IMG/VR virus record: IMGVR_UViG_3300009506_000043
Span: 1 to 52,997 of that record
Length of the DNA: 52,997 nucleotides
Direction: 5' to 3' (one strand)
Origin: a virus
Lineage: Duplodnaviria > Caudoviricetes
In this document: in pieces, positions 1-52,997 of the stretch
How the letters are laid out: every line of letters begins with the position of its first letter
Position numbering within the stretch: position 1 is the first letter of the stretch
Notes under the pieces: generated by a model
Database searches by the model: none
What the model was told of the DNA's origin: nothing
Seen by the model: only the letters and a program-made list of their open reading frames with translations
Made by a program: the position numbers and the translations under genes

Positions 1-58
1 AGCGAAAACTTCGACAGGTCGCATTCCTCGACAGTCCCAACAATCGGATTTTGGTAGC
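1..58. repeat. Terminal direct repeat (circular assembly overlap), left copy
   Basis: 1-58 is identical to 52940-52997. Confidence 0.97.
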
Positions 59-677
59 TGCTGCCATAGGGAGTGATGAGGCGCGGCGAGTTGACATAAG
101 TAGTTTCAAAACTGCACTTCGAGAATCGAAACTTACCGATAGGATTGACGCCGATGCCAGCGTTGTCACCGTCCTTCAGCCAAAATTTGCATTCTTCCAA
201 TTGATAAAATCCACCAGGATCGCTCAATCGCAGGCATAAATCCTGGGTGTTTTGGGCGTAGACATCGCAATCAATGAGATCCATTGCACCATAAAGCCCA
301 CCGCCGCCGCCAGCGGAGACTACAGATGACCCGCCGATATTTCCCAGCTTCAGGCCCTCGATGACCCATTTCTTGTAATTGGAAGTTGGACCAAAGGTAT
401 AGGCATAGTTTGTCGTGGCCTCATCGGCGCCTTTCGCGTAGGTATCGTCCGCTGTACTCACGCTCACCAATCGCAAGCTGGAAACCACTGCATTAGAGAC
501 GGCGGCGGTATAACTGGCGACGTGATTCGAGGCAAAAAGAACAATATCATCATCCACGAAGTTCGCAGCTCCAACCCCCGTGATGAGATCCGCGAAACTG
601 TGAGCTGCCTTGGCCCAAGTATCCCAGGGAGTACCGGGAGTGGCGCTGTTGCTGTCGACTTTATAGATGGATCCCAT
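1..677 (-). CDS. 5' half of a junction-spanning ~450-aa virion/tailspike-like protein (continues at 52939-52264)
   Basis: AAGGAG RBS then ATG at 677. Manual translation MGSIYKVDSNSATPGTPWDTWAKAA... is open to base 1 and joins ...DLSKFSLL-MYCPTVP in frame. Absent from the ORF track. Confidence 0.85.
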   Translation of the reverse strand, partial: MGSIYKVDSNSATPGTPWDTWAKAAHSFADLITGVGAANFVDDDIVLFASNHVASYTAAVSNAVVSSLRLVSVSTADDTYAKGADEATTNYAYTFGPTSNYKKWVIEGLKLGNIGGSSVVSAGGGGGLYGAMDLIDCDVYAQNTQDLCLRLSDPGGFYQLEECKFWLKDGDNAGIGVNPIGKFRFSKCSFETTYVNSPRLITPYGSSYQNPIVGTVEECDLSKFS

Positions 678-705
678 TTGACCGCGCTCCTTACGTTAAG
701 ACGTA

Positions 706-1038
706 TCAGCTTTTGCGCATCAAGGTGACTGTTTTCGTGCTGTCATCAGCATTGGTGACGAACTTCATCCAATGCGCCGCGAAGATTGCAATGGGGAAGT
801 CGTAGGTTTTTGTGGCAGCGATGGTGCGCACAACGTCGCTACCATCGGCGTCGACCAGAACCTGGAAAGTGCCGTCGTTCTCGTCAGAGACATAGACGGT
901 GATCTGAGTAGAGCTGTAGCCAGTGGGAACTGCTAAATGCAGGCCAGCATAGTCATGCATCGGAATGGCCGGCGTCGTGCTTAGGGAATTAGTGAGCTTC
1001 GCCTTGACTACATCTGGTAAGCGGATTTGTTCTGGCAT
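706..1038 (-). CDS. Small putative virion structural protein
   Basis: 110 aa, beta-rich, GAGGAGACC RBS, within structural operon. Confidence 0.6.
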   Translation of the reverse strand: MPEQIRLPDVVKAKLTNSLSTTPAIPMHDYAGLHLAVPTGYSSTQITVYVSDENDGTFQVLVDADGSDVVRTIAATKTYDFPIAIFAAHWMKFVTNADDSTKTVTLMRKS

Positions 1039-1071
1039 GGATGGTCTCCTCGTACAGTGGGCGCCAGAGCG

Positions 1072-3036
1072 TTAAGCAGCAGGATAAATTGTGTTGTAGT
1101 GGGGGTCTCCGTATTCGTTGTGCAGATCGGCCTGATGCCCGTAGCGATCGGAGTATTCTTCGCCGTGCGTGTATCCGATGATCGTGTTGCCGTAGACCTT
1201 TACGTCATCTTCATTGGCGTTGTTGGTTTCAATAAAGTAAGTGTTATCGCCCTTAAATGACGTGTTGTTGTGGATCTTGATTCCGGTGCCGGCGAACTGG
1301 TAATAATGTGCCACGGCACCACTGCCCGCGCTGGCAAAAGTGATCGGGTCGCCGCCCTTTGTGGCAGAGATAGTGAAGGTGTCATCCCCTAGCTTTTCTT
1401 TGACCCAGTAAGTCGTTCCAGCGACTTCTATGTCATCCACATTACTGGGGAGTGACCCGCCATTGGCAGAAAAGCCAATCGGCATGTCGGCTTCAAAGGG
1501 ATGGTCGGTAGCAGTTACAGTTGTCGTCGAGATCGTGAAAGAGACAGATGTAACTAGCTTCGTCCGGCCGAGCTGGATATGGCATTTGGTCTGTTGCGGC
1601 GTAGTTGTTTCAAAGACGCCACAGTTTGTGAATTCATTGCCCCAGACGTCATGATCATCTCCCACGGACAATTGAATCGGGGCAACACGAATGTCCTTGA
1701 AGTCATTGTCATGAATTCGTGTGCGATGCGCGTATGGTTGATAATCCTCGCCAGCAGCCAGAAACACGCCATCGTAAAGATTCTCGAATTTGTTTCCATA
1801 CACCTCCGAATCCGGTCCCAGAATCTGAAGGCCATGCCCCAGTTGGGCAGTACCGGCGGCATTCGAGTATCCTCGGATGATGTTGTATCTGACGATGGTG
1901 TGCCTTGCGTCTGACCACATGGCATAAGTGTGATGAGGACTTGCCTCAGGGCAGCCGCCGACATTGACGATGTTGTTTTCAAAAATAATTCCCCACCCTT
2001 CGGCGTGAGTGTCCATGATGGCGCCACCACTATTCTCAAGCCCGCCGCTATTCGCCAGTGGCGGTGAATCGAAGACGTTATTGCGGACCCTGATATTGAG
2101 GGGACAGCCCCAGCGATTGGCTGGAGTGCCGCTACTGATTTCAGAATCCGTGGTGACAGCATGGCGGAAGCCGATGAACCGATTGTCGGCGATCAGAACG
2201 CCATTGGCGGACTGGATGTTTACCCCGTATTGTCCACCGCCGGTTGCTGGCAATGCTGGGGGTTCATGGCCATAGACGTGATTGCCCCAGAATCGAACAT
2301 TAACAACTGCCCGTATATTGACAGCGCCAACACCGCGCCGATGGAATATGCAGTTCTCAATCACAACATCTTGACATGCCCGAATCTCCAAAAACTCGGC
2401 GTAGGAATTTGGCACGAAACTGTCGCTCAGCATGAACTCGATATTGTCGATAACAATTCCCTTTGAGAGTGACAGAATGCCGTACTTCGGCGACGTAGAC
2501 ATGGCGTCCTTAATGAACGACTCGACATAGCAGACGCCGGAAATGTTGTGATATATCTGGTGAATTTCCAGCGGATACTGATTGCCACCGACGGCGTGCG
2601 GTTTGGCGCCAGAAATGGCATTTGAGGCCCACATCATGACCCAATCGCCCTTTACGGGAGTCCCGGCGGACGGCGTGAAACTCTCATCGAAATTGCTATT
2701 GCCGCCAGTGTCATATTGGGTGAGACTCGTGTAATACCATGTGCGATTCCAGGCAAGCGGCTGATTCTGATCAACACTCTCAATGACTGCGCCGCTCCCT
2801 AGGCCACGCAGACTCACTGGGGTTGTGAAGTCGACTTGACCATTCAGCTTGGCGTGTCCTTCCAGCCAGAGGGTTCCGCCGCCCCAGCCATTCAGAACTG
2901 TCGCTGCCGCTTGGAATGCCGCCGTATCAGTTGCGGCGACGCCAGTACCGCGAACACCAACCGCTTTATCTGCGACACCTCGACGCCAAGGACGGTAAGC
3001 GAGTGCGCCAGATGATAGGGTTTCAAAATCGGACAT
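1072..3036 (-). CDS. Tailspike / right-handed beta-helix (pectate-lyase-like) protein
   Basis: DTAAFQAA..GGGTLWL N-terminal motif followed by repeated IxNxxF/VxxN beta-helix rungs; RBS present. Confidence 0.8.
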   Translation of the reverse strand: MSDFETLSSGALAYRPWRRGVADKAVGVRGTGVAATDTAAFQAAATVLNGWGGGTLWLEGHAKLNGQVDFTTPVSLRGLGSGAVIESVDQNQPLAWNRTWYYTSLTQYDTGGNSNFDESFTPSAGTPVKGDWVMMWASNAISGAKPHAVGGNQYPLEIHQIYHNISGVCYVESFIKDAMSTSPKYGILSLSKGIVIDNIEFMLSDSFVPNSYAEFLEIRACQDVVIENCIFHRRGVGAVNIRAVVNVRFWGNHVYGHEPPALPATGGGQYGVNIQSANGVLIADNRFIGFRHAVTTDSEISSGTPANRWGCPLNIRVRNNVFDSPPLANSGGLENSGGAIMDTHAEGWGIIFENNIVNVGGCPEASPHHTYAMWSDARHTIVRYNIIRGYSNAAGTAQLGHGLQILGPDSEVYGNKFENLYDGVFLAAGEDYQPYAHRTRIHDNDFKDIRVAPIQLSVGDDHDVWGNEFTNCGVFETTTPQQTKCHIQLGRTKLVTSVSFTISTTTVTATDHPFEADMPIGFSANGGSLPSNVDDIEVAGTTYWVKEKLGDDTFTISATKGGDPITFASAGSGAVAHYYQFAGTGIKIHNNTSFKGDNTYFIETNNANEDDVKVYGNTIIGYTHGEEYSDRYGHQADLHNEYGDPHYNTIYPAA

Positions 3037-3054
3037 TGGTGGTCTCCTCGTCGA

Positions 3055-3372
3055 TCAAGTGATCGGCCATTCCCCGTTCTCGGGATAGCCAGTCAGGAAC
3101 AGCGCCGCGCCAACCCCGGTACACCAATAAAGACCTTTGTCAGTGCCGGTTTGGACTGAATAGAGTCCGGCAGGCGAACCGCTTGCTGGAATAGCCGACT
3201 GTGAATAAGTAACAGCGACGACCTTATGTAATTGGCGAAAACAGATGGGCCGCGACTTGGGATCCAAGGCCAGCTGCCGATCAGCAACCGGCATCCAGCA
3301 CTTCGTCTGATCCGTGACATCTGTGTCGAGCATCACTGTTCCCTTGTCGGGGAATTTGCAGGGATCAGCCAT
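3055..3372 (-). CDS. Hypothetical structural protein
   Basis: 105 aa, GAGGAGACC RBS, operon context. Confidence 0.6.
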   Translation of the reverse strand: MADPCKFPDKGTVMLDTDVTDQTKCWMPVADRQLALDPKSRPICFRQLHKVVAVTYSQSAIPASGSPAGLYSVQTGTDKGLYWCTGVGAALFLTGYPENGEWPIT

Positions 3373-3386
3373 TGGTGGTCTCCTCG

Positions 3387-4277
3387 TTAAGCGGCATCCT
3401 CAAAGACGTAGTAATCTCCGTCCTCAAACTGGTAGTAATCCAAATCCTCAAAGAGCCATGCATCGTCCGGCACTTCTTCCGGTTCGCCCTCACCAGGTTC
3501 TTCCGGTTCAGTGACCGGGTACTTGACGTATTGCGTGATTGCTGTAGTCCGCTGGAAGCCGGTCAAGTCCGGCGTTTCGCGAGCAGCGTTGTAACCCAGG
3601 TTGTCTGGGCTCATTGCGCGCCGGTCGAAGTCGATACTGGCGGATAGAAGATCGAGGAAGTGTTGATACTTCTGGCCGCGCTCATCGTCCAAGGTGATCT
3701 CAGCCGCCGCCATGCAGGCAGCCCGAATGGTTTCAGCGTGAGCAGGACCACCCATTGGATATGGATTGGCGCTAGAGAGCATTTCCTGTCGGGCGTAGTA
3801 ACGACCGCGCAGGACATAAGCAGCATCGGGAGTGCGCCAGAGAATAAGCAGGAATGTCTGATCGGATTGGCCATCTGCAATCCGGGGGAGAATGGCGCAA
3901 TAGGTCGGAGCGCCTGAACTGTCGCCGCGCTGCTGATGCCGGCGGATCAGACTTTCCGAGGTGAGCTGGACCTTGCCGTAAGCCGTTGAATCGGAGTAGG
4001 TCAGGGATCCATCCAGGCCGGCGAAGTCATCAGGCAGGCTATACTCGCTGACCCCGGAGATTGTGTTGATCGTCAGGAGCGGCCGGAGGAATGACCATTG
4101 ATGAGCCGACCGCTCGCCAGGCAGCCGGGGAGGTGTGTAGAAGAGTCGCAGGCCGGAAGAGAGAACGTCCTCGACGTCTGCCGTCTCATTCGTCGCCCAA
4201 TCATTCGGATTTCGTGAAAAACCTAGATAGCGGCCGATCTCCCGTCGGAGGCTGTCATAGGTCACGCCGAGAGTCAT
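3387..4277 (-). CDS. Head-tail adaptor / tail tubular protein A-like
   Basis: WSFL..TINTISGVSEYSLPDDF and W/YPTPDAAY-like motifs typical of podovirus adaptors; downstream of capsid genes. Confidence 0.7.
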   Translation of the reverse strand: MTLGVTYDSLRREIGRYLGFSRNPNDWATNETADVEDVLSSGLRLFYTPPRLPGERSAHQWSFLRPLLTINTISGVSEYSLPDDFAGLDGSLTYSDSTAYGKVQLTSESLIRRHQQRGDSSGAPTYCAILPRIADGQSDQTFLLILWRTPDAAYVLRGRYYARQEMLSSANPYPMGGPAHAETIRAACMAAAEITLDDERGQKYQHFLDLLSASIDFDRRAMSPDNLGYNAARETPDLTGFQRTTAITQYVKYPVTEPEEPGEGEPEEVPDDAWLFEDLDYYQFEDGDYYVFEDAA

Positions 4278-4585
4278 GCGAGTTCAGGGTCGTCTCCTTC
4301 GTCGTCAATTTCTTCGAGTTCTTCAAGGTCAGCAGGTTCTGATTCGGGTTCCTCGTCTTCAATCGCCTCAAGCGGAATTTTCCCTGCGGCGGGATCATTC
4401 CAAAGCACGCGGCTGAACTGGCCGTCGATCAGTTCGACCAATGTGTCGTGATTCTGCGTGTAGCCAGGGAGCAACTGCTGGATCCCGAGTTGTTGACACA
4501 GGACGGGGTTCGGGATCACGGCCAATTGAGATTCAATGAACTTGGACAGTGGAACAAGTTCGACCTGTTGTTTCCTTCGTGGCAT
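4274..4585 (-). CDS. Hypothetical protein with acidic C-terminus
   Basis: 103 aa, 4-nt overlap with next gene. Confidence 0.6.
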   Translation of the reverse strand: MPRRKQQVELVPLSKFIESQLAVIPNPVLCQQLGIQQLLPGYTQNHDTLVELIDGQFSRVLWNDPAAGKIPLEAIEDEEPESEPADLEELEEIDDEGDDPELA

Positions 4586-4690
4586 TCATCCTTCCTTGTA
4601 AAAAGCGGCCTGGCGGGCCAACTGGGCAGATCGAATCCAGAACGCAGAGCCCTAGGGTCCGATGTTTATGCCCACCAGGCCGAGGAACGA

Positions 4691-5173
4691 TCAGACGAAA
4701 CGAATCTTCTTGACGGCGGCCGTCGAAGAGGTATCCACGGTGTCGCAGGCAATCGCAACCGTATCCAGTTCGGTTGCTTCTGCCGTCAGGGTTTGGGCGA
4801 CCAACCCCCAGTCATCGTTGCCAATCATGAGCACAGTGGTTTCTGCGGTCATGTTGGCGTGGGTCAGGGCATTGACATAAGTCCCTTTGTGTGGCTCCGC
4901 GATCTGCACCAATCGGGTGTAATCGGTGCCGCTCTTGAGCCGACGGCCGAGTCCAACAATCACGCCTGCATAGGCGTTTTTGTGGCCGGTCTTCGGTTTC
5001 GTGACCACACGTCCCCTGACCATTTCATCCCATTCGCCTGCAGCGGGAGTATCGCCTACGGCGGTGTCGTAGCAGACGTTGTAGCCGATCGCCACATCTT
5101 CGGTGTCGTTATCCTTGTAGATCACCCACCGCGTGTGAACGATCGGTGCGGCGCAAAACTGAACATTGTGCAT
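4691..5173 (-). CDS. Putative capsid decoration/cement protein
   Basis: 160 aa, beta-rich, directly after major capsid gene, strong RBS. Confidence 0.55.
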   Translation of the reverse strand: MHNVQFCAAPIVHTRWVIYKDNDTEDVAIGYNVCYDTAVGDTPAAGEWDEMVRGRVVTKPKTGHKNAYAGVIVGLGRRLKSGTDYTRLVQIAEPHKGTYVNALTHANMTAETTVLMIGNDDWGLVAQTLTAEATELDTVAIACDTVDTSSTAAVKKIRFV

Positions 5174-5234
5174 TCTTGGTCTCCTCGTTGAGTGGAGTTG
5201 TTTTCAATTGGCGCTTCGGCCCAGTCAGGATCAC

Positions 5235-6344
5235 TTACGCGCTTTGGGTGACGACGAAATTCCTCCGACGATCGAAGCACTGATACTGCATCCACGAGTC
5301 GTAGTGGACATGCCGGACAGAGTGTTGATTGGGTGCGACGAGCGGTTTCATGCGCACCATGTAGCGGCCGCGCTTGAAGACCATGCGGAAGCTGTTGCGG
5401 TCGATGCCGTAAACAGGATTCTTTCCGTAAGGGTTCTGGTCGAGCGTGGCTGTGCCGGCAGTGTCATGATGAGCGTCCAGCCAGGGCACCCAATTGACCG
5501 GCGTCCGACGGAACCGAACCTCGCCGTCCTTGCTGGCCAGATCATTGCCAAGATTCTGGTTTTGATCTTCCAACAGCTCCTCAAGCCGCTGCACCACCTC
5601 ATAAGTCGTGCAAAGGGCGTGACGAGGCTTCTCGGACTTGGCGACATTCGGGTAGGCGACCGGCGCCCGGAAGTAGCACTTCACCGTCGCCTCACGGAGC
5701 AGGCGAATGAGATCGCGCTTGCTGATGGCCGTGTACTTGCCAGTGAAGCTGGCCCACCGCGTATAGGTCGTCGGCGACAGACCTGCGACGGTACTATGTG
5801 CCGTGTGTGGCACACCGCCATTGAAGCCCTTGGTGTCGTTTCTGACGATCCAGTACGGCACCCCGCAAGGCTTGCGCTGCTCATCCTCATCGGTCGGCGA
5901 GAGAGGGAAGGACCAGAAGTTGTCTTCCACCAGCTCGGCGAAGGAAGTGAGAGCATCATGTCGACGCAACCGAAGCAGATCGACAATGCGGTGAGCATCG
6001 CCGCTCTGGAATTCCGGCTCGTCGACATCATAGGCAAAGTTCGCCGTCTGCTTCGTCCAGCCGAGACTGCAATGTTTGGTCACGTCCATGACCTTGACGT
6101 CATCCTGAGCGTACATTCCAGTGTTTTTGGCCGAACCAGTGTTGCGAACCTTGACCTGCCACTGGAGAAGATCACCGCCGTCGATGCCGACGCGATCATC
6201 CAGAAGCATATTCTGCATCGCGAAATACTGCTGCAGCTCCAATGAGATATCGACCCAGGAATCTTTCTCGAAGTCATGCAACGTATTTTCGACGAGATCA
6301 TCAATTTGGGTGGGCAGAAGCCCAACCGAATAAATGCCAGCCAT
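5235..6344 (-). CDS. Major capsid protein
   Basis: 369 aa, in portal-scaffold-capsid order, AGGAG RBS, size and layout compatible with HK97 fold. Confidence 0.75.
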   Translation of the reverse strand: MAGIYSVGLLPTQIDDLVENTLHDFEKDSWVDISLELQQYFAMQNMLLDDRVGIDGGDLLQWQVKVRNTGSAKNTGMYAQDDVKVMDVTKHCSLGWTKQTANFAYDVDEPEFQSGDAHRIVDLLRLRRHDALTSFAELVEDNFWSFPLSPTDEDEQRKPCGVPYWIVRNDTKGFNGGVPHTAHSTVAGLSPTTYTRWASFTGKYTAISKRDLIRLLREATVKCYFRAPVAYPNVAKSEKPRHALCTTYEVVQRLEELLEDQNQNLGNDLASKDGEVRFRRTPVNWVPWLDAHHDTAGTATLDQNPYGKNPVYGIDRNSFRMVFKRGRYMVRMKPLVAPNQHSVRHVHYDSWMQYQCFDRRRNFVVTQSA

Positions 6345-6365
6345 TCGTTGAATCTCCTATGTCCG

Positions 6366-7295
6366 TCACGCGCCGGACTGCATGCGATCAATCCGAGCCT
6401 GAAGGCGATCAATGGTCGACTTGCGAACCCCGGTGATGGGATCGCGAGTCTCGTCATCTGGGTGCGCGTTCTTCCCAGATGGCCGACCGATCGTGGTCTT
6501 CTGGCGTTCTTTCAATTGCTTTGCGAGTTCGCCCCGTGTTTTCTCGACCTGAACCTGTGGGTAGAGGGCGGCCACGGTGCGCCGGAAAATGGCCTCGTCC
6601 GAGGAGGTGGCATCCAATTGACGCAGCTGGAAGAAGGCTTCCTGGAGGTTGCCTCTTTGGACATACTCCGCTGAATACGGGGTCAGCTGCTCGATTGATC
6701 CTTTGCCTAGGACGGAGTGGTAGTCATCGCCGAGTTCGGTAATTTGGCCGTCGAACCAGCGAATGAATTCGGCTTCTTGCTGCGCGGTATGATCACTCTG
6801 AAACGTCTGAAGGAGACCGTTCAATTGCTGCACCTGATCGAAGAGTGAACGCAGGGGTTTCACAATCCCCGCGTCGTACTCCTCTTCAAGGGCATTCCAA
6901 TCAACCTGGACCGGCTCAGCTGCGGCCTGGGCAGTTTGCTGCGGGCCAGTCGGTGCAGCGGGAACAGGGGGCTGCGCAGGCTGAAAGCGCTGCTGCTGTC
7001 CCTGAAACATGGTGATTGCGCGTCGGTCAATCTTGGCAATTTCTGCTTGAAGCTGGTCATCAGACAACGAACTCAATTCGTCGTCAGAGAATCCAAGAGT
7101 CTTTGCCGATGCGCGAAGAGGGGAATCACTTGAAGTGGGTGCTGATTCCTTTGGTTCGGCTTGTGCCTGAGAATCTCGCCCTTCCTGCATCTGCCTGGCG
7201 AGCGTGGCTAGTGAAGTGTTTTGGTTGCCGAACTCATTAAAAGCGGCCTGGCCCTCTGCCTCCTGAGGGGCATGAACAACCTGATCTGCCATCAA
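6366..7295 (-). CDS. Capsid scaffolding protein
   Basis: Acidic, Q/A/P-rich, helical, immediately upstream of capsid gene. Confidence 0.65.
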   Translation of the reverse strand: MMADQVVHAPQEAEGQAAFNEFGNQNTSLATLARQMQEGRDSQAQAEPKESAPTSSDSPLRASAKTLGFSDDELSSLSDDQLQAEIAKIDRRAITMFQGQQQRFQPAQPPVPAAPTGPQQTAQAAAEPVQVDWNALEEEYDAGIVKPLRSLFDQVQQLNGLLQTFQSDHTAQQEAEFIRWFDGQITELGDDYHSVLGKGSIEQLTPYSAEYVQRGNLQEAFFQLRQLDATSSDEAIFRRTVAALYPQVQVEKTRGELAKQLKERQKTTIGRPSGKNAHPDDETRDPITGVRKSTIDRLQARIDRMQSGA

Positions 7296-7561
7296 TCGTC
7301 AAAACTGTTCTTCATGTGATACCTGTGGGCTCTGCGATATCGTCGGTAATGCCGTGCATCCCGCATCATCGGGGTGCCATCGGCCCGGTATTCGGTCGGC
7401 ACTCCAGAGCACCGATCAAACTCTATGAATTCGTTGATTTGAGTCGGATGAACCGCAAGGGCCTCGCAGGCCAAGGGATAGCGAGGAATCCCGCAATGAG
7501 CAATATGTGTGACCTCGATTACTTGCCCACTCCTTGGGTCATACCGAAAGAATCGACTCAT
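7292..7561 (-). CDS. Hypothetical protein
   Basis: 89 aa, coupled to portal stop and scaffold start. Confidence 0.6.
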   Translation of the reverse strand: MSRFFRYDPRSGQVIEVTHIAHCGIPRYPLACEALAVHPTQINEFIEFDRCSGVPTEYRADGTPMMRDARHYRRYRRAHRYHMKNSFDD

Positions 7562-9342
7562 TAAACTCCGGCGGGCCTGGTCAAAGCAGCGCGCTGAGAT
7601 TGCTGGGGGTTCGCCCCCATCAGCGCCTGCAACATGGTCTGTGTGTTTCCTTGGCGAGTGGCGCCCGGTCGATTAACTCGCTCATAAGTCCGTTGTGTGA
7701 CGGCTGCCTGGCGTGCCTCACCTGATGGAGCGGTGCCGGGGGTGGGAATGCCGCCGATCTGAAAGATTTGCTGAAGCTCGGGCAGCGAGAGGTACTTGGC
7801 GAGGTAATCGAAAAGGGCTGCCCCCTTGAGGGCGATGCCTTGCTGAGCGAGTAGCGGAGCCATCGGCAAGGCCAGCTGGGTGATGACTTGCATCAACTGA
7901 CTGGCCCGCTCAGTGGGCGACAGATATTGCATCGAAAAAGGCTCGATCTTGATTGCCAGGTCACTGAGAGAGAATCGCCGCTCTCCAGGAGGCATTTGGG
8001 CGATGACCTGAATGGTTGTCCCAGGGATAGGCCGGATCGCCTCATAGGTTCTGCCAGGATCGTTGTAGATCCGATGGGCCAAATCCTCGATGACCCCCAC
8101 AGTCGCATCTACGACCGCCCTGGTCATCTTGGCGGCCTTCTTGCTGGCAGTGCTGGTCAACATGGCATCCTGCCGAAACGTCTCACTCTGAGGTCCTAGG
8201 CCGCCCAGGGCGTCAAGATTTCCGGCCAACTGGGAGTAGACATCCCTGGCCAGGGTGTAGAACGCCAGATTCTGCTGTGAGGCGCCTCCCATCGAGATTT
8301 GGACAACCGTGTCGGGATGTTCCAAGGGGATCATGTCACCATCATGGGCATCCCGCACCCGGCGGGCATCGTCTTCATTTCCATGCCTGAAAACTGAGAG
8401 ATCCTTTTGCCGGCGGGCCTGGTCAACGAGGCGACGATAGACGGCATTGATTGAGCGATTGAGGGATTTGAGCAGCGCCCCCGGAGCCAAGGGCATCACA
8501 TTCGACGGGACTTCAGAGAAGGAGAGGATATGATAAGGGCTGGTGCGGATCCCATCCCATTCGACGATCTTCATCGCCGCGTTCACATCCTTCTTGTCTG
8601 GGATCGTGACTATCAATCCTTCCTCAGGCAGGCAGATATCCCAAAAGTAAATCTGCCGCTTGAATTCCCGAATGTTTTCGGTTTCCGCGCGCTCATGCCG
8701 GCTGATCTCGGCCGCGCGATCATTCTCCCCATATTCGTCCCCGCCCGCGTCGAGCAGATTTGTTTTGGCGCGAGGATTGAGATCCTCAGCTTGCATGACC
8801 GCTTCGTAATCGACCGGATAGCGATCGCCCAGGAACGTGCATCGCTCCCAGTGTGTTGCCCGCGTGTCATAGACGAAATCATCGAGATCGACGGTCTCCG
8901 CGAAGTATTCTTGGGAGGGAAGGGGCTCGCCTGGAATCAACTCAATGTAGCCGGCGTCAACGAGCCCCGTTTTGAGAATCCCGACAGAGAAAAAGGCATC
9001 CATCACCCATCGCCGGAGGGTGACGTCGATCGCCATTTCCTCCAGCTCCCGATTCAGGATCGCCTCAAAATCCGCAATGAAAGGCAATGCATCCCGATTG
9101 GCCGTGGTCAGAAGGACCTGAGGGCGGTTGCCGGCCAGATGCATTAAGTAGATATCAAGGGTGAGCGCCATTAGGTTGACCGGCATGTCGAATTCGGTGC
9201 CGCCATCCGAATAGCATGTGCCCACAAAATCCTTGATCAGCTCTGTGCGGCGCTTACGGAACTGTTCCAGCTCCGTGTAGCAATCGCGCATGGCATTATT
9301 CAGCCGTTGCAGCTGTCGAGGATCTTCGGGATCGAAAGGCAT
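7561..9342 (-). CDS. Portal protein
   Basis: 593 aa after terminase; GILKTG, DFVYD, Q-rich C-terminus as in P22/SU10-type portals. Confidence 0.8.
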   Translation of the reverse strand: MPFDPEDPRQLQRLNNAMRDCYTELEQFRKRRTELIKDFVGTCYSDGGTEFDMPVNLMALTLDIYLMHLAGNRPQVLLTTANRDALPFIADFEAILNRELEEMAIDVTLRRWVMDAFFSVGILKTGLVDAGYIELIPGEPLPSQEYFAETVDLDDFVYDTRATHWERCTFLGDRYPVDYEAVMQAEDLNPRAKTNLLDAGGDEYGENDRAAEISRHERAETENIREFKRQIYFWDICLPEEGLIVTIPDKKDVNAAMKIVEWDGIRTSPYHILSFSEVPSNVMPLAPGALLKSLNRSINAVYRRLVDQARRQKDLSVFRHGNEDDARRVRDAHDGDMIPLEHPDTVVQISMGGASQQNLAFYTLARDVYSQLAGNLDALGGLGPQSETFRQDAMLTSTASKKAAKMTRAVVDATVGVIEDLAHRIYNDPGRTYEAIRPIPGTTIQVIAQMPPGERRFSLSDLAIKIEPFSMQYLSPTERASQLMQVITQLALPMAPLLAQQGIALKGAALFDYLAKYLSLPELQQIFQIGGIPTPGTAPSGEARQAAVTQRTYERVNRPGATRQGNTQTMLQALMGANPQQSQRAALTRPAGV

Positions 9343-9379
9343 TCAGTTGCCCTTGGATCCAGCTGCCCAGAACTGGGTT

Positions 9380-9739
9380 TTATTGTTCGCAGATCAGATA
9401 CTGAAGGGTGGCCGTGTTTGCCAGGGCCTTGGCCCCCGGCGTGCTTGTGCCCGGCCGAAGCAGGTGGGTCTCCCCCGGAGCCAGTTTGTCGAAACAGGCA
9501 TCCGTCGTTCCGATGAGGAGATAAATTGTTTCCGTCGTAGAGGCATTGCGGAAGGCGGCAAATCCGACAGTTGCCAGCTCTCCCAGCGGGATCAATTCAG
9601 GTGTGGTGGTCAGCGCTATCGTGGACTGAATGAACCGGGTGCCGGCGACTGTGATATGATCGACATCGCTTTTGAGTTCGGCCTTAAGGCCATTGAGGTT
9701 GACCGACAGATTCGCTTTGTAGGTGATTTCATTTGCCAT
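9380..9739 (-). CDS. Hypothetical virion protein
   Basis: Start reassigned to MANEIT (AGGAG RBS, overlaps terL stop); beta-rich. Confidence 0.55.
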   Translation of the reverse strand: MANEITYKANLSVNLNGLKAELKSDVDHITVAGTRFIQSTIALTTTPELIPLGELATVGFAAFRNASTTETIYLLIGTTDACFDKLAPGETHLLRPGTSTPGAKALANTATLQYLICEQ

Positions 9740-11640
9740 CAGAGCCAAGACTCCTGTCGTTGTCTCTTTTCCTCTTCGCGGCGCTGCCACCGCCAAGCCA
9801 TGCTGCCGTATGGCGGTAGCTGCTCTTGCTTCTTCACTTCAATTTTTGCGACTGACCCTATAGCTTTCCAGGCTAGGGCGTCGGCGATAACCCGGTCTCC
9901 GTGGTTTTCGCCAGCGCTGGTGGGGTCCAAGGTGATCTTGGCTCGGTCATGATCGACCGCCCCGGATGGTTGGTGGATGTAGTGCAGCATTTCCTCCAGG
10001 GCCTGCCGAGAGTGATTCACGAACTCATCCTTATCGATGGCCCGGCTGTATTCCCCGAGGAGTGCCCGCTTGTTCTCGCGATTGGTGTGCCAACCAGGCA
10101 GCTTCGTTCTCTTGCCGCTGACCACCTTTTCGCTCTCCCGCCAATAGAGGCCAGCCATACCCAGGGCCAGCGTCCGCTTGCGAAACTGCAGGCCTGGGCC
10201 ATTGTCTTCCCAGATCAGAAAGGCGATACCAGAGGACCCATGAAACCATTGTCGTAACGCATGGATATGTTCGGCGAATCTTTCGGGTGACTCGTCCGCG
10301 ATGGAATACTCGCCAACCTTTTCGCCGGTGTCGCGATCCAGGATACTCGCAACGGAATTGGTCGACTGTTCCCCACCGGTCCCGGTCGCCACGTCACAGC
10401 CGATGACGTAGTTGCGAGGCGGCGGCTCCCCATCGGCCGTCAGGTGCAACCAGAGGCAGAGGCGGCCCTTGGGATTTTCCTGCCAAAGCGGCTGATAGTC
10501 GTCGGTGAAGTCTAATTCCCCCCGAAGGAAGGGGGGGCAGGCGTATTTGGTGGCATGTCGCTCAATCATGGCCCCATCGAAAAACGGATACCCGGACCCG
10601 CCGTAATCCAGATCCAGCTCCTGGGCAATCAGCGCGGGGACCGGATTCCGGCGGCATTCTTCGTCATACCAAGGGCTGCGGACCTTGCCGTCCAGGACGA
10701 AGGGATAGTCCGGCTGGTAACGGTAGTCGTTGTCCAGGACGTGCAGGATGCCATCCCTAGTGTGATACAGACCTGGCCGCTTGAGAGGATGCAGAGTCCA
10801 GTGGAGGGCCATTTTGACCATGCTCACATTGGTGGCGTTCATCTGCTCCGCGAAGATGCCGGCCATGCCGTGGGGAGTGGAGGTGGCGACCCGGCAATTG
10901 GACACATGCTGCGTCGAGGCCCAGGCGGCGAAGCCGTCATCCGGCCGGAAGCTGCCCAGCTCATCCATCCCAAAGGCTGTCTTGCGGCCACCTCGGGCGA
11001 CATCGGCCGTGGCAGCGTAGCCGGTAATCACTGAGTGATTGGCATGGTTTGTTAGGTTGCACTTGACCCTAGTGAAGGGCGGCACCATCCAGGCCGGTAA
11101 ATGCTCAAGGTGAAAGTCCAGTTTCCACATTAGACAGTCAGGATCATTGGAACTGTCGACACATTCTTCCGTGCGGCTGACAAGCCCATAGGCATGCCGG
11201 TGATAGAACAGCCAGCGGTGGAAAAAGACAGTGAGAAACATCCATGTCATGCCCATGTCGCGGGACTTCTCGATGCCAATGTCTCGCTTCCCCAAAAACC
11301 GATCAAGCGTCAGTAAGACGCGATCCTGAAAGGGGTAAGTCAGAAATGGCAGCACTGCGGGGATGCGCGGTTCATAGATGAACAAAAAGGAATTGACGAA
11401 GAACAGCAAATCGCGGCGACAAAGGATCCAGAGCTGCTGACGTGCATCAGTGTCAGACGCCGCCAGATCCAGAATCTTCCTGCGATACTCCAGATTGGCG
11501 AATGGCTCTTTCGGAACGCGGGAGTATCCGATCAGCTTCGCCAAGCGGTCGTCCACAGGTGGAGCATTGTCGTGCCGCATTAGCCTCTTCAACCAGGTAC
11601 TGGTCGATTTGGTCAAGTAGCTCAAACTGCCGTCGTCCAT
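9739..11640 (-). CDS. terL: Terminase large subunit
   Basis: YPFQ adenine-binding motif, KSRDMGMT Walker A, FGMDE Walker B, STPHG, nuclease motifs IGCDVATG and HGDRVIAD; true start may be ~11580. Confidence 0.93.
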   Translation of the reverse strand: MDDGSLSYLTKSTSTWLKRLMRHDNAPPVDDRLAKLIGYSRVPKEPFANLEYRRKILDLAASDTDARQQLWILCRRDLLFFVNSFLFIYEPRIPAVLPFLTYPFQDRVLLTLDRFLGKRDIGIEKSRDMGMTWMFLTVFFHRWLFYHRHAYGLVSRTEECVDSSNDPDCLMWKLDFHLEHLPAWMVPPFTRVKCNLTNHANHSVITGYAATADVARGGRKTAFGMDELGSFRPDDGFAAWASTQHVSNCRVATSTPHGMAGIFAEQMNATNVSMVKMALHWTLHPLKRPGLYHTRDGILHVLDNDYRYQPDYPFVLDGKVRSPWYDEECRRNPVPALIAQELDLDYGGSGYPFFDGAMIERHATKYACPPFLRGELDFTDDYQPLWQENPKGRLCLWLHLTADGEPPPRNYVIGCDVATGTGGEQSTNSVASILDRDTGEKVGEYSIADESPERFAEHIHALRQWFHGSSGIAFLIWEDNGPGLQFRKRTLALGMAGLYWRESEKVVSGKRTKLPGWHTNRENKRALLGEYSRAIDKDEFVNHSRQALEEMLHYIHQPSGAVDHDRAKITLDPTSAGENHGDRVIADALAWKAIGSVAKIEVKKQEQLPPYGSMAWRWQRREEEKRQRQESWL

Positions 11641-11920
11641 CGTCCTTTAGTGCAGCCTCCTTCTTCATTCGCTGATAGGTGCGAACCAAGTGAACATGGT
11701 AGAACTCTCGGAAGTGGCCGAGAGCATAGACGAGTAATCCGTAGGCGCCTTCACTGACATTCGGAGGGCGCCGGCGGAAATTCAGAGGCTTGCCGGATTC
11801 CTTGTAGCAGACTTTGCCGTCAACCAACTCGACAAGCCGAATGACCTGATAAACCCACCAGACATCCTCGACGATCGAACCCTCAGAGACAGCCTTATTC
11901 AGACTGATTGCGGGCTGCAA
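11453..11920 (-). CDS. Putative terminase small subunit
   Basis: Directly upstream of and overlapping terL; start uncertain (TTG at 11920 proposed instead of 12211). Confidence 0.45.
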   Translation of the reverse strand: MQPAISLNKAVSEGSIVEDVWWVYQVIRLVELVDGKVCYKESGKPLNFRRRPPNVSEGAYGLLVYALGHFREFYHVHLVRTYQRMKKEAALKDDGRRQFELLDQIDQYLVEEANAARQCSTCGRPLGEADRILPRSERAIRQSGVSQEDSGSGGV

Positions 11921-14900
11921 TGATTTCTCGACGCGCTGTTGCTCTCGCTGTCGTGAAGGCCGCTTCGATTTTCTTAATGTCTCGGGCGGTGGGAGGGTCG
12001 TGGAAGTTGATGCGATTGGCGCGCTCAAGGGCGATCTCTCCTGATCGCTGCACGTATCGCTCGTATTCACCTGTCGACAGTAATTCCTTTCTGCCACGGA
12101 TTGTAATGAAGGGCTTCGGCAGACTGGGATGATATTGCAGGTCCCGTTCCGCTTCGGTCTGATGGGCCTGATTCCATTCCCAAAGCACAACATCTGCGGG
12201 GACTCGCTCACTCAGCCGCTTACCCAGCTTGACTGGTGAGATAACACGATACCACCAGGGAGTGGCTGGTGAAGAAGGCTGGATCACCCGACCCCATTTG
12301 TCGTACTTGTGAATCACGCCAGAGACAGGCAACTCGGCCTTCGCGAGCGTCTTGCGAACCTTAGTGCCAAAGTCGTCACCCTTGCGAATCCGGGTGTCAT
12401 ACACCTCATTGCGACCAACTCGCCAGGGCTGCCGAATGATGTTTGGTACAAATCCAACCAGGACATTCTGAGTCAACTGCGGAATGCCAGAAGCCTCTGG
12501 ATCGGTGAATGCGTTCACGATATCCCCGAGGTTCTGCAGGAAAGTCTTGTCCGTGATCTGCCGCAGGAATGCATCCCATTGAGAATCCGTAAGCGACTTG
12601 CCTTTCTGCCGATTATCCAGAAAGTCAATGATCGCTGGCAGGATTGTCGAGGCTGGTTCGAGGCCGGCATAGCTGAAGAATTGCTGGCCACCCCACGGAT
12701 ATCGGATGGAAAGTGGCGGTGCAACTGCCCAGGCTAGATCACGCGCGAGATAGTTGCGCGGTGAGCTGCCGGTGATGACGGGCGTGTCGTCATCACCCCC
12801 ATAGTACAAGCTGGCAACAGCAGCCGTAATTGCACCCCCAACCATCTGTCGTGCCAGGATCTTATTGAAATTCACTTCATGGCCGTGTTTCTCACTACAG
12901 AGTCGCCAGAGGGGCCAGAGCCCGATCCCTGGAAGTCGGGCCATTGCCGCCTCAAAGTTGTTGAGGGGAAAGTTATAGGTGGGAATCAGGAAGCGCCCAA
13001 ATGGCAGCTTGCGAAGACCTCTCGCCGCCTTCTTTAGTTTCTGCGTGCCAGACCACCCAGCCTGCATGAATGTGGCTTCTAATGCCTCATTGTACGCCAG
13101 CGTCCACGCAGTCGAGCGTCGATCCTTCATGGCGCTTTCGATGTAGCGGGCCATGTGCTGCTTATCGAGTCCAAATCGCTTGGCCTGGCGGTAGGCATGG
13201 GCACCGACCACAGAGTAAGCGTAGATCGTCTTGAACATATCATCAGAGGCGCTGAGTGGCCGCCAGCCAAAGCTTCGCACAAAGCGACCCCATGTGCCTT
13301 TGAGGGCAAACCGTCTATTAAGTACCTCGGTCTTGTAGACATCCCAATCTTGGGCAGCGTAATTCGTGGTGATCCCCAGCTGTTCCGCCAATGCGGATTG
13401 CTCATATGCCCAAGTGCTGGCAAAGTTACGGAGCCCTGGAGCAAGGCCCGCCCACATTCCCTTCAGGATGTATTTGAATTCGCCGAGCTGGGCCCCGGAT
13501 ACTTTCTTGCCAAAGAACTGCTGAGCCGCTTCATTCAGAAGTGCCTCGACGAATCGCTCCGGCCCCAACATCAGCAGGCCGAATCCGGTGTTGGAAATGG
13601 CATTCTTCGCATGTGTATGGGGGCCGCTGAAGATCGAATTGCTGTAGAACTCAAACATCTTGTCGGCCCAGGTTCCGCCCGCCCGCTCGATCATGATGAC
13701 ATTGATCAGCTGCATTGTTGCCAGCTCATCCTGGAGGGCGTCTTGCATCTGGTCAATGCTGATCTCCAACTCCCTGAGCCTCTCCAGGATAGCCCAAGTC
13801 GTTTCTGGGCTGTCAGTATCGAAGATGGCTTCCATGATTTTGCGGGCTCGCTTTGCAACGGGAGAACCCATGCAGATTGGATCGCGCATGTTCAAGACGC
13901 GGCTGATCCAACTTCGGGCCTCGCGGCGATAACGAGACAGATACCACGCATCATCAGCAGCCTCGCGACTGCCAAGTGCGCCGACCGTCATCGCATCGTT
14001 TAAGACCATGTTGATCACGACCATTTCCTCTTCCCATTTCCGAGGATCGTTGCCGAGATCAGCGTGTTCATGTGCCTTCATGTACTCCAGAATTCGATTT
14101 TTCTCCCCGTCGGCATCAGCCTGAACTCTTTTAGCGGCCTTCGCTTCAGCCTCGGCATGGGGATGATACTCGGGCGGGCCGATCTCTTCATCATATTTGT
14201 ACTGGAGGGTGCGACCGGCGATCGTCGTGACCGTATTGGCCCGACCAAGATAACGCTGACGTTCCATGAAGGAACGCATCGCATCGGTCTGGGTAATGCC
14301 CTCCCAGTTGACTCTGGGAGGTGGTTCGCTGGGAGCGAACATCAGAGTAGGTCCCACTCCGGCAATGGCACGACCGCTTATCCCTGGCGGGACTCGTTCA
14401 GCAATCCTTGCAAGACGCGCTTCACCAGCTCGCGTCTCTGTTCCGGGGAGAGGGCCGGTTGGGACGGGCGGCGCTTGGAGTCTTGCCGCCTTGCGGAGAT
14501 TCTTTGGAGCAACTGCTCGGAGTTTTCTGAGGGCTTGTTGGATTTCGGGATCATTTAACAACTCCGCGAATTCAGGAACGGCAGCAATGCTTTCCTGCCT
14601 GAGGGCCTTCACGACCTCCTTGCCCTTGGCTTTGGCCTTCTCCCCGATTTTAGCAGCTGAGGCGGCTTTCAGGAAGGACCAGATGGCGGATTGTGCCTCG
14701 GCAGGTTCAATGTTCAGCTGCTGGGCTGCGCGACGCACAACGGCAGTCAGGGCCAGGTAGAGGGTATGGGAATCAAAGGCGTTATCGGGTCGAACTCCAA
14801 AGAATTCGGCGAGCCAGCGGTCGACCGTCACGGCAGATAGGTCGCCAAGGAGATTCTTGCGAAAACTACGGACCTTCCAGCCGCTCAGCTCCGCGTTCAA

Positions 14901-17900
14901 GGGATTAACCTCAGAAAACGCAGTCACAAGATTGTTTACACTTGCCCCCAATACTTTCGGCTGGAGCCCCAAGAGAAACTCACGAACCTTGTCCGGCTCA
15001 AATGGCTCACCAGCCTCTTCCCAAGCATCCCAAATACGGAGCGCTTCCTTCAGATTCGTCTGTGCGCTGCGCTGTGGAGACGTGGCGGCTAACACATTTA
15101 CGAAACGCGGCGCCTGATCTCCGAAGATGGTAAACAGTGCCTGATGGGCGAATTGATACCACTCTTGCTTGGCGGCGCCGGCCTGAGCGGCGGCGACTGC
15201 TTCCCCGGTCTTGCCTTTGAGTCCCTCGAAGTGTTGAACCACTCGCTGTAGATAAGCCGGCCCAAGACCCCCCAATTCCTCCTCGGTTAGGTAGCGGGCA
15301 ACAGCTGGGGCCGTGAATGTGAAGAGTCCTTTGTCGCCGGCCTGCTGTGCTTCGATCAAGGATAGGAGCGTCTCCCGTACCTGCTGATCGTCAACCGAGA
15401 ATTTATGGTGAGCCTCTTCGCTGAGTTGATCAGCTATCTCCTGCAGCCATTGGTTATATCCGGTCCAGTCATCATCGGTCCAATTCTGAGAAACAAGAAA
15501 CATTCGCTGACTGTAACTGAGCGGCGCATTGGGAGCCTCTTGCCGCTGATGACTGTCCGGCGGCCCATAAAGGGCATCATTCAGCACTTCGGTAAACAGG
15601 TCGACGTCCTGGGTCAGATCGAGAATCTTCTCGTCACCCTGCCGAATGAGAGCGAAGGCGCGTGCCGCGTAATCCGGCTCCTCTGTGGCTGAGACCCCCT
15701 CTTCGTATCCCACGCCGCCCATAATGTCGGGAAACTCTGCGGCGACCGCTCGGCCAATCGTGTCCCACGGCACATCCATGCTTGAATGGTCCTTGCCGGC
15801 ATTCTCGACCTTGCTTAACGTGATCTTGGTCTGGCCGCTCTTGGCCCGAAGCATTTTGCGGGCAGCATTGCGGCGCCGCTTGGGATCGTACTTGAGTGCG
15901 TGCCGTTCACGCAGGTCCTTCAGAATCTCCTTGGTCCATTCCTCCTTTCGCTCGGGCGTAACGGTCTGGTTTTCCTGTGCAGCCCAAGCGTCAATTGCTT
16001 CATCTATCCGCGCCATTGCCAGGGCCTGGCCATTGACGTCATTACTCGGGCGGCCTGGACCTTTGATCAGTTCCGCCCGGCGAGCCGCAACCCGATCTCG
16101 CTGCTCCTTCAATTCATTCAAGACCGCCAGGGCATCAGGATCAGTAAGGTTCTTGGCTCGCCCGAACAACTTCAATAGGGCATCCACCAACCGCTGCCAC
16201 AATGTCGGCTGCTCTTGTAGTAACTGCTCACGGAAGGCGCCATCTGTGAAGAAGGTGCCGACCATCTCGGCCATTGCTTCCCGCCAATACCAGTCCGTCT
16301 TGTTGCCTTTGTCGTCGATCAGGTATTTGCGATACCCGGTCATATCGGGCGGCAGTCTTTTCATGTACTGCTGACCGAACTGATCAAGGCGCGCCTCTCC
16401 CACCAGAGCCTTCAAGACGTCCACTTCAGTAGCATGGGCCAGCTCGTGGCCGGCGGTGTACCAAATTGCCTCCTCAGCGGCTCGCTCGTCCAAGTAGAGT
16501 ACGCGAGGCCCTCGCACTCGTTCATCGACAAAGGAGATTTCTGCGGTGCTCGTGATAATGCGGACGTCATGCCCGAATGCTTGGGCTAATTGCTGCGCCG
16601 CCTTTTCTTGCGAAGAAGACGGTTCCCGCATCGAGGTAACTTCCACAGGCACGCCGAGTTCTTTCATCCGGTCATTGAGCTGTTCCAGCGATAACACCGC
16701 AGGTGGTGCGAGCGGGGGCTTGGCCTTCTCTGGAGCGGCGGGGACGGGCTGTATTTCCGTACCGGTGAAAAACTCCCCGAATCGCTTTCGGAGAATCCTG
16801 CGAACCTTGTCGTAATCGTAGTCCCTCATCCCCCTCCCCATGTCTTGCCGAATGTCAGACATGAGTGCTGGTACGCCTCCGAAACCGTACTGATGGAAGG
16901 TTGGATCGCCACGCTCAATCACATCGAAACGACCCATTACCTTATCAGTAAACGGCTGGTCCTCGTTGAGAGTGGAACCTTGTGGGACATCTAACAGCTC
17001 ACCAAACTCCGCCTCTATCTCCTGGGATATACGATCTGCTTTGTCCTTACTGCCAAGGTAGATGGTATAGTCTTTACCTTTCTGTCCACTACTGCGGCCC
17101 TCCTTGAATAAAACTCCCTTCTCTCTCAGCTTCTGCGTAACCGCATCCCTATTCTCCTTCGAGACGGCTAAATGCAACTTCCAGCCAGCACCCTCTACTG
17201 CCATGTCTTTGTGCATATCAGGAGCATTCGGGCTGCCGGCTGGTGGAACGTAGTATCCAGGAGTCTTCGCCGGCTGACTTACTGGTATTTGCGGGACGAC
17301 GGCTTCGACCTCGGCAGCTGCTGTTGCTGGACCCAACTCCCCAGGCGTCAGCTCCTGATAACGACCAGTGCGCTCAACCATGCGCTGGGCGAGCGCCCGC
17401 CTGATCGTGTCCTCATCCTGCTGGAGATCCTCCTTGCTCAAGGGATAGCCCATTGCCTTCGCAGCCGATGCCAGCCCTTCTTTGTCCAGATCCCTCAGCT
17501 GGTCATATTGGCGCTGGGCGCGTTCTGAAAGTGGGGCTGGCGCTGCCCCTACTTGTGCTTCCGGTGCTTGCTGTGCTTCGGCTTCCGCCCCGTGGCGTAG
17601 CTCAGGCCGGTTTTCGCCTGGGCGATTCTGATCGCTGATCCCTCCGAGTACCCCTTCGCCTGTAGGTGGCGCTTCAGGCGGGCGACTTTCGAGTTTTTCG
17701 GCATGACTGATCTCCTTCTGATAGGGTTTGACTTGCTTAGCCAGGATCTCCCGAATCATCGATTCGCGGGACCGAACTTTTGGAAATCCAAATCTCTTGG
17801 CAATATCCCACTTTGACATTGCCTCCAATTCCTGACGAATAGCATCCTCGGCTTCAGGAAAGGCCAGAACCTTTTCCTTCTGAGCCTCTGGAAGCTCCAG

Positions 17901-19676
17901 CACGCGGAGAAAAGATGGACCACCTCTTGGTGCCTGTTGTGCCGCGAGCCGCTCTTTAGACATCTGGACGATTCTGGCGCGGGCCAGGGCGTCCAGCCCC
18001 AGGTCGGCCAGGTTCTTCCTTGGAACCCCTGCAGCTTCAGCAAACTGGGTCCGGGTAGGAATCTCTGGTAGGTTAGCGAGTGCGTCCCATTGGTCGGGAT
18101 GTTGACTAATGAAGTCGCGGGCCAACTGCGTCCTTTTGTGCTCAGCCGATACTTCCGCCTCGGGAATTTCCTCGACCGGAGTTGGTTCGGGGGTTTCCGT
18201 GGCCGGAATTGGCTCGGGGGCGAGAACCTCCTGAACAGCGGCTTGAAACTCAGTCGGCTCGGCTGCAGGTTCGGCCGGCGGCGCTTCCGTGGCCTTTTCC
18301 CGTTCCTTCCTTGCCGCCGCCAGTCGCTCGCGGAAGTCTTTGGCTAAAGTGATCTGCGGGCCTTCCCCCAGCGCCTCCCTTATCACAGCGGCCCCAGCAG
18401 GGATCCCAAGGAAGCCCAGATACTGAGACATCAGATCGACAGCCAAATCCTTGTAGCGACCTTCCTTGATTTCCTCCAATGTTCGACTGTCGCCAGGCGA
18501 GACCGTCGCGGCTCGGGCAAACTCCTCAAAATACTCTTCCACCATTTCAAGCGGAGGTGCCTGCAGCTGCGTGCGCTTGGCGAATTTGGCGACCTTGCCC
18601 TTACCGAAAATGCTGGCGTGCTTGTTCATCATGAATTGCGCCAGCTTCTTGGGAAAATAGCCCTTCTGCGCCATCTTCCGGGTGGTTCCGCTGATCGTGC
18701 CACCAAGTGCCTCTGAGGCAGCCGTGATCGATTGGCCGATGAATGCCTTGGAGTAGGCAGTCAGTGGGCTTTCGCCTTCCGTCAATCGACGGCGCTCGGC
18801 CTCGGCGGCGATTTGCTGAGGCATGCCAAGGGCCTGGACGGCAGATCGAGCAACGACGGCGGCCACGCGGCCAGAAAGCTTGCGCGTAACGCCCTTAATG
18901 CCGGCCTTGGTGGCGGCTCGCATCGTCATCTTCGCGGCCCCTGCTCCGGCGCGAGCGGCCAGGCCGGCGGGCAGTGCGAATTCGGCAACATAACCTGGCA
19001 GCGAGGTCATGATATCAACGCCGCCCTGCGTCACTCGCTTATACCAGGCTTTCTGATCCTGATTCTCGTGCCAGCGATTCTCCTGGATGAATTGCCCAAG
19101 AAGTAGGTAATCACCTGAATCAGCTTCACCGGCATTGAAGCGATTGACGGCACCTCGGAGTTTGACCAGCTCACCGACTTCTACGCCGGTCCCCACAAAA
19201 GGAATTCTGCTGACCCAATACTTGAGGTTCTCGCGATTAGTCGAGAGATCCTCGAACATGGCCATTGCGCTCAGGAGTCGCTTTTCGGGCAGGGCCTGGT
19301 CATCTGCCCAATCATTCGGCTGAACGCGAGTGTAGGAGGCCAACCATTCGTCCTGATCAATTTGGCCTAGGGCAAATCGATAGTCCTCGGAGCTGCCCTG
19401 CCCTGCGCCTACACGGCGAATTGCTACCTGGGTCGGACGAAGGCCGCTTTCTAATCCGGCTTGAATGTCTTCGGGGACGGCAAACTCAATCTGCTGAGTG
19501 AGTTTGCCAATCCCCTGAGAGGCAGTCTCCATCAGCTTTGAGAGCGGCTTCTGTTCTCCATTGGCGGCTTGCCGGGGACCTTCCTTAAAGAGTCGCTGCA
19601 GACCCTCGTGTGAAATCTCAAGTCCATCGCCGAGAATCCATTTTGTGCCATCCCAGGTTGCGGGTATTTGGGCCAT
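11895..19676 (-). CDS. Giant multidomain internal virion (ejection) protein, polyvalent-protein-like
   Basis: 2593 aa; HELAH zincin motif, GWKLHL..GKDYTIY module, WY..AATSPQ..KVRSF..VTVDRW..QSAIW module, helical C-terminal core-protein region. Confidence 0.75.
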   Translation of the reverse strand: MAQIPATWDGTKWILGDGLEISHEGLQRLFKEGPRQAANGEQKPLSKLMETASQGIGKLTQQIEFAVPEDIQAGLESGLRPTQVAIRRVGAGQGSSEDYRFALGQIDQDEWLASYTRVQPNDWADDQALPEKRLLSAMAMFEDLSTNRENLKYWVSRIPFVGTGVEVGELVKLRGAVNRFNAGEADSGDYLLLGQFIQENRWHENQDQKAWYKRVTQGGVDIMTSLPGYVAEFALPAGLAARAGAGAAKMTMRAATKAGIKGVTRKLSGRVAAVVARSAVQALGMPQQIAAEAERRRLTEGESPLTAYSKAFIGQSITAASEALGGTISGTTRKMAQKGYFPKKLAQFMMNKHASIFGKGKVAKFAKRTQLQAPPLEMVEEYFEEFARAATVSPGDSRTLEEIKEGRYKDLAVDLMSQYLGFLGIPAGAAVIREALGEGPQITLAKDFRERLAAARKEREKATEAPPAEPAAEPTEFQAAVQEVLAPEPIPATETPEPTPVEEIPEAEVSAEHKRTQLARDFISQHPDQWDALANLPEIPTRTQFAEAAGVPRKNLADLGLDALARARIVQMSKERLAAQQAPRGGPSFLRVLELPEAQKEKVLAFPEAEDAIRQELEAMSKWDIAKRFGFPKVRSRESMIREILAKQVKPYQKEISHAEKLESRPPEAPPTGEGVLGGISDQNRPGENRPELRHGAEAEAQQAPEAQVGAAPAPLSERAQRQYDQLRDLDKEGLASAAKAMGYPLSKEDLQQDEDTIRRALAQRMVERTGRYQELTPGELGPATAAAEVEAVVPQIPVSQPAKTPGYYVPPAGSPNAPDMHKDMAVEGAGWKLHLAVSKENRDAVTQKLREKGVLFKEGRSSGQKGKDYTIYLGSKDKADRISQEIEAEFGELLDVPQGSTLNEDQPFTDKVMGRFDVIERGDPTFHQYGFGGVPALMSDIRQDMGRGMRDYDYDKVRRILRKRFGEFFTGTEIQPVPAAPEKAKPPLAPPAVLSLEQLNDRMKELGVPVEVTSMREPSSSQEKAAQQLAQAFGHDVRIITSTAEISFVDERVRGPRVLYLDERAAEEAIWYTAGHELAHATEVDVLKALVGEARLDQFGQQYMKRLPPDMTGYRKYLIDDKGNKTDWYWREAMAEMVGTFFTDGAFREQLLQEQPTLWQRLVDALLKLFGRAKNLTDPDALAVLNELKEQRDRVAARRAELIKGPGRPSNDVNGQALAMARIDEAIDAWAAQENQTVTPERKEEWTKEILKDLRERHALKYDPKRRRNAARKMLRAKSGQTKITLSKVENAGKDHSSMDVPWDTIGRAVAAEFPDIMGGVGYEEGVSATEEPDYAARAFALIRQGDEKILDLTQDVDLFTEVLNDALYGPPDSHQRQEAPNAPLSYSQRMFLVSQNWTDDDWTGYNQWLQEIADQLSEEAHHKFSVDDQQVRETLLSLIEAQQAGDKGLFTFTAPAVARYLTEEELGGLGPAYLQRVVQHFEGLKGKTGEAVAAAQAGAAKQEWYQFAHQALFTIFGDQAPRFVNVLAATSPQRSAQTNLKEALRIWDAWEEAGEPFEPDKVREFLLGLQPKVLGASVNNLVTAFSEVNPLNAELSGWKVRSFRKNLLGDLSAVTVDRWLAEFFGVRPDNAFDSHTLYLALTAVVRRAAQQLNIEPAEAQSAIWSFLKAASAAKIGEKAKAKGKEVVKALRQESIAAVPEFAELLNDPEIQQALRKLRAVAPKNLRKAARLQAPPVPTGPLPGTETRAGEARLARIAERVPPGISGRAIAGVGPTLMFAPSEPPPRVNWEGITQTDAMRSFMERQRYLGRANTVTTIAGRTLQYKYDEEIGPPEYHPHAEAEAKAAKRVQADADGEKNRILEYMKAHEHADLGNDPRKWEEEMVVINMVLNDAMTVGALGSREAADDAWYLSRYRREARSWISRVLNMRDPICMGSPVAKRARKIMEAIFDTDSPETTWAILERLRELEISIDQMQDALQDELATMQLINVIMIERAGGTWADKMFEFYSNSIFSGPHTHAKNAISNTGFGLLMLGPERFVEALLNEAAQQFFGKKVSGAQLGEFKYILKGMWAGLAPGLRNFASTWAYEQSALAEQLGITTNYAAQDWDVYKTEVLNRRFALKGTWGRFVRSFGWRPLSASDDMFKTIYAYSVVGAHAYRQAKRFGLDKQHMARYIESAMKDRRSTAWTLAYNEALEATFMQAGWSGTQKLKKAARGLRKLPFGRFLIPTYNFPLNNFEAAMARLPGIGLWPLWRLCSEKHGHEVNFNKILARQMVGGAITAAVASLYYGGDDDTPVITGSSPRNYLARDLAWAVAPPLSIRYPWGGQQFFSYAGLEPASTILPAIIDFLDNRQKGKSLTDSQWDAFLRQITDKTFLQNLGDIVNAFTDPEASGIPQLTQNVLVGFVPNIIRQPWRVGRNEVYDTRIRKGDDFGTKVRKTLAKAELPVSGVIHKYDKWGRVIQPSSPATPWWYRVISPVKLGKRLSERVPADVVLWEWNQAHQTEAERDLQYHPSLPKPFITIRGRKELLSTGEYERYVQRSGEIALERANRINFHDPPTARDIKKIEAAFTTARATARREIIAARNQSE

Positions 19677-19683
19677 TAGTACC

Positions 19684-20829
19684 TCAGCGCATCATCATGT
19701 CGAAGAATTCATCCGTGTCTTCTGGACGGGGGCGGCCTCGCGACGGTTCCGGTTCGGGCTCCAGCCATTCATCAGGGATCTCGATCATTCCTGAAGTCCT
19801 CGATGAGGGCTTGGGCGGTGCCGATCCTGGCTTGTTTAGAGGTTTTGGCTGGCCGGATGCAGTTTTAGTCGCGGCCGGTGCCTTGGTTTGTTTCTGCTGT
19901 TTTTCGGCGTGAAGCTTTTCCATTTGATCGAAGAAGGCGTACAGATATTCCGCACCCCTTGCTGCCTGTTGCTCAGGCGTCATCGGGTCGTCATCCGGGC
20001 CAGGCTTGGTGACATTGGCCGCATAACCAAACCAGCGGATAGCGTACTCCCGATCTGACATGATATCGTCAAGTCTCAGCCATCTCGGCGGGCCTGGGAG
20101 TGGTCCCATCTCGTCTTCATTCATCTGTTCCCAACCGCTCTGTCGGTTAATCAATCCGACCTGGCGGCCATCGACCTCTACGCTTCCGACCGCCGCTTGC
20201 ATCTGTTCTTCCTTGGTGGGCGCCTTGCCGAAGAACGTCGGGCTGAATTCCAGGATTTTCTGCAAGTACGCTTGTGCCTTGGCCGGCTTGGTCAGTGTCT
20301 GATTCGCCTCAATCTCGCTTAATTCTCTGAATAGGGCGGAGAATTCGGACTGCTGTTCAGGCGAGAGCGTATATCCATGATCATTGACAAGGGATGTAAC
20401 CGTCTTTAGGGCCAAGTCGGCGACTCCCCACATTGACCGTGTGGCGTCCAACTCTTCGCCTTCAAGACCTGCCTCCCTCGCGGCCTGTCGACGCAACTCA
20501 TATTGCGTCCGCAGTAAATCCTCATCGTCTTGTTGGCGTAACTGAAGTAGTTGCTCTTGATCGAGTGCCCTTTGGCGCTGCAGTTCCTCCTGTTGAGCAA
20601 AGAGGCGCTGTTGCTGCTCGAAGTCAGCGCCAATCCCCAGCATCTGCCGCTCCAGCTGAGCCTGCTGGCCCAGGCGCTGAGACAGCAGATTCATTTCCAT
20701 CGCGCGTTGCTGCATTCGCTCACGCTGCTCCAGCTCCTGTTGCCACTGTAGGTGCTGGCCCATGCCGGTGTAATAACCGATCTGCGCCAGAAACTCAGGA
20801 TCGGGCTCGTGCCTGACAATGATTGGCAT
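19684..20829 (-). CDS. Putative internal virion/ejection protein
   Basis: Q/E/R-rich coiled coil, upstream of the giant protein. Confidence 0.55.
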   Translation of the reverse strand: MPIIVRHEPDPEFLAQIGYYTGMGQHLQWQQELEQRERMQQRAMEMNLLSQRLGQQAQLERQMLGIGADFEQQQRLFAQQEELQRQRALDQEQLLQLRQQDDEDLLRTQYELRRQAAREAGLEGEELDATRSMWGVADLALKTVTSLVNDHGYTLSPEQQSEFSALFRELSEIEANQTLTKPAKAQAYLQKILEFSPTFFGKAPTKEEQMQAAVGSVEVDGRQVGLINRQSGWEQMNEDEMGPLPGPPRWLRLDDIMSDREYAIRWFGYAANVTKPGPDDDPMTPEQQAARGAEYLYAFFDQMEKLHAEKQQKQTKAPAATKTASGQPKPLNKPGSAPPKPSSRTSGMIEIPDEWLEPEPEPSRGRPRPEDTDEFFDMMMR

Positions 20830-20841
20830 GATGGGTCTCCG

Positions 20842-21279
20842 TTAAATCAGGCCCCACATGCGGCCACGCGGCAGATAGGAACCTGGGGGGGTCGTCCTGG
20901 AGAGTGGTTGGAAAGGGGAAAACGGTTGAGGGAACGGGAAAATCCCCGGCCGGCTAGGGAGCCCGAAGCTTCCTAAAAAAGGCCTGTTGCCGTATCCATT
21001 TGACGGCCAGCCATATCGGCTCCGCGCTTGTCGGATTCGAGCCCGGCGCTGGACTGGGATCATGGGCGTATAGCCGAAGCCCCCAGTTGCAGCTCCATGC
21101 CAGGGCGTTCCGGGTGGGCCGCCCATTGTGGCGAAGCTCGGTTGATACATTTGCACATTCGGCCAGCCGCTCGATCGCGTCATGCGCAAGAGGTTGTGGT
21201 AATTGATCAGAGGATCCATTAGAGTTGTCCTTGCCATTGCCAGATGGGGATTTTGGTGTTGAGATTCGGGTTGATCCAT
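20842..21279 (-). CDS. Hypothetical G/P-rich protein
   Basis: 145 aa, fills the operon gap. Confidence 0.45.
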   Translation of the reverse strand: MDQPESQHQNPHLAMARTTLMDPLINYHNLLRMTRSSGWPNVQMYQPSFATMGGPPGTPWHGAATGGFGYTPMIPVQRRARIRQARSRYGWPSNGYGNRPFLGSFGLPSRPGIFPFPQPFSPFQPLSRTTPPGSYLPRGRMWGLI

Positions 21280-22016
21280 CGGCGCGATGCGGGTGCTGGC
21301 GTGGGACCTGCAGCCGCCCTCTGTCGCCTGATCTCCCGCGCTTTAAGCCATCGCCAGTTCGGTTGGCGGGGTTGAGGTGGTTGACGACCCCACATCAGAT
21401 TCTGCATGGCTGCCGCAAGCCACTGTTGCTGAAGAGGGTGCATCATCCCATAGGGCGAATATCCGCCAGAGCGACCAAGGCCGAGGCCCATCTGATACAT
21501 CTGGGCGCTGTTGGGGCCCGTGTCAGTGCGCCCTTCGATGATGTTGCTTTTCGCCCTCGTGATTGCCAGATCGGCGGCGAGCCTCTGCTGATTGAGCCTC
21601 TCCTGAAGCGCGCCGAGATCCTCATTCATCCCTCGCATGATTCCTTGCTGCTGTGTGGCCATTAGCGAAGAATTGCCAAACCCCCGGCCGACCACGCTGT
21701 TATAGGCGCTCGATGCCATGTCTCGATATCGCCGCTGGATGTTACGCGATTCAGCCTCGCCGGCGCCCTTAAGATAGCCCTCAGCGCGACGACCCATGGC
21801 GCCCCACCCTGCCAGGAGCTGCCGGTAGCGGAGTTCGTTCTCTAAATTGGCTGCGCCCAGACCGGCGCCACCGCCATAAGGTGCCATATATCCACCGGGC
21901 GGCAAGACGAAAGTTTGGACGGGTCCACCCGAGGTGTATGCCCTTGGCGGCTGGACGTTTCTGCCGATGCGCATCCTGCGTTTTCGTGGCGAGCGGGAGA
22001 GTGGTGTAGGTGACAT
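21219..22016 (-). CDS. Putative DNA pilot/ejection protein
   Basis: G/Q/A-rich, RGFGNSS motif, position among ejection genes. Confidence 0.55.
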   Translation of the reverse strand: MSPTPLSRSPRKRRMRIGRNVQPPRAYTSGGPVQTFVLPPGGYMAPYGGGAGLGAANLENELRYRQLLAGWGAMGRRAEGYLKGAGEAESRNIQRRYRDMASSAYNSVVGRGFGNSSLMATQQQGIMRGMNEDLGALQERLNQQRLAADLAITRAKSNIIEGRTDTGPNSAQMYQMGLGLGRSGGYSPYGMMHPLQQQWLAAAMQNLMWGRQPPQPRQPNWRWLKAREIRRQRAAAGPTPAPASRRWINPNLNTKIPIWQWQGQL

Positions 22017-22284
22017 TTATTGGTCCCCAGAGAAGGCGATAGAGTCTGCGGTCTAGTTCGTTCAGCCAGGCTTGTCGTGCAACACAACCACAGCCTCCAT
22101 TTCGGCGTTGTTTAATCCCAAGTAAAGTCAGCAGCCGCTTTAAGCGATCTCCCCAGCCCGGCTGGCAACATAAACGCAAGGGATTTATGCGCGTGTTGGT
22201 CGGGCCGAGCAGTCGATTACATCGGATGCAGCGGTGCCTCCATTTGCCATACCTGTACTCATAAAGGAAAAAATCACATCTCAC
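21781..22284 (-). CDS. Cys-motif hypothetical protein
   Basis: CxxC and CGCxxRQxWLN motifs; 3' half overlaps next gene. Confidence 0.5.
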   Translation of the reverse strand: MRCDFFLYEYRYGKWRHRCIRCNRLLGPTNTRINPLRLCCQPGWGDRLKRLLTLLGIKQRRNGGCGCVARQAWLNELDRRLYRLLWGPINVTYTTLPLATKTQDAHRQKRPAAKGIHLGWTRPNFRLAARWIYGTLWRWRRSGRSQFRERTPLPAAPGRVGRHGSSR

Positions 22285-22592
22285 AGCTGTTCCACCATCG
22301 CTGGCAGGCCAAGCGCCAGCAGGTAAAGCAGGCGATGACGGCCCTCGACGGCGTTCCCTTTGACCTTAGGTGGGTTGCGAAGCGGCAATCCATGTCGCTT
22401 CACGTCTGTATGAACGAGCTGAAATGAGCGGCAGTGCCGTTGCCAATCATCCAGATCAGCGAATCTCGTCACAAATTCCGCCGTGCCACAATTGAAGTTG
22501 GCGACCTTCAGGGCTCGGCAGAGCTGAAGCAGGCGATGCTGACCACTCAGCCACTTCTCGGCCATCGGTAATGTGGCAAAATCACGTAACAT
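22281..22592 (-). CDS. Small ParB/Srx-like protein
   Basis: P..V..VEGRHRL motif. Confidence 0.45.
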   Translation of the reverse strand: MLRDFATLPMAEKWLSGQHRLLQLCRALKVANFNCGTAEFVTRFADLDDWQRHCRSFQLVHTDVKRHGLPLRNPPKVKGNAVEGRHRLLYLLALGLPAMVEQL

Positions 22593-24978
22593 CCTGACTG
22601 TTGTCTATTCTTTCAATGAATTGCAGATTGCGATATTTCGGCACAATGTTCAGGGGCCCGAAAGTTTCCTCGCAGTAATGATGGACCGGATAACATCCAG
22701 GCCCGTATTCTGGATCCTGCATTTCCTCACCCCAGGGGCCGCATCGGTGCTCACCGTCAGTTACGATTGACAGCTCCGGGTCGCGCTCGCAGGTATCATA
22801 AGCCTCGGGAAATAAACAGCGCTTGCACATTTGGGCGTTGACGGCATCGGGATCTTCTTCTGGGTCCGCCTTTTTGACATAACCGCAATCGATGTAATCG
22901 GGACTGTCTGGCGGGATGTGGTTATGGGCAAGATCGCAATCTGGAATCTCCTCACGGCCACCGGTCTCACCGAGATCCCCATAGGGATCAAGCGGAGATT
23001 CGTCTACGCCCCTGGGGAAAAAGCTGGTCATGTCCCATCCAGATCCCCACTCGCTGTTGTCTGAACCGTTCATGACGGCCCACCCATGTTTGATATTGCT
23101 CTGTGGGTGGATCGACATCTTAACGGTGCCGATTAGGTCGTCGAGGTAATCAGTGACGCACACATATTTGCCATTGCTGGTCGCGCGATAACCAATAACG
23201 TCTCCCACTTCAAGATTCGGATCACGACAAGGGCCAGTCTCAAAGGGACGGGGAAGCAGAACCTTATAACCCTTGACCTGCTGGCCTTCGGCTACTGGAA
23301 AATCGTCTTGGTAATTGGGATCATCGGCGTCTAAAGTCACAAGTTCATTGCCGTAACAGTCCTTGGATTCCCGCACGGCGATGTAGTCACAATCTGAGCC
23401 CGTGCGATACCAGTTCGTGACGCACTTACCCCAGCGGACTTCATGCGCGATCATCAATTGAGCCTGGATCGCGAAGATAGGGATGGGGGTTTCATCGTCG
23501 CTGTCGCCCAGGTATGCGCCAAGGAAGCGCTCCCCTTTCTTGATTCGTGATTCCCGGTCGCAGGCATTGATCTGGATCACAAGGCAGTCAACATCTTCGT
23601 CTTCCCAGGGCTCACAAAGGTCCACATCCAGTCCCATCCGTACCAACTTGCCGGGCCAGACGCAATCTTCGTCACATTCAAACCCCTCGCACTCCTCAAT
23701 ACTGGTGGTGCCCGTGATTTCCACTATGGCGAGGCGTGTGAGTTCGGCATGACGAAAGGCATAGAGTGGTCGCTGATCTCCAGTACCCCATGACTCCGCG
23801 ACCTTCACGGCCAAGAATCGCTCGCCTTGCGGCGCGCGGATTGTCTTGTAATGGCATTTATTCGTTGCCATCGCCCAAATCTGGGCGCCATCTTCCCAAA
23901 GATCACAGGCTACTGGGTTGTCGCCTAGATCGGCGATCTGCAGATAACCACTCCAAATACAATTAGCTTCGTCAGCTGCTATCGGATCGCAGGCAGTGGC
24001 GCCAGATTGCTCAAGCCGGATGACCTTGACATCCACGCCAGTAGCCGGAACCTGCTCTGTCTTGATGGCATACAACGGACGACTGCCGGCCCCGCCAGGA
24101 TTGAAAGTCAATCCGGTGTTCCAGGCAAGATAGCGCTCACCACGAGGCGCACTGCCAGTCGCACTACAGGCCCGAATATCCAGGATCCAGATATCTGCGC
24201 CATTCGTCCACGGGGAGCCGCACATTGTCGCGCCGCCGACTGGATCCTGCAGCTTGCCGTTCCACACACAATACCCACTATAAGGTGCAAGCGTGCAGGC
24301 ATCACCGGCCTCATTGATCATGACGACCGCGATTTCATCCGTGGTGGGTGTTTCGTCTTTCTCCTTATTCGTGAGCAGAATGTATTTCTGGCCGACCTCA
24401 TCAAAGACAGCAATCGCCTTATCGCCCGACTCCAGGGTATTTGACTGATCCGCGTCATCATAGATGGTGAGGCTCGTGCCAGGGTTGGCCACATTGGGAT
24501 AGGCGCCCCAGTATCCGTCGACCGAGGCAGATGCACTACTTCCCTTATTCAGCGTTCCGTTCAACGTGACCGCAACAAATCGGGCGTAGCTTTCGAGCGT
24601 GATGATCACTAAAGCGTCTTCAGCAATCAACGGCCGGCGAACCCCAATCCCCTGCATGCCGGCGTAGAAGTTGCGGCGGAAAATCCAGTGCTCCGACCAA
24701 TCATAGGCAGTGTAGTCCTCGCCATTGGCAAGCCAGACCGAACCATTCCAAACCAGCTGCCGGACACCAACCGTGGGAGCGCCGATATTATCAGCCAAGA
24801 CCTGAAAGAGAACCAGCTGATCGCCGATTTGGTCGCCTTCATTGATGGTGATGATGTTGTTGATCTGGTCGGCAACCTGCTCAAAGCCCTTTCTGATGGC
24901 GGCCCAGTTGCGCCGCTCCTGTCCCTGGTGACAAGGATCCAGGATGATCGACTGATAAATTTGCTGCAACTCAGTCAT
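22582..24978 (-). CDS. Cys-rich tail fibre-like protein with internal repeats and collar-like C-terminal domain
   Basis: Three CxWxGxL..C..W..GER[YF]L..P[LI][YF]A repeats; IGTVKM..GWAVMNG..FPRG..TGG collar-like segment. Confidence 0.55.
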   Translation of the reverse strand: MTELQQIYQSIILDPCHQGQERRNWAAIRKGFEQVADQINNIITINEGDQIGDQLVLFQVLADNIGAPTVGVRQLVWNGSVWLANGEDYTAYDWSEHWIFRRNFYAGMQGIGVRRPLIAEDALVIITLESYARFVAVTLNGTLNKGSSASASVDGYWGAYPNVANPGTSLTIYDDADQSNTLESGDKAIAVFDEVGQKYILLTNKEKDETPTTDEIAVVMINEAGDACTLAPYSGYCVWNGKLQDPVGGATMCGSPWTNGADIWILDIRACSATGSAPRGERYLAWNTGLTFNPGGAGSRPLYAIKTEQVPATGVDVKVIRLEQSGATACDPIAADEANCIWSGYLQIADLGDNPVACDLWEDGAQIWAMATNKCHYKTIRAPQGERFLAVKVAESWGTGDQRPLYAFRHAELTRLAIVEITGTTSIEECEGFECDEDCVWPGKLVRMGLDVDLCEPWEDEDVDCLVIQINACDRESRIKKGERFLGAYLGDSDDETPIPIFAIQAQLMIAHEVRWGKCVTNWYRTGSDCDYIAVRESKDCYGNELVTLDADDPNYQDDFPVAEGQQVKGYKVLLPRPFETGPCRDPNLEVGDVIGYRATSNGKYVCVTDYLDDLIGTVKMSIHPQSNIKHGWAVMNGSDNSEWGSGWDMTSFFPRGVDESPLDPYGDLGETGGREEIPDCDLAHNHIPPDSPDYIDCGYVKKADPEEDPDAVNAQMCKRCLFPEAYDTCERDPELSIVTDGEHRCGPWGEEMQDPEYGPGCYPVHHYCEETFGPLNIVPKYRNLQFIERIDNSQDVT

Positions 24979-27668
24979 CGGACTCGCTTTCGTCCAGCGG
25001 ATTTCACAATTGCCGTCAATCGTTCCAGAAACCAGTGATTACCATCACCCTTGCCTTTCACTTTGACTACAGCACTGACCCCACGGGCGCGCGGCCGGGC
25101 TGTGTAGTTCTGTCCCCACCGCTGCCAGCTCCCCGTGGTCCTCAAAGTGCCATGCACGGCATCTTCATGGCCATTGCCGGTATAAACCTCCCACTCAACA
25201 GCACCAGAGGAATGGCCTAGATGCGCGTGAAGTTCAGCCAGTACGCCTTCATTAAAGCCGTCCCGATCAAGATGAAACGGCCCAAGGAGGCAGTAGGATT
25301 CGATGGGATACCCGCCGTCGTCCAAAGTGAATAGCCGATCAAATTGGCGAATGTAGCCATCCCTGCAGGCCAGCAAGACCGTGGGACCACGCGCCCAATC
25401 GAGGCGTTCATGCAGATAGGTGGGCTCATGGTCAGGCTGCAATTGGACCCTCCACCACGCCTTGGCTTCCCAATCAAACCACCAGTGCGGGGACTCCGAT
25501 TCATCCAGCTTCGTGACGAACAGATGAATCCCCCTGCTCTGTACGTCATATTCCAAAGACACAATCTCGCGGTCTGGCGTCAATGAGAGCAATTCGTCTG
25601 GCAATCTTTCACGAGAGAGACTGGTCGGGAAGCCATTACAGCCGGCTGGCATGGCGTAGAGACCATCTGGTGACAGAAAGCAGATCATATCTTCTGGAGT
25701 GCGGCACCAGGCGGTCGGGCCGACGATCCCGATCTTGCGGCTGATTTGATCGACGGTTCCGCCATAACCGGGATCGCCGCGCAGCATCCAAAGAGAGTTG
25801 TAGCAGCCGAAGATCAGACATTCATCGCTGTGCGGGATCATGGCCGTGATGGGATCTGCGAGCTGGCCTGCAAGAGACGGCTGAGCGTAAACTGCGGCCC
25901 CTGAATCTTCTTGGCTGTAATCCCAATCGGTCGGATCACCTTGACGGCTCATGTACCAGATGTGAGGCAGTTCGTCTCGGGCTGCCAAGACAAGGCGATC
26001 GCGGTAGAGAGTGATCAGCCGGCACCCAACCGGAGCGTAACCTTTTCCAGGTGCGGCCTGCAGATACGAGAGCGTCTTGGTCTGCGCGTTGTAGACTTTC
26101 GGAGGCTTGGCGACTTCATAAACAACCTCAACAGGCGACGTAATGGTCCCAGGAAGCGGCGGATCAAAATCCAAGTCATGACCCGAGACCCCGACAATCT
26201 TGTAATTGCCAGCCAAGGCGCTCCCATCCAATCCTTGCTGAACGTCGTCGATCACAATACTTGGCGTCCCCGACCCGGAATAGGTCAGGTTGCCGCTATC
26301 CGCGAGAAGCTTCTCTACATTTTGAGCTGCCAAACTGCCAGTAAACTCGACTTCATATGGGCCGCCATCAGATCCGGTCACGGTGACTGTATCGATGGTC
26401 GAGAGAGCTTCGAGGGCTGCATCAACCGTGGCTGCTGAGGCATTCCATGCAATCGGCGCGGTTTGAGCGCCTTTGAACTGCAGGGCAAAAGTCCCACCGT
26501 CCGTGGTGTAAAGGGAGACTCGCTGCTTTTCATTCTGCGTCCAGTCGGAGCCGGTAATGGTCAGGATATAGTCGTCCGTGACGCCAATCGTCCCAAAGTC
26601 CTTGCCTAAGTCAGTCAGTGTGGCATAAGGACTTGTCACCGCCCCATTGTCACCGCGAGTCGTAACACCGAAATCGGCAATATACAACTTCTGTTCGCGA
26701 TCGACGGCGGTCAATTGCTGATCCTCGGAAAAAGTAATCGATGAGGTGACATACTCCATTGTGTGCGAGGTTGTCTCCACCCATAGCATCTGGCCCGCCA
26801 CGGCCGCCAGCAGATCCTGGCGCTGATTTTTGTCAACATGCTCCTCATTAGCTGGTTGTGAGTATTCGACGAGAAAGCCGCGCACCAGGATGCTTTCATC
26901 CGCGCTTGTAACTCCGATCGAACAATAAAAGTTCGTCATGGTTTGCAGCGCGTAACACAACGAGCGATTGCGCCAAAACAATTGAATTGCGCCGCCATGC
27001 ATCCGAACACTCATTGTGCCGGGGACATTCGGGTTGTCGTCGTAGCTAAGTGACGTGGTGCTATAGATGATGGTGCCGCCACTGCGCTTCGTCAGATTCC
27101 CCTGATAATGACCGTCCGCAAAACTCACCTGGGCCGTCCAGCCGGTCTGACTGGGATCCTGGTTGGCAGTGGCGAGATCAAAATAGATTTCTGCCACACC
27201 CTCGTAGATTGGCTGCTCAGGATTCGGCATCAGGTTAAGTGACAATTCATAAGGGTACACTGTGTCGACGCTCGGTAAGAATCCTGGTTTTGCTCCCCAT
27301 TGATTGCCGATCAGCGAACCGACATTGCCTTGGAATGAAGTGCCAGGCAGATAATCCGGCGGAGAGGCCCACGGTACTGCCTGCAATGTGTCGCGTAACG
27401 CCGTCTTGGTGTAAGCGACTTGTCGTTGAGTTGACTTCGCTTTGATGATGCTGATCTTCGTCAGCAATGAAATCGGTGGAGGCAGTAATTGACGAATGGC
27501 TAAGCCAAGGCCTGGCCGAGACCCTCCGCGCTGACGATACTCGCGCTGATCCTCGGTGCGCACATTGAGCGCATCGGGAGTTGAGTACGGCGCTTGCCTC
27601 TGAGTTCCGAGCGACCTGTCAATGCCCGCAGCTGGCCAGATCAGGTCCAGCTGAGACCTGCGAGGCAT
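24975..27668 (-). CDS. Tail nozzle / tail tubular protein B-like
   Basis: 897 aa; N-terminal ALNVR..RPG, YRDRLVLA..WYMSRQGDPTDW beta-propeller blades. Confidence 0.75.
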   Translation of the reverse strand: MPRRSQLDLIWPAAGIDRSLGTQRQAPYSTPDALNVRTEDQREYRQRGGSRPGLGLAIRQLLPPPISLLTKISIIKAKSTQRQVAYTKTALRDTLQAVPWASPPDYLPGTSFQGNVGSLIGNQWGAKPGFLPSVDTVYPYELSLNLMPNPEQPIYEGVAEIYFDLATANQDPSQTGWTAQVSFADGHYQGNLTKRSGGTIIYSTTSLSYDDNPNVPGTMSVRMHGGAIQLFWRNRSLCYALQTMTNFYCSIGVTSADESILVRGFLVEYSQPANEEHVDKNQRQDLLAAVAGQMLWVETTSHTMEYVTSSITFSEDQQLTAVDREQKLYIADFGVTTRGDNGAVTSPYATLTDLGKDFGTIGVTDDYILTITGSDWTQNEKQRVSLYTTDGGTFALQFKGAQTAPIAWNASAATVDAALEALSTIDTVTVTGSDGGPYEVEFTGSLAAQNVEKLLADSGNLTYSGSGTPSIVIDDVQQGLDGSALAGNYKIVGVSGHDLDFDPPLPGTITSPVEVVYEVAKPPKVYNAQTKTLSYLQAAPGKGYAPVGCRLITLYRDRLVLAARDELPHIWYMSRQGDPTDWDYSQEDSGAAVYAQPSLAGQLADPITAMIPHSDECLIFGCYNSLWMLRGDPGYGGTVDQISRKIGIVGPTAWCRTPEDMICFLSPDGLYAMPAGCNGFPTSLSRERLPDELLSLTPDREIVSLEYDVQSRGIHLFVTKLDESESPHWWFDWEAKAWWRVQLQPDHEPTYLHERLDWARGPTVLLACRDGYIRQFDRLFTLDDGGYPIESYCLLGPFHLDRDGFNEGVLAELHAHLGHSSGAVEWEVYTGNGHEDAVHGTLRTTGSWQRWGQNYTARPRARGVSAVVKVKGKGDGNHWFLERLTAIVKSAGRKRVR

Positions 27669-28099
27669 TAAGCGGCAAAGGTGCAGTTATAGGCGGTGAC
27701 TTGCCAGCGGAATCCCGCCTGCAGATGGAACGACTCCAGCACACACCACTCGCCGTCGGTGTCCAGGATAATTTGCGTGTTCGTGCTTTGAACGGGATTA
27801 TCCCCGACAGTCTCAATGGTCACGGCGCCGGCCGTCACCTCATAACCGACCAGCACGATCTTTTGGCCTGCAGCCAGGGGTTCGGCAACTTTCCGGGTTT
27901 CGGCGCCGGCTGAAGTGATGAGGATCTGAATGCCGAACTGCTCGACATCTTTGATCACTTCGCCATTGACAACACTGCGAACAGCCTCACCTGTGCCTCG
28001 GACTAAATCCGAGTCGATATTGTGGACACTCGTCATGGCACGCTCCAATTTCGAGGCAGCAGCGAGGCAGTCGCCGCCGCCAGCCAGGAGCCCAGTCAC
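27668..28099 (-). CDS. Hypothetical structural protein
   Basis: Coupled to nozzle gene start; start uncertain. Confidence 0.55.
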   Translation of the reverse strand: MTGLLAGGGDCLAAASKLERAMTSVHNIDSDLVRGTGEAVRSVVNGEVIKDVEQFGIQILITSAGAETRKVAEPLAAGQKIVLVGYEVTAGAVTIETVGDNPVQSTNTQIILDTDGEWCVLESFHLQAGFRWQVTAYNCTFAA

Positions 28100-28185
28100 C
28101 TAAATTCTGCCGGCCTGGCCGGTTTCAGTAAAGCGTTGTCCCGGCAGGAGCTGCGCCGCCGGGTCCCCCAAGCGGGGGGCGGGGG

Positions 28186-28428
28186 TCAAGTCGACCGGCG
28201 CCGCCGGCGTCGCTTGGCCTGACGCAGCGCCTGGTCAATCGCCTCGGCCTGGTGGACGGCGCGGAGATGCTGGCGGTGCCGTCGCCTGAAGTGAATCACG
28301 ACTTGGCCCAGCTGCCACCAGCTAAGGTCGGTCCGCAGCAGATCGCTGACAAGTCGGTCTGCCTCTCGCTGTGCGCGTGCGACCGCCTGGGCGACGCGCA
28401 GGAGGTCTTGTTCGGTGTCCTTTGCCAT
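28186..28428 (-). CDS. Hypothetical protein with Arg-rich tail
   Basis: 80 aa, GAGG RBS. Confidence 0.5.
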   Translation of the reverse strand: MAKDTEQDLLRVAQAVARAQREADRLVSDLLRTDLSWWQLGQVVIHFRRRHRQHLRAVHQAEAIDQALRQAKRRRRRRST

Positions 28429-28431
28429 TGT

Positions 28432-28842
28432 CTAATCCTCGCCGACGCCTGGTAGGAACCGTTGCAAGGGATCTCCCGACTTGCCGAACAGCGCCAGCTG
28501 TTGCGTGTGCGCGGCGTCCGACTTGGCCTGCGCCTTGAGTGTCGCGCGCCGTTCCGACTCTCGGGCCGTGTCTTCAGAATCGCTCACCTGGGGCTGTAGC
28601 TCGGGCTGCAACGCCCGCTGATGGCCGCGCCCGGTCTCAGCACGCCAGAAGCGCTCAAGGCCTCTCGCGTCGTCCAGGGCCTTCTCGATGGAGTCATAGG
28701 GGCCGATGGGACTTGGCAGGTCAGCTAGTTGAGTATTGGGCGGGCAAAGCGTGTTCCACCTGGCGCAGTGCAGCCAGATCCCTTGCTCGTCGCGCTCCGC
28801 GTGATAGTCGGTGCCCTTAAGGGCTTTCGTTTTAATGATCAC
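28432..28842 (-). CDS. Hypothetical protein
   Basis: Start reassigned to GTG at 28842 (GGAG upstream), after a terminator. Confidence 0.5.
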   Translation of the reverse strand: MIIKTKALKGTDYHAERDEQGIWLHCARWNTLCPPNTQLADLPSPIGPYDSIEKALDDARGLERFWRAETGRGHQRALQPELQPQVSDSEDTARESERRATLKAQAKSDAAHTQQLALFGKSGDPLQRFLPGVGED

Positions 28843-28856
28843 TGTGATTGACTCCC

Positions 28857-28890
28857 AAAAGGAACCCGGCGGGGCACGATCCCCGCCGGG
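28857..28890 (-). terminator. Intrinsic terminator after DUF932 gene
   Basis: CCCGGCGGGG-atcgtg-CCCCGCCGGG stem followed by TTCCTTTT on the minus strand. Confidence 0.7.
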
Positions 28891-28915
28891 CCGTACAGCA
28901 CCGCTGCAGGCTGTA

Positions 28916-29974
28916 CTAGGCTGCGTCCACCAACTGGAGTGCGTGCTGGAATGCGGCCATTGTACGGGCCGCACCTAGCCCAAAGAGGTTGGACTGGACG
29001 CGCCTTTCCACACGGGCCAGATCGTCTGCACCCCGGCCGCGTGTATCGTGCTGGGCGAACTCGCTGTATGAATTAAAGGCGTTCCACCAGCTGGGGCCGG
29101 CGGTCTCGACGTTATGGTTGAAGTGTTGCTGGTACTGGTCGAGTGCCTTGTCCATGCGGGCCAGCCGGCGCTTGGCCAGCTCAGGCTTTTCGTCATCGGG
29201 AACGGGAAAGTCGGCAGCGTACCGCTTGACGAAAAAGTCCAGAAGCTGGGTCAGGTTCACTTCACGCGCCGCCAGCCGCGCCGCCCGCTCCTTGGTGGTC
29301 CTCAAGGCGTAATCGTAACCCGCCAGCGCCTTACGCGCCGCAGCCACCTTGCTTTGCAGATCCCCGGTGTGCTGAATCGAGATCGCGGCCGAATCCCAGC
29401 CGGCCTGATCCTCATTCTCGGGGATCACCATGTGCAGGGTATTGGAACACACAACACGCACCGTGGTCGGCGTCACGCGCAGGCTGGTTTTGCCGTCGTG
29501 TCCATTACTCACGCAGACATAGGGCACCACCTCATCACCATTGGCGATCTGGAAGCTGGCGCCTTGCAGGAGGAACCACAACCTGCGGCCACCGCGAATC
29601 GTGCCGACGGTCTCGCAGAGCACCTGATTGCCGTTCTCCGATTGCTCTAGCAGACACTCGCAAAACTCGGCAACCTCCCTGTTCGTAAACACTTTGTAAT
29701 GATCGGGCGACACGAGGCCCAAACAGGCCCAGGTATCCTCCCGCACATTCGCCACCAAGTCCTCAACCTTCCGATACCCGTCCACATCACCGTCTCCCCG
29801 CAGGGCATCGGGCAGCCGATAGTACAGCTCCCGCTGCCTCACGCCCCAGTCAGCGCCGATCAGCTCCAGCGCTGCCACTGGCGGCATCGCTTCGGGCACG
29901 ACAATGCCCAGGCCATGCCAGGCGCGCTCGTGCGCAAGCATCACGTTGTCGGTGTCTGTGATCTCGTGACTCAT
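28916..29974 (-). CDS. DUF932 (TIGR03299-type phage/plasmid) protein
   Basis: MSHEI..AWHGLG, ETVGTIRGGRRLW, NGHDG, TTVRVVCSNTL, IQHT, WNAFNSYSE; start set at MSHEIT after GAGGAGACC. Confidence 0.88.
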   Translation of the reverse strand: MSHEITDTDNVMLAHERAWHGLGIVVPEAMPPVAALELIGADWGVRQRELYYRLPDALRGDGDVDGYRKVEDLVANVREDTWACLGLVSPDHYKVFTNREVAEFCECLLEQSENGNQVLCETVGTIRGGRRLWFLLQGASFQIANGDEVVPYVCVSNGHDGKTSLRVTPTTVRVVCSNTLHMVIPENEDQAGWDSAAISIQHTGDLQSKVAAARKALAGYDYALRTTKERAARLAAREVNLTQLLDFFVKRYAADFPVPDDEKPELAKRRLARMDKALDQYQQHFNHNVETAGPSWWNAFNSYSEFAQHDTRGRGADDLARVERRVQSNLFGLGAARTMAAFQHALQLVDAA

Positions 29975-30056
29975 CGTTTCGGTCTCCTCGTTACGTGGAA
30001 GGCGCCGCACCGCGCGGCCCCCAGTGGCGCCCCCCGCAGGGAGCGCAGGCTGGAGG

Positions 30057-30269
30057 TCAGAGGTGCTTTATGTCGAAATGAACGCCTCGAATTCCGCAAG
30101 AGCGCCGAAGCTCATCTACCCCTAAACTTGCCTCCCAATGGTCGGCGCATTTAGGGCAGATGCCATACCCGGTGTCACGGTTCCACCATTGCCGGCCAAT
30201 GGTTCCAGCATCACAACAGCAACAAATTAGCCGCCGCACTCGCTTTCGGGTGGAGTTGGCTCTGGTCAT
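30057..30269 (-). CDS. Small Zn-binding hypothetical protein
   Basis: CCCC..QWWNRDTGYGICPKC. Confidence 0.6.
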   Translation of the reverse strand: MTRANSTRKRVRRLICCCCDAGTIGRQWWNRDTGYGICPKCADHWEASLGVDELRRSCGIRGVHFDIKHL

Positions 30270-30272
30270 GAT

Positions 30273-30413
30273 TCACCCCACATGCTCTACATCGGCGCTG
30301 CCACAGTGTGGACAGCGGACGGGCCCACAGTCAGGCTCGACCGCTGTGAAGTTGTGCCCGCACACATGACAGACAAACTCGAAAACGAGATCCAACCAGG
30401 CGGAGCCGGTCAT
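30273..30413 (-). CDS. 46-aa zinc-ribbon protein
   Basis: Manual translation MTGSAWLDLVFEFVCHVCGHNF..CPHCGSADVEHVG; coupled to upstream stop; below ORF-track cutoff. Confidence 0.55.
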   Translation of the reverse strand: MTGSAWLDLVFEFVCHVCGHNFTAVEPDCGPVRCPHCGSADVEHVG

Positions 30414-30829
30414 GATTCAACCCTCCCGTCTCTGTCCTCCACTCCGCAAGAGGCCAGCGCCGCCATCAGCAACTCGGCGGGGTTGGCCTTCAGCTCCTCG
30501 ACGCGCTGGCGAATATAAGCCACAAACTCCTCCCGGCGATCCCTGATCTCCCGGCAGATGAGCAGCACAACCAATATGTCCTTGCCGTCCAGGGAGTCAC
30601 AAATCGGGGCCAAGGACTCAATCAGCAATCCGTCGCTCGGTGCCCAGTCGGCGGGCAGCTCAGCGAGTATTTCCTTGCCCTCTTGGCTCGAATGAAACGG
30701 CCAACTGACCAGATGCGGCGCCACTTCATTGATCAGCGCATTGGCCGCCTCAACTTCGCGGAGGATCCACATCAGGCCGCGCTCTCGGTCTTCAACGCTC
30801 TCATGCACGGGGGTTTTCAAGAGTGCCAT
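30410..30829 (-). CDS. Hypothetical protein
   Basis: 139 aa, GAGGAGACC RBS. Confidence 0.65.
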   Translation of the reverse strand: MALLKTPVHESVEDRERGLMWILREVEAANALINEVAPHLVSWPFHSSQEGKEILAELPADWAPSDGLLIESLAPICDSLDGKDILVVLLICREIRDRREEFVAYIRQRVEELKANPAELLMAALASCGVEDRDGRVES

Positions 30830-30847
30830 AGCTTAGGTCTCCTCGTT

Positions 30848-31093
30848 TCAGCTTGGGTAGTTGTCGGCATCAGTCAGCAACCGGCCGCAGCTCTCGCAGC
30901 AATAGTCGGTGTCGCTATAGGGTGGATGATCAACGTCAGCCTCAAATTACCCATCAGTGATGCGCTCCGGGGGGACAAACCTATGTCGATTGCCCCAGCA
31001 GCGCCGGCAAAGGTCGATGTTTTCATTCTCCGGGGAGTCGAGATCAACCCCCGACAGAAACTCGTCATTCGTGGGATAACAAAGTCGCGGCAT
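30848..31093 (-). pseudogene. Small Zn-finger gene interrupted by an in-frame TAA
   Basis: RBS and ATG at 31093; ..DLCRRC..ITDG*FEADVDHPPYSDTDYCCESCGRLLTDADNYPS*; stop at 30947-30949 splits the two CxxC pairs. Confidence 0.6.
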
Positions 31094-31096
31094 CGG

Positions 31097-31318
31097 TCAG
31101 GTCTCCTCGTTATGTGACCAGTCTTGGGCCACGGTGTCGCCCTCTAGGTGCGCCGTAGCCAAATGGTGTTCGACCTGCTGCCACTGGGCAGACAGATCAG
31201 GGGGGCCGTACCCGCCGCACGGTCGACGCCCCCGCGACATAGCAGTGATCAGCTTGGCCAGCTCGTTGCGGGTCACCGTCAACCTCACGGCGTCTGGTGA
31301 AAGAATCTCGACAATCAT
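31097..31318 (-). CDS. Hypothetical protein
   Basis: 73 aa, GAGGAGACC RBS. Confidence 0.6.
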   Translation of the reverse strand: MIVEILSPDAVRLTVTRNELAKLITAMSRGRRPCGGYGPPDLSAQWQQVEHHLATAHLEGDTVAQDWSHNEET

Positions 31319-31334
31319 CGTCTCGGTCTCCTCG

Positions 31335-31631
31335 TCAATTGCGCTCCGGGCAGTGCAGGTGCAGGGTATTCATTGGGCGCTGCGACTTCAGCTCTTTCGC
31401 GGCGCACTCAGCGCAAGTGTGGTGACAAACTGAAACGAAGGCCACAAACTGGTCGTTGAGTTTGTCGATTGCCTTAAACGCTTCGTCTGGCGTGAGGTCC
31501 TTGAACCCTTCGGTCTCCAGAATCGTGAGCAGCTGGCTGATCGCCTTGAATCCGGGCAGGACGTCCTTGATCACCAGGGCAACCATTGGATGCAGCACGC
31601 CCAAGTCAAGTAGGGTGTGGGTCGTCGCCAT
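31335..31631 (-). CDS. Hypothetical protein with C-terminal Cys/His cluster
   Basis: 98 aa, GAGGAGACC RBS. Confidence 0.6.
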   Translation of the reverse strand: MATTHTLLDLGVLHPMVALVIKDVLPGFKAISQLLTILETEGFKDLTPDEAFKAIDKLNDQFVAFVSVCHHTCAECAAKELKSQRPMNTLHLHCPERN

Positions 31632-31654
31632 GTTCGGTCTCCTCGGTTAATGGG

Positions 31655-32086
31655 TTACAGTTTGGCGCGCTCTTCGCACACCTCGCACACGTAAGCCAGG
31701 GTCTCGATCGTCACCGAAATGACCCGCCCGCAGCGACTGCAGGGCAGCCAGTGTCGCAGACCATCTCGTTCTGGGGCCATGACGCGGCTGACGGTGGGAT
31801 CCCAAGTGATTGAAACGGTCCCGTCGGGGTTCACCTTGCCGGAGATACGCAAGCGGCGCCCCTGCAGCTTCGCTTGCTCAAGGCATCGGTCGCAGACCAG
31901 TGTTGCCAGGTCGACGGTCTTGTCAGCCACCGCAAAGCGGCTCAACGTAACCGCGTCATGGCAACGCGAGCATGGAACCCATTGGCGGGCGGTGCCGGCG
32001 AGTCTGGACGGCGCGGGCAAGACTTCATCGGCCGGCCGCCAGGCGATCGTGGCAACGCCGGTCTCAGGGTTGTAGTCTGCTCTCAT
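31655..32086 (-). CDS. Tandem-duplicated Zn-finger protein
   Basis: Two copies of NPxxG..IxW..RxWxPCSRC..VCxxC; RBS present. Confidence 0.65.
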   Translation of the reverse strand: MRADYNPETGVATIAWRPADEVLPAPSRLAGTARQWVPCSRCHDAVTLSRFAVADKTVDLATLVCDRCLEQAKLQGRRLRISGKVNPDGTVSITWDPTVSRVMAPERDGLRHWLPCSRCGRVISVTIETLAYVCEVCEERAKL

Positions 32087-32231
32087 CGGTTTGGTCTCCT
32101 CGTGAGTCTCGGAGCATCTGCTCCTGAAAGGGGAAGAGCGTAAAGGGCAGCCGGTCGGCTCGGGGCTGGCCAGAGAACAGCCAGTGAAAGATGAGCAGGA
32201 TGAGCGGCGAGTAGCTGCTGAGTGTCATCGG

Positions 32232-32465
32232 TCAGGCCTCCACAAAGCAGTTCAAGTTCGGCCCCACCGGATAGCACCCAGGGCAGTCATTCTGGCCGCA
32301 GCCTGGGCACTCATACAGATCGACGCCCGAGCAGCCGGGGCCATGCCACGGGCCGCCGTCGTAGCCGCCGGGCCTGGAGTACCAGCTGCTGCCTCGGGCC
32401 AGCCACACAACAGGGCTGCCGCTGAAGTGGAAGTATTGGCCGGCAGGCAGGTCGTTCAGAGTCAT
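32232..32465 (-). CDS. Small Cys-rich hypothetical protein
   Basis: 77 aa, GAGGAGACC RBS, CPGC twice. Confidence 0.6.
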   Translation of the reverse strand: MTLNDLPAGQYFHFSGSPVVWLARGSSWYSRPGGYDGGPWHGPGCSGVDLYECPGCGQNDCPGCYPVGPNLNCFVEA

Positions 32466-32647
32466 CTGTCAGGTCTCCTCATTGGCTCAGGTCGAGCGAA
32501 CTTGGGCACTCGGTTAGTCAACACGAGATCACCTTTACGGTGTCCCTCTAGCAGCTTCAGCTCCCAAAACAGGGCACCGAAGCACATCTCGGAGCGGCCG
32601 GTGTACTCGGCGCGGTCGCCCTTCCAAAACGTCTTTTCGCCTGTCAT
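32462..32647 (-). CDS. Hypothetical protein
   Basis: 61 aa, GAGGAG RBS. Confidence 0.6.
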   Translation of the reverse strand: MTGEKTFWKGDRAEYTGRSEMCFGALFWELKLLEGHRKGDLVLTNRVPKFARPEPMRRPDR

Positions 32648-32676
32648 GGTTCAGGGCTCCTCGGTAAAGAGTGGAA

Positions 32677-32973
32677 CTACACGCCGGCCACGTCGAGCAG
32701 CCGATCCATCAGCCACTGCGTCGCCCGCTCGAATCGGACACTGACGCCGCGAATCTCATCGGCATCGATCGAATAGGCCTCCAGCTCGGCCCGCATCAGC
32801 TGCCCAATGGTCGGGCCAGGATCGTCTTGCACGTAGTGACAGCGCTCCAGCAGCCGCAGCGCCTTGATGATGACCGCCATCTCGCGGGAAGTGAATCGCA
32901 GCCGTGGCAGGACGGCCGCTTGGGTGGGAAGTGGTTTATGTGCCATGATTGTGTCTCCTTTTGAGTGTGCCAT
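32677..32973 (-). CDS. Hypothetical protein (first gene of early cluster)
   Basis: Follows promoter; AAGGAG RBS suggests start at MAHKPL (~32946). Confidence 0.6.
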   Translation of the reverse strand: MAHSKGDTIMAHKPLPTQAAVLPRLRFTSREMAVIIKALRLLERCHYVQDDPGPTIGQLMRAELEAYSIDADEIRGVSVRFERATQWLMDRLLDVAGV

Positions 32974-33011
32974 TAAGTTGTCACCAGTCCATCAGGTCGG
33001 ACCCACAAGAT

Positions 33012-33040
33012 AGTCTAGGCACATATGCCCAGCGGTGCAA
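33012..33040 (-). promoter_or_regulatory. Sigma70-like promoter for the small-gene cluster
   Basis: TTGCAC-17 nt-TAGACT; spacer contains inverted repeat GGCA-N4-TGCC. Confidence 0.65.
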
Positions 33041-33720
33041 TAACCGAGAACGAGTTAATTGAAAGAAAAGAAAAAGGATTTGACTGACAGGGAGGGGCGG
33101 GACGGAAATGAGGGTGAGGGAAGGGGAGCACCGATGCCTATCAGGCGAACTTGTATGACAAGTTAAAGGCAGTCGGTCGGGCCGGCGTCGTGCTCGGCTG
33201 GTCAGCAGGCGGAGGCGGGCTCGGCCTCATCCTGTCCGCGCGTCGCGTGCGTGCTTCGCCTTCTGCTTCGGCCTGATCCCCCAAGGGCCAAATCCCCGCA
33301 GGCTGCTCGAGGTGGTGGGGGCTGCGTCAGCCCATGCCTGGGTGCAGGCGGGCGGGCTGCGCTCCCATCAGCGTGCCTGGGCGCGCTCAAGGGGGCCCCT
33401 GGGCGCGGAGGGGGGGCTCCAGGATCTGAACCACGCCCCCCGGGCGAGGCAGGCAGCCTTCCTACCTTATAGCGCCCCTTTAGTCTATACCAGTTCTGGG
33501 AGGGACTTTAGGCAACCTAGGACGTATGGAGCTGTTTACAGTGTGGCCCATACTCTTGGACTGTGTATAACGTATTACCGCGTGCGGGCGGGGGCGGGCG
33601 CGTGTGTGCCTGCGCGTGTGCGCGTGCGCGAGGGGGCGCAGAGAAACGCCCGTCAGCTGGTGGCATCCTGACGGGCGTCAGCCTACCGATGCTGTCGGTA
33701 GGGGTGTGTCAAAGGTTCCT

Positions 33721-34053
33721 CTAGGAATTGTTCTCCAGCCGCAGGATCTTAATGCGGAGCCGCAGGATCTCCATATCGGCCAGGCTGTCCGGTTCGGTCT
33801 GGAAGCCGCAGGCGGTGCATCTGACTAGGGAGCCGCTGTCGGTCGATGAATCGTACCCTTGAACAACGGGCAGCTCTCCGCATCGGGGACATGGGGTATC
33901 TTCTACTGCATCCACCCCTGTCGAGGCATGGCGGCCAGGTCGGTGTTTCTCGCAATCGAATAGATGGCCGCGAAACATCGACTCCTCCAGCGTAATGCGT
34001 TCCTCCAGTTTCTGGGCCAGTTTCTGGAGCTGGATATCTGCGTCACTCATCAC
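33721..34053 (-). CDS. Zn-ribbon (Lar-like) hypothetical protein
   Basis: PCPRCG..VRCTACG. Confidence 0.5.
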   Translation of the reverse strand: MMSDADIQLQKLAQKLEERITLEESMFRGHLFDCEKHRPGRHASTGVDAVEDTPCPRCGELPVVQGYDSSTDSGSLVRCTACGFQTEPDSLADMEILRLRIKILRLENNS

Positions 34054-34079
34054 TCAGCCCCTGGTCGTTCCTTCCAGTA

Positions 34080-34119
34080 AAAAACCCGCCAGGAAAGGAA
34101 CACGGAAAACCTGGCGGGT
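34080..34119 (-). terminator. Possible terminator hairpin
   Basis: ACCCGCCAGG..CCTGGCGGGT inverted repeat followed by a T-run on the minus strand; loop is long. Confidence 0.4.
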
Positions 34120-34226
34120 CGAGCGAGAGGGAAGCCCTTGGTTCTCGGTGAAAATACCCGCCGGAGCGGGCGTCTCGACCCCGGCGGGCGGTCCGTATGC
34201 GACAACCCCGGTGTGGGGCGCGGCGT

Positions 34227-34688
34227 CTATTGTCGTCCGGGGGCCGGCGGCGTCAACCCTTGAATTGGCCGGAGGATGGACATGCCTTCCAATCCGTCTT
34301 CACCGGCGGGGCGGTCAAGAGCCTGCTGGATCCGTGCCAAAAGCGTCTCCAGCTCCATCCTCAGGTCGTAGGTGTCCGCTCGCCTGTTGTCTTCTTCAGC
34401 CTCCAGCTCGTCACACTCCTCCTGTAGCCACGGCTGGCTCTGGCCTAGCAGTTCTCGCAGCCGCTGATTGTCGGCCTCTTGCCCTTCAAGACGCCTCTTT
34501 ACCTCGCCCAGCACAGCAAAGGCATCCGAGCGCTCTAGAATCGCCTCATCACGCTCCTTACGCAGCTTGAGAATTTCATCCAGAGCTTCGCCAACAGTCG
34601 GTCGCTTTTGTGTTGTATTTTCAAATACCGTGTCAAGCATCTCTAGATCGCGGAGAATCGTCCGCAGTTTGCACACGATATCAGCCAT
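34227..34688 (-). CDS. Coiled-coil hypothetical protein
   Basis: 153 aa, AGGAGG RBS. Confidence 0.65.
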   Translation of the reverse strand: MADIVCKLRTILRDLEMLDTVFENTTQKRPTVGEALDEILKLRKERDEAILERSDAFAVLGEVKRRLEGQEADNQRLRELLGQSQPWLQEECDELEAEEDNRRADTYDLRMELETLLARIQQALDRPAGEDGLEGMSILRPIQGLTPPAPGRQ

Positions 34689-34801
34689 CTCACCCCTCCT
34701 GCTCGGGTCACATCGGAAAGGATCCAGTCTAGATCGAAGTCTGGCGAGGCTTAACCCTGGAAATAATGCAGGATTTGAGTAGACTTGGAGAGGAGGAAAT
34801 C

Positions 34802-35305
34802 ATGCCACACCGATGGTTGAAGCGCCGGCCCGAATTGACGGTCCTGCAGCTCAAGATCCCAAAGAAGTGGGAACCGATTCTGCGAGACTTGTTTGCAAAT
34901 CCGAGGGATTTCCACCAATGGCTTCGTGGGAAGATTGAGGCAGAGCTTGTCGAACCTTTCCAGAGGCGTGTATTAAAAGATGAATCTGCGAACCGGTTGA
35001 ATGAGAGATGGCGGCAAGGGTTGCGGGCCGAGGAAGCCAGGCTGGCCGAGGAGCAGTTTTGGAAGCGGCCGAGGGGCCTGGTGTGGACCTTCACATCCAC
35101 AGGGTATGTGGGGTGCTCGGATGTGGAGGACGGGGAGGCCGGGTTTATCGACGAGCACGGGATCTGGCATCCCAGGAGCCGGCATGCGGCGGAAGAGGTG
35201 GCGATCGGGCTCAGGCGATACCTCCAGTTGCGGGGCCCGGACACATTGGAGAAGCTGGGACCGAGATATCAACGTTTTTCCAGCAGGTATCATGCAGGGG
35301 TCTGA
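34802..35305 (+). CDS. Sole plus-strand gene; possible ribbon-helix-helix regulator
   Basis: Strong GAGGAGG RBS before ATG at 34802; N-terminal beta-strand/helix/helix pattern. Confidence 0.55.
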   Translation: MPHRWLKRRPELTVLQLKIPKKWEPILRDLFANPRDFHQWLRGKIEAELVEPFQRRVLKDESANRLNERWRQGLRAEEARLAEEQFWKRPRGLVWTFTSTGYVGCSDVEDGEAGFIDEHGIWHPRSRHAAEEVAIGLRRYLQLRGPDTLEKLGPRYQRFSSRYHAGV

Positions 35306-35600
35306 CGGGATCGGGGCGCGGCGGCTTGTTGGGGCCGACCTCATCTAGCTTGGGTTTGCCATCTGGGACAGGCACTCGCCGGCAGACACAGATGTTCAGA
35401 TGATCGAGGATTGGAGCCAGGCGATCACCGGACAGGTCACTGCGGCCCTGTAAGTACCTATGCAGGTGGTCCAATGTGCAAGGGAACCGCTTGTGGGTCT
35501 TCCGCTCGTATTCGATGATCAGCCCAGGGCGACTCAATCCACGGCGCTTAAGCTCGATCATGATGATGCGGCGGAAGCAAAGGGGATTACGGCGGGACAT
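35211..35600 (-). CDS. XRE/Cro-like HTH regulator
   Basis: ELKRRGLSRPGL..LHRYLQGRSDLSGDRLAPILDHL pattern; own promoter. Confidence 0.6.
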   Translation of the reverse strand: MSRRNPLCFRRIIMIELKRRGLSRPGLIIEYERKTHKRFPCTLDHLHRYLQGRSDLSGDRLAPILDHLNICVCRRVPVPDGKPKLDEVGPNKPPRPDPVRPLHDTCWKNVDISVPASPMCPGPATGGIA

Positions 35601-35645
35601 CGTATCTCCAAGCGAAGAGGGGTGAAGGCAGGTCTATCTGCCTCC

Positions 35646-35674
35646 ACCATAAAGACCCCGCATTTGAATTGCAA
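35646..35674 (-). promoter_or_regulatory. Sigma70-like promoter upstream of HTH gene
   Basis: TTGCAA-17 nt-TATGGT. Confidence 0.55.
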
Positions 35675-35729
35675 TCACCCATATGGGGAATTTTGCCCCG
35701 GACACTCCGAGGCGGGGGTACTATCTCCG

Positions 35730-36077
35730 TCACCCACCTGAAGGCGGGCAGGCCGGTAGGAGGATCGGAGGTGTGAATTGGCGGACGATCTTCCTCACCG
35801 GCCTGCGAGCGACTGTCTTCTTTTGGATCAAGTTGGGTCCTTGGATCTTGGATTGAGAAGGTTTAGCAGGAGGGACGGGCTGAGCGATTGACGCACTTGC
35901 AGGCGGAATCCACGGATATAGGTTCGACATGCGAGTTGCATCTGCAGAAACGGCCGGCTTGACTGGTAGGAAAAACCAGGCACGCCAGCGCTGCGCGTTG
36001 ACTGGCGGGACGGGGCTGGCCAAGAGGACCAGCGTCAGCGCGGCAGCAGATAGAAGTCTGCAAGTGTTGGTTCCCAT
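35730..36077 (-). CDS. Signal-peptide-bearing Pro-rich protein
   Basis: Hydrophobic N-terminus ending VNA|Q; C-terminal CPPSGG. Confidence 0.5.
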   Translation of the reverse strand: MGTNTCRLLSAAALTLVLLASPVPPVNAQRWRAWFFLPVKPAVSADATRMSNLYPWIPPASASIAQPVPPAKPSQSKIQGPNLIQKKTVARRPVRKIVRQFTPPILLPACPPSGG

Positions 36078-37003
36078 CCGTCCACTCCTGCTAATGCGAA
36101 TGTATCTCGGGCTGGCAGCATGCGGGTCGCTGCGACATCAGCGTCAATCAAAAACACGCCGGGAGGAAGTAGAATCTCCTCTCCGGTCTGGAGGGTGACA
36201 CGATTGTTCCCTCCTGGGGAATTCTGGCCCCATGACTGCCAAATTCCAACCGTCTGCAGTCCATTGGGGTGGCTGGGGTGCTTGATCAGTACGGCGCCAC
36301 AGCCTTCCATACAATGAGCCCAGGAGCCCGACGGTTGACACATGCCGTATTGATCCCGCGTCTCAGTAAACCCTTGGTTACTGCAGAAGGCCAGTGGCTT
36401 GTAACTCCAGAAGCAGGAGAGCATGACGTCTCGGGTGAGGACCAAGGAGGCGTCACTGATCAAGTGCTTGCGGGCCTCGGGCTCGATGGCGTCGGGCATC
36501 CCGGTATTGCCCCAGGAGACACAGAAGGTTTCGTCATTGTCGGGCGACAGATCGATAACGGCACCATCCCCGACCTCATACTTAAGCCTCAGGAGGACAC
36601 CTATCTGCTTCACAGACTTCGCTGCCCAGGCCCCGGTGGATCCATCGCCTCGGAGGCCGCCGCCGCCAATCTCGACGCGAGAGGGGCCGTAGATCGAGGC
36701 CGGCGCCACCTTGGCGAACCACTCCTCAATGTCTCCATGTTCCAGAATGTCGGCCAGGGCAACGTGTTCGACGGCGCGGGAAAACCCCTGGCCGACGCAG
36801 GTTCCTCGGGCCTGGTAATGGGCGGGGTTGATCTTGCCCAGCATCTCAAATTCCAGATCCCAGAAGCAGACGTCCTTAGGTTCGGCCCGCCGCATCAGGG
36901 AGAGGCCGACGTCCGATTCATGCAAGATCGGATTCGGAAGGGTTTTCAAGACCGCCTCAACGGCGGCAGGATCGTCGATCCATCCAAAAGGTCCGGCGGG
37001 CAT
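36035..37003 (-). CDS. Papain-like (C1 family) cysteine peptidase
   Basis: QARGTCVG (oxyanion Q, catalytic C), WAHCM (H), IWQSWG (NSWG variant); AAGGAG RBS. Confidence 0.8.
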   Translation of the reverse strand: MPAGPFGWIDDPAAVEAVLKTLPNPILHESDVGLSLMRRAEPKDVCFWDLEFEMLGKINPAHYQARGTCVGQGFSRAVEHVALADILEHGDIEEWFAKVAPASIYGPSRVEIGGGGLRGDGSTGAWAAKSVKQIGVLLRLKYEVGDGAVIDLSPDNDETFCVSWGNTGMPDAIEPEARKHLISDASLVLTRDVMLSCFWSYKPLAFCSNQGFTETRDQYGMCQPSGSWAHCMEGCGAVLIKHPSHPNGLQTVGIWQSWGQNSPGGNNRVTLQTGEEILLPPGVFLIDADVAATRMLPARDTFALAGVDGWEPTLADFYLLPR

Positions 37004-37089
37004 GGCGATACTCCTTGATGCGCCACCCCAGGCCGCCAGGGTGGCGCGAATGAATTACGTCGAGTCGACCTGCGAAAGCGTCAATGATC

Positions 37090-37578
37090 TCAGGGCCTAT
37101 TGACGATCGAGTCGTGGATCTCCCTGACGACGGCGCCTTCCAACTCAACGGTCGCCTCGATCAAGTTCCGAAACATCGCATCACCACCCGCTTCACGGAA
37201 TGGACGCCGCCCGACGGCTCGAATCGCTCGATTGCGCCAGACCATGTATCGCAGACCAGTGACGTTTTCGGCGACCTTGGGTACGTTCTCGGGCTCCAGA
37301 TTGCACAGCTCAATGATGAGCGGCAGGAGTTCCTCGATGATTTGGATTATCACCAAAATCACTGAGGGATCAAAAAGTGACAGTTCGGGGAAGGTCTTGC
37401 GATGGACCATTTCCGCTACTTGAACAGTGGGTCGTGCAACCATTTCAGTCTCCTCGTTACAGTGGAAAGTGCAGTCAACAATTTGAATGTCGTAAATGCC
37501 AGTGTTCGTGATTGCTCCCCAGCAGGGGGCGATTGTGCAACCACGAAATATCACCGGAATGCTATTCGTGTTTTGCAT
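37090..37578 (-). CDS. Hypothetical protein with hydrophobic segment
   Basis: DPSVILVIIQIIEELLPLIIELC; likely start MVARP (~37443) after GAGGAG. Confidence 0.5.
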   Translation of the reverse strand: MQNTNSIPVIFRGCTIAPCWGAITNTGIYDIQIVDCTFHCNEETEMVARPTVQVAEMVHRKTFPELSLFDPSVILVIIQIIEELLPLIIELCNLEPENVPKVAENVTGLRYMVWRNRAIRAVGRRPFREAGGDAMFRNLIEATVELEGAVVREIHDSIVNRP

Positions 37579-37684
37579 CGCAGTACCCTTCAGAAAGGCA
37601 TGAAGCAGTCACGCAGAGTTCTCACGATCACCCACAAGGTCAATCCGATGCCACCAATCACTGCGGCATACAGACATAGGCGAG

Positions 37685-38086
37685 TCACCCCTCAATTTCT
37701 GCCTGAAGGATGGACCAGCGGTAGATCAGATAGTCGAAGGCTATATGCGCCGGCGCATCATTCCTGATGCTCGTATTCGCAGCCTCTTGCCAGTCATCAA
37801 GTAGGAGTTTCATGCGGTCAACCAGTCCTTGGAGTCGGTTCTTGTCGATCTGCAGCTTGTGGGCCCCAATAACGAGCCTGTCGTACTCCTGGATCAACCA
37901 GACGTGATGTGACGCAGCGGCATTAACCGTAGAAAAGTCCGCCCTCACATCTTCGCCCTGCATGATCGTATAGCCGCCCAAGCTGTTGCCATGCATTCTT
38001 ACCCGAAACTTCCTCTCGTTTTTCTGAGTCGACGATAGCTCGTGTGGCAAATTGTGGATGAACGGATCTCTATCTCCATTTGGCAT
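37685..38086 (-). CDS. Hypothetical protein
   Basis: Start reassigned to MPNGD after AGGAGG. Confidence 0.55.
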   Translation of the reverse strand: MPNGDRDPFIHNLPHELSSTQKNERKFRVRMHGNSLGGYTIMQGEDVRADFSTVNAAASHHVWLIQEYDRLVIGAHKLQIDKNRLQGLVDRMKLLLDDWQEAANTSIRNDAPAHIAFDYLIYRWSILQAEIEG

Positions 38087-38087
38087 G

Positions 38088-38714
38088 TCACCCCTCCTGA
38101 CCCCCGGCGGTGAAGCCAAGGGCTTCTTCGGTATCTGCGACCAAGTTAGCCTCTTCATCGATTGTCCAGCCAATGAGCCACCGGTTCAGTAACTCTTTCA
38201 GCCGCTGATTATCCTCACGAAGTTGTGCCTCCCTGCCGCGCACTTTATCGACGATGGCAAACTGGCTGACGACGATCTGAGCCATTTGGTTCTCGGTAGA
38301 ATCAAGACACTCTTGCGAACCTCGTTCCAGCTTGGTGACTACTCGACGCAAGTTGGTGAGGATTTCGTTTTTCGTTTCCATCCCAGCCATCCTTTCTGGG
38401 TTAGTCACCTTCACAAATCCAAGAAGGTCGTCGTTAAACTCCTGCAGTGCCACATGGGCGATCGCTTGACATTGATCAAGCGCGACAGCGCGCCCCTCAA
38501 GGTATGCCTCTCTCATATCCGCTGGACCCCTCAAGGGAACGCGACAAATCTTCTTCAGCGCCTTCAGTAGGATTTCCTGGCGCCGGATCAATTCAGCGTT
38601 GCGTTCAATATCGTTCATCACAGCCTTCCTTTGCACCGATGGAATCCATATGGCCCGGCCAAACTCGGCTTGCTTGCGCGATTCGGGATCGGGTGGCAGT
38701 TGATCAATCCCCAT
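38088..38714 (-). CDS. Coiled-coil hypothetical protein
   Basis: Start reassigned to MGIDQ after AAGGAGG; the longer 311-aa call runs through the pentamer array. Confidence 0.6.
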   Translation of the reverse strand: MGIDQLPPDPESRKQAEFGRAIWIPSVQRKAVMNDIERNAELIRRQEILLKALKKICRVPLRGPADMREAYLEGRAVALDQCQAIAHVALQEFNDDLLGFVKVTNPERMAGMETKNEILTNLRRVVTKLERGSQECLDSTENQMAQIVVSQFAIVDKVRGREAQLREDNQRLKELLNRWLIGWTIDEEANLVADTEEALGFTAGGQEG

Positions 38715-38735
38715 CTCACCCGCCTCCTTCACGCT

Positions 38736-38830
38736 GTCTTGTCTTGTGCAGTCCGAAGATGTCAGGGCTGATGTCGTCCAGTCGTATGGCATGCGATGCC
38801 GTGTGGTGAAGTGCGGTCGTGCCGCGTCAT
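38736..38830 (-). ncRNA. Pentamer-periodic array 2 (candidate guide RNA), 19 units
   Basis: Plus-strand units gtctt gtctt gtgca gtccg aagat gtcag ggctg atgtc gtcca gtcgt atggc atgcg atgcc gtgtg gtgaa gtgcg gtcgt gccgc gtcat; pattern R-T-S-N-N. Confidence 0.7.
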
Positions 38831-39330
38831 AACTTCTTGTTATTCCCATCCGAGAACAGCCGTAGGGTATCTCCGATCGCCAGCCGACCATTACGGGCCG
38901 TGACCGCCCCGAGTAACTTCTGTTGCGACTTCGGGCGCATGAACAGTGCCACGGTGCCAAGTACACTGGCGGCCAGGCTGTGGCGTGTCTGGGCCTCCTC
39001 GGGTAGTTTGTCGAATTCAACACGCTCCAGGCGCCAAAGCTTTCGCTTGGTCAGCCGCTTGAGTGAGGTCATGGATTGGTCGCTGACGCTGGCCTGCTCC
39101 TGGGGCGTGAGTAGTTTGATTCCTTGGCGCGGGATGCAGTCAAACAGGCGGCCGGTTTCGCGCTCGGCTATTTTGCGGGCAGTCATCAGGCAACCGCGCA
39201 TCTCCTTAGTGACGTCGGCGCCGGCGATGACGCTCAACACCCCGTAGCTGATTAACTCATAATCATTATGCTCGACCGACTCAATCAGTCGCCGGGCAAG
39301 CATCTGTGCTTCGATTTTCGGTGTAAACAT
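38827..39330 (-). CDS. Accessory protein of RAMP locus (possible winged-helix N-terminus)
   Basis: 167 aa, GAGG RBS, lies between the two arrays. Confidence 0.7.
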   Translation of the reverse strand: MFTPKIEAQMLARRLIESVEHNDYELISYGVLSVIAGADVTKEMRGCLMTARKIAERETGRLFDCIPRQGIKLLTPQEQASVSDQSMTSLKRLTKRKLWRLERVEFDKLPEEAQTRHSLAASVLGTVALFMRPKSQQKLLGAVTARNGRLAIGDTLRLFSDGNNKKL

Positions 39331-39349
39331 GATCGTTCCTCGTAAACAT

Positions 39350-39569
39350 GAGTTGTGTTGTCAGGTGCGGCGTCGTCGAATGTAGTCGTGAGCGATTGAG
39401 TCGCTCGTTGTCTAATGTGAACTTGGGGCATCGAATTCTGTCGGATGGAGTGACGTGAGGTGATGACTAGATGAGATTCGTCCCATGATGTCTAGATTCG
39501 TCTTGAGAAAACCCATTGAGATGCGTGTCGTGATGAAACGATTCATGAAGATGCGTGTCATGGTGTAGT
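39350..39569 (-). ncRNA. Pentamer-periodic array 1 (candidate guide RNA or RNAs), 44 units
   Basis: Intergenic; in 5-nt phase from 39350, position 1 is purine in 43/44 units, position 2 is A/T in 41/44, position 3 is not A in 42/44, positions 4-5 vary. Confidence 0.7.
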
Positions 39570-39583
39570 TCCCAGAATGACTC

Positions 39584-40141
39584 TTAGCTCCAGTCGACCT
39601 TTAGGACGTCGAATCGACCATAGAATCCGTTGTTGCTGGGCCGGAATGTACCGAGTCCGATGAATTGTCCCGCATCGCGCAATGTGAGTTCAAAAATCTC
39701 CTCGGTAATGATGTCATCTAACACCAGCACCTCGGCAATCGCTTCCCACTTCATGATGCGAGGAAAGATTTTCCATACTCGGCCCTTACCGCCCCGCTTG
39801 CCGTCAGCCGGCACGTACAGGTGAAATTTGTCAACCTTCTCCAATGGGACTCCAAGCAGCAGGGGCTCGACGCAGAGGATGCCGGCCACGAAGTGCTTTG
39901 TATACTTCTGGTTGCCCTTGCCGGGAATTTTCATGCTTTTGTAAGACGCGGCCTCGGAGAGACAGTTCTTCAGTGCCATTGGCGGAATGAAGACCTCTCC
40001 CTCTTCAGTGACATGCGCCTTGCGCTTCCAGATGCGCTCCTCCCAATCCTCCCAAGTCGCATCCCTAGGCTTTGTCTCGGGCACTGGCGCCGACTGACAC
40101 ATCGGCGTCACGGACTTGAGTAGACAAACTGCAGTCTTCAT
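39584..40141 (-). CDS. Stand-alone Cas7/RAMP-like RNA-binding protein
   Basis: N-terminal strand LKSVTPM, VFIPPMALKNCL (cf. RAMP IPGSSLKG), C-terminal Gly loop GQFIGLGTFRP..GFYGRFDV. Confidence 0.75.
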   Translation of the reverse strand: MKTAVCLLKSVTPMCQSAPVPETKPRDATWEDWEERIWKRKAHVTEEGEVFIPPMALKNCLSEAASYKSMKIPGKGNQKYTKHFVAGILCVEPLLLGVPLEKVDKFHLYVPADGKRGGKGRVWKIFPRIMKWEAIAEVLVLDDIITEEIFELTLRDAGQFIGLGTFRPSNNGFYGRFDVLKVDWS

Positions 40142-40160
40142 GGGTCTCTCCTAGACTAGG

Positions 40161-40205
40161 GACGGGTTCTGACGGGTTCTGACGGGTTCTGACCAGTGTG
40201 GCCAT
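40161..40205 (-). repeat. (AGAACCCGTC)x3 tandem repeat / 9 pentamer units in RAMP 5' leader
   Basis: Plus strand gacgg gttct gacgg gttct gacgg gttct gacca gtgtg gccat. Confidence 0.8.
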
Positions 40206-40492
40206 TACCAAAACTCCTGGCATCGGTTGGCTTCCTCCACGTTGCTTTGAAACCAACCGACTTGAAACGGATCAATGATCTCATACCACCACTCAATCCT
40301 CGTCGTCAGAATCTGGCGGCCGTCTGGCAGCTGAAATACAAGCATGTCTCCTTCATTGCGATAACAGAAAGCATCGCAGTATTCGACGGGAATGAAGATG
40401 CTCGCCGGGCTCTGCGGAATGTAGACAATCATCACTTCCGACTCATACGGATGCAGGATGATCAACGCTGCTACGATCCACGGCCTGGTCAC
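40205..40492 (-). CDS. Hypothetical protein
   Basis: 95 aa, coupled overlap with upstream gene. Confidence 0.5.
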   Translation of the reverse strand: MTRPWIVAALIILHPYESEVMIVYIPQSPASIFIPVEYCDAFCYRNEGDMLVFQLPDGRQILTTRIEWWYEIIDPFQVGWFQSNVEEANRCQEFW

Positions 40493-40734
40493 GTCATCAC
40501 CCCACAGCGGAAGTGTTCCTTCAGCATCTCATGGGCGCGAGTGATGGCCTGACCATCACCTTGTTCAACTCCCTCATACATGCAGCGCAACACGTCAGCA
40601 GCCAACTCACAAGCGCGATCGATGCTGCTGACATGGCCGCCTGTCTTCACCACACAACCGCAGGGCATTTCCTTGATGCCGGGAGTCAAAAAGGCCTCCT
40701 CCTGCCGCCGTCGCAGTTCAGAATCCACGTCCAC
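40489..40734 (-). CDS. Hypothetical protein
   Basis: Start reassigned to GTG at 40734 after GGAGG. Confidence 0.5.
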   Translation of the reverse strand: MDVDSELRRRQEEAFLTPGIKEMPCGCVVKTGGHVSSIDRACELAADVLRCMYEGVEQGDGQAITRAHEMLKEHFRCGVMT

Positions 40735-41401
40735 GCTGGGCAACCTCCAATCCGGTCGCGATGGCCTTCCAGGTTGTCTTATAGTCAGATTTAGTTCGCT
40801 GCTGCTCTTCAGACCAGGCAAGAAGTCGCTGGGCCAATTCTTCATGAAAGGGGATCCATGCTTCCAGCGAGGATCCCACCGCTTTCTCCGACGCAATTCG
40901 CGTCGCGATTCGGATTTCATTCGGCGTGTGGATGGATACAGCAATTTTGTCTCCAACATCTCGATAAACCTTTGCCAGAGGGGCCGCCTTGTCTCGGTGC
41001 GCGGCGGGCACGAGCCTCGCCACCATCTCCGCGATCTGCTTCGCCAGGTCATTTGGAGGCGGAGGAGGGGGAGGAGGAGGCACAGGATCATCAGGGTCTG
41101 CAAACACCACGATGTGTTGTGAGCGAACATTATTTTCCTTCACCAATACTGCGACAGTTTGCTTGGCGGCCCCGGTGAAAATAGCCGTGGTGCTATTAGG
41201 ATCGGGGCAAAAATGGACGTCGATTTCAACGAGCTGCCCATCCTTGATCGTCAGCACCCAAATATCCGAATTCGGGGCAGCCACAACCCGCACAAGCGAG
41301 GGCGGATTGCATGGCACGGGGTTGGCCGGCGTGATATCCACAGCGAAGCACGTCCCTGACAGCCCCAGCAACAGAAGTGAGAGAGTGAGTAACCGCATCA
41401 T
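40718..41401 (-). CDS. Secreted two-domain protein with poly-Pro linker
   Basis: Signal peptide MMRLLTLSLLLLGLSGTCFA; beta domain, PPPPPPPPP linker, helical domain. Confidence 0.7.
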   Translation of the reverse strand: MMRLLTLSLLLLGLSGTCFAVDITPANPVPCNPPSLVRVVAAPNSDIWVLTIKDGQLVEIDVHFCPDPNSTTAIFTGAAKQTVAVLVKENNVRSQHIVVFADPDDPVPPPPPPPPPNDLAKQIAEMVARLVPAAHRDKAAPLAKVYRDVGDKIAVSIHTPNEIRIATRIASEKAVGSSLEAWIPFHEELAQRLLAWSEEQQRTKSDYKTTWKAIATGLEVAQRGRGF

Positions 41402-41814
41402 AAATTCTCCAGTGCCTCAAGCAGTTCCTCGAAAAAGGTCACGGCAACACCTGGGATCGCCATATCGACATGCTCGGTAGCAAATCGCAGCGCCACTTCC
41501 ACCAACTCGTGCAACAGCAGGATGTAGACTTGTTCTGGGAGCAAGTCCGATTTGATGGGCACGGTGCGCAGTTGATTCAAGTATCTGACTGCCGCGAGCG
41601 ACAAGGAGCTGTCACCACGAAGCCTCTCACCATCATGGAAGACCTTGGCGATGAGCCAGAGCAGTAGATAGGCGCCGTGGTAGTACAGGAACGGATTTGA
41701 GAACTCTTCCAATTCCAAGAGTTGTCTCGCCCGATTGAGCATGTCGACTGGCAGTGGTGCGTTCTCGAACTGCTTCTCCATCAGCCGCATGTCCACCGGA
41801 TACAGATGAAACAT
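41398..41814 (-). CDS. Hypothetical helical/hydrophobic protein
   Basis: 138 aa, GGGAGG RBS. Confidence 0.6.
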   Translation of the reverse strand: MFHLYPVDMRLMEKQFENAPLPVDMLNRARQLLELEEFSNPFLYYHGAYLLLWLIAKVFHDGERLRGDSSLSLAAVRYLNQLRTVPIKSDLLPEQVYILLLHELVEVALRFATEHVDMAIPGVAVTFFEELLEALENL

Positions 41815-41825
41815 CAGTGCCTCCC

Positions 41826-41912
41826 TTAGTTGAAGTGATCTGTGAGAACCATCCCCAGCCCAATGAGGATCACAAACACCAGGAACATCGAAGCATCAAG
41901 TGGCAGCATCAT
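41826..41912 (-). CDS. Possible 28-aa single-TM peptide
   Basis: MMLPLDASMFLVFVILIGLGMVLTDHFN fills the intergenic gap exactly. Confidence 0.35.
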   Translation of the reverse strand: MMLPLDASMFLVFVILIGLGMVLTDHFN

Positions 41913-41913
41913 G

Positions 41914-42474
41914 TCAGTTACCTTCAAAGAGTCGGGGTAGGGGTAAGTGTCGAGAAAGAAAATGGCGACGACCGTATTCAGCGAGCAATGTTGCGTCGGC
42001 ATACCGTTTCGTGAATTTCACATTCGGCCAGAGATCCTCAGCCTTTTGCTTGCTGACGTTCTTGTCACCCTTGGTCACGCAACCGAAATAGGTTTGCCAG
42101 GTCAGGGGCGCAACGAATTCGGCGCGTAGCTTGCAGGCGACCAGAAAGCCCTGAATCATGCCGTAGGAGACACCGAGTTTCCATGTGCCCTGCGATCCGC
42201 GATGTGCAGTGGTCATGCGATTCGGCAGCGCCCAAAGTTTTTCCACAGTCACAAGCTGGACTGGAAAGGTTTTGCCCAGGTACGCCAGGCAGTCATAGAG
42301 ATCCCTCGGAGTCTGCTTGAGCGTCCACCAACCTGCAAACTCACCGCTCGATCGCAGTGCTACAATCGCGCCGGACTGGCCGGGGTCGATGCCGAGAAAC
42401 ACCCACGCAGAGGGCATCGCGGTACTCACCGGTTCAGGCTGCCGCTGGGGCAATTTGGCTTCTAGCCCATTCAT
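41914..42474 (-). CDS. RuvC-like Holliday junction resolvase
   Basis: FLGIDPGQSGA, VTVEK, LGVSYG, WQ, ADATLLA motifs. Confidence 0.85.
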   Translation of the reverse strand: MNGLEAKLPQRQPEPVSTAMPSAWVFLGIDPGQSGAIVALRSSGEFAGWWTLKQTPRDLYDCLAYLGKTFPVQLVTVEKLWALPNRMTTAHRGSQGTWKLGVSYGMIQGFLVACKLRAEFVAPLTWQTYFGCVTKGDKNVSKQKAEDLWPNVKFTKRYADATLLAEYGRRHFLSRHLPLPRLFEGN

Positions 42475-42994
42475 CCAGCGATTCCTTTTGCTTCGTGATG
42501 GATTGAGTCGTATCAACAAGTAGGTCTCTATCACAACGATAGACGGCAGCGTGGCCGCCTTTTTTCTCGCCGGCGGCACAAGTGCATTTCGCAGCGGCGG
42601 TCGCCCAGGCTGCGCGTTGTTCGCGTGATTGAATCTCGCCAGCGGCGAAGGCGAGTGCAATCGTGACCGCCGTCTGATGCCAGATGGTCACAAACCCAGT
42701 GTCGCGGCAGATCGAACACTCATAGTGATCGCGGCGCCAATGGGCATCCTCACTGAGTGTCGGATGTAGGTCGTGCTTGATATGCACGGCGATTGCACGC
42801 AGTTCGCCAGGCCGTGGCATCCAATGTGTGTCGCGCCGCAGCCATTCATCAACTGCAAGGATCAAGGCATCATCAGGCAGGTCGCAGAGAACATCCTTCC
42901 AGATGGCCAATTCGTCCGGGTTGATCTCCTGATGCAAGCCGGTGCAGAGTCGAGAGTACGCGGCGGTGATGTGGGAGGCGTTCATTGCTTGCAA
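42434..42994 (-). CDS. Replication accessory (helicase loader/inhibitor-like) with Zn motif
   Basis: WKDVLCDL..AVDEWL..WMPRPGELR followed by CSICRDTG and CTC; follows initiator. Confidence 0.6.
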   Translation of the reverse strand: MQAMNASHITAAYSRLCTGLHQEINPDELAIWKDVLCDLPDDALILAVDEWLRRDTHWMPRPGELRAIAVHIKHDLHPTLSEDAHWRRDHYECSICRDTGFVTIWHQTAVTIALAFAAGEIQSREQRAAWATAAAKCTCAAGEKKGGHAAVYRCDRDLLVDTTQSITKQKESLDEWARSQIAPAAA

Positions 42995-43914
42995 AACCTC
43001 CCAGGGATTTTGATGCGCCGTTTTCGCTCGGATGCGGCATCCAGTTCCTCCGGCGTCATCTCGGACTTGGGCTTCTTGCCGTCCTTGGGCTCAAAGAGGC
43101 CCTGGTAGCCATTGGCGATCGAGTGGCGGAGCGCAGCGATTGCTCGATCCCTGCCCCAGCCTTCCAGCTTCTGGAGCGTCTCGTAGGCGCCGGTTTCCTT
43201 GATCGGCTTGTGGATCTCGCTCCGGTGCCGAACCCAGTCGAGCCAGGCGGCAAACAGCTCGTCATCGTGGAAAAGGCTCGGCCAGTACAACCGGTCGCAG
43301 AGACCGGGAGGACGGGGCGGTGGGGGGGGGAGCCTTTCTGTAGATTCTTTTGAATCCAAGACATTTGATTCCGAATCCTGGGTAGGATCAAGAGATACCC
43401 TAGCGCCTTGGTTACTACTGTCGTACGACCGGGTCACTACGACCGGGTCACTACGACCGGGTCGTACGACCGGGTCACTACGACCGGTTGAAGCATTTTC
43501 CCCCTCTTCTGGGGACCAGAGTGTTACGACCGGGTCACTACGACCGGGTCGTACGACCGGGTCACTACGACCGGTTGAAGCATTCCGAGTGAGGAATCCG
43601 CCCATCCTACTCACCCGACCCTTGACATGGCGGGGGGCGTGATCGTGCCAATCGTGGATCAGGAGCCGGTACGTTTCATCGCGGTCGAGCCAGCCGGTTT
43701 CGATGAGGGCGGCCAGCAGCTCTTGGGGGTCGCCAGGCCAGTCGGCGAAGATGGCAATTTCCTCGTCTGTGTATCGACCGATATCACCTCTTGGACACTC
43801 CGTCGTGGCCGACATCCAGAGACACTCCAGGAGCCCGACAGCCTCATGCTTCGAGAGTCCCAGGTGGCGCTGAAAGCGGCGGAACTTCAATAGATCAGGC
43901 GCAGTGTGAATCAC
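42982..43914 (-). CDS. Phage replication initiator
   Basis: wHTH-type N-terminus (KFRRF..AVGLLECLW..GWLD..IHDW), repeat-containing linker, C-terminal W..R..SIANGYQGLF; start set at GTG 43914. Confidence 0.8.
   Translation of the reverse strand: MIHTAPDLLKFRRFQRHLGLSKHEAVGLLECLWMSATTECPRGDIGRYTDEEIAIFADWPGDPQELLAALIETGWLDRDETYRLLIHDWHDHAPRHVKGRVSRMGGFLTRNASTGRSDPVVRPGRSDPVVTLWSPEEGENASTGRSDPVVRPGRSDPVVVTRSYDSSNQGARVSLDPTQDSESNVLDSKESTERLPPPPPRPPGLCDRLYWPSLFHDDELFAAWLDWVRHRSEIHKPIKETGAYETLQKLEGWGRDRAIAALRHSIANGYQGLFEPKDGKKPKSEMTPEELDAASERKRRIKIPGRFCKQ
43424..43584. repeat. Iteron cluster / probable replication origin
   Basis: Nine TACGACCGG units; a 60-bp block is duplicated at 43438-43497 and 43525-43584. 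Confidence 0.8.
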
Positions 43915-44473
43915 GGGAAGCGGGCCTTTCTGCGAGTTCTTTCTTGAGGTATCGCATGGCGTATAAACGGTGTGCGGGAAAGACGCAGGCGCCGGTCTCT
44001 CGGTTGAATGCTTTCTCCCGGTGAATACATTGACAGGCGACAATCTCGCGTGATTGCCAGCCGATTAACTCGATAGTTGTGATATTGACCATTCTGCAAA
44101 GGACGAAATAGTCGGCGGCGAAAGTTGTATCTGGCGGGAAAATCATCTCCAGCTTGTGCAGTGGCATTGTGCGGAGATTTATGGCCCTGGTCTTGACCTG
44201 AATCGTCGCATTAGAATCCTGCAAATCTATGGAATCGTCGCCGCCAGGCAGGATGCGCCGATCGACGTTGAAACCTAAATATCTGCCGACCGCCATTTCG
44301 CCCATCAGGCCAAGCCAGTGCGAACCGAATCCGGCCTCAACCCAATCGACGCGATGTTTGGCACCCGATTTCTCTTTCGCCTCCTGCCGAAGCCTGGCGA
44401 GGCGACAGGCATTCTCGACCTCGATGGGCTTGAGTTCGATCGGTTCAAAATTTTCAACTGTCGTAAAGGACAC
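43895..44473 (-). CDS. PD-(D/E)XK nuclease-like protein
   Basis: GLMGEMAV..DSIDL..IQVKTR..DYFVLC..IGW. Confidence 0.6.
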   Translation of the reverse strand: MSFTTVENFEPIELKPIEVENACRLARLRQEAKEKSGAKHRVDWVEAGFGSHWLGLMGEMAVGRYLGFNVDRRILPGGDDSIDLQDSNATIQVKTRAINLRTMPLHKLEMIFPPDTTFAADYFVLCRMVNITTIELIGWQSREIVACQCIHREKAFNRETGACVFPAHRLYAMRYLKKELAERPASRDSHCA

Positions 44474-44726
44474 CAGACGCCTCCTTATGTCTCATTGGTG
44501 GCACCCCTCGCAGCTTCTCGCCGCGATTGGTGACAGAATTGGCTCGAATCCATTGCAGGGCCTCGTCGCCGAACACAAAGGCCGTGTGGCCGATGTAGCG
44601 GACGATGAACCCTCGCCTTCTGTATCGCCTGATTGAAGTGCGCTTCCAGCCGAGGATGCGTTCAAACTCCTCCAGCGGATACAGCGCGTTCCGTGAAATA
44701 CAGGCTGCTGGCGCACGTTCCGTCAT
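44454..44726 (-). CDS. Xis/MerR-type HTH DNA-binding protein
   Basis: LYPLEEFERILGWKRTSIRRYRRRG; start MTERA after GAGGAGG. Confidence 0.6.
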   Translation of the reverse strand: MTERAPAACISRNALYPLEEFERILGWKRTSIRRYRRRGFIVRYIGHTAFVFGDEALQWIRANSVTNRGEKLRGVPPMRHKEASGVLYDS

Positions 44727-45304
44727 GACTCCTCCTCTTTTACTGGTCTGCCGCGCATCCCCGAGAGTCCAGCGACAACCGAAAGCAACTCCCTGGGTAT
44801 GCGCTCCCTGAGAAACTTGCGGACATACCGAACCTTTTTGAACGACCCAAATAGTCCCTTGCTTCGGTTTGGCCGAAGTGCATAAACAGTCCACCGGCAG
44901 TCCGATGCGTGGTTCACAACATGGATCGTGCGGAGGAAGCAATACTCGTCCGGCAGCAATTCGGTCATCTCGTCCTCTTGGCCTTCCAGATACAGGTAGC
45001 ATTCATCGCTGGTTGTCAGGTGAATGAAGAGACCGAGTGTATGTGTGAAATTGCCACCACAGCCGCCGCAGCGCAACAAGGATCTCTTCCTCTTTGTCGG
45101 CAGCTGCCGCAGGTCTAACATGGGCCCGCCGCACTCGTTGCAGTGAGCGGCGTGTGTGATACGAGAGACTTCCTGGTAAGCGACGTTGCGCTCGGCCCCG
45201 CAATCAGCGCAGCGATGTTTGCCGAGGCCTAGGATGATTGGATTGCGACCATCTTGGGGATCCATTGGGATCATTTCACCGCCGATGCGTTGCCAGGTGC
45301 TCAT
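44723..45304 (-). CDS. Multi-Zn-finger hypothetical protein
   Basis: CADC, CNEC, CGGC..H..C; start MSTWQ after GAGG. Confidence 0.55.
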   Translation of the reverse strand: MSTWQRIGGEMIPMDPQDGRNPIILGLGKHRCADCGAERNVAYQEVSRITHAAHCNECGGPMLDLRQLPTKRKRSLLRCGGCGGNFTHTLGLFIHLTTSDECYLYLEGQEDEMTELLPDEYCFLRTIHVVNHASDCRWTVYALRPNRSKGLFGSFKKVRYVRKFLRERIPRELLSVVAGLSGMRGRPVKEEES

Positions 45305-45314
45305 GCGAATGTCC

Positions 45315-46421
45315 TCACGCGGCTCTATTTGCGAGCTCAGCGGCTCGCTCGTCACAGGCGACAAAGATGGCGTCCATTGTTTGTTGGTCGGCGTAACCAG
45401 CGAAGCGAGTGCCCACCCGCTCCACTTCCTCATGGGTGGTTGCTCGCGCGAGTGCGTTTCGTAAGGCCTCAGGTGTGTATTGGAGGGCAACGTGCTCATC
45501 ACTGGATTCCTCTGTTTCTGTGGGTGATTCTTCAGGGACCTCCTTCAACTCCTCGACGGCCGGCGCCGGTGATTCTGCCTTCTGCGATTTGGCCTTTCGT
45601 CGCGGCCCAGCAAGTCGATCTGTGACAGTGCCCGCAACAGGCGTCGATTCACCGAACCAGGTCTCGACCGTTTCGATTCCATCCTTGATTGATTGGTAAA
45701 CGCGAATGAGATTGAGCAGCTCAGGCTCGCGAGTTGCTGCGAGATTGTGCTGCAGAAACGCCTCCAGCATCCCGGTAGTGACGCCGAGTACGGCGAATTT
45801 CTCAGTGCATCGCTTGATTCGAGCTGGAAGGGGTTCAGATGACGTGCTTAGGGTTTTATCAACCTCATCGCTCATCAGCTCTTGCAGGTATCTGGGAATG
45901 ACCTGCTGCATGCAGGCCCTGAGCCGGCGGGCACCCATGTTCGCGTTGTGCTCATAGATATCCCTTGGGTCAACGAGCGGCTCTGGCCCTTCGCGCTTTG
46001 AGCGCAAGTGCTCATTGATCCAGCCACGGCTCACAAGTACGTTGCTCTCCAGGTCTGCGGCGAAAGCCATCAAAGAGGATTCTCCTGGCCGGCGCTCGAC
46101 TTCGCTCCAACCTGAGTAGACGTTCTTGTAGATCCTGGCCAGTTCGAGCACGGCATGAACACTGAGACCGGAAACGATCTGATTCCCGCGCTTGTAGGCG
46201 TACTTGGCCTTTTCGCAGAAGGTCCGGCTCTTGCAAACTCCGACGACCTTGTTGACGCATTGCATCTCGTCGCGAGGGAATCGCTTGGCGAGCAGCATGC
46301 CAGACTGAATCTGATAGCTGATGCGTGCAGACTCCAGATCCAGCTGGCGGCTGGAGTCAGCGATCGCGGGCAGAGATTCCGTTTCGATCTCACCTTGTGA
46401 GGTAACAAGTTCGGTTCCCAT
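45315..46421 (-). CDS. Single-strand annealing/recombination protein (putative)
   Basis: AKRFPRD..YAYKRG..GLSVH..ARRLRAC; directly follows RecE-like nuclease; AGGAGG RBS. Confidence 0.6.
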   Translation of the reverse strand: MGTELVTSQGEIETESLPAIADSSRQLDLESARISYQIQSGMLLAKRFPRDEMQCVNKVVGVCKSRTFCEKAKYAYKRGNQIVSGLSVHAVLELARIYKNVYSGWSEVERRPGESSLMAFAADLESNVLVSRGWINEHLRSKREGPEPLVDPRDIYEHNANMGARRLRACMQQVIPRYLQELMSDEVDKTLSTSSEPLPARIKRCTEKFAVLGVTTGMLEAFLQHNLAATREPELLNLIRVYQSIKDGIETVETWFGESTPVAGTVTDRLAGPRRKAKSQKAESPAPAVEELKEVPEESPTETEESSDEHVALQYTPEALRNALARATTHEEVERVGTRFAGYADQQTMDAIFVACDERAAELANRAA

Positions 46422-46430
46422 ATGGACCTC

Positions 46431-47336
46431 CTAATCGGGCATTTCGAGTGGAATGGTTTTTCCCCAACCTTGAGGAAACCAGTTGTCGGTCTCATAACGC
46501 TGCAGCAGTTCGTCGAGCCAGGTATCAGCTCGCCACCGACCGAAGGCGAGAAAACGCGGCGTGTCCTCGTAGACGTACACGTCGTAGGGCGGGCTGTTGC
46601 GAATCACGACCCAGACGAACCGCCAGCCAGTCTTTCCGGTCAGCGCTTCAATGGCTTCGAGATAAGTGACCGCCTGGACGTCGTAGCAGTACCGCTTGCA
46701 CGCCCACCGGAACGGGTAAGGCTCGGGATCCTGGGCGGTCTTGACGTCCACGACGAGCTGCGGGCGCCAGAGAACAAGGTCCAGTTCAGCCTTGCGACCG
46801 ACCTCTGTCCGAGGGCATTCCCAGAAGATTTGTACGTTCCAATCGTGCTTCAGCCGGCCAAACAGGAGACTGTTGGCAGCTTCATGACTGCGCAGATTGG
46901 CCAGGACTTGCGTGTAGCAACCCCACTTGCCGTAGCGATCTTCGATTTCAGGAGAGGTGAGGAGCTCGGCGCCTGCCGGTTGCGAGTCCCGGTAGTTAAT
47001 CCAGGCGGATCCCTTGCGATGCCCATCGGCATTCAGAGCGGTGGAGGGGATGTGGCGGATCGTCGAGGGGCAGCCCCCGGATCGGATGGCCGCCTCGCAC
47101 GCGATTCCCCAGGCTTGAGATGGGGTTGGGTCACTGGGCGGAACGATCTTCTGGACGCGGGTCCGCCAGTACAACAGAGGCGCCTGGTGAGCGAAAACCA
47201 CGTCACTCTGGGCGAGCAGCCGATGGTCTCTGTACTCTTGAGCGCCTAAGCAGACTCTCAATGCGCCGTTCACCGGATCCCCGCGCTTCGGTGGAGTCCG
47301 GCAGCACTGTACGGTCTTGGGGGTGCCAGAGGTCAT
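46431..47336 (-). CDS. RecE/DUF3799-like PD-(D/E)XK exonuclease
   Basis: KAELDLV..VVDVKT..YCYDVQAVTY..FVWVVI..PPY; true start may be ~47273. Confidence 0.85.
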   Translation of the reverse strand: MTSGTPKTVQCCRTPPKRGDPVNGALRVCLGAQEYRDHRLLAQSDVVFAHQAPLLYWRTRVQKIVPPSDPTPSQAWGIACEAAIRSGGCPSTIRHIPSTALNADGHRKGSAWINYRDSQPAGAELLTSPEIEDRYGKWGCYTQVLANLRSHEAANSLLFGRLKHDWNVQIFWECPRTEVGRKAELDLVLWRPQLVVDVKTAQDPEPYPFRWACKRYCYDVQAVTYLEAIEALTGKTGWRFVWVVIRNSPPYDVYVYEDTPRFLAFGRWRADTWLDELLQRYETDNWFPQGWGKTIPLEMPD

Positions 47337-47436
47337 AGCCGGCCCTCAGGCGTTGAGAGAGGATTTTGATCTTTCGACGACTCCCCGGTCGGGCGTCGGT
47401 CGGCGTCGGCGGATCCCCGATTGGAATCCAATCCAC
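47203..47436 (-). CDS. Small protein with PT-x-A-x-PGS..KI..R..G..LWHPxD motif
   Basis: PTPTDARPGSRRKIKILSQRLRAGYDLWHPQD resembles a family I recall from planctomycetes; overlaps both neighbours. Confidence 0.45.
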   Translation of the reverse strand: MDWIPIGDPPTPTDARPGSRRKIKILSQRLRAGYDLWHPQDRTVLPDSTEARGSGERRIESLLRRSRVQRPSAARPE

Positions 47437-47671
47437 AAACCTTCTCAGGTTCCCGACTGCGAGAAAGTGCTCGATGCAGTTCCTCGGTTTGTTGTTCAGG
47501 CAGTTGTCGTCTAATGAGGACATCATGTGGAGCCCAGATAGATGAATGAACGCACTTTCCCCGCACCGATGAGACCATCACTTCGATGATGACCTCGGCA
47601 GGCATTGGGGGGACGATCAAGTAGAAGCACTCGCCCGTCTTGCGAGCAATCGTCAGCCGACCATGCGGCAC
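47333..47671 (-). CDS. csrA: CsrA/RsmA-like RNA-binding protein with C-terminal extension
   Basis: LTIARKTGE..IEVMVSSVRGKCVHSSIWAPHDVLIRR aligns with CsrA [36 protein letters not shown]. Confidence 0.7.
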   Translation of the reverse strand: MPHGRLTIARKTGECFYLIVPPMPAEVIIEVMVSSVRGKCVHSSIWAPHDVLIRRQLPEQQTEELHRALSRSREPEKVCGLDSNRGSADADRRPTGESSKDQNPLSTPEGRL

Positions 47672-47772
47672 TTCTCCTCCAATTGACGCCGTTCAAATCC
47701 ATCGGCAGAGGATACATCGAGAAGGCGAAGCACAGCAACTTGTCACATCGAAACAGGACCAAATCGATGTGT

Positions 47773-47808
47773 TGTCACTTCCTGTCACTTCCTGTCACTT
47801 CCTGTCAC
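47773..47808. repeat. 10-bp tandem repeat (TGTCACTTCC)x3.6
   Basis: Degenerate copies also at 48041-48067 and an inverted copy at ~48099-48109. Confidence 0.85.
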
Positions 47809-47967
47809 GTCGAAAAACGTGCGCTTATGACACGCGCACAAGAGGTGCGAAATGCTTCGCGCAGAGAAGGTGTGAATTTCCCGATGAAAACAGCACAGTC
47901 TCAATACGGGATTTTGAAAGTGGCAGGGGGTGCGCAGGCAGTGCTTCGGATAGTGCTTCGCCTGCAT

Positions 47968-47997
47968 AAAAAAACCCCTGTTTTTCAAGGGGTTTTT
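47968..47997. terminator. Bidirectional terminator-like hairpin
   Basis: AAAAAAACCCCTG-tttt-TCAAGGGGTTTTT. Confidence 0.55.
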
Positions 47998-48042
47998 CGT
48001 TCTGGCAGGGGCACCACAACCCCCTGCCGAGGGGCGATTTTG

Positions 48043-49266
48043 TCACTTCCTGGCACTTTCTGTCACTATTTCCTGGGAAATTCGGATTGACTTGCGGCCA
48101 GGAAGTGACTTTGGCACTCTATGCCGGCGCCGAGATGCTTCGCTTTTTACTTCGCCCTCTTCGACCGCCAGTCTCAAGTGCTCCTCCGTCACTTGCAGGT
48201 AGTGTTGCTCGGCGACGCGGCTGGAATGACCGATCCAACCGGCGACAACATGCGAGGGGAATCTATCATTTAATTCTGTCTCTCTGCTCGATCGCATGTT
48301 TTGAAAAAGCTTCGGCCAAGGTATAATACCACGACTCCGCAAAGCGCGCTTGACTCTGTGGTAAACCGTGGGCCCTGTCATCGTCGGATCGTCGATAATC
48401 TGACCCTTAGACTCATGTTGCCAGCGCCGACTCAAAACCTCCCTGACGTCGGGGAAGAGTGGAATCATCCGAATTCGGCAATGCGGGTGCCTGGCCGTCT
48501 TCTGGCAGGTCACACGAAGCGTCCCGCCTTCCCAGTCAATATCAGCCCAGTCGAGCGGGAGGACCTCAGAGGGCACCCTGAGGCCTCCAAAACGGGCCAG
48601 GACGGCGACCAAATACGAGTCGTCATCCAGATCGTCGGCCAGGCTGCGGATCGATTCCTGGGGTACCCAGACGCGCCTAGCGGCCAGATCCGGCTTCGGG
48701 GGCCGAATGCCGGCGAATGGATTGACTGGCAGCCACTGTTTGGCCACGGCCGCCGCGAAGAACTGGCCGGCCTGCCGAAACCGACTCTCCACTGTGGCAG
48801 TCGAAAGCGGCTCGCCCTTGACCGCACCATGCTGGCTGAGCCAAACCAAAAACTCTTGCGCGTCTCCCCGGCTGACCGATCCAATCAATCGATCCGGGCC
48901 GAAAAAAGTCAGGAGATTTCTCTTTACCTTAGCGTGAATTTTTTGGGTAGAGGAATTGACCTGGACAGTTCGGCTGGCGTAGTCAAGCAAGGCGGCCAGC
49001 GTGGCCTGTGGGGCTTCCTCAAGGACCCCAAGCCGGGCGAGACGTTGTGTCATTTGCGGACTCAGGCCTGTGACCCAGGCCCTGGTTTCAGGGTCAAGCG
49101 GCAGGCCGAGCCGCCTTGTGCTCAGAATCATGTCGATGCGCCTCGCGAGTTGCTGCGCTTGGCGCCTCGACGCAACGCCGAGTCGCAGAGTTTGCCGCGA
49201 CCCGTTGAGGTTCCGAAATTGAATCCACACATGGCCTTTCGGCCTCCTGACAACTGACGCCATCAT
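48043..49266 (-). CDS. int: Tyrosine integrase
   Basis: RFGGLRVPSE (R), KT (K), QNMRSS (HxxR variant), WIGHS, HY (Y); start MMASV after GGAGG. Confidence 0.92.
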   Translation of the reverse strand: MMASVVRRPKGHVWIQFRNLNGSRQTLRLGVASRRQAQQLARRIDMILSTRRLGLPLDPETRAWVTGLSPQMTQRLARLGVLEEAPQATLAALLDYASRTVQVNSSTQKIHAKVKRNLLTFFGPDRLIGSVSRGDAQEFLVWLSQHGAVKGEPLSTATVESRFRQAGQFFAAAVAKQWLPVNPFAGIRPPKPDLAARRVWVPQESIRSLADDLDDDSYLVAVLARFGGLRVPSEVLPLDWADIDWEGGTLRVTCQKTARHPHCRIRMIPLFPDVREVLSRRWQHESKGQIIDDPTMTGPTVYHRVKRALRSRGIIPWPKLFQNMRSSRETELNDRFPSHVVAGWIGHSSRVAEQHYLQVTEEHLRLAVEEGEVKSEASRRRHRVPKSLPGRKSIRISQEIVTESARK

Positions 49267-49552
49267 GCGCCTCCAGTGTTTTGAGATATCGTTCCACAGC
49301 GGATCGCCTGATCCGCACAATCCTCCCTCCGCAACTGACGGTAGGGAGTTCGCCCGCCTCGATTTTGCGCCGTAGAGTGCGCGATGAGACGTGCAACAAA
49401 TTGGCAGCCTCTGCGTAAGTCAGAAGTTGCGCTTGAGGGATGACCTGGACTGATTCCAGTGTCAATGACCCTTGGAGGACTTGGTCTGCGAGCCACAGAC
49501 CGATCACCTCGCCGAGAACTCGGCACGCCTCGACAATTTCGTCCCTTGACAT
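49094..49552 (-). CDS. xis: Excisionase-family HTH protein
   Basis: LLTYAEAANLLHVSSRTLRRKIEAGELP..GGRIVRIRRSAVERY; upstream of int. Confidence 0.8.
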   Translation of the reverse strand: MSRDEIVEACRVLGEVIGLWLADQVLQGSLTLESVQVIPQAQLLTYAEAANLLHVSSRTLRRKIEAGELPTVSCGGRIVRIRRSAVERYLKTLEAHDGVSCQEAERPCVDSISEPQRVAANSATRRCVEAPSAATREAHRHDSEHKAARPAA

Positions 49553-49650
49553 TAGGGGCCTCCTTAGTGGGATTGGTCTCCTCGGGTATCGTGGGTCCCA
49601 TCACGTCTTTAGATTAACGCCAGAACGGCGTCAGTAACGGGCATTTTTGG

Positions 49651-49680
49651 AATATACATAAATGCCCAGTCGCCTGTCAA
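49651..49680 (-). promoter_or_regulatory. Sigma70-like promoter for xis-int with overlapping inverted repeat
   Basis: TTGACA-18 nt-TATATT; GGGCATTT (49639-46) and AAATGCCC (49660-67) flank the -10 box. Confidence 0.6.
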
Positions 49681-50066
49681 GAAGACGGCAGATCACTTCC
49701 CTCAAATCTAGGTGCATTCGAGGAAGAATTCGTCAAAATAAGACCTAGGCGCTCCATCGTCCGCTCAATTCGCTCAAGAGTGGCCGCCTGATTCTCGATG
49801 AGTTTTCTGAGCTCATCCATGTTTTTGAGCAGACTCTCATTATTTTCCGCAAGTTTCTTGTTGAGGGCCGTGGACTGTTCGATGTATTTGATGGCATAGG
49901 TGCGAATGTCCCGCCACTCGTTACTCTCTTCACGCCACCGCTGGCCGGCGAAGCCAAGAAGGAGAAGTGTGAGCGCAGCCCAAGGGCCGGCACGAATCAC
50001 CTGACGCTTGAGTTCCAGTGTGAGCGATCCGTTATTATTATCACCCGCAGACTTGACGGCATTCAT
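49677..50066 (-). CDS. Single-TM coiled-coil protein (holin/spanin-like candidate)
   Basis: GPWAALTLLLLGFAG TM segment then heptad region; last gene of late operon. Confidence 0.45.
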   Translation of the reverse strand: MNAVKSAGDNNNGSLTLELKRQVIRAGPWAALTLLLLGFAGQRWREESNEWRDIRTYAIKYIEQSTALNKKLAENNESLLKNMDELRKLIENQAATLERIERTMERLGLILTNSSSNAPRFEGSDLPSS

Positions 50067-50089
50067 TGCGTCACCAACCCTTCATCTTC

Positions 50090-50563
50090 CTAACAAGCAA
50101 TTCGGAAATTGCCGCCATTCGCAGAATCAAGGAAGTCCAACTTGAAGTCGCTACCATTCGTTACCCGATCAGGCCCATCGATGTAACCGATCAATCGTGA
50201 TGTGGTGTCATCGGCCGTGCCCTCCTTGATCAGGACGGCGGCAACAACGGTATAGCCTGCTTGTAGGGAAATCCAAGTTAAATCTCCGATTGTGACTTCA
50301 ATTCGCGCAAGCGTGAAGTTCGGGGCCTTCGTAATCTCCGCAGTCTTTCTGCCCGAATTTCCCCATCCAGGAACATATCCTGTGCAACTCAGCTCAGCAT
50401 CGACAGGATCATTTGCCCCTTCCGCATCCACGACAAGATGCGCTTTACTTGGTGTATAGACTGTGGTGTTTGAGAGCAACATGATCTTCAACGTGTCATT
50501 GAAGAGGTCAATTGTGCCATCAAAGCAGTCTTCCAGGCCTTTAACATACCAATTTGTGGCCAT
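50090..50563 (-). CDS. Virion structural (tail-fibre-associated) protein
   Basis: G..IDL..DTLKIMLL..GY..LIGYID..TNGSDF pattern common in phage tail modules. Confidence 0.65.
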   Translation of the reverse strand: MATNWYVKGLEDCFDGTIDLFNDTLKIMLLSNTTVYTPSKAHLVVDAEGANDPVDAELSCTGYVPGWGNSGRKTAEITKAPNFTLARIEVTIGDLTWISLQAGYTVVAAVLIKEGTADDTTSRLIGYIDGPDRVTNGSDFKLDFLDSANGGNFRIAC

Positions 50564-50572
50564 GCTATTTCC

Positions 50573-52267
50573 TCACGATCTAATGCGCAACTGCCAGCAG
50601 GATTCCGGCGTAACGTATGAAAAATATCCAGTTGCGTATGCCGTACCTGCCTCAGCCTGCATCACAATTGGAACGAGCGTTTCACCTAACCGATGATCAA
50701 TCGCATAGTTTCCCACGATACGTTGATAAAATGGTTCAGCAACAAAGCAGTGATCCCCAATGATCAGACAACTGTAAGGGACGTTGTAAAGATTGATATC
50801 CACGCATGGTGATGTAGCTTCACCAGCATCAGCAAGAAAAGTGATAGTGCCGATTACAGCGGTGAATGCTACCGCATAGTCGCCAATAATCTTTTGATCG
50901 GTCAGTGGACCGGAAAAACAATGATCGCCAATAATTCGCTGGTTACTTTCGCCCGCAGGTGGGGCCGGCGTGGTCTTCCTAATGATAAATGCATCAAACC
51001 GCCAATCCGCTTCATTTACCCATGCGGGCAGTGATCGGTTAAAAGGCGCCGTAATTGTGCCAGAACTAACTATACCCGTGTCTACCGGAGTGCCCCAGCG
51101 ATCCAGGGGGTCCAGGAGTTCGTAATGATCCCCATCATCAAGCCATTCAGAGACATCGATATCGAAAGTGCTTTCCCCCTGGAACCCTACGGCACCAACA
51201 TGCGCGCGGAGGGGATCGTATTCATTGATATGAAAATGAACCAGCGGCGACGTCGGTATTGGGATGCCATCTTCCGGGTTCGCAGTAAAGTAGCCACTCC
51301 ATTCCGTTGTCCAATAGACATCATGCCACCAGAAGTTGTAATTAGCGTCTGGATAATGCGGCCAAGAAACAGGATCAAATACATTTGTGTTCATCCCGCC
51401 CCAAAGCACAACATTGTTTTCGACGCGCAAATCCTCGCCGCCAACCGTGTAGCCAAAAGCAATCGTCGAGCACGCTGCTAGGTTGCCTGTCCAATACAGA
51501 TGTTTATTGCTGGACGGATTTTGACCCCCGATTTGCAGATCCCCGCCCGGATTGCCTCGTTTCCACCAATGTATGTTGCCTTGGATATCAAAATTGTCCG
51601 TCTTGCCGGTCTTGCTGTAGACGTGAATGTCATAGTCCCAGGATTGGGCAAAGAAACAATGCCGAACATGCTTGAACTTGCCATCATCAGCATTGTTCTG
51701 CGTATAGATTCCATGACCCCGATACTTACCCGTGCCATACCATCCATTGTCATAGATCGAACAGCCGTAGACTTCCGCATCGTCATCTGCTGGGGCCCAT
51801 AGACCTATCCCATTACCGCAGGCGGCATGAATCGAACAGTTGATCAGCTTGTGGCCAGATCCTGAAATGATGTGGACGCCGCCGTCAGGGTAATCAATTT
51901 CCCCCTCGATACGGTCGTCGTTGATAGCTTCGGCTACAATGATCTCCAAATCGTAGATGCGGACATAAGTAGCCGGTGGCGGACCAATGTACGTGTTGAG
52001 GCCGCCGTCAACAATGACATGCGCCCCTTCGATCGGGCGGATATGGATCGGTGCAGCCTGGGTTCCGTAAAGGCGATATGTGTACCCGATGCTATCGACG
52101 GAACGGTCAGGATGAACATAAGTTCCGGCGGCAATCCAAATCGTGTCACCCGGCTGAACCGTCGAATACTTCGAGCCAAGTGCAGACAGAAGGTCCCACG
52201 GCAGTTCCTGTGTTCCAGGATTCTCCGAGTTACCGGTAAGCGAGACGTACCAATCGCCCATCGTCAC
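50573..52267 (-). CDS. Right-handed beta-helix (polysaccharide lyase-like) protein
   Basis: WYVSLTG..PGTQELPW..PGDTIWIAAGTY..PIHIRP..HGIY. Confidence 0.8.
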   Translation of the reverse strand: MTMGDWYVSLTGNSENPGTQELPWDLLSALGSKYSTVQPGDTIWIAAGTYVHPDRSVDSIGYTYRLYGTQAAPIHIRPIEGAHVIVDGGLNTYIGPPPATYVRIYDLEIIVAEAINDDRIEGEIDYPDGGVHIISGSGHKLINCSIHAACGNGIGLWAPADDDAEVYGCSIYDNGWYGTGKYRGHGIYTQNNADDGKFKHVRHCFFAQSWDYDIHVYSKTGKTDNFDIQGNIHWWKRGNPGGDLQIGGQNPSSNKHLYWTGNLAACSTIAFGYTVGGEDLRVENNVVLWGGMNTNVFDPVSWPHYPDANYNFWWHDVYWTTEWSGYFTANPEDGIPIPTSPLVHFHINEYDPLRAHVGAVGFQGESTFDIDVSEWLDDGDHYELLDPLDRWGTPVDTGIVSSGTITAPFNRSLPAWVNEADWRFDAFIIRKTTPAPPAGESNQRIIGDHCFSGPLTDQKIIGDYAVAFTAVIGTITFLADAGEATSPCVDINLYNVPYSCLIIGDHCFVAEPFYQRIVGNYAIDHRLGETLVPIVMQAEAGTAYATGYFSYVTPESCWQLRIRS

Positions 52268-52997
52268 GCCTCATCGACTAGGCTTACATCGGGACAAATC
52301 CACAAGTGAGTCGAAGGGACAGCGAGGCCAAAATCATAGAAAATCCAACCCGGTTCAGTGGGGTTAATTCCAGGAATCACCAGCTTGTATTTGGTGTAAG
52401 GCCCACCGGGCTCCGTCCAGGTAGATGAATCGGTCTTCAAGTAAGGCGATGTACCGGCTGCCTTGCCGTCGCCATAGGTCGCGAAAGTCGATAGCCATTC
52501 ACCATCGGCCGTGCCGGATTCGCTATTCCAGCGCACCCTGGCTCCAACTTCGTCATCGGTCAGCCCTGAGTCGTCAGAAAGTAGATAAATCGTCAGTTGC
52601 TTAGACCCAGTGGCATCATGCCATTTCGATAAGGTCTGGGGAAGCCAGCCGATATCCAGGCGATTTGCACTCGCATTTGTGTAGAGATCATAGGCCCAGC
52701 TGTTTTCGCCGTCTGATCCCGTGCGGTAGACACTTGTCTGCTGCTTCCCATGAGTAAGCCCGTAGGCAACAGAGTCATACAGGCCGAGGGGAGTCTTGGA
52801 GAGTGCGCCGACGGCGCAGAACTTGGCTCGGATGTGATCACCGCGCTTTATTGTGCCATTACAAAGCGCGTACCCACTTTTCAAAACGCATCGCACAAAC
52901 TCACATTGTATTATTGGAACCGTGGGGCAGTACATCAGGAGCGAAAACTTCGACAGGTCGCATTCCTCGACAGTCCCAACAATCGGATTTTGGTAGC
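52264..52997 (-). CDS. 3' half of the junction-spanning ~450-aa protein
   Basis: Frame is open through the window end; 677 + 676 nt = 451 codons. Confidence 0.85.
   Translation of the reverse strand, partial: YQNPIVGTVEECDLSKFSLLMYCPTVPIIQCEFVRCVLKSGYALCNGTIKRGDHIRAKFCAVGALSKTPLGLYDSVAYGLTHGKQQTSVYRTGSDGENSWAYDLYTNASANRLDIGWLPQTLSKWHDATGSKQLTIYLLSDDSGLTDDEVGARVRWNSESGTADGEWLSTFATYGDGKAAGTSPYLKTDSSTWTEPGGPYTKYKLVIPGINPTEPGWIFYDFGLAVPSTHLWICPDVSLVDEA
52940..52997. repeat. Terminal direct repeat, right copy
   Basis: Identical to 1-58. Confidence 0.97.

Follow-up and report, generated by a model that had tools for sequence, protein, structure and literature searches.

The minus-strand locus described here is best explained as a VIPR (Viral Interference Programmable Repeat) system, consisting of vipr, a vap-like partner gene and approximately four to five predicted vrRNAs encoded in three tracts of pentamers. 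We give this reading a probability of about 0.85. VIPR was first described in 2026 as a CRISPR-related, RNA-guided silencer of DNA, and the preprint reports GGY/NN guides, a one-base-skip rule, seven types, the alternative repeats NNNGG, YNNNG and NNNNG, and no self-targeting by the characterised systems (bioRxiv 10.64898/2026.04.26.720920). The window analysed here is a whole contig of 52,997 nt. According to PHROGs matches, it encodes a terminase large subunit, tail proteins, a tailspike and an integrase, and it further encodes an O-like replication initiator, a RuvC-like resolvase and an exonuclease VIII-like protein. The terminase, tail, integrase and initiator genes indicate that the window is a temperate phage, and the VIPR locus sits in the early region of this phage. 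The sequencing runs that contain the stretch are DNA only and come from one study, labelled marine sediment metagenome. Contigs at least 99% like the stretch show zero differences from it, and the other pieces are short, less than 90% alike and therefore uninformative.

Table 1. Features of the VIPR locus, in window coordinates and in minus-strand order.
Feature	Coordinates	Strand	Description
Short upstream pentamer tract	40150..40204	minus	~8 conforming units; ends at the vipr ribosome-binding site
vipr, 185-aa ORF	39584..40141	minus	minimal RAMP
Main array between vipr and vap	39331..39583	minus	253 nt, 46-49 pentamers, N-N-S-[A/T]-Y
vap-like accessory gene, 167-aa ORF	38827..39330	minus	conserved partner
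Downstream array	38710..38826	minus	117 nt; extends to the next gene's ribosome-binding site

On the minus strand, a short array is followed by the 185-aa ORF, the long array, the 167-aa ORF, a further array and the next gene, and each of the three tracts extends to the ribosome-binding site of the following gene. An earlier note, made from the sequence alone, had claimed this alternation of arrays and genes, which is borne out by the ORFs and by the strict 5-nt period. Its unit counts of 9, 44 and 19 are also close to the 8 conforming, 46-49 and 18-19 units obtained here. The middle tract contains 49 pentamers in a single phase without an indel, and positions 1 to 5 of the unit carry 0.05, 0.08, 0.24, 0.62 and 0.86 bits of information, respectively. 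C or T occupies position 5 in 46/49 units, and A or T occupies position 4 in 44/49. The downstream tract, in which 23 pentamers were counted, has a pyrimidine at position 5 in all 19 of its first 19 units and A at position 4 in 15 of them. For both tracts, the periodicity total was matched by none of 2000 shuffles. These position statistics define the unit as N-N-[G/C]-[A/T]-[C/T]. The canonical GGY triplet is not the scaffold of the window, as GGC occurs in 1/23 downstream units. Instead, GAC (9 of 49 units), CAC (8), CAT (6) and ATC (6) lead in the middle tract, and these triplets are intermixed inside single arrays. The triplets had been described as mostly GAC, CAC and CAT, which is fair for the downstream tract (15/23 units) but holds for about half of the middle tract (23/49).

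Several predicted vrRNAs can be delineated within these tracts. The downstream array (38715-38826) is the best-defined single predicted vrRNA of the locus, in which two AA-GAC units close a series of 16-17 guide units, and the same AA-unit ending is found in relatives L015, L019 and L082. The main array probably holds about three vrRNAs with uncertain boundaries, and its last units carry AA at the NN positions, like the array ends of relatives. The upstream tract was initially counted as nine pentamers. The pentamer frame does fit, but the tract is actually a perfect 10-nt tandem repeat of 3.3 copies (40161-40193, 100% matches, TRF period 10), which falls into the frame as two alternating units. 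With 3.87 bits of information over 10 units against a threshold of 3.2, this tract is a candidate short vrRNA whose guide would consist of two alternating dinucleotides. Elsewhere in the window, the array threshold is reached at only 0.46% of positions; a 10-nt tandem near the integrase gene (47756-47834) is the sole further strong tract. Two peaks of period-5 autocorrelation, at 8461-8600 and 33041-33160, were rejected as pentamer arrays by the array scan. Rfam returned zero matches at E <= 1 for positions 38000-41000, and a scan for promoters and terminators gave no signal exceeding shuffles.

The 185-aa protein is related to Vipr by sequence. We searched the PDB with A1, a profile of 48 homologues of the protein (window included), and obtained 36pp_D, 'SUSP1 Vipr protein', at E 1.2e-8; the next match was at E 0.31. 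This alignment is restricted to the C-terminal half of the protein, residues 93-181. The single 185-aa sequence already ranked 36pp_D first, at E 0.12, and the kinship with VIPR that the earlier note had suggested is thereby supported. The AlphaFold (AF2) model has a pLDDT of 92.7 and shows a single RRM core with a thumb beta-hairpin at approximately residues 104-129 and, at residues 162-172, a loop rich in glycine. Foldseek placed type VII Cas7 (8yhe_E, E 8.9e-8) and Csm3 at the top with a probability of 1.0 and TM values of 0.5-0.6, in agreement with the RAMP/Cas7 fold that had been predicted for this gene. There were 123 Foldseek matches at E <= 0.001, with no Vipr entry in a library that extends to 8 April 2026. 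Of 797 candidates from a word-based search, 709 proved homologous at E <= 0.001, and almost all of these are about 185 aa long. In PHROGs the protein matches phrog_4652 (function not annotated, E 2.1e-10), and Pfam gave no match for either the 185-aa or the 167-aa protein.

Because type VII Cas7 and type III Csm3 are the top structural matches, we considered whether the locus could be the remnant of a class 1 CRISPR-Cas system, reduced to a lone Cas7 after loss of its array and partners. Cas7 proteins assemble with one subunit per fixed step of the guide RNA, and the window's Vipr shares the RRM core, thumb and glycine loop of this backbone. However, the step is 5 nt here, not 6, the guide is non-contiguous, and there is no array and no Cas5/6/10/11 or adaptation gene. 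The earlier note had seen no such genes next to the locus, and the 53-kb contig as a whole is devoid of a CRISPR array or other cas gene: PADLOC matched 0/30 neighbouring proteins to a defence-system model, 0/49 ORFs matched a Cas PHROG, and TRF found no CRISPR-like repeat in the window. Moreover, the closest solved relative by sequence is SUSP1 Vipr rather than a Cas7, and the 709 homologues form a family found in two-gene loci with pentamer arrays. A CRISPR remnant is therefore extremely improbable, and we return to the reading as a VIPR system.

The partner gene singled out in the earlier note is a regular component of these loci. A2, a profile of 52 partner sequences, was found beside vipr in 123/160 loci and in 88/96 of those with full flanks, defined as at least 900 nt on both sides. 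The ORF with the match is always on the strand of vipr, and it lies downstream in 103 loci, upstream in 15 and overlapping vipr in 5. In the AF2 model of the 167-aa protein (pLDDT 93.8), a winged-helix-like domain makes up the N-terminal part and a helical hairpin the C-terminal part. The model weakly resembles wHTH regulators (4nb5, E 0.018; PurR N-domain, Z 7.1) and a MAGE-type winged helix (Z 7.5), and the MGMT DNA-binding domain PF01035 was matched weakly in 6/52 partner members. As judged from the model, the partner may carry a winged-helix domain, and we regard this assignment as weak. The vap genes of VIPR systems are characterised by a predicted domain for interaction with DNA.

The architecture of the window recurs in its relatives. 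We examined 161 loci, comprising 80 of 220 confirmed viral-contig loci, 80 of 229 confirmed metagenome-contig loci and the window, and scored arrays with at least 15 pentamer units at no more than 1.8 kb from vipr. Pentamer arrays flank vipr in 155/161 loci, window included, which answers the expectation that homologues should have periodic flanks. The units of the relatives are on the sense strand and are found directly upstream of vipr, directly downstream of it, and past the partner gene.

We then searched for targets of the guides. All called arrays together gave 6827 nine-unit guide stretches (5726 distinct), which were sought as exact gapped matches in the window and in 727 kb of relatives' loci, with the arrays masked. 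Approximately 0.12 matches are expected by chance for each skip rule, as estimated from the search counts. Exact nine-unit matches were found at one site when no base is skipped, at three sites when one base is skipped (two of which extend to 10 units) and at none when two bases are skipped; a skip of three gave 11 pairs, which we attribute to uncalled arrays. In one of the two 10-unit matches, a GTC-type guide located just downstream of vipr in L073 reads ten codons in a row of L033 vipr, passing over their wobble positions; these codons lie at the 3' end of the gene and encode the glycine-loop motif. In the other, the guide past vap in L092/L093 corresponds to ten codons of the gene adjoining the L100 VIPR locus, and the match ends where the AA-unit tail of the guide starts. 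Thus, the skip rule is obeyed on natural targets by GTC-type and by mixed GGC/GTC/CGC scaffolds. Both relatives' matches fit the published one-base-skip rule and the targeting of rivals' vipr ends by vrRNAs.

The window's own guides gave no comparable match. Against the window, the best score was 18/24 informative positions, compared with a maximum of 19 for the shuffled pool, and skips of 0-3 behaved alike. In the window and the 160 relatives' loci together (727 kb), no guide scored above 19/24 and no skip rule was ahead. Two distant loci, L161 and L162, were found through the O-like initiator and again gave a best score of 19/24; a 208-aa downstream gene used as query found no related phage. 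The idea of a gapped target put forward in the earlier note therefore stands on the two exact one-base-skip matches in relatives, while the scores of the window's guides equal the null. We also tried and rejected a three-base guide (NNN plus a two-base scaffold), for which skips of 0-2 gave maxima of 21-22/27 against a null of 20-21.

The matches in relatives also bear on a reading in which the tracts act as DNA, either by being curved or by offering phased sites to a regulator such as the winged-helix partner, and in which the RAMP gene just happens to lie next to them. The perfect 10-nt repeat of the upstream tract gives one helical turn per unit, a similar tandem lies near the integrase gene, and the partner has a winged-helix-like domain, all of which would suit such sites. 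Yet the units combine three constrained with two free positions rather than repeating one site, and the same architecture stands beside Vipr homologues in nearly all of the loci examined. In relatives, the free positions spell codons of other phages under the RNA-guide rule. In addition, the VIPR preprint reports that vrRNAs co-purify with Vipr (bioRxiv 10.64898/2026.04.26.720920). We therefore consider it very unlikely that the tracts serve as DNA sites, and favour tracts that encode the guides of a VIPR system.

The window's copy is unusual in its arrays and in its Vipr protein. Among 126 loci its arrays are the most degenerate: their three constant positions carry 0.47 bits, the median being 2.29. 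The value of 0.47 pools arrays phased separately by the automatic caller and is hence depressed; in curated phases, positions 3-5 of the window arrays sum to 1.5-1.7 bits. A constant triplet different from GGY and more degenerate had been anticipated, and S-[A/T]-Y agrees with that description. VIPR systems have a conserved 3' tail that caps each vrRNA. In relatives, the vrRNA tail consists of AA-units followed by AAGG and then a T run (alignment A3). R1, a tail model built from 55 relatives' tails, matched the window array ends at E 3.5 and 8, and chance matches score higher. The top R1 match in the window, at 22173-22187, was rejected because it has no adjoining array. By eye, the AA-unit endings of the window and the relatives look alike. 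In the protein, all 25 invariant columns of alignment A1 (window included) are kept, but the window's Vipr departs from the others at 8/67 columns that are at least 90% conserved in them, compared with a median of 2, and ranks third of 126 in this respect. The deviations are S12T, Y14M, S15C, E28A, R41K, T79K, E85V and R169S. They are not evenly spread but concentrated in predicted RNA-contact segments, and the oddities of the protein are T165 and S169 within the glycine loop and T12, M14 and C15 close to strand 1. T165 occurs in no other protein of the 161 loci, and in one other among the 120 database homologues listed.

These features raise the possibility that the VIPR locus is in decay, its genes still open while the arrays and RNA-reading residues drift and loading and targeting no longer take place. 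The exceptional degeneracy of the arrays, the rank of the Vipr deviations, the difference of the window tails from the relatives' consensus, and guides that lack a target in the window, the 727 kb of relatives' loci, L161 and L162 are all in keeping with such a state. Neutral decay, however, should break both the phase of the 49-unit tract and the pyrimidine at position 5, and both are kept. Both ORFs are intact with confidently modelled products, the invariant columns of Vipr are retained, and the changes in Vipr cluster at the predicted RNA-contact segments. Decay is thus rather unlikely in our estimation. Because both genes are intact and the 49-unit phase and position-5 pyrimidine are kept, the sequence argues with modest preference for an active, working VIPR system whose relaxed scaffold has co-diverged.

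Scaffold diversity within the clade points to a possible basis for such co-divergence. Across 126 dereplicated loci the constant triplet varies, with GGC/GGY in the majority, GAC in a sizeable minority, and smaller groups with CGC, GTC or GTY. The clade scaffolds therefore include at least four triplets (GGC, GAC, CGC and GTC/GTY), and each is accompanied by a particular residue at two RNA-contact positions of Vipr, 165 and 126. Where residue 165 is R, the middle base of the triplet is G in 89 loci, T in 4, A in 6 and mixed in 13; where it is F, Y, M or A, the middle base is A in 13/13. With F at residue 126, the first base is G in 108 loci and mixed in 6; Y126 is found with C in 8 loci and a mixed base in 2, and M126 with a mixed base in 2. 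By alignment, T165, F166 and F126 of the window correspond to D177, W178 and R138 of SUSP1 Vipr. The structure preprint describes contacts of both D177 and R138 with the GG dinucleotide (bioRxiv 10.64898/2026.04.26.720927), and the base that each of residues 165 and 126 tracks here is the opposite of the SUSP1 assignment. In a tree built without columns 165 and 126, the non-R165 state changes 5 times and Y126 changes 6 times. Independent pairs on supported branches number 1 for residue 165 (5 on all branches) and 3 for residue 126 (6 on all branches), so that a sign test of the residue-triplet link cannot reach 0.05. The correspondence, drawn from aligned sequences, may be taken as a lead, and it is phylogenetically thin.

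We tentatively propose that the triplet, residue 165 in the glycine loop and residue 126 in the thumb switched together in this clade, and that they constitute a scaffold-recognition code which would make VIPR systems mutually orthogonal and prevent rival phages and satellites from using a phage's Vipr for their own solo guides. The window, with T165, S169 and M14 and with little beyond [A/T]-Y fixed, would then be a variant of relaxed specificity. We hold this proposal to be possible rather than probable. The text of the structure preprint makes no mention of residue-scaffold covariation or coevolution (10.64898/2026.04.26.720927).

By homology with characterised systems, the minus-strand transcript of the locus would be cut into RNAs of approximately 10-20 pentamers. 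One Vipr protomer would sit on each unit and hold the constant triplet in pockets formed by its glycine loop, thumb and RRM sheet, so that the Vipr filament would present the two variable bases of every unit. Through these NN dinucleotides the filament would then pair with double-stranded DNA, leaving out one target base in three, and would thereby silence a gene belonging to a competing mobile element. The relaxed scaffold N-N-[G/C]-[A/T]-[C/T] would be matched by the oddities in the glycine loop and strand 1 of the window's Vipr. For this copy, we infer transcription, RNA loading and silencing by analogy.

The closest known systems include the type II VIPR systems of Escherichia phage SUSP1 and a Pseudomonas fulva prophage, with structures in bioRxiv 10.64898/2026.04.26.720927. 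VIPR systems occur mostly in viral or proviral settings. Shared features are a small single-RRM RAMP that has a thumb and a G-loop, a phage-borne pair of vipr and vap genes, intergenic tandem pentamers on both the upstream and the downstream side whose units combine three constrained with two variable positions, the absence of a CRISPR array and of self-targeting, and, in the window's relatives, one-base-skip matches to rival elements. The window differs from SUSP1 Vipr in that its protein aligns by sequence only over the C-terminal half, and from canonical VIPR in its S-[A/T]-Y scaffold in place of GGY. The 3' tail also differs: instead of the pseudoknot described for the SUSP1 clade, the relatives have a short run of AA-units and a T run, which is barely recognisable in the window.

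Non-canonical VIPR arrays have been surveyed with a genomic language model, and that preprint lists 21 clusters with cores that include GAC/NN, CAC/NN, WGT/NN and TGH/NN and a Vipr-like fold nearby, and reads them as divergent VIPR systems (bioRxiv 10.64898/2026.10.21.760802). The window likewise has fixed GAC/CAC triplets plus NN with a Vipr-like fold nearby. The survey, however, describes one core per cluster, whereas GAC, CAC, CAT and ATC are mixed in single arrays of the window. A further VIPR preprint was included in the comparison (bioRxiv 10.64898/2026.10.15.759431). Because published work counts arrays with non-canonical cores, GAC and CAC among them, as VIPR, GGY marks the canonical subtype and not the family. 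VIPR and its GAC/NN and CAC/NN variants are thus already published, and the published type logos may already cover the clade of the window.

The locus described here is accordingly one more VIPR system, carried by a temperate phage from marine sediment and distinguished by an unusually loose scaffold, and its value lies in the comparison around the window. If the link between the Vipr residues and the scaffold triplet is causal, it would provide a route to orthogonal programmable VIPR tools, and the diversification of scaffolds would be explained as an escape from guide hijacking.

The vrRNA, the guide RNA of a VIPR system, consists of tandem pentamers in which two variable bases (NN) pair with the target under a one-base-skip rule. 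The short array upstream of the window's vipr gene (40161-40193) repeats a 10-nt unit exactly. Were it to serve as a guide, this array would present an alternating pair of dinucleotides and would therefore call for a 6-nt-periodic target; none was found in the window (best 13/16). Other repeats and a 2593-aa reading frame are listed in the table.

Selected features of the window
Feature	Position	Unit	Copies	Setting
10-nt tandem repeat, perfect	47756-47834	TGTCACTTCC	3.6	adjoins integrase gene
10-nt tandem repeat, perfect	48041-48067	TGTCACTTCC	2.7	adjoins integrase gene
14-nt repeat	43424-43584	TACGACCGGGTCAC	~8	within O-like replication initiator gene (42982-44043)
Single ORF, 2593 aa	11895-19676			structural region

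Read on the minus strand, the 3.6-copy tandem alternates NN-GAC and NN-GAA pentamers, and its last unit, AACAC, resembles the end of the main array. This tandem could be a solo vrRNA carrying a two-dinucleotide guide, or it could instead supply arm-type sites for integrase/excisionase. The iterons of the lambda origin sit within gene O, and the 14-nt repeats likewise lie inside an O-like initiator gene; they are likely the replication origin. The 2593-aa ORF matched only phrog_3842 among PHROGs (residues 1499-1670).

We also compared loci of Vipr relatives on other contigs. In the related contigs L092 and L093, the vrRNA that follows vap (L092:2009-2086 and L093:2970-3047) matches ten codons (L100:1693-1722) of the gene immediately 3' of the VIPR locus on a third contig, L100. 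The match ends exactly where the vrRNA's tail of AA units begins.

The vrRNA of an uncultured phage (L073:3538-3658) agrees at 20/20 informative positions, under the one-base-skip rule, with L033:2844-2875 in the vipr of another phage. The matched codons, located at the 3' end of that gene, specify its conserved glycine-loop motif. The pairing is a putative attack of one VIPR system on another, and the clade concerned is distinct from the published SUSP1 one (Escherichia phage SUSP1).

Follow-up and report, generated by a model that had tools for sequence, protein, structure and literature searches.

The closest described counterparts of the tracts analysed here are the VIPR (Viral Interference Programmable Repeat) systems, a form of RNA-guided gene silencing that was first described in 2026 and is the subject of three preprints from that year. 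VIPR has been proposed as an ancestor of CRISPR backbones and is presented as a minimal RNA-guided DNA-binding system. The systems are phage-borne and consist of a Vipr protein of the RAMP type (~20 kDa), an accessory vap gene and vrRNAs made up of 9-16 YNNGG (GGY/NN) repeats with a constant 3' tail (10.64898/2026.04.26.720920). The 5-nt units of a vrRNA follow one another in tandem; Vipr holds the constant triplet of each unit, and the two variable bases (NN) pair with double-stranded DNA, one target base, usually the wobble base of a codon, being skipped per unit. Rival phages or satellites are thereby silenced at the level of transcription. Seven types are distinguished, some of which have a vap product predicted to bind DNA, and the vrRNA, which is ~100 nt long, co-purifies with Vipr (10.64898/2026.04.26.720920). 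One Vipr protomer binds each repeat, and the GGY bases are held by H17, D177, R138, W178 and R179 among other residues (10.64898/2026.04.26.720927). The repeats given in the main text of the discovery paper are YNNGG, NNNGG, YNNNG and NNNNG, all of which end in G, and for "a related consensus" its authors point to a supplementary figure (10.64898/2026.04.26.720920). The VIPR papers further draw a parallel with the Cas7/Csm3 proteins, which like Vipr place one protomer on each short RNA segment and impose periodic gaps in pairing by means of a thumb.

The DNA examined here, referred to as the window, is the whole stretch of 52,997 nucleotides, a virus record of a temperate phage that encodes an integrase, an O-like replication initiator, a RuvC-like resolvase, a terminase and tail genes. 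On its minus strand a 185-aa gene, which we designate vipr, is followed by a tract of 5-nt units (Array 1), a 167-aa vap-like gene, a second such tract (Array 2) and a 208-aa gene (Table 1). The locus is present in marine-sediment metagenome DNA of one study, where the matching DNA contigs are the source contig and fragments of it; a search of public RNA runs found none that contains the locus.

Table 1. Coordinates of the predicted VIPR locus and its immediate surroundings, in window numbering.
Feature	Coordinates	Strand	Remarks
Three exact direct copies of GTCAGAACCC	40164..40193	-	Fill most of the 63 nt that separate vipr from the upstream ORF
vipr, 185-aa Cas7-like RAMP protein, predicted vrRNA-binding filament subunit	39584..40141	-	Profile match to SUSP1 Vipr, and fold
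Array 1, 43 in-phase 5-nt units (N-W-Y + NN)	39353..39567	-	Single register; ends gacAA cacAA
vap-like accessory gene, 167 aa ("partner gene" of the initial annotation)	38827..39330	-	Homologs downstream of vipr in relatives
Array 2, 19 units (S-A-Y + NN), predicted vrRNA repeat tract	38734..38830	-	Last units cacAA gacAA gacAG, the terminal signature
AAGGAGG, ribosome-binding site of the next gene	38723..38729	-	6 nt past Array 2; direct sequence reading
Downstream 208-aa gene	38088..38714	-	ATG at 38714

Array 2 was first noticed on the plus strand, where positions 38736-38830 divide into 19 in-phase 5-nt units that all begin with a purine and carry G or C at position 3, with T at position 2 in 16 of them. 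Our recount agrees with these figures of the initial annotation, and the series of sense-strand NN pairs that it listed was reproduced. Read on the minus (sense) strand, from 38830 to 38736, a constant triplet S-A-Y alternates with a variable NN pair; S and Y are present in 19/19 units and A in 16/19. The triplets are of six kinds, namely GAC (eight units), CAC (four), CAT (four) and GGC, GCC and CTT (one each), and the register is maintained over the 19 units with no insertion or deletion. GGY is found in a single unit of Array 2 and in 0/43 units of Array 1, and in 16/19 units of Array 2 an A takes the place of the second G. The tract was also said to run from the stop codon of the preceding gene to the ribosome-binding site of the next, and it does: its first unit takes in the TGA stop (38829-38827) with which the 167-aa gene ends, and its last unit lies 6 nt before the AAGGAGG motif upstream of the 208-aa gene.

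The periodicity of Array 2 is far above chance expectation. Among 200 sequences simulated from the window with a first-order Markov model, no in-phase stretch of 19 units contained more than 10 strict R-T-S/S-A-Y units, compared with 16 observed, or more than 16 loose R.S units, compared with 19 observed. A motif-free scan for period-5 information across the whole window gave Array 2 a score of 0.72 against a 99.9th percentile of 0.56, exceeded only by that of a 10-bp tandem repeat at 47756-47834. Array 1 scored 0.5-0.6, and both arrays are among the top period-5 signals of the window, alongside two unrelated 10-bp tandem repeats. The strongest signal in the scan (0.82, in reality a period of 10) comes from the ~3.5 tandem copies of TGTCACTTCC at 47756-47834, just downstream of the integrase gene region, which look like protein-binding iterons and not like vrRNA. 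The RNA fold z-score of Array 2 was 0.07 and thus indicates no stable structure, an Rfam scan of the locus, Array 2 included, matched no family, and consensus scans of the minus strand next to the arrays detected neither promoter-like nor terminator-like sites.

Array 1, which lies in the 253-nt spacer between the 185-aa and 167-aa genes, is more degenerate than Array 2, with Y at position 3 in 42/43 units, A at position 2 in 28/43 and either A or T there in 40/43. It contains fourteen kinds of triplet, also with no indel across its 43 units, and possibly comprises more than one vrRNA. Both arrays of the window use the same unusual set of triplets and end in two AA units. Upstream of vipr, the triple repeat of GTCAGAACCC occupies the position at which 43/56 relatives have an array; in a 5-nt register it reads GTC-AG / AAC-CC, and it could be an operator or a very short, degenerate array.

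The initial annotation called the 167-aa gene that precedes Array 2 the partner gene; the predicted RNA-binding partner is instead encoded by the 185-aa gene upstream of Array 1. A profile built from 52 homologs of the 185-aa protein matches PDB entry 36pp_D, "SUSP1 Vipr protein", with an E-value of 2e-8, the homology being restricted to the C-terminal half (profile positions 96-182 against chain positions 108-190). The AF2 model (pLDDT 91) has type VII Cas7 and Csm3 as its best Foldseek matches (E 8e-9), and VIA-align superposes it on type VII Cas7 with a Z-score of 12.1 (156 aa aligned, rmsd 4.7) and on Csm3 with a Z-score of 11.9, residues 1-185 being covered. Features of the model include a beta-hairpin (residues 104-129) with a Gly/Arg-rich tip and a G-loop (162-177) ahead of the last strand; the open reading frame is intact, and the G-loop from G162 to F177 is invariant across the family. 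On the strength of the profile match and the modelled fold we identify this protein as the Vipr of the phage. It was recognised by fold and by the PDB match, not by family scans, and is the only RAMP-like product among the 30 window ORFs that were scanned. Those scans (Pfam, PHROGs) found no Cas family, and the window contains no CRISPR-type repeats and no Cas5, Cas6, Cas10 or adaptation genes.

Relatives of this protein were found at 75 loci in viral contigs, with full-length matches that are 44-58% identical, and at five further loci in genome contigs from very different MAG lineages. One of these MAGs, which carries locus L094, also encodes a second and much more distant Vipr-like protein on another contig (G005:C33:20303-20839; E 1.4e-20 to the family profile). 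The window protein itself has a long branch of 1.5 changes per column and no more than 58% identity to any relative, and it departs at 14 positions from the family consensus of 85% or higher; the changes include S12T, Y14M and S15C, all in the first strand, and, within the glycine-rich loop, R165T and R169S. A HMMER alignment places D177, W178, R179 and R138 of SUSP1 Vipr at family positions 165, 166, 167 and 126 respectively, with residue identities that agree with the published numbering (10.64898/2026.04.26.720927). Opposite two of these contact residues the window protein has F126 (for R138) and T165 (for D177).

The 167-aa gene has 43 homologous ORFs downstream of vipr among the 75 related loci (blastp E<=1e-3, duplicates included). 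Its AF2 model (pLDDT 94.7) comprises an N-terminal helix-helix-helix-hairpin followed by a helical bundle, and shows a weak likeness to winged-helix proteins (Foldseek E>=0.03; VIA Z 7.0-7.4 for residues 1-81); no Pfam family matched. The 208-aa gene, for its part, lacks a homolog after vipr at all 75 related loci, has no Pfam or PHROG match and is probably not part of the system.

Comparison of the related loci, 65 of which are distinct, revealed that arrays are a regular companion of vipr. Where enough flanking sequence was available, a period-5 array begins within -25 to +60 nt of the vipr stop codon at 58/62 loci, and an array ends no more than 120 nt before vipr at 43/56. All of these arrays lie on the vipr strand in intergenic DNA, and most read GGC-NN, which corresponds to the published GGY/NN unit. 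Clean arrays run to between 10 and 40 units, with a median of 17. The paired AA units at the 3' end, which had been suspected of being a signal shared by the two window arrays, recur throughout the family: AA-AA occurs within the last six units of 78/121 clean arrays, as against 13/1289 interior adjacent pairs. In the family, GG and then a T-rich stretch usually come after this ending; the window arrays have the AA-AA units without the GG/T-rich part. No Rfam family, the hammerhead included, was matched in 11 related loci.

The variable bases of the arrays can differ widely between loci whose triplets are largely shared. Loci L040, L042 and L043 have vipr genes that are 100% identical at the DNA level, together with arrays of 24, 27 and 35 units in which triplet identity is 79-89% and NN identity 24-42%. 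L011 and L012, whose vipr genes are 99.1% identical, share 93-96% of triplets and 47% of NN positions. That NN series differ between loci with identical vipr genes is expected of guides. The three loci L040, L042 and L043 provide a clean natural case of guide replacement, with essentially unrelated NN series. The reverse is seen in a group of related prophages (L045, L048, L049, L050, L052, L056, L072 and L075; array at ~3560-3633), in which vipr has diverged to 91.6% DNA identity and the NN pairs of the 14-unit downstream array remain 93-100% identical; the guide has thus changed less than the protein gene, a hint that selection on a single target is strong.

We conclude that Array 2 is most probably the vrRNA repeat tract, that is the guide RNA, of a phage-encoded VIPR system, and place the probability of this at roughly 85%, the guide function being assigned by homology. 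The observations behind this reading are the periodic anatomy of the tract, the homology and fold of the neighbouring protein, the gene-array architecture conserved in relatives, the turnover of the NN pairs and the shared AA-AA 3' end. Like the type II system of Escherichia phage SUSP1 and that of a Pseudomonas fulva prophage, the locus is carried by a phage, has a small Cas7-like Vipr in a two-gene layout of vipr plus a vap-like gene, and possesses intergenic tandem 5-nt units on the vipr strand that are made up of three constant bases, the third of them a pyrimidine, and two hypervariable ones, with what may be a constant 3' end; in these systems arrays occur upstream and downstream of vipr. 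Several features set it apart or count against the assignment. The handle is not GGY, since the S-A-Y triplet has A where the published consensus and the alternatives in the main text keep G, and the triplets are mixed; because the repeats in that main text all end in G, an S-A-Y handle goes beyond the repeats tested so far. Array lengths are 19 and 43 units in place of the published 9-16, the 3' ends consist of two or three AA units with no pseudoknot-like tail detected, Array 2 abuts a stop codon and a ribosome-binding site, the Vipr is divergent, and exact-seed searches yielded no target. We regard Array 2 not as a new kind of system but as a variant, characterised by the S-A-Y handle and by arrays that are long and end in an AA-AA signature, not in a structured tail.

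If the mechanism follows that of the SUSP1 and P. fulva systems, Array 2 would be transcribed and processed, and one protomer of the window Vipr would bind each 5-nt unit. Adjacent protomers would sequester the constant triplet, here S-A-Y in place of GGY, and the two variable bases of each unit would be presented for pairing with double-stranded DNA, with one target base skipped per unit, (xNN)n. The target would presumably be a competing phage, prophage or satellite, which would be silenced. The earlier proposal of a guide array that ignores one target base per unit is thereby upheld in part: the skip is the published rule for VIPR of the GGY type, and a Vipr, a vap-like accessory gene and the array architecture are all present, but the triplet is S-A-Y and exact-seed searches found no gapped target. 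Class 1 CRISPR effectors, in which Cas7/Csm3 filaments assemble on crRNA, have the same RAMP fold as the window Vipr (Z about 12). They differ in having a 6-nt period with one flipped base, compared with 5 nt and three unpaired bases in arrays of the VIPR type, and the present system is phage-encoded and has neither a repeat-spacer array nor cas genes. The VIPR assignment would account for two tracts that are otherwise hard to interpret in the intergenic DNA of this marine-sediment phage.

The heterogeneous triplets of Arrays 1 and 2 could mean decay, and the arrays might then be relics, or sponges or decoys that bind Vipr without directing it to a target. Standalone vrRNAs acting as decoys have been reported (10.64898/2026.10.15.759431), Array 1 is even more mixed in its triplets than Array 2, exact-seed searches found no target, and the window Vipr has diverged from its relatives. 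It is nevertheless unlikely that these arrays are remnants, sponges or decoys. A 5-nt register persists without an indel over 19 and 43 units with a pyrimidine at position 3 in all but one of them, vipr is intact with an invariant G-loop, both arrays share the unusual triplet set as well as the AA-AA end of the family, and mixed triplets are also encountered in relatives with long and regular arrays (L022, L029 and L064).

A triplet recurring every 5 nt is also a property of the trp leader RNA of Bacillus, in which eleven (G/U)AG triplets with spacers of 2-3 nt are read by the oligomeric TRAP protein, the bases of the spacers being free. Array 2 might by analogy be a cis-acting leader, read at each triplet by an oligomeric RNA-binding protein that controls translation or termination of the 208-aa gene and requires no target in trans. 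Such an RNA was our main reading at the outset and was dropped when the 185-aa protein was matched to Vipr. The triplets, spaced 2 nt apart, do resemble TRAP sites, Array 2 has a stop codon on one side and, 6 nt away on the other, a ribosome-binding site, and binding of Vipr could incidentally occlude that site. A leader function is nonetheless very improbable, given that vipr is conserved with the arrays in relatives and the 208-aa gene is not, that the NN series is wholly replaced between phages with identical vipr genes, which a role as mere spacer does not predict, and that the 185-aa product belongs to the Cas7-like RAMPs and has a homolog for which guide binding has been demonstrated. 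TRAP also has an unrelated fold, forms a closed ring and regulates in cis, unlike the window protein, which by homology would form a Cas7-like filament on an RNA whose spacers vary as guides do. Family scans of the window detected no TRAP-type protein, and no terminator-like site was seen on the minus strand near Array 2. We attach hardly any weight to the notion that Array 2 is coding sequence, an N-terminal extension of the 208-aa gene, even though a frame is open from a GTG at 39023 through the array (ORF 38088-39023, 311 aa). This ORF overlaps the conserved 167-aa gene out of frame, the ATG at 38714 has a strong AAGGAGG before it, codons would not produce a period of 5 nt with two free positions, and the equivalent arrays of relatives lie in intergenic DNA.

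Within the VIPR assignment, the handle triplet is itself variable across the family. Among the 75 loci it is GGC at about 50, GAC at eight (L005, L008, L011, L012, L014, L017, L020 and L058), CGC at ten (L018, L019, L021, L029, L033, L047, L060, L064, L066 and L068) and unclear at seven; of the five loci in genome contigs, two are GAC-type and one is CGC-type. This variation is accompanied by substitutions in Vipr. Excluding six unclear rows and the window protein, the combination of Y126 and L110 (F126Y, V110L) is found in 8/8 CGC-type proteins and in 0/37 of the GGC or GAC type. R165F is confined to three GAC-type loci (L008, L011 and L017), as is S15G (L005, L008 and L011). On a maximum-likelihood tree the CGC label changes four to five times and the GAC label six times, at least three changes being forced by well-supported branches in each case. 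When the trait columns were removed from the tree, Y126 and L110 moved with CGC in 3/3 independent pairs, a number too small for significance in the sign test (p 0.25), and GAC agreed with F165 or G15 in one to two of three independent pairs. Covariation of the handle triplet with residues aligned to the published RNA-contact residues is suggestive, not proven. We tentatively suggest that one clade of Vipr proteins may have had its guide-RNA handle re-coded several times, from GGC to GAC, to CGC and, in the phage described here, to a relaxed S-A-Y, with substitutions at positions aligned to the handle-contact residues of SUSP1 Vipr, a scenario that we consider possible and somewhat less probable than its opposite.

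If handle switching does occur, it would render co-infecting VIPR systems orthogonal, and it could represent an escape from rivals that supply their own vrRNAs in order to hijack the Vipr of the phage. The locus suggests that natural Vipr proteins are not confined to GGY handles. Arrays of the S-A-Y type are invisible to the published array caller, which models units as GG[C/T]NN (10.64898/2026.10.15.759431), so that, should the S-A-Y, GAC and CGC handles be functional, surveys based on a GGY caller would undercount VIPR arrays. Functional alternatives of this kind would also mean that the interface between handle and protein is evolvable, with a few candidate specificity positions open to mutation, and could furnish mutually orthogonal pairs of Vipr and handle for multiplexed programmable repression.

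Targets of Array 2 were sought under the 1-nt skip rule, using exact seeds for the scans of sequence collections. There is no self-target in the window (best match 23/38), and the best match among 94 loci, 23/32, equals the maximum obtained with shuffled unit order. In the gapped search of viral databases that had been proposed for this array, exact 10-unit seeds (units 1-10 and 7-16) had no matches in the IMG/VR viral contigs. A 10-unit seed had none in genome contigs and two in metagenome contigs, each of which reached just 24/40. Seeds of eight units (5-12, 1-8 and 9-16) gave 12, 12 and three matches, all of which extended to 18-26 of 38 positions, the level expected by chance. No target with an NN match of at least 80% thus emerged from the exact-seed searches of the viral, genome and metagenome collections. 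For the guides of relatives, exact patterns of L011 and L008 found no matches, and neither did the 14-unit guide of L091, allowing up to three mismatches, in 239 genomes of the order to which its host belongs. A trial with 600 sampled 10-unit guide windows against ~0.48 Mb of loci produced three matches at 18/20 or better with a skip of one, compared with two for shuffled guides, the database being far too small for a fair test. Since these scans used exact seeds or small databases, the blanks neither support nor weaken a guide function.

Two further features came to light during the analysis. On the minus strand of the window, positions 11895-19676 hold an ORF of 2593 aa with a DUF7178 segment and a weak match to an internal virion protein; this is a giant structural or ejected phage protein. 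Among the relatives, L013 (~3546-5093) and L065 (~3591-4944) contain long runs of multiple arrays that are parted by conserved spacers of ~40 nt, and the spacer of L013 carries the inverted repeat CAGTGGG...CCCACTG.

Follow-up and report, generated by a model that had tools for sequence, protein, structure and literature searches.

A 220-base tract of period-5 units in an uncultured marine-sediment phage is very probably a vrRNA array of a non-canonical VIPR system

A 220-base intergenic tract in the DNA of an uncultured phage very probably represents the vrRNA array of a VIPR system whose fixed triplet is a non-canonical S-A-Y. VIPR was first described in 2026 preprints from the Doudna laboratory (PMC13142463). 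The kind has been in print since April 2026; the window (the whole stretch of DNA analyzed, 52,997 bp) holds a new non-canonical member of it, not a new kind. Published loci are phage-borne and consist in their minimal form of vipr and one accessory gene, vap, which is predicted to bind DNA in types II, VI, and VII (PMC13142463). Their vrRNAs carry 9-16 YNNGG repeats, up to about 30, followed by a conserved 3' tail; the NN bases recognize DNA, skipping one target base, and the vrRNAs serve to repress competing phages, satellites, and other VIPRs (PMC13142463). DNA silencing programmed by NN has been shown by experiment in related systems (PMC13142463). An earlier reading of the window, made from the sequence alone, had taken the tract for a set of guides with their information in NN, in agreement with the published mechanism.

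The window, which originates from a marine-sediment metagenome, constitutes a complete virus record and has terminal repeats; the stretch is present in two of the three DNA runs listed, all from one marine-sediment study. Its genes, nearly all on the minus strand, include an integrase, an excisionase-like gene, a RecE-like exonuclease, a replication initiator, a RusA-like resolvase, a terminase, and tail genes; the host virus of the arrays is a temperate phage. Among annotated phages, we found neither a DNA match to the window nor a protein match (tblastn, 50,697 phage records). In minus-strand order, the locus holds a 185-aa gene (P0001), array 1, a 167-aa gene (P0002), array 2, and a 208-aa gene whose relatives are absent from the collected loci. 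The features are as follows:

39584..40141, minus strand: vipr, encoding a minimal Cas7-like RAMP of 185 aa (P0001); identified from the open reading frame, the structural model, and the family profile
39515..39569, minus strand: array 1, proposed vrRNA-1 guide tract, 11 pentamers (units 1-11); boundary placed by the tail-like motif after the units
39505..39514, minus strand: proposed vrRNA-1 tail or boundary, a U-rich module end, sense GGGUUUUCUC, resembling the ...AAGG(U)UUU module ends of relatives
39425..39504, minus strand: array 1, proposed vrRNA-2 guide tract, 16 pentamers (units 14-29), from the sequence
39415..39424, minus strand: proposed second internal boundary, sense AAGUUCACAU, resembling the AAGGUUU(U/C)AC ends between modules of the related locus L022; weaker than the first boundary
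39350..39414, minus strand: array 1, proposed vrRNA-3 guide tract, 13 pentamers (units 32-44), the last two NN being AA, as in relatives
39337..39349, minus strand: end of array 1, sense AUGUUUAC, with the GAGGA ribosome-binding site of the next gene, from the sequence
38827..39330, minus strand: vap-like accessory gene of 167 aa (P0002), with an N-terminal winged helix and a helical C-terminal half; assigned from the model and the position after vipr
38736..38825, minus strand: array 2, 18 pentamers, ending AAGAC AAGAC and followed by the AAGGAGG site of the next gene; period-5 z 10.8, 0/5000 shuffles

Array 1 keeps one phase through 44 units, with no indel across its 220 nt (39350-39569). 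When read as plus-strand pentamers, it bore out the phase R-W-B-N-N proposed by the sequence-only reading: R at position 1 in 43/44 units (G31, A12), W at position 2 in 41/44 (T28, A13), and B at position 3 in 42/44 (G20, C13, T9). A permutation test of the positional bias, which that reading had called for, was clearly significant. The period-5 information amounted to 1.94 bits as compared to 0.20 +/- 0.08 in shuffles (z 20.6, 0/2000 shuffles; z 20.9, 0/5000); period 10 gave a harmonic (z 12.8), and all other periods from 2 to 12 stayed at |z| <1.7. The series of sense NN dinucleotides that we extracted independently was identical to the one given before, and the tract escaped Tandem Repeats Finder at a minimum score of 30, as had been predicted. 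Its placement directly between two genes was likewise as described: the RAMP stop codon (39584-39586) lies 14 nt from the array start, and the array ends 8 nt before GAGGA (39337-39341), which precedes the ATG at 39328-39330. It could be argued that such periodicity arises by chance or from base composition, or that the tract encodes protein, since two same-strand short ORFs of 48 and 49 aa overlap it. A period of 5 is, however, incompatible with a reading frame, none of 5000 shuffles equaled the observed signal (z ~21), and the feature is conserved next to members of one gene family in over 160 loci. The shuffles and the conservation thus refute this explanation, to which we assign next to no probability.

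The triplets of array 1 are loose, with GAC in 9, CAC in 8, CAT in 6, and ATC in 6 units and ten others, giving 14 kinds in 44 units. Array 2 is tighter, and S-A-Y occupies 15/18 of its units (GAC 7, CAC 4, CAT 4). The fixed triplet of the window arrays is thus not the canonical GGY, and GAC, CAC, CAT, and ATC are found instead. The seven VIPR types have been defined by "GGY/NN or a related consensus" (PMC13142463), and the accessible part of a study using a genomic language model describes 21 period-5 clusters with non-canonical units, e.g., GAC/NN and CAC/NN, beside Vipr-like folds (10.64898/2026.10.21.760802). Because a related consensus and such arrays are published, the non-GGY triplet excludes only the canonical VIPR subclass.

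Array 1 probably comprises three guides of 11, 16, and 13 units separated by short U-rich tails of about 8-10 nt, as judged by comparison with the module ends of relatives. The U-rich sense segment UGGGUUUUCUC, pointed out before as a possible divider, is present at 39505-39515 and resembles the motif found at the 3' end of modules in relatives, where AA-rich final units are typical as well. With array 2, the proposed division of the window arrays yields 11, 16, 13, and 18 units per guide. We also found GATGCGTGTC at both 39520 and 39550, a recurrence that had been ascribed to growth by duplication or recombination; this idea gains support from near-identical relatives, the arrays of which differ by whole units and duplicated blocks.

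A sliding scan of the whole genome returned four segments above the mean + 4 SD, namely, array 1, array 2 (38711-38850), and two exact 10-nt tandem repeats. No Rfam family reached its gathering score anywhere in the window, and none appeared at E up to 1 in 38500-40400. In a test of RNA structure, MFE z-scores lay near 0 across 142 modules (median -0.87 for GGC, +0.7 for GAC, and -0.6 for CGC) and were 0.39 and 0.04 for the window arrays, so this test was uninformative.

Several other elements of the window were recorded alongside the scan. An exact 10-nt tandem repeat of 3.3 copies (40161-40193, sense GTCAGAACCC) adjoins the vipr ribosome-binding site on its upstream side, in the place that a vrRNA array occupies in relatives; written as pentamers it reads NN+GTC / NN+AAC, and it may represent either a degenerate guide or an operator. 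Three tandem copies of TGTCACTTCC, accompanied by looser copies at a distance of about 250 nt (47773-47808 and 48033-48070), lie between the integrase gene and the first early-operon gene; these are probably repressor or operator sites. The first early gene itself (47333-47671, minus strand) gave a weak CsrA-like match below the Pfam cut-off (E 0.004), and a clear CsrA-like regulator (phrog_9500, E 3.9e-10) is encoded two genes downstream of the VIPR cassette in a related locus (L003:5401-5907). Among the structural genes, a single open frame of 2593 aa (11895-19676, minus strand) matched only phrog_3842, of unknown function, over residues 1499-1670.

The gene upstream of array 1 had been called a RAMP, and the structural comparisons agree. 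P0001 had no match in Pfam, NCBIfam, or PADLOC and belongs to phrog_4652 (E 2.1e-10). Its model (pLDDT 90.8) matched only Cas7-type RAMPs, over residues 1-185. The best Foldseek match was the type VII Cas7 8z4j_J (E 3e-8), with Csm3 also found, and the best match in VIA-align was Csm3 6ae2_B (Z 11.4), the first 36 rows being CRISPR RAMPs throughout. When a family profile built from 22 members (A1) was compared with the PDB, it identified 36pp_D, the "SUSP1 Vipr protein," at E 1.8e-8, followed by the next entry at E 0.1; this alignment pairs residues 95-181 with 107-189 and covers the C-terminal half only. The family shares a conserved G-loop, GxGxFRPxNNGxYGRF, and a G/K/R-rich hairpin at 110-126, and P0001 retains all 34 invariant columns of the A1 alignment, on a long branch of 1.48. 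The model and the profile thus predict that P0001 is a Vipr, a minimal RAMP that combines a single RRM core with a glycine-rich loop and a thumb.

The partner gene P0002 had no Pfam match. Its model (pLDDT 93.2) shows an N-terminal winged helix followed by helical hairpins, and the fold matches were weak (MarR-like 4nb5, E 0.05; NSE1, Z 7.4; ScpB winged helix, Z 6.6). In 61/76 sources (75 loci and the window), the RAMP gene is followed by a member of the P0002 family, and a divergent second family takes this position in 9 more. Prediction of Vipr-partner binding returned "no answer" (score 0.00), which counts neither way.

The arrangement of the window recurs among relatives of P0001. The family comprises 709 proteins at E up to 0.001 out of 797 candidates, and period-5 tracts flank the gene in 75 viral loci. 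Each of the 75 anchors (74 viral loci and the window) carries arrays of 10 or more units in the interval from -600 to +2500 nt around the gene. A second set, drawn from genome and metagenome contigs, gave an array in 88/101 loci with the gene; the other 13, many of them on short contigs, had only a weak array or lacked one. Read on the sense strand, the units of relatives consist of NN and a fixed triplet, which is GGC in most and GAC or CGC in others; the GGC handle accounts for 67/127 non-redundant loci of the clade. The GAC type does not cluster on the protein tree (7 changes for 8 rows), and according to MAG bins the hosts of the family are very diverse.

Distinct modules of at least 12 units (n = 159) have a median of 18 units (IQR 15-21, maximum 42). 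All 16 dinucleotides occur at their NN positions, with near-uniform composition. Modules of relatives end in AA-rich units, usually with a U-run, the common ending being ...AAGRC AAGG(U) UUU. The NN positions are hypervariable between close relatives, as is evident from L011 and L012 (L numbers denote collected loci), whose flanks are 98.9-100% identical and whose arrays of 37 and 29 units differ in NN order. Multi-module arrays reach ~1 kb, with locus-specific linkers between the modules.

Linkers of 30-46 nt between guide tracts were seen in L013:3630-5090, L065:3690-4870, L021:2737-2880, L066, L069, and L074, and the L013 linker holds a 7-bp hairpin. Locus-specific linkers of this sort are probably clade-specific vrRNA tails. 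Period-5 signals of another character were found at L051:5085-5319 (CCT/GGG/GCG) and L013:1-820 (CAG/CCT/CCG). Each has three equally frequent triplets and thus a repeat length of 15 nt; the signals do not resemble vrRNA arrays, and they may represent repeats within coding sequence.

The genes that lie downstream of the cassette encode, among others, terminase, portal, head, Sak4, Erf, RecT, SSB, SbcC-like, integrase, and methyltransferase proteins. Because these genes are so heterogeneous (47 proteins scanned of 104 downstream ORFs listed), a role of the cassette as late-gene regulator was rejected.

The NN-gap-NN search with gaps of 0-3, which the sequence-only reading had proposed, is also the test used by the VIPR authors (PMC13142463). 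We compared 480 distinct arrays with 1.66 Mb of collected loci in which the arrays had been masked. At a skip of 1, there were 56 matched segments of 12 or more units, as compared to 1, 1, and 6 at skips 0, 2, and 3; the same test with shuffled unit order gave 2, 0, 0, and 2 at skips 0-3. This excess rests on few guides (L095, L163, L148, L109, and L035), and among the 58 listed skip-1 segments (at least 11 units), 50 come from the one CGC-type guide of L095. In 50 sources, that guide matches the part of vipr that encodes the G-loop; these sources include the locus of the guide itself (23/26) and the window (39609-39646, minus strand; 24/26 informative bases), and the skipped base falls on the wobble position of the codon. 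Judging by these sequences, it looks like an anti-VIPR guide directed against the most conserved part of rivals' vipr. In the accessible part of a related study, vrRNAs are described as targeting rivals' vipr genes near their ends (10.64898/2026.10.15.759431). A GAC-type guide, L163:1895-1979, matches the minus strand of vipr in L130, L142, L143, and L155 at 28/28 or 26/26 informative bases. The matches of L163 and L095 together demonstrate that non-GGY arrays of the clade follow the same 1-nt skip rule.

For the clade, the search thus gave an excess at gap 1 only; for the guides of the window, it gave none. Their best match within their own genome reached 16/20 informative bases at gaps of 0-3 and was equaled by shuffled unit order, and in the 181 collected loci we found only a 6-unit seed at skip 1. 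Four exact 10-unit patterns derived from the window guides had 0 hits each in IMG/VR, a search by exact matching that misses mismatched targets.

The skip-1 matches also bear on a different explanation of the tract, according to which it is a cis-acting leader: the RAMP would coat the intergenic RNA, one triplet per protomer, and control the translation or stability of what lies downstream, with NN serving as spacers. TRAP, which binds (G/U)AG repeats, is the model for such a leader. Such a leader would be expected to lie immediately 5' of a ribosome-binding site, as the arrays do (in relatives, also at the RAMP gene itself), and the arrays that run into the Shine-Dalgarno sequence (e.g., L016 and L009) and the near-uniform NN composition would fit it as well. 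In contrast, spacers would not be expected to match the vipr of other loci at a 1-nt skip far beyond shuffles, nor does a leader account for multi-module arrays of up to ~1 kb with locus-specific linkers, and NN-programmed DNA silencing is published for related systems. We therefore consider a leader function quite improbable as the main role of the tract and favor guide arrays, which may still have a regulatory side effect on neighboring genes. The ideas of a TRAP-like attenuation leader, a Rho-shielding antitermination RNA, and a TMV-like assembly origin were dropped because the NN strings match foreign vipr under the 1-nt skip rule.

Across the clade, the identity of the fixed triplet appears from the alignments to co-vary with Vipr residues aligned to R138 and D177 of SUSP1, which is possibly a new result. 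The accessible part of the SUSP1 study reports one Vipr protomer per repeat, names the base-contacting residues, and describes R138 and D177 as contacting guanines, with alanine mutants abolishing silencing (10.64898/2026.04.26.720927). In our alignment, Vipr positions 126 and 165 correspond to R138 and D177. In the first set, all 8 CGC-type proteins carried L110 and Y126, and all 34 GGC-type proteins carried V110 and F126. The independent second set agreed: 7/7 L/Y proteins had CGC arrays and 2/2 V/Y proteins had C-first arrays, and of 87 V/F proteins, 72 had G-first arrays, 13 no or a weak array, 2 CTC or ATT, and 0 CGC. Over 127 non-redundant loci, a C-first triplet went with Y126 in 17/21 and with a non-Val residue at 110 in 18/21, and a G-first triplet with V110/F126 in 103/105. 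The second base followed position 165, as R165 was present in 68/68 GG-triplet loci (67/67 of GGC type, 64 of those with E106) and in 7 of the 31 GAC-type loci, the other 24 having F, S, V, or another residue. The base contacted by each of 126 and 165 appears to be swapped relative to SUSP1.

The handle changed about 10 times on the tree at the first base and 15 times at the second, and GGC, GAC, and CGC handles interchange often in the clade. A strict independent-pairs test left 4 pairs for the first base and 6 for the second on well-supported branches, too few for a sign test to attain significance at 0.05 (median p 0.125 and 0.5); no pair ran opposite for Y126 or R165. No mention of the triplet-residue co-variation was found in the accessible text of 10.64898/2026.04.26.720927, supplements aside. 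The accessible text of 10.64898/2026.10.15.759431 describes the hijack of Vipr by solo vrRNAs, and we found no mention of orthogonality in it. Tentatively, and with somewhat less than even confidence, we read these data jointly as a re-settable "handle code": the triplet would be read by few Vipr residues, and switching it would make VIPR systems orthogonal and so let a phage escape hijack of its Vipr by the solo vrRNAs of satellites and rivals. The window protein, with F106/V110/F126/T165, would then accept the relaxed S-A-Y. If residues 106, 110, 126, and 165 set handle specificity, mutually orthogonal Vipr-vrRNA pairs become engineerable, and a phage-satellite arms race over guide loading becomes testable.

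The relaxed triplet could also mean that the locus of the window is decaying or partly inactive, with selection relaxed and some or all guides no longer loading or targeting. The variety of triplets in array 1, the long branch of the protein, the targets not found for the window guides in their own genome, in the collected loci, or by exact patterns in IMG/VR, and the exact 10-nt repeat found where relatives carry an upstream array would all fit such a state. The frames of vipr and vap are intact, however, and the invariant A1 columns are complete in P0001. Moreover, S-A-Y persists through most of array 2, array 1 keeps its phase unbroken, and F106 and T165 fit a non-GGC handle. We regard decay as unlikely, albeit a little less so than a leader function, and continue with the reading of the arrays as those of a VIPR system.

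We infer expression, processing, filament assembly, and silencing in the window phage from homology and from the anatomy shared with the SUSP1 and Pseudomonas fulva systems. The operon transcript would be cut into RNAs of roughly 60-110 nt, and each pentamer would be bound by one Vipr protomer. The fixed triplet, S-A-Y (GAC, CAC, or CAT; ATC is commoner in array 1), would be buried, and the two free NN bases would be displayed toward the target. The NN bases of the filament would then pair with the double-stranded DNA of a competing phage, a satellite, or a rival VIPR locus, skipping every third target base, and transcription of the target would be repressed. With VIPR, the RNA-guided recognition of DNA has a second logic, one that is non-contiguous and has been proposed to be older than CRISPR. 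The window extends the known systems by a temperate phage that comes from marine sediment, is uncultured, and has S-A-Y, a non-GGY handle. Intergenic tracts of period 5 that lie next to small RAMP-like genes can thereby be classified as VIPR arrays.

Among known systems, the backbones of class 1 CRISPR (Csm3/Cmr4/Cas7 and type VII Cas7) share the fold of P0001 (Z 9-11.4), and they form a helical RAMP filament on a guide RNA, as predicted for the window, in which pairing is broken at regular intervals by a thumb. Cas7 covers 6 nt per protomer without sequence preference, and 5/6 of the guide bases pair. In the window, by contrast, the period is 5 nt, and three bases would be read by the protein and two would pair. 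No Cas family match was found in the eight genes nearest the locus (PADLOC, NCBIfam) or in 18 genes searched with Pfam. CRISPR-Cas class 1 was ruled out, the window having no repeat-spacer array and only the period-5 arrays and the two 10-nt repeats. TIGR-Tas (PMC12045711), compared by description only, resembles the window in its phage-associated tandem guide arrays missed by ordinary repeat finders and differs, as quoted in another study, in an 18-nt period and in a Nop-domain protein in place of a RAMP.

The closest described counterparts are VIPR systems themselves. Like Escherichia phage SUSP1 and the P. fulva prophage (type II VIPR), the window has a phage-borne locus in which a small single-RRM RAMP precedes an accessory gene, predicted to bind DNA in those systems and putatively so in the window, and its intergenic sense-strand pentamers combine a fixed triplet with hypervariable NN and, as proposed for array 1, several guides per array. 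The clade also shares with them the 1-nt skip, with the skipped base on the codon wobble position. The window differs from these systems in its S-A-Y triplet versus their GGY and in its proposed tails, which are short and U-rich versus a pseudoknot of roughly 40 nt. P0001 is distant from SUSP1 Vipr (profile E 1.8e-8, C-terminal half), and the G-contacting R138 and D177 of the latter align with F126 and T165 of the window. In the same way as the VIPR-like arrays found by a genomic language model, as described in the accessible part of that report (10.64898/2026.10.21.760802), the window pairs period-5 GAC/NN or CAC/NN units with a Vipr-like fold and thus falls into this non-canonical class.
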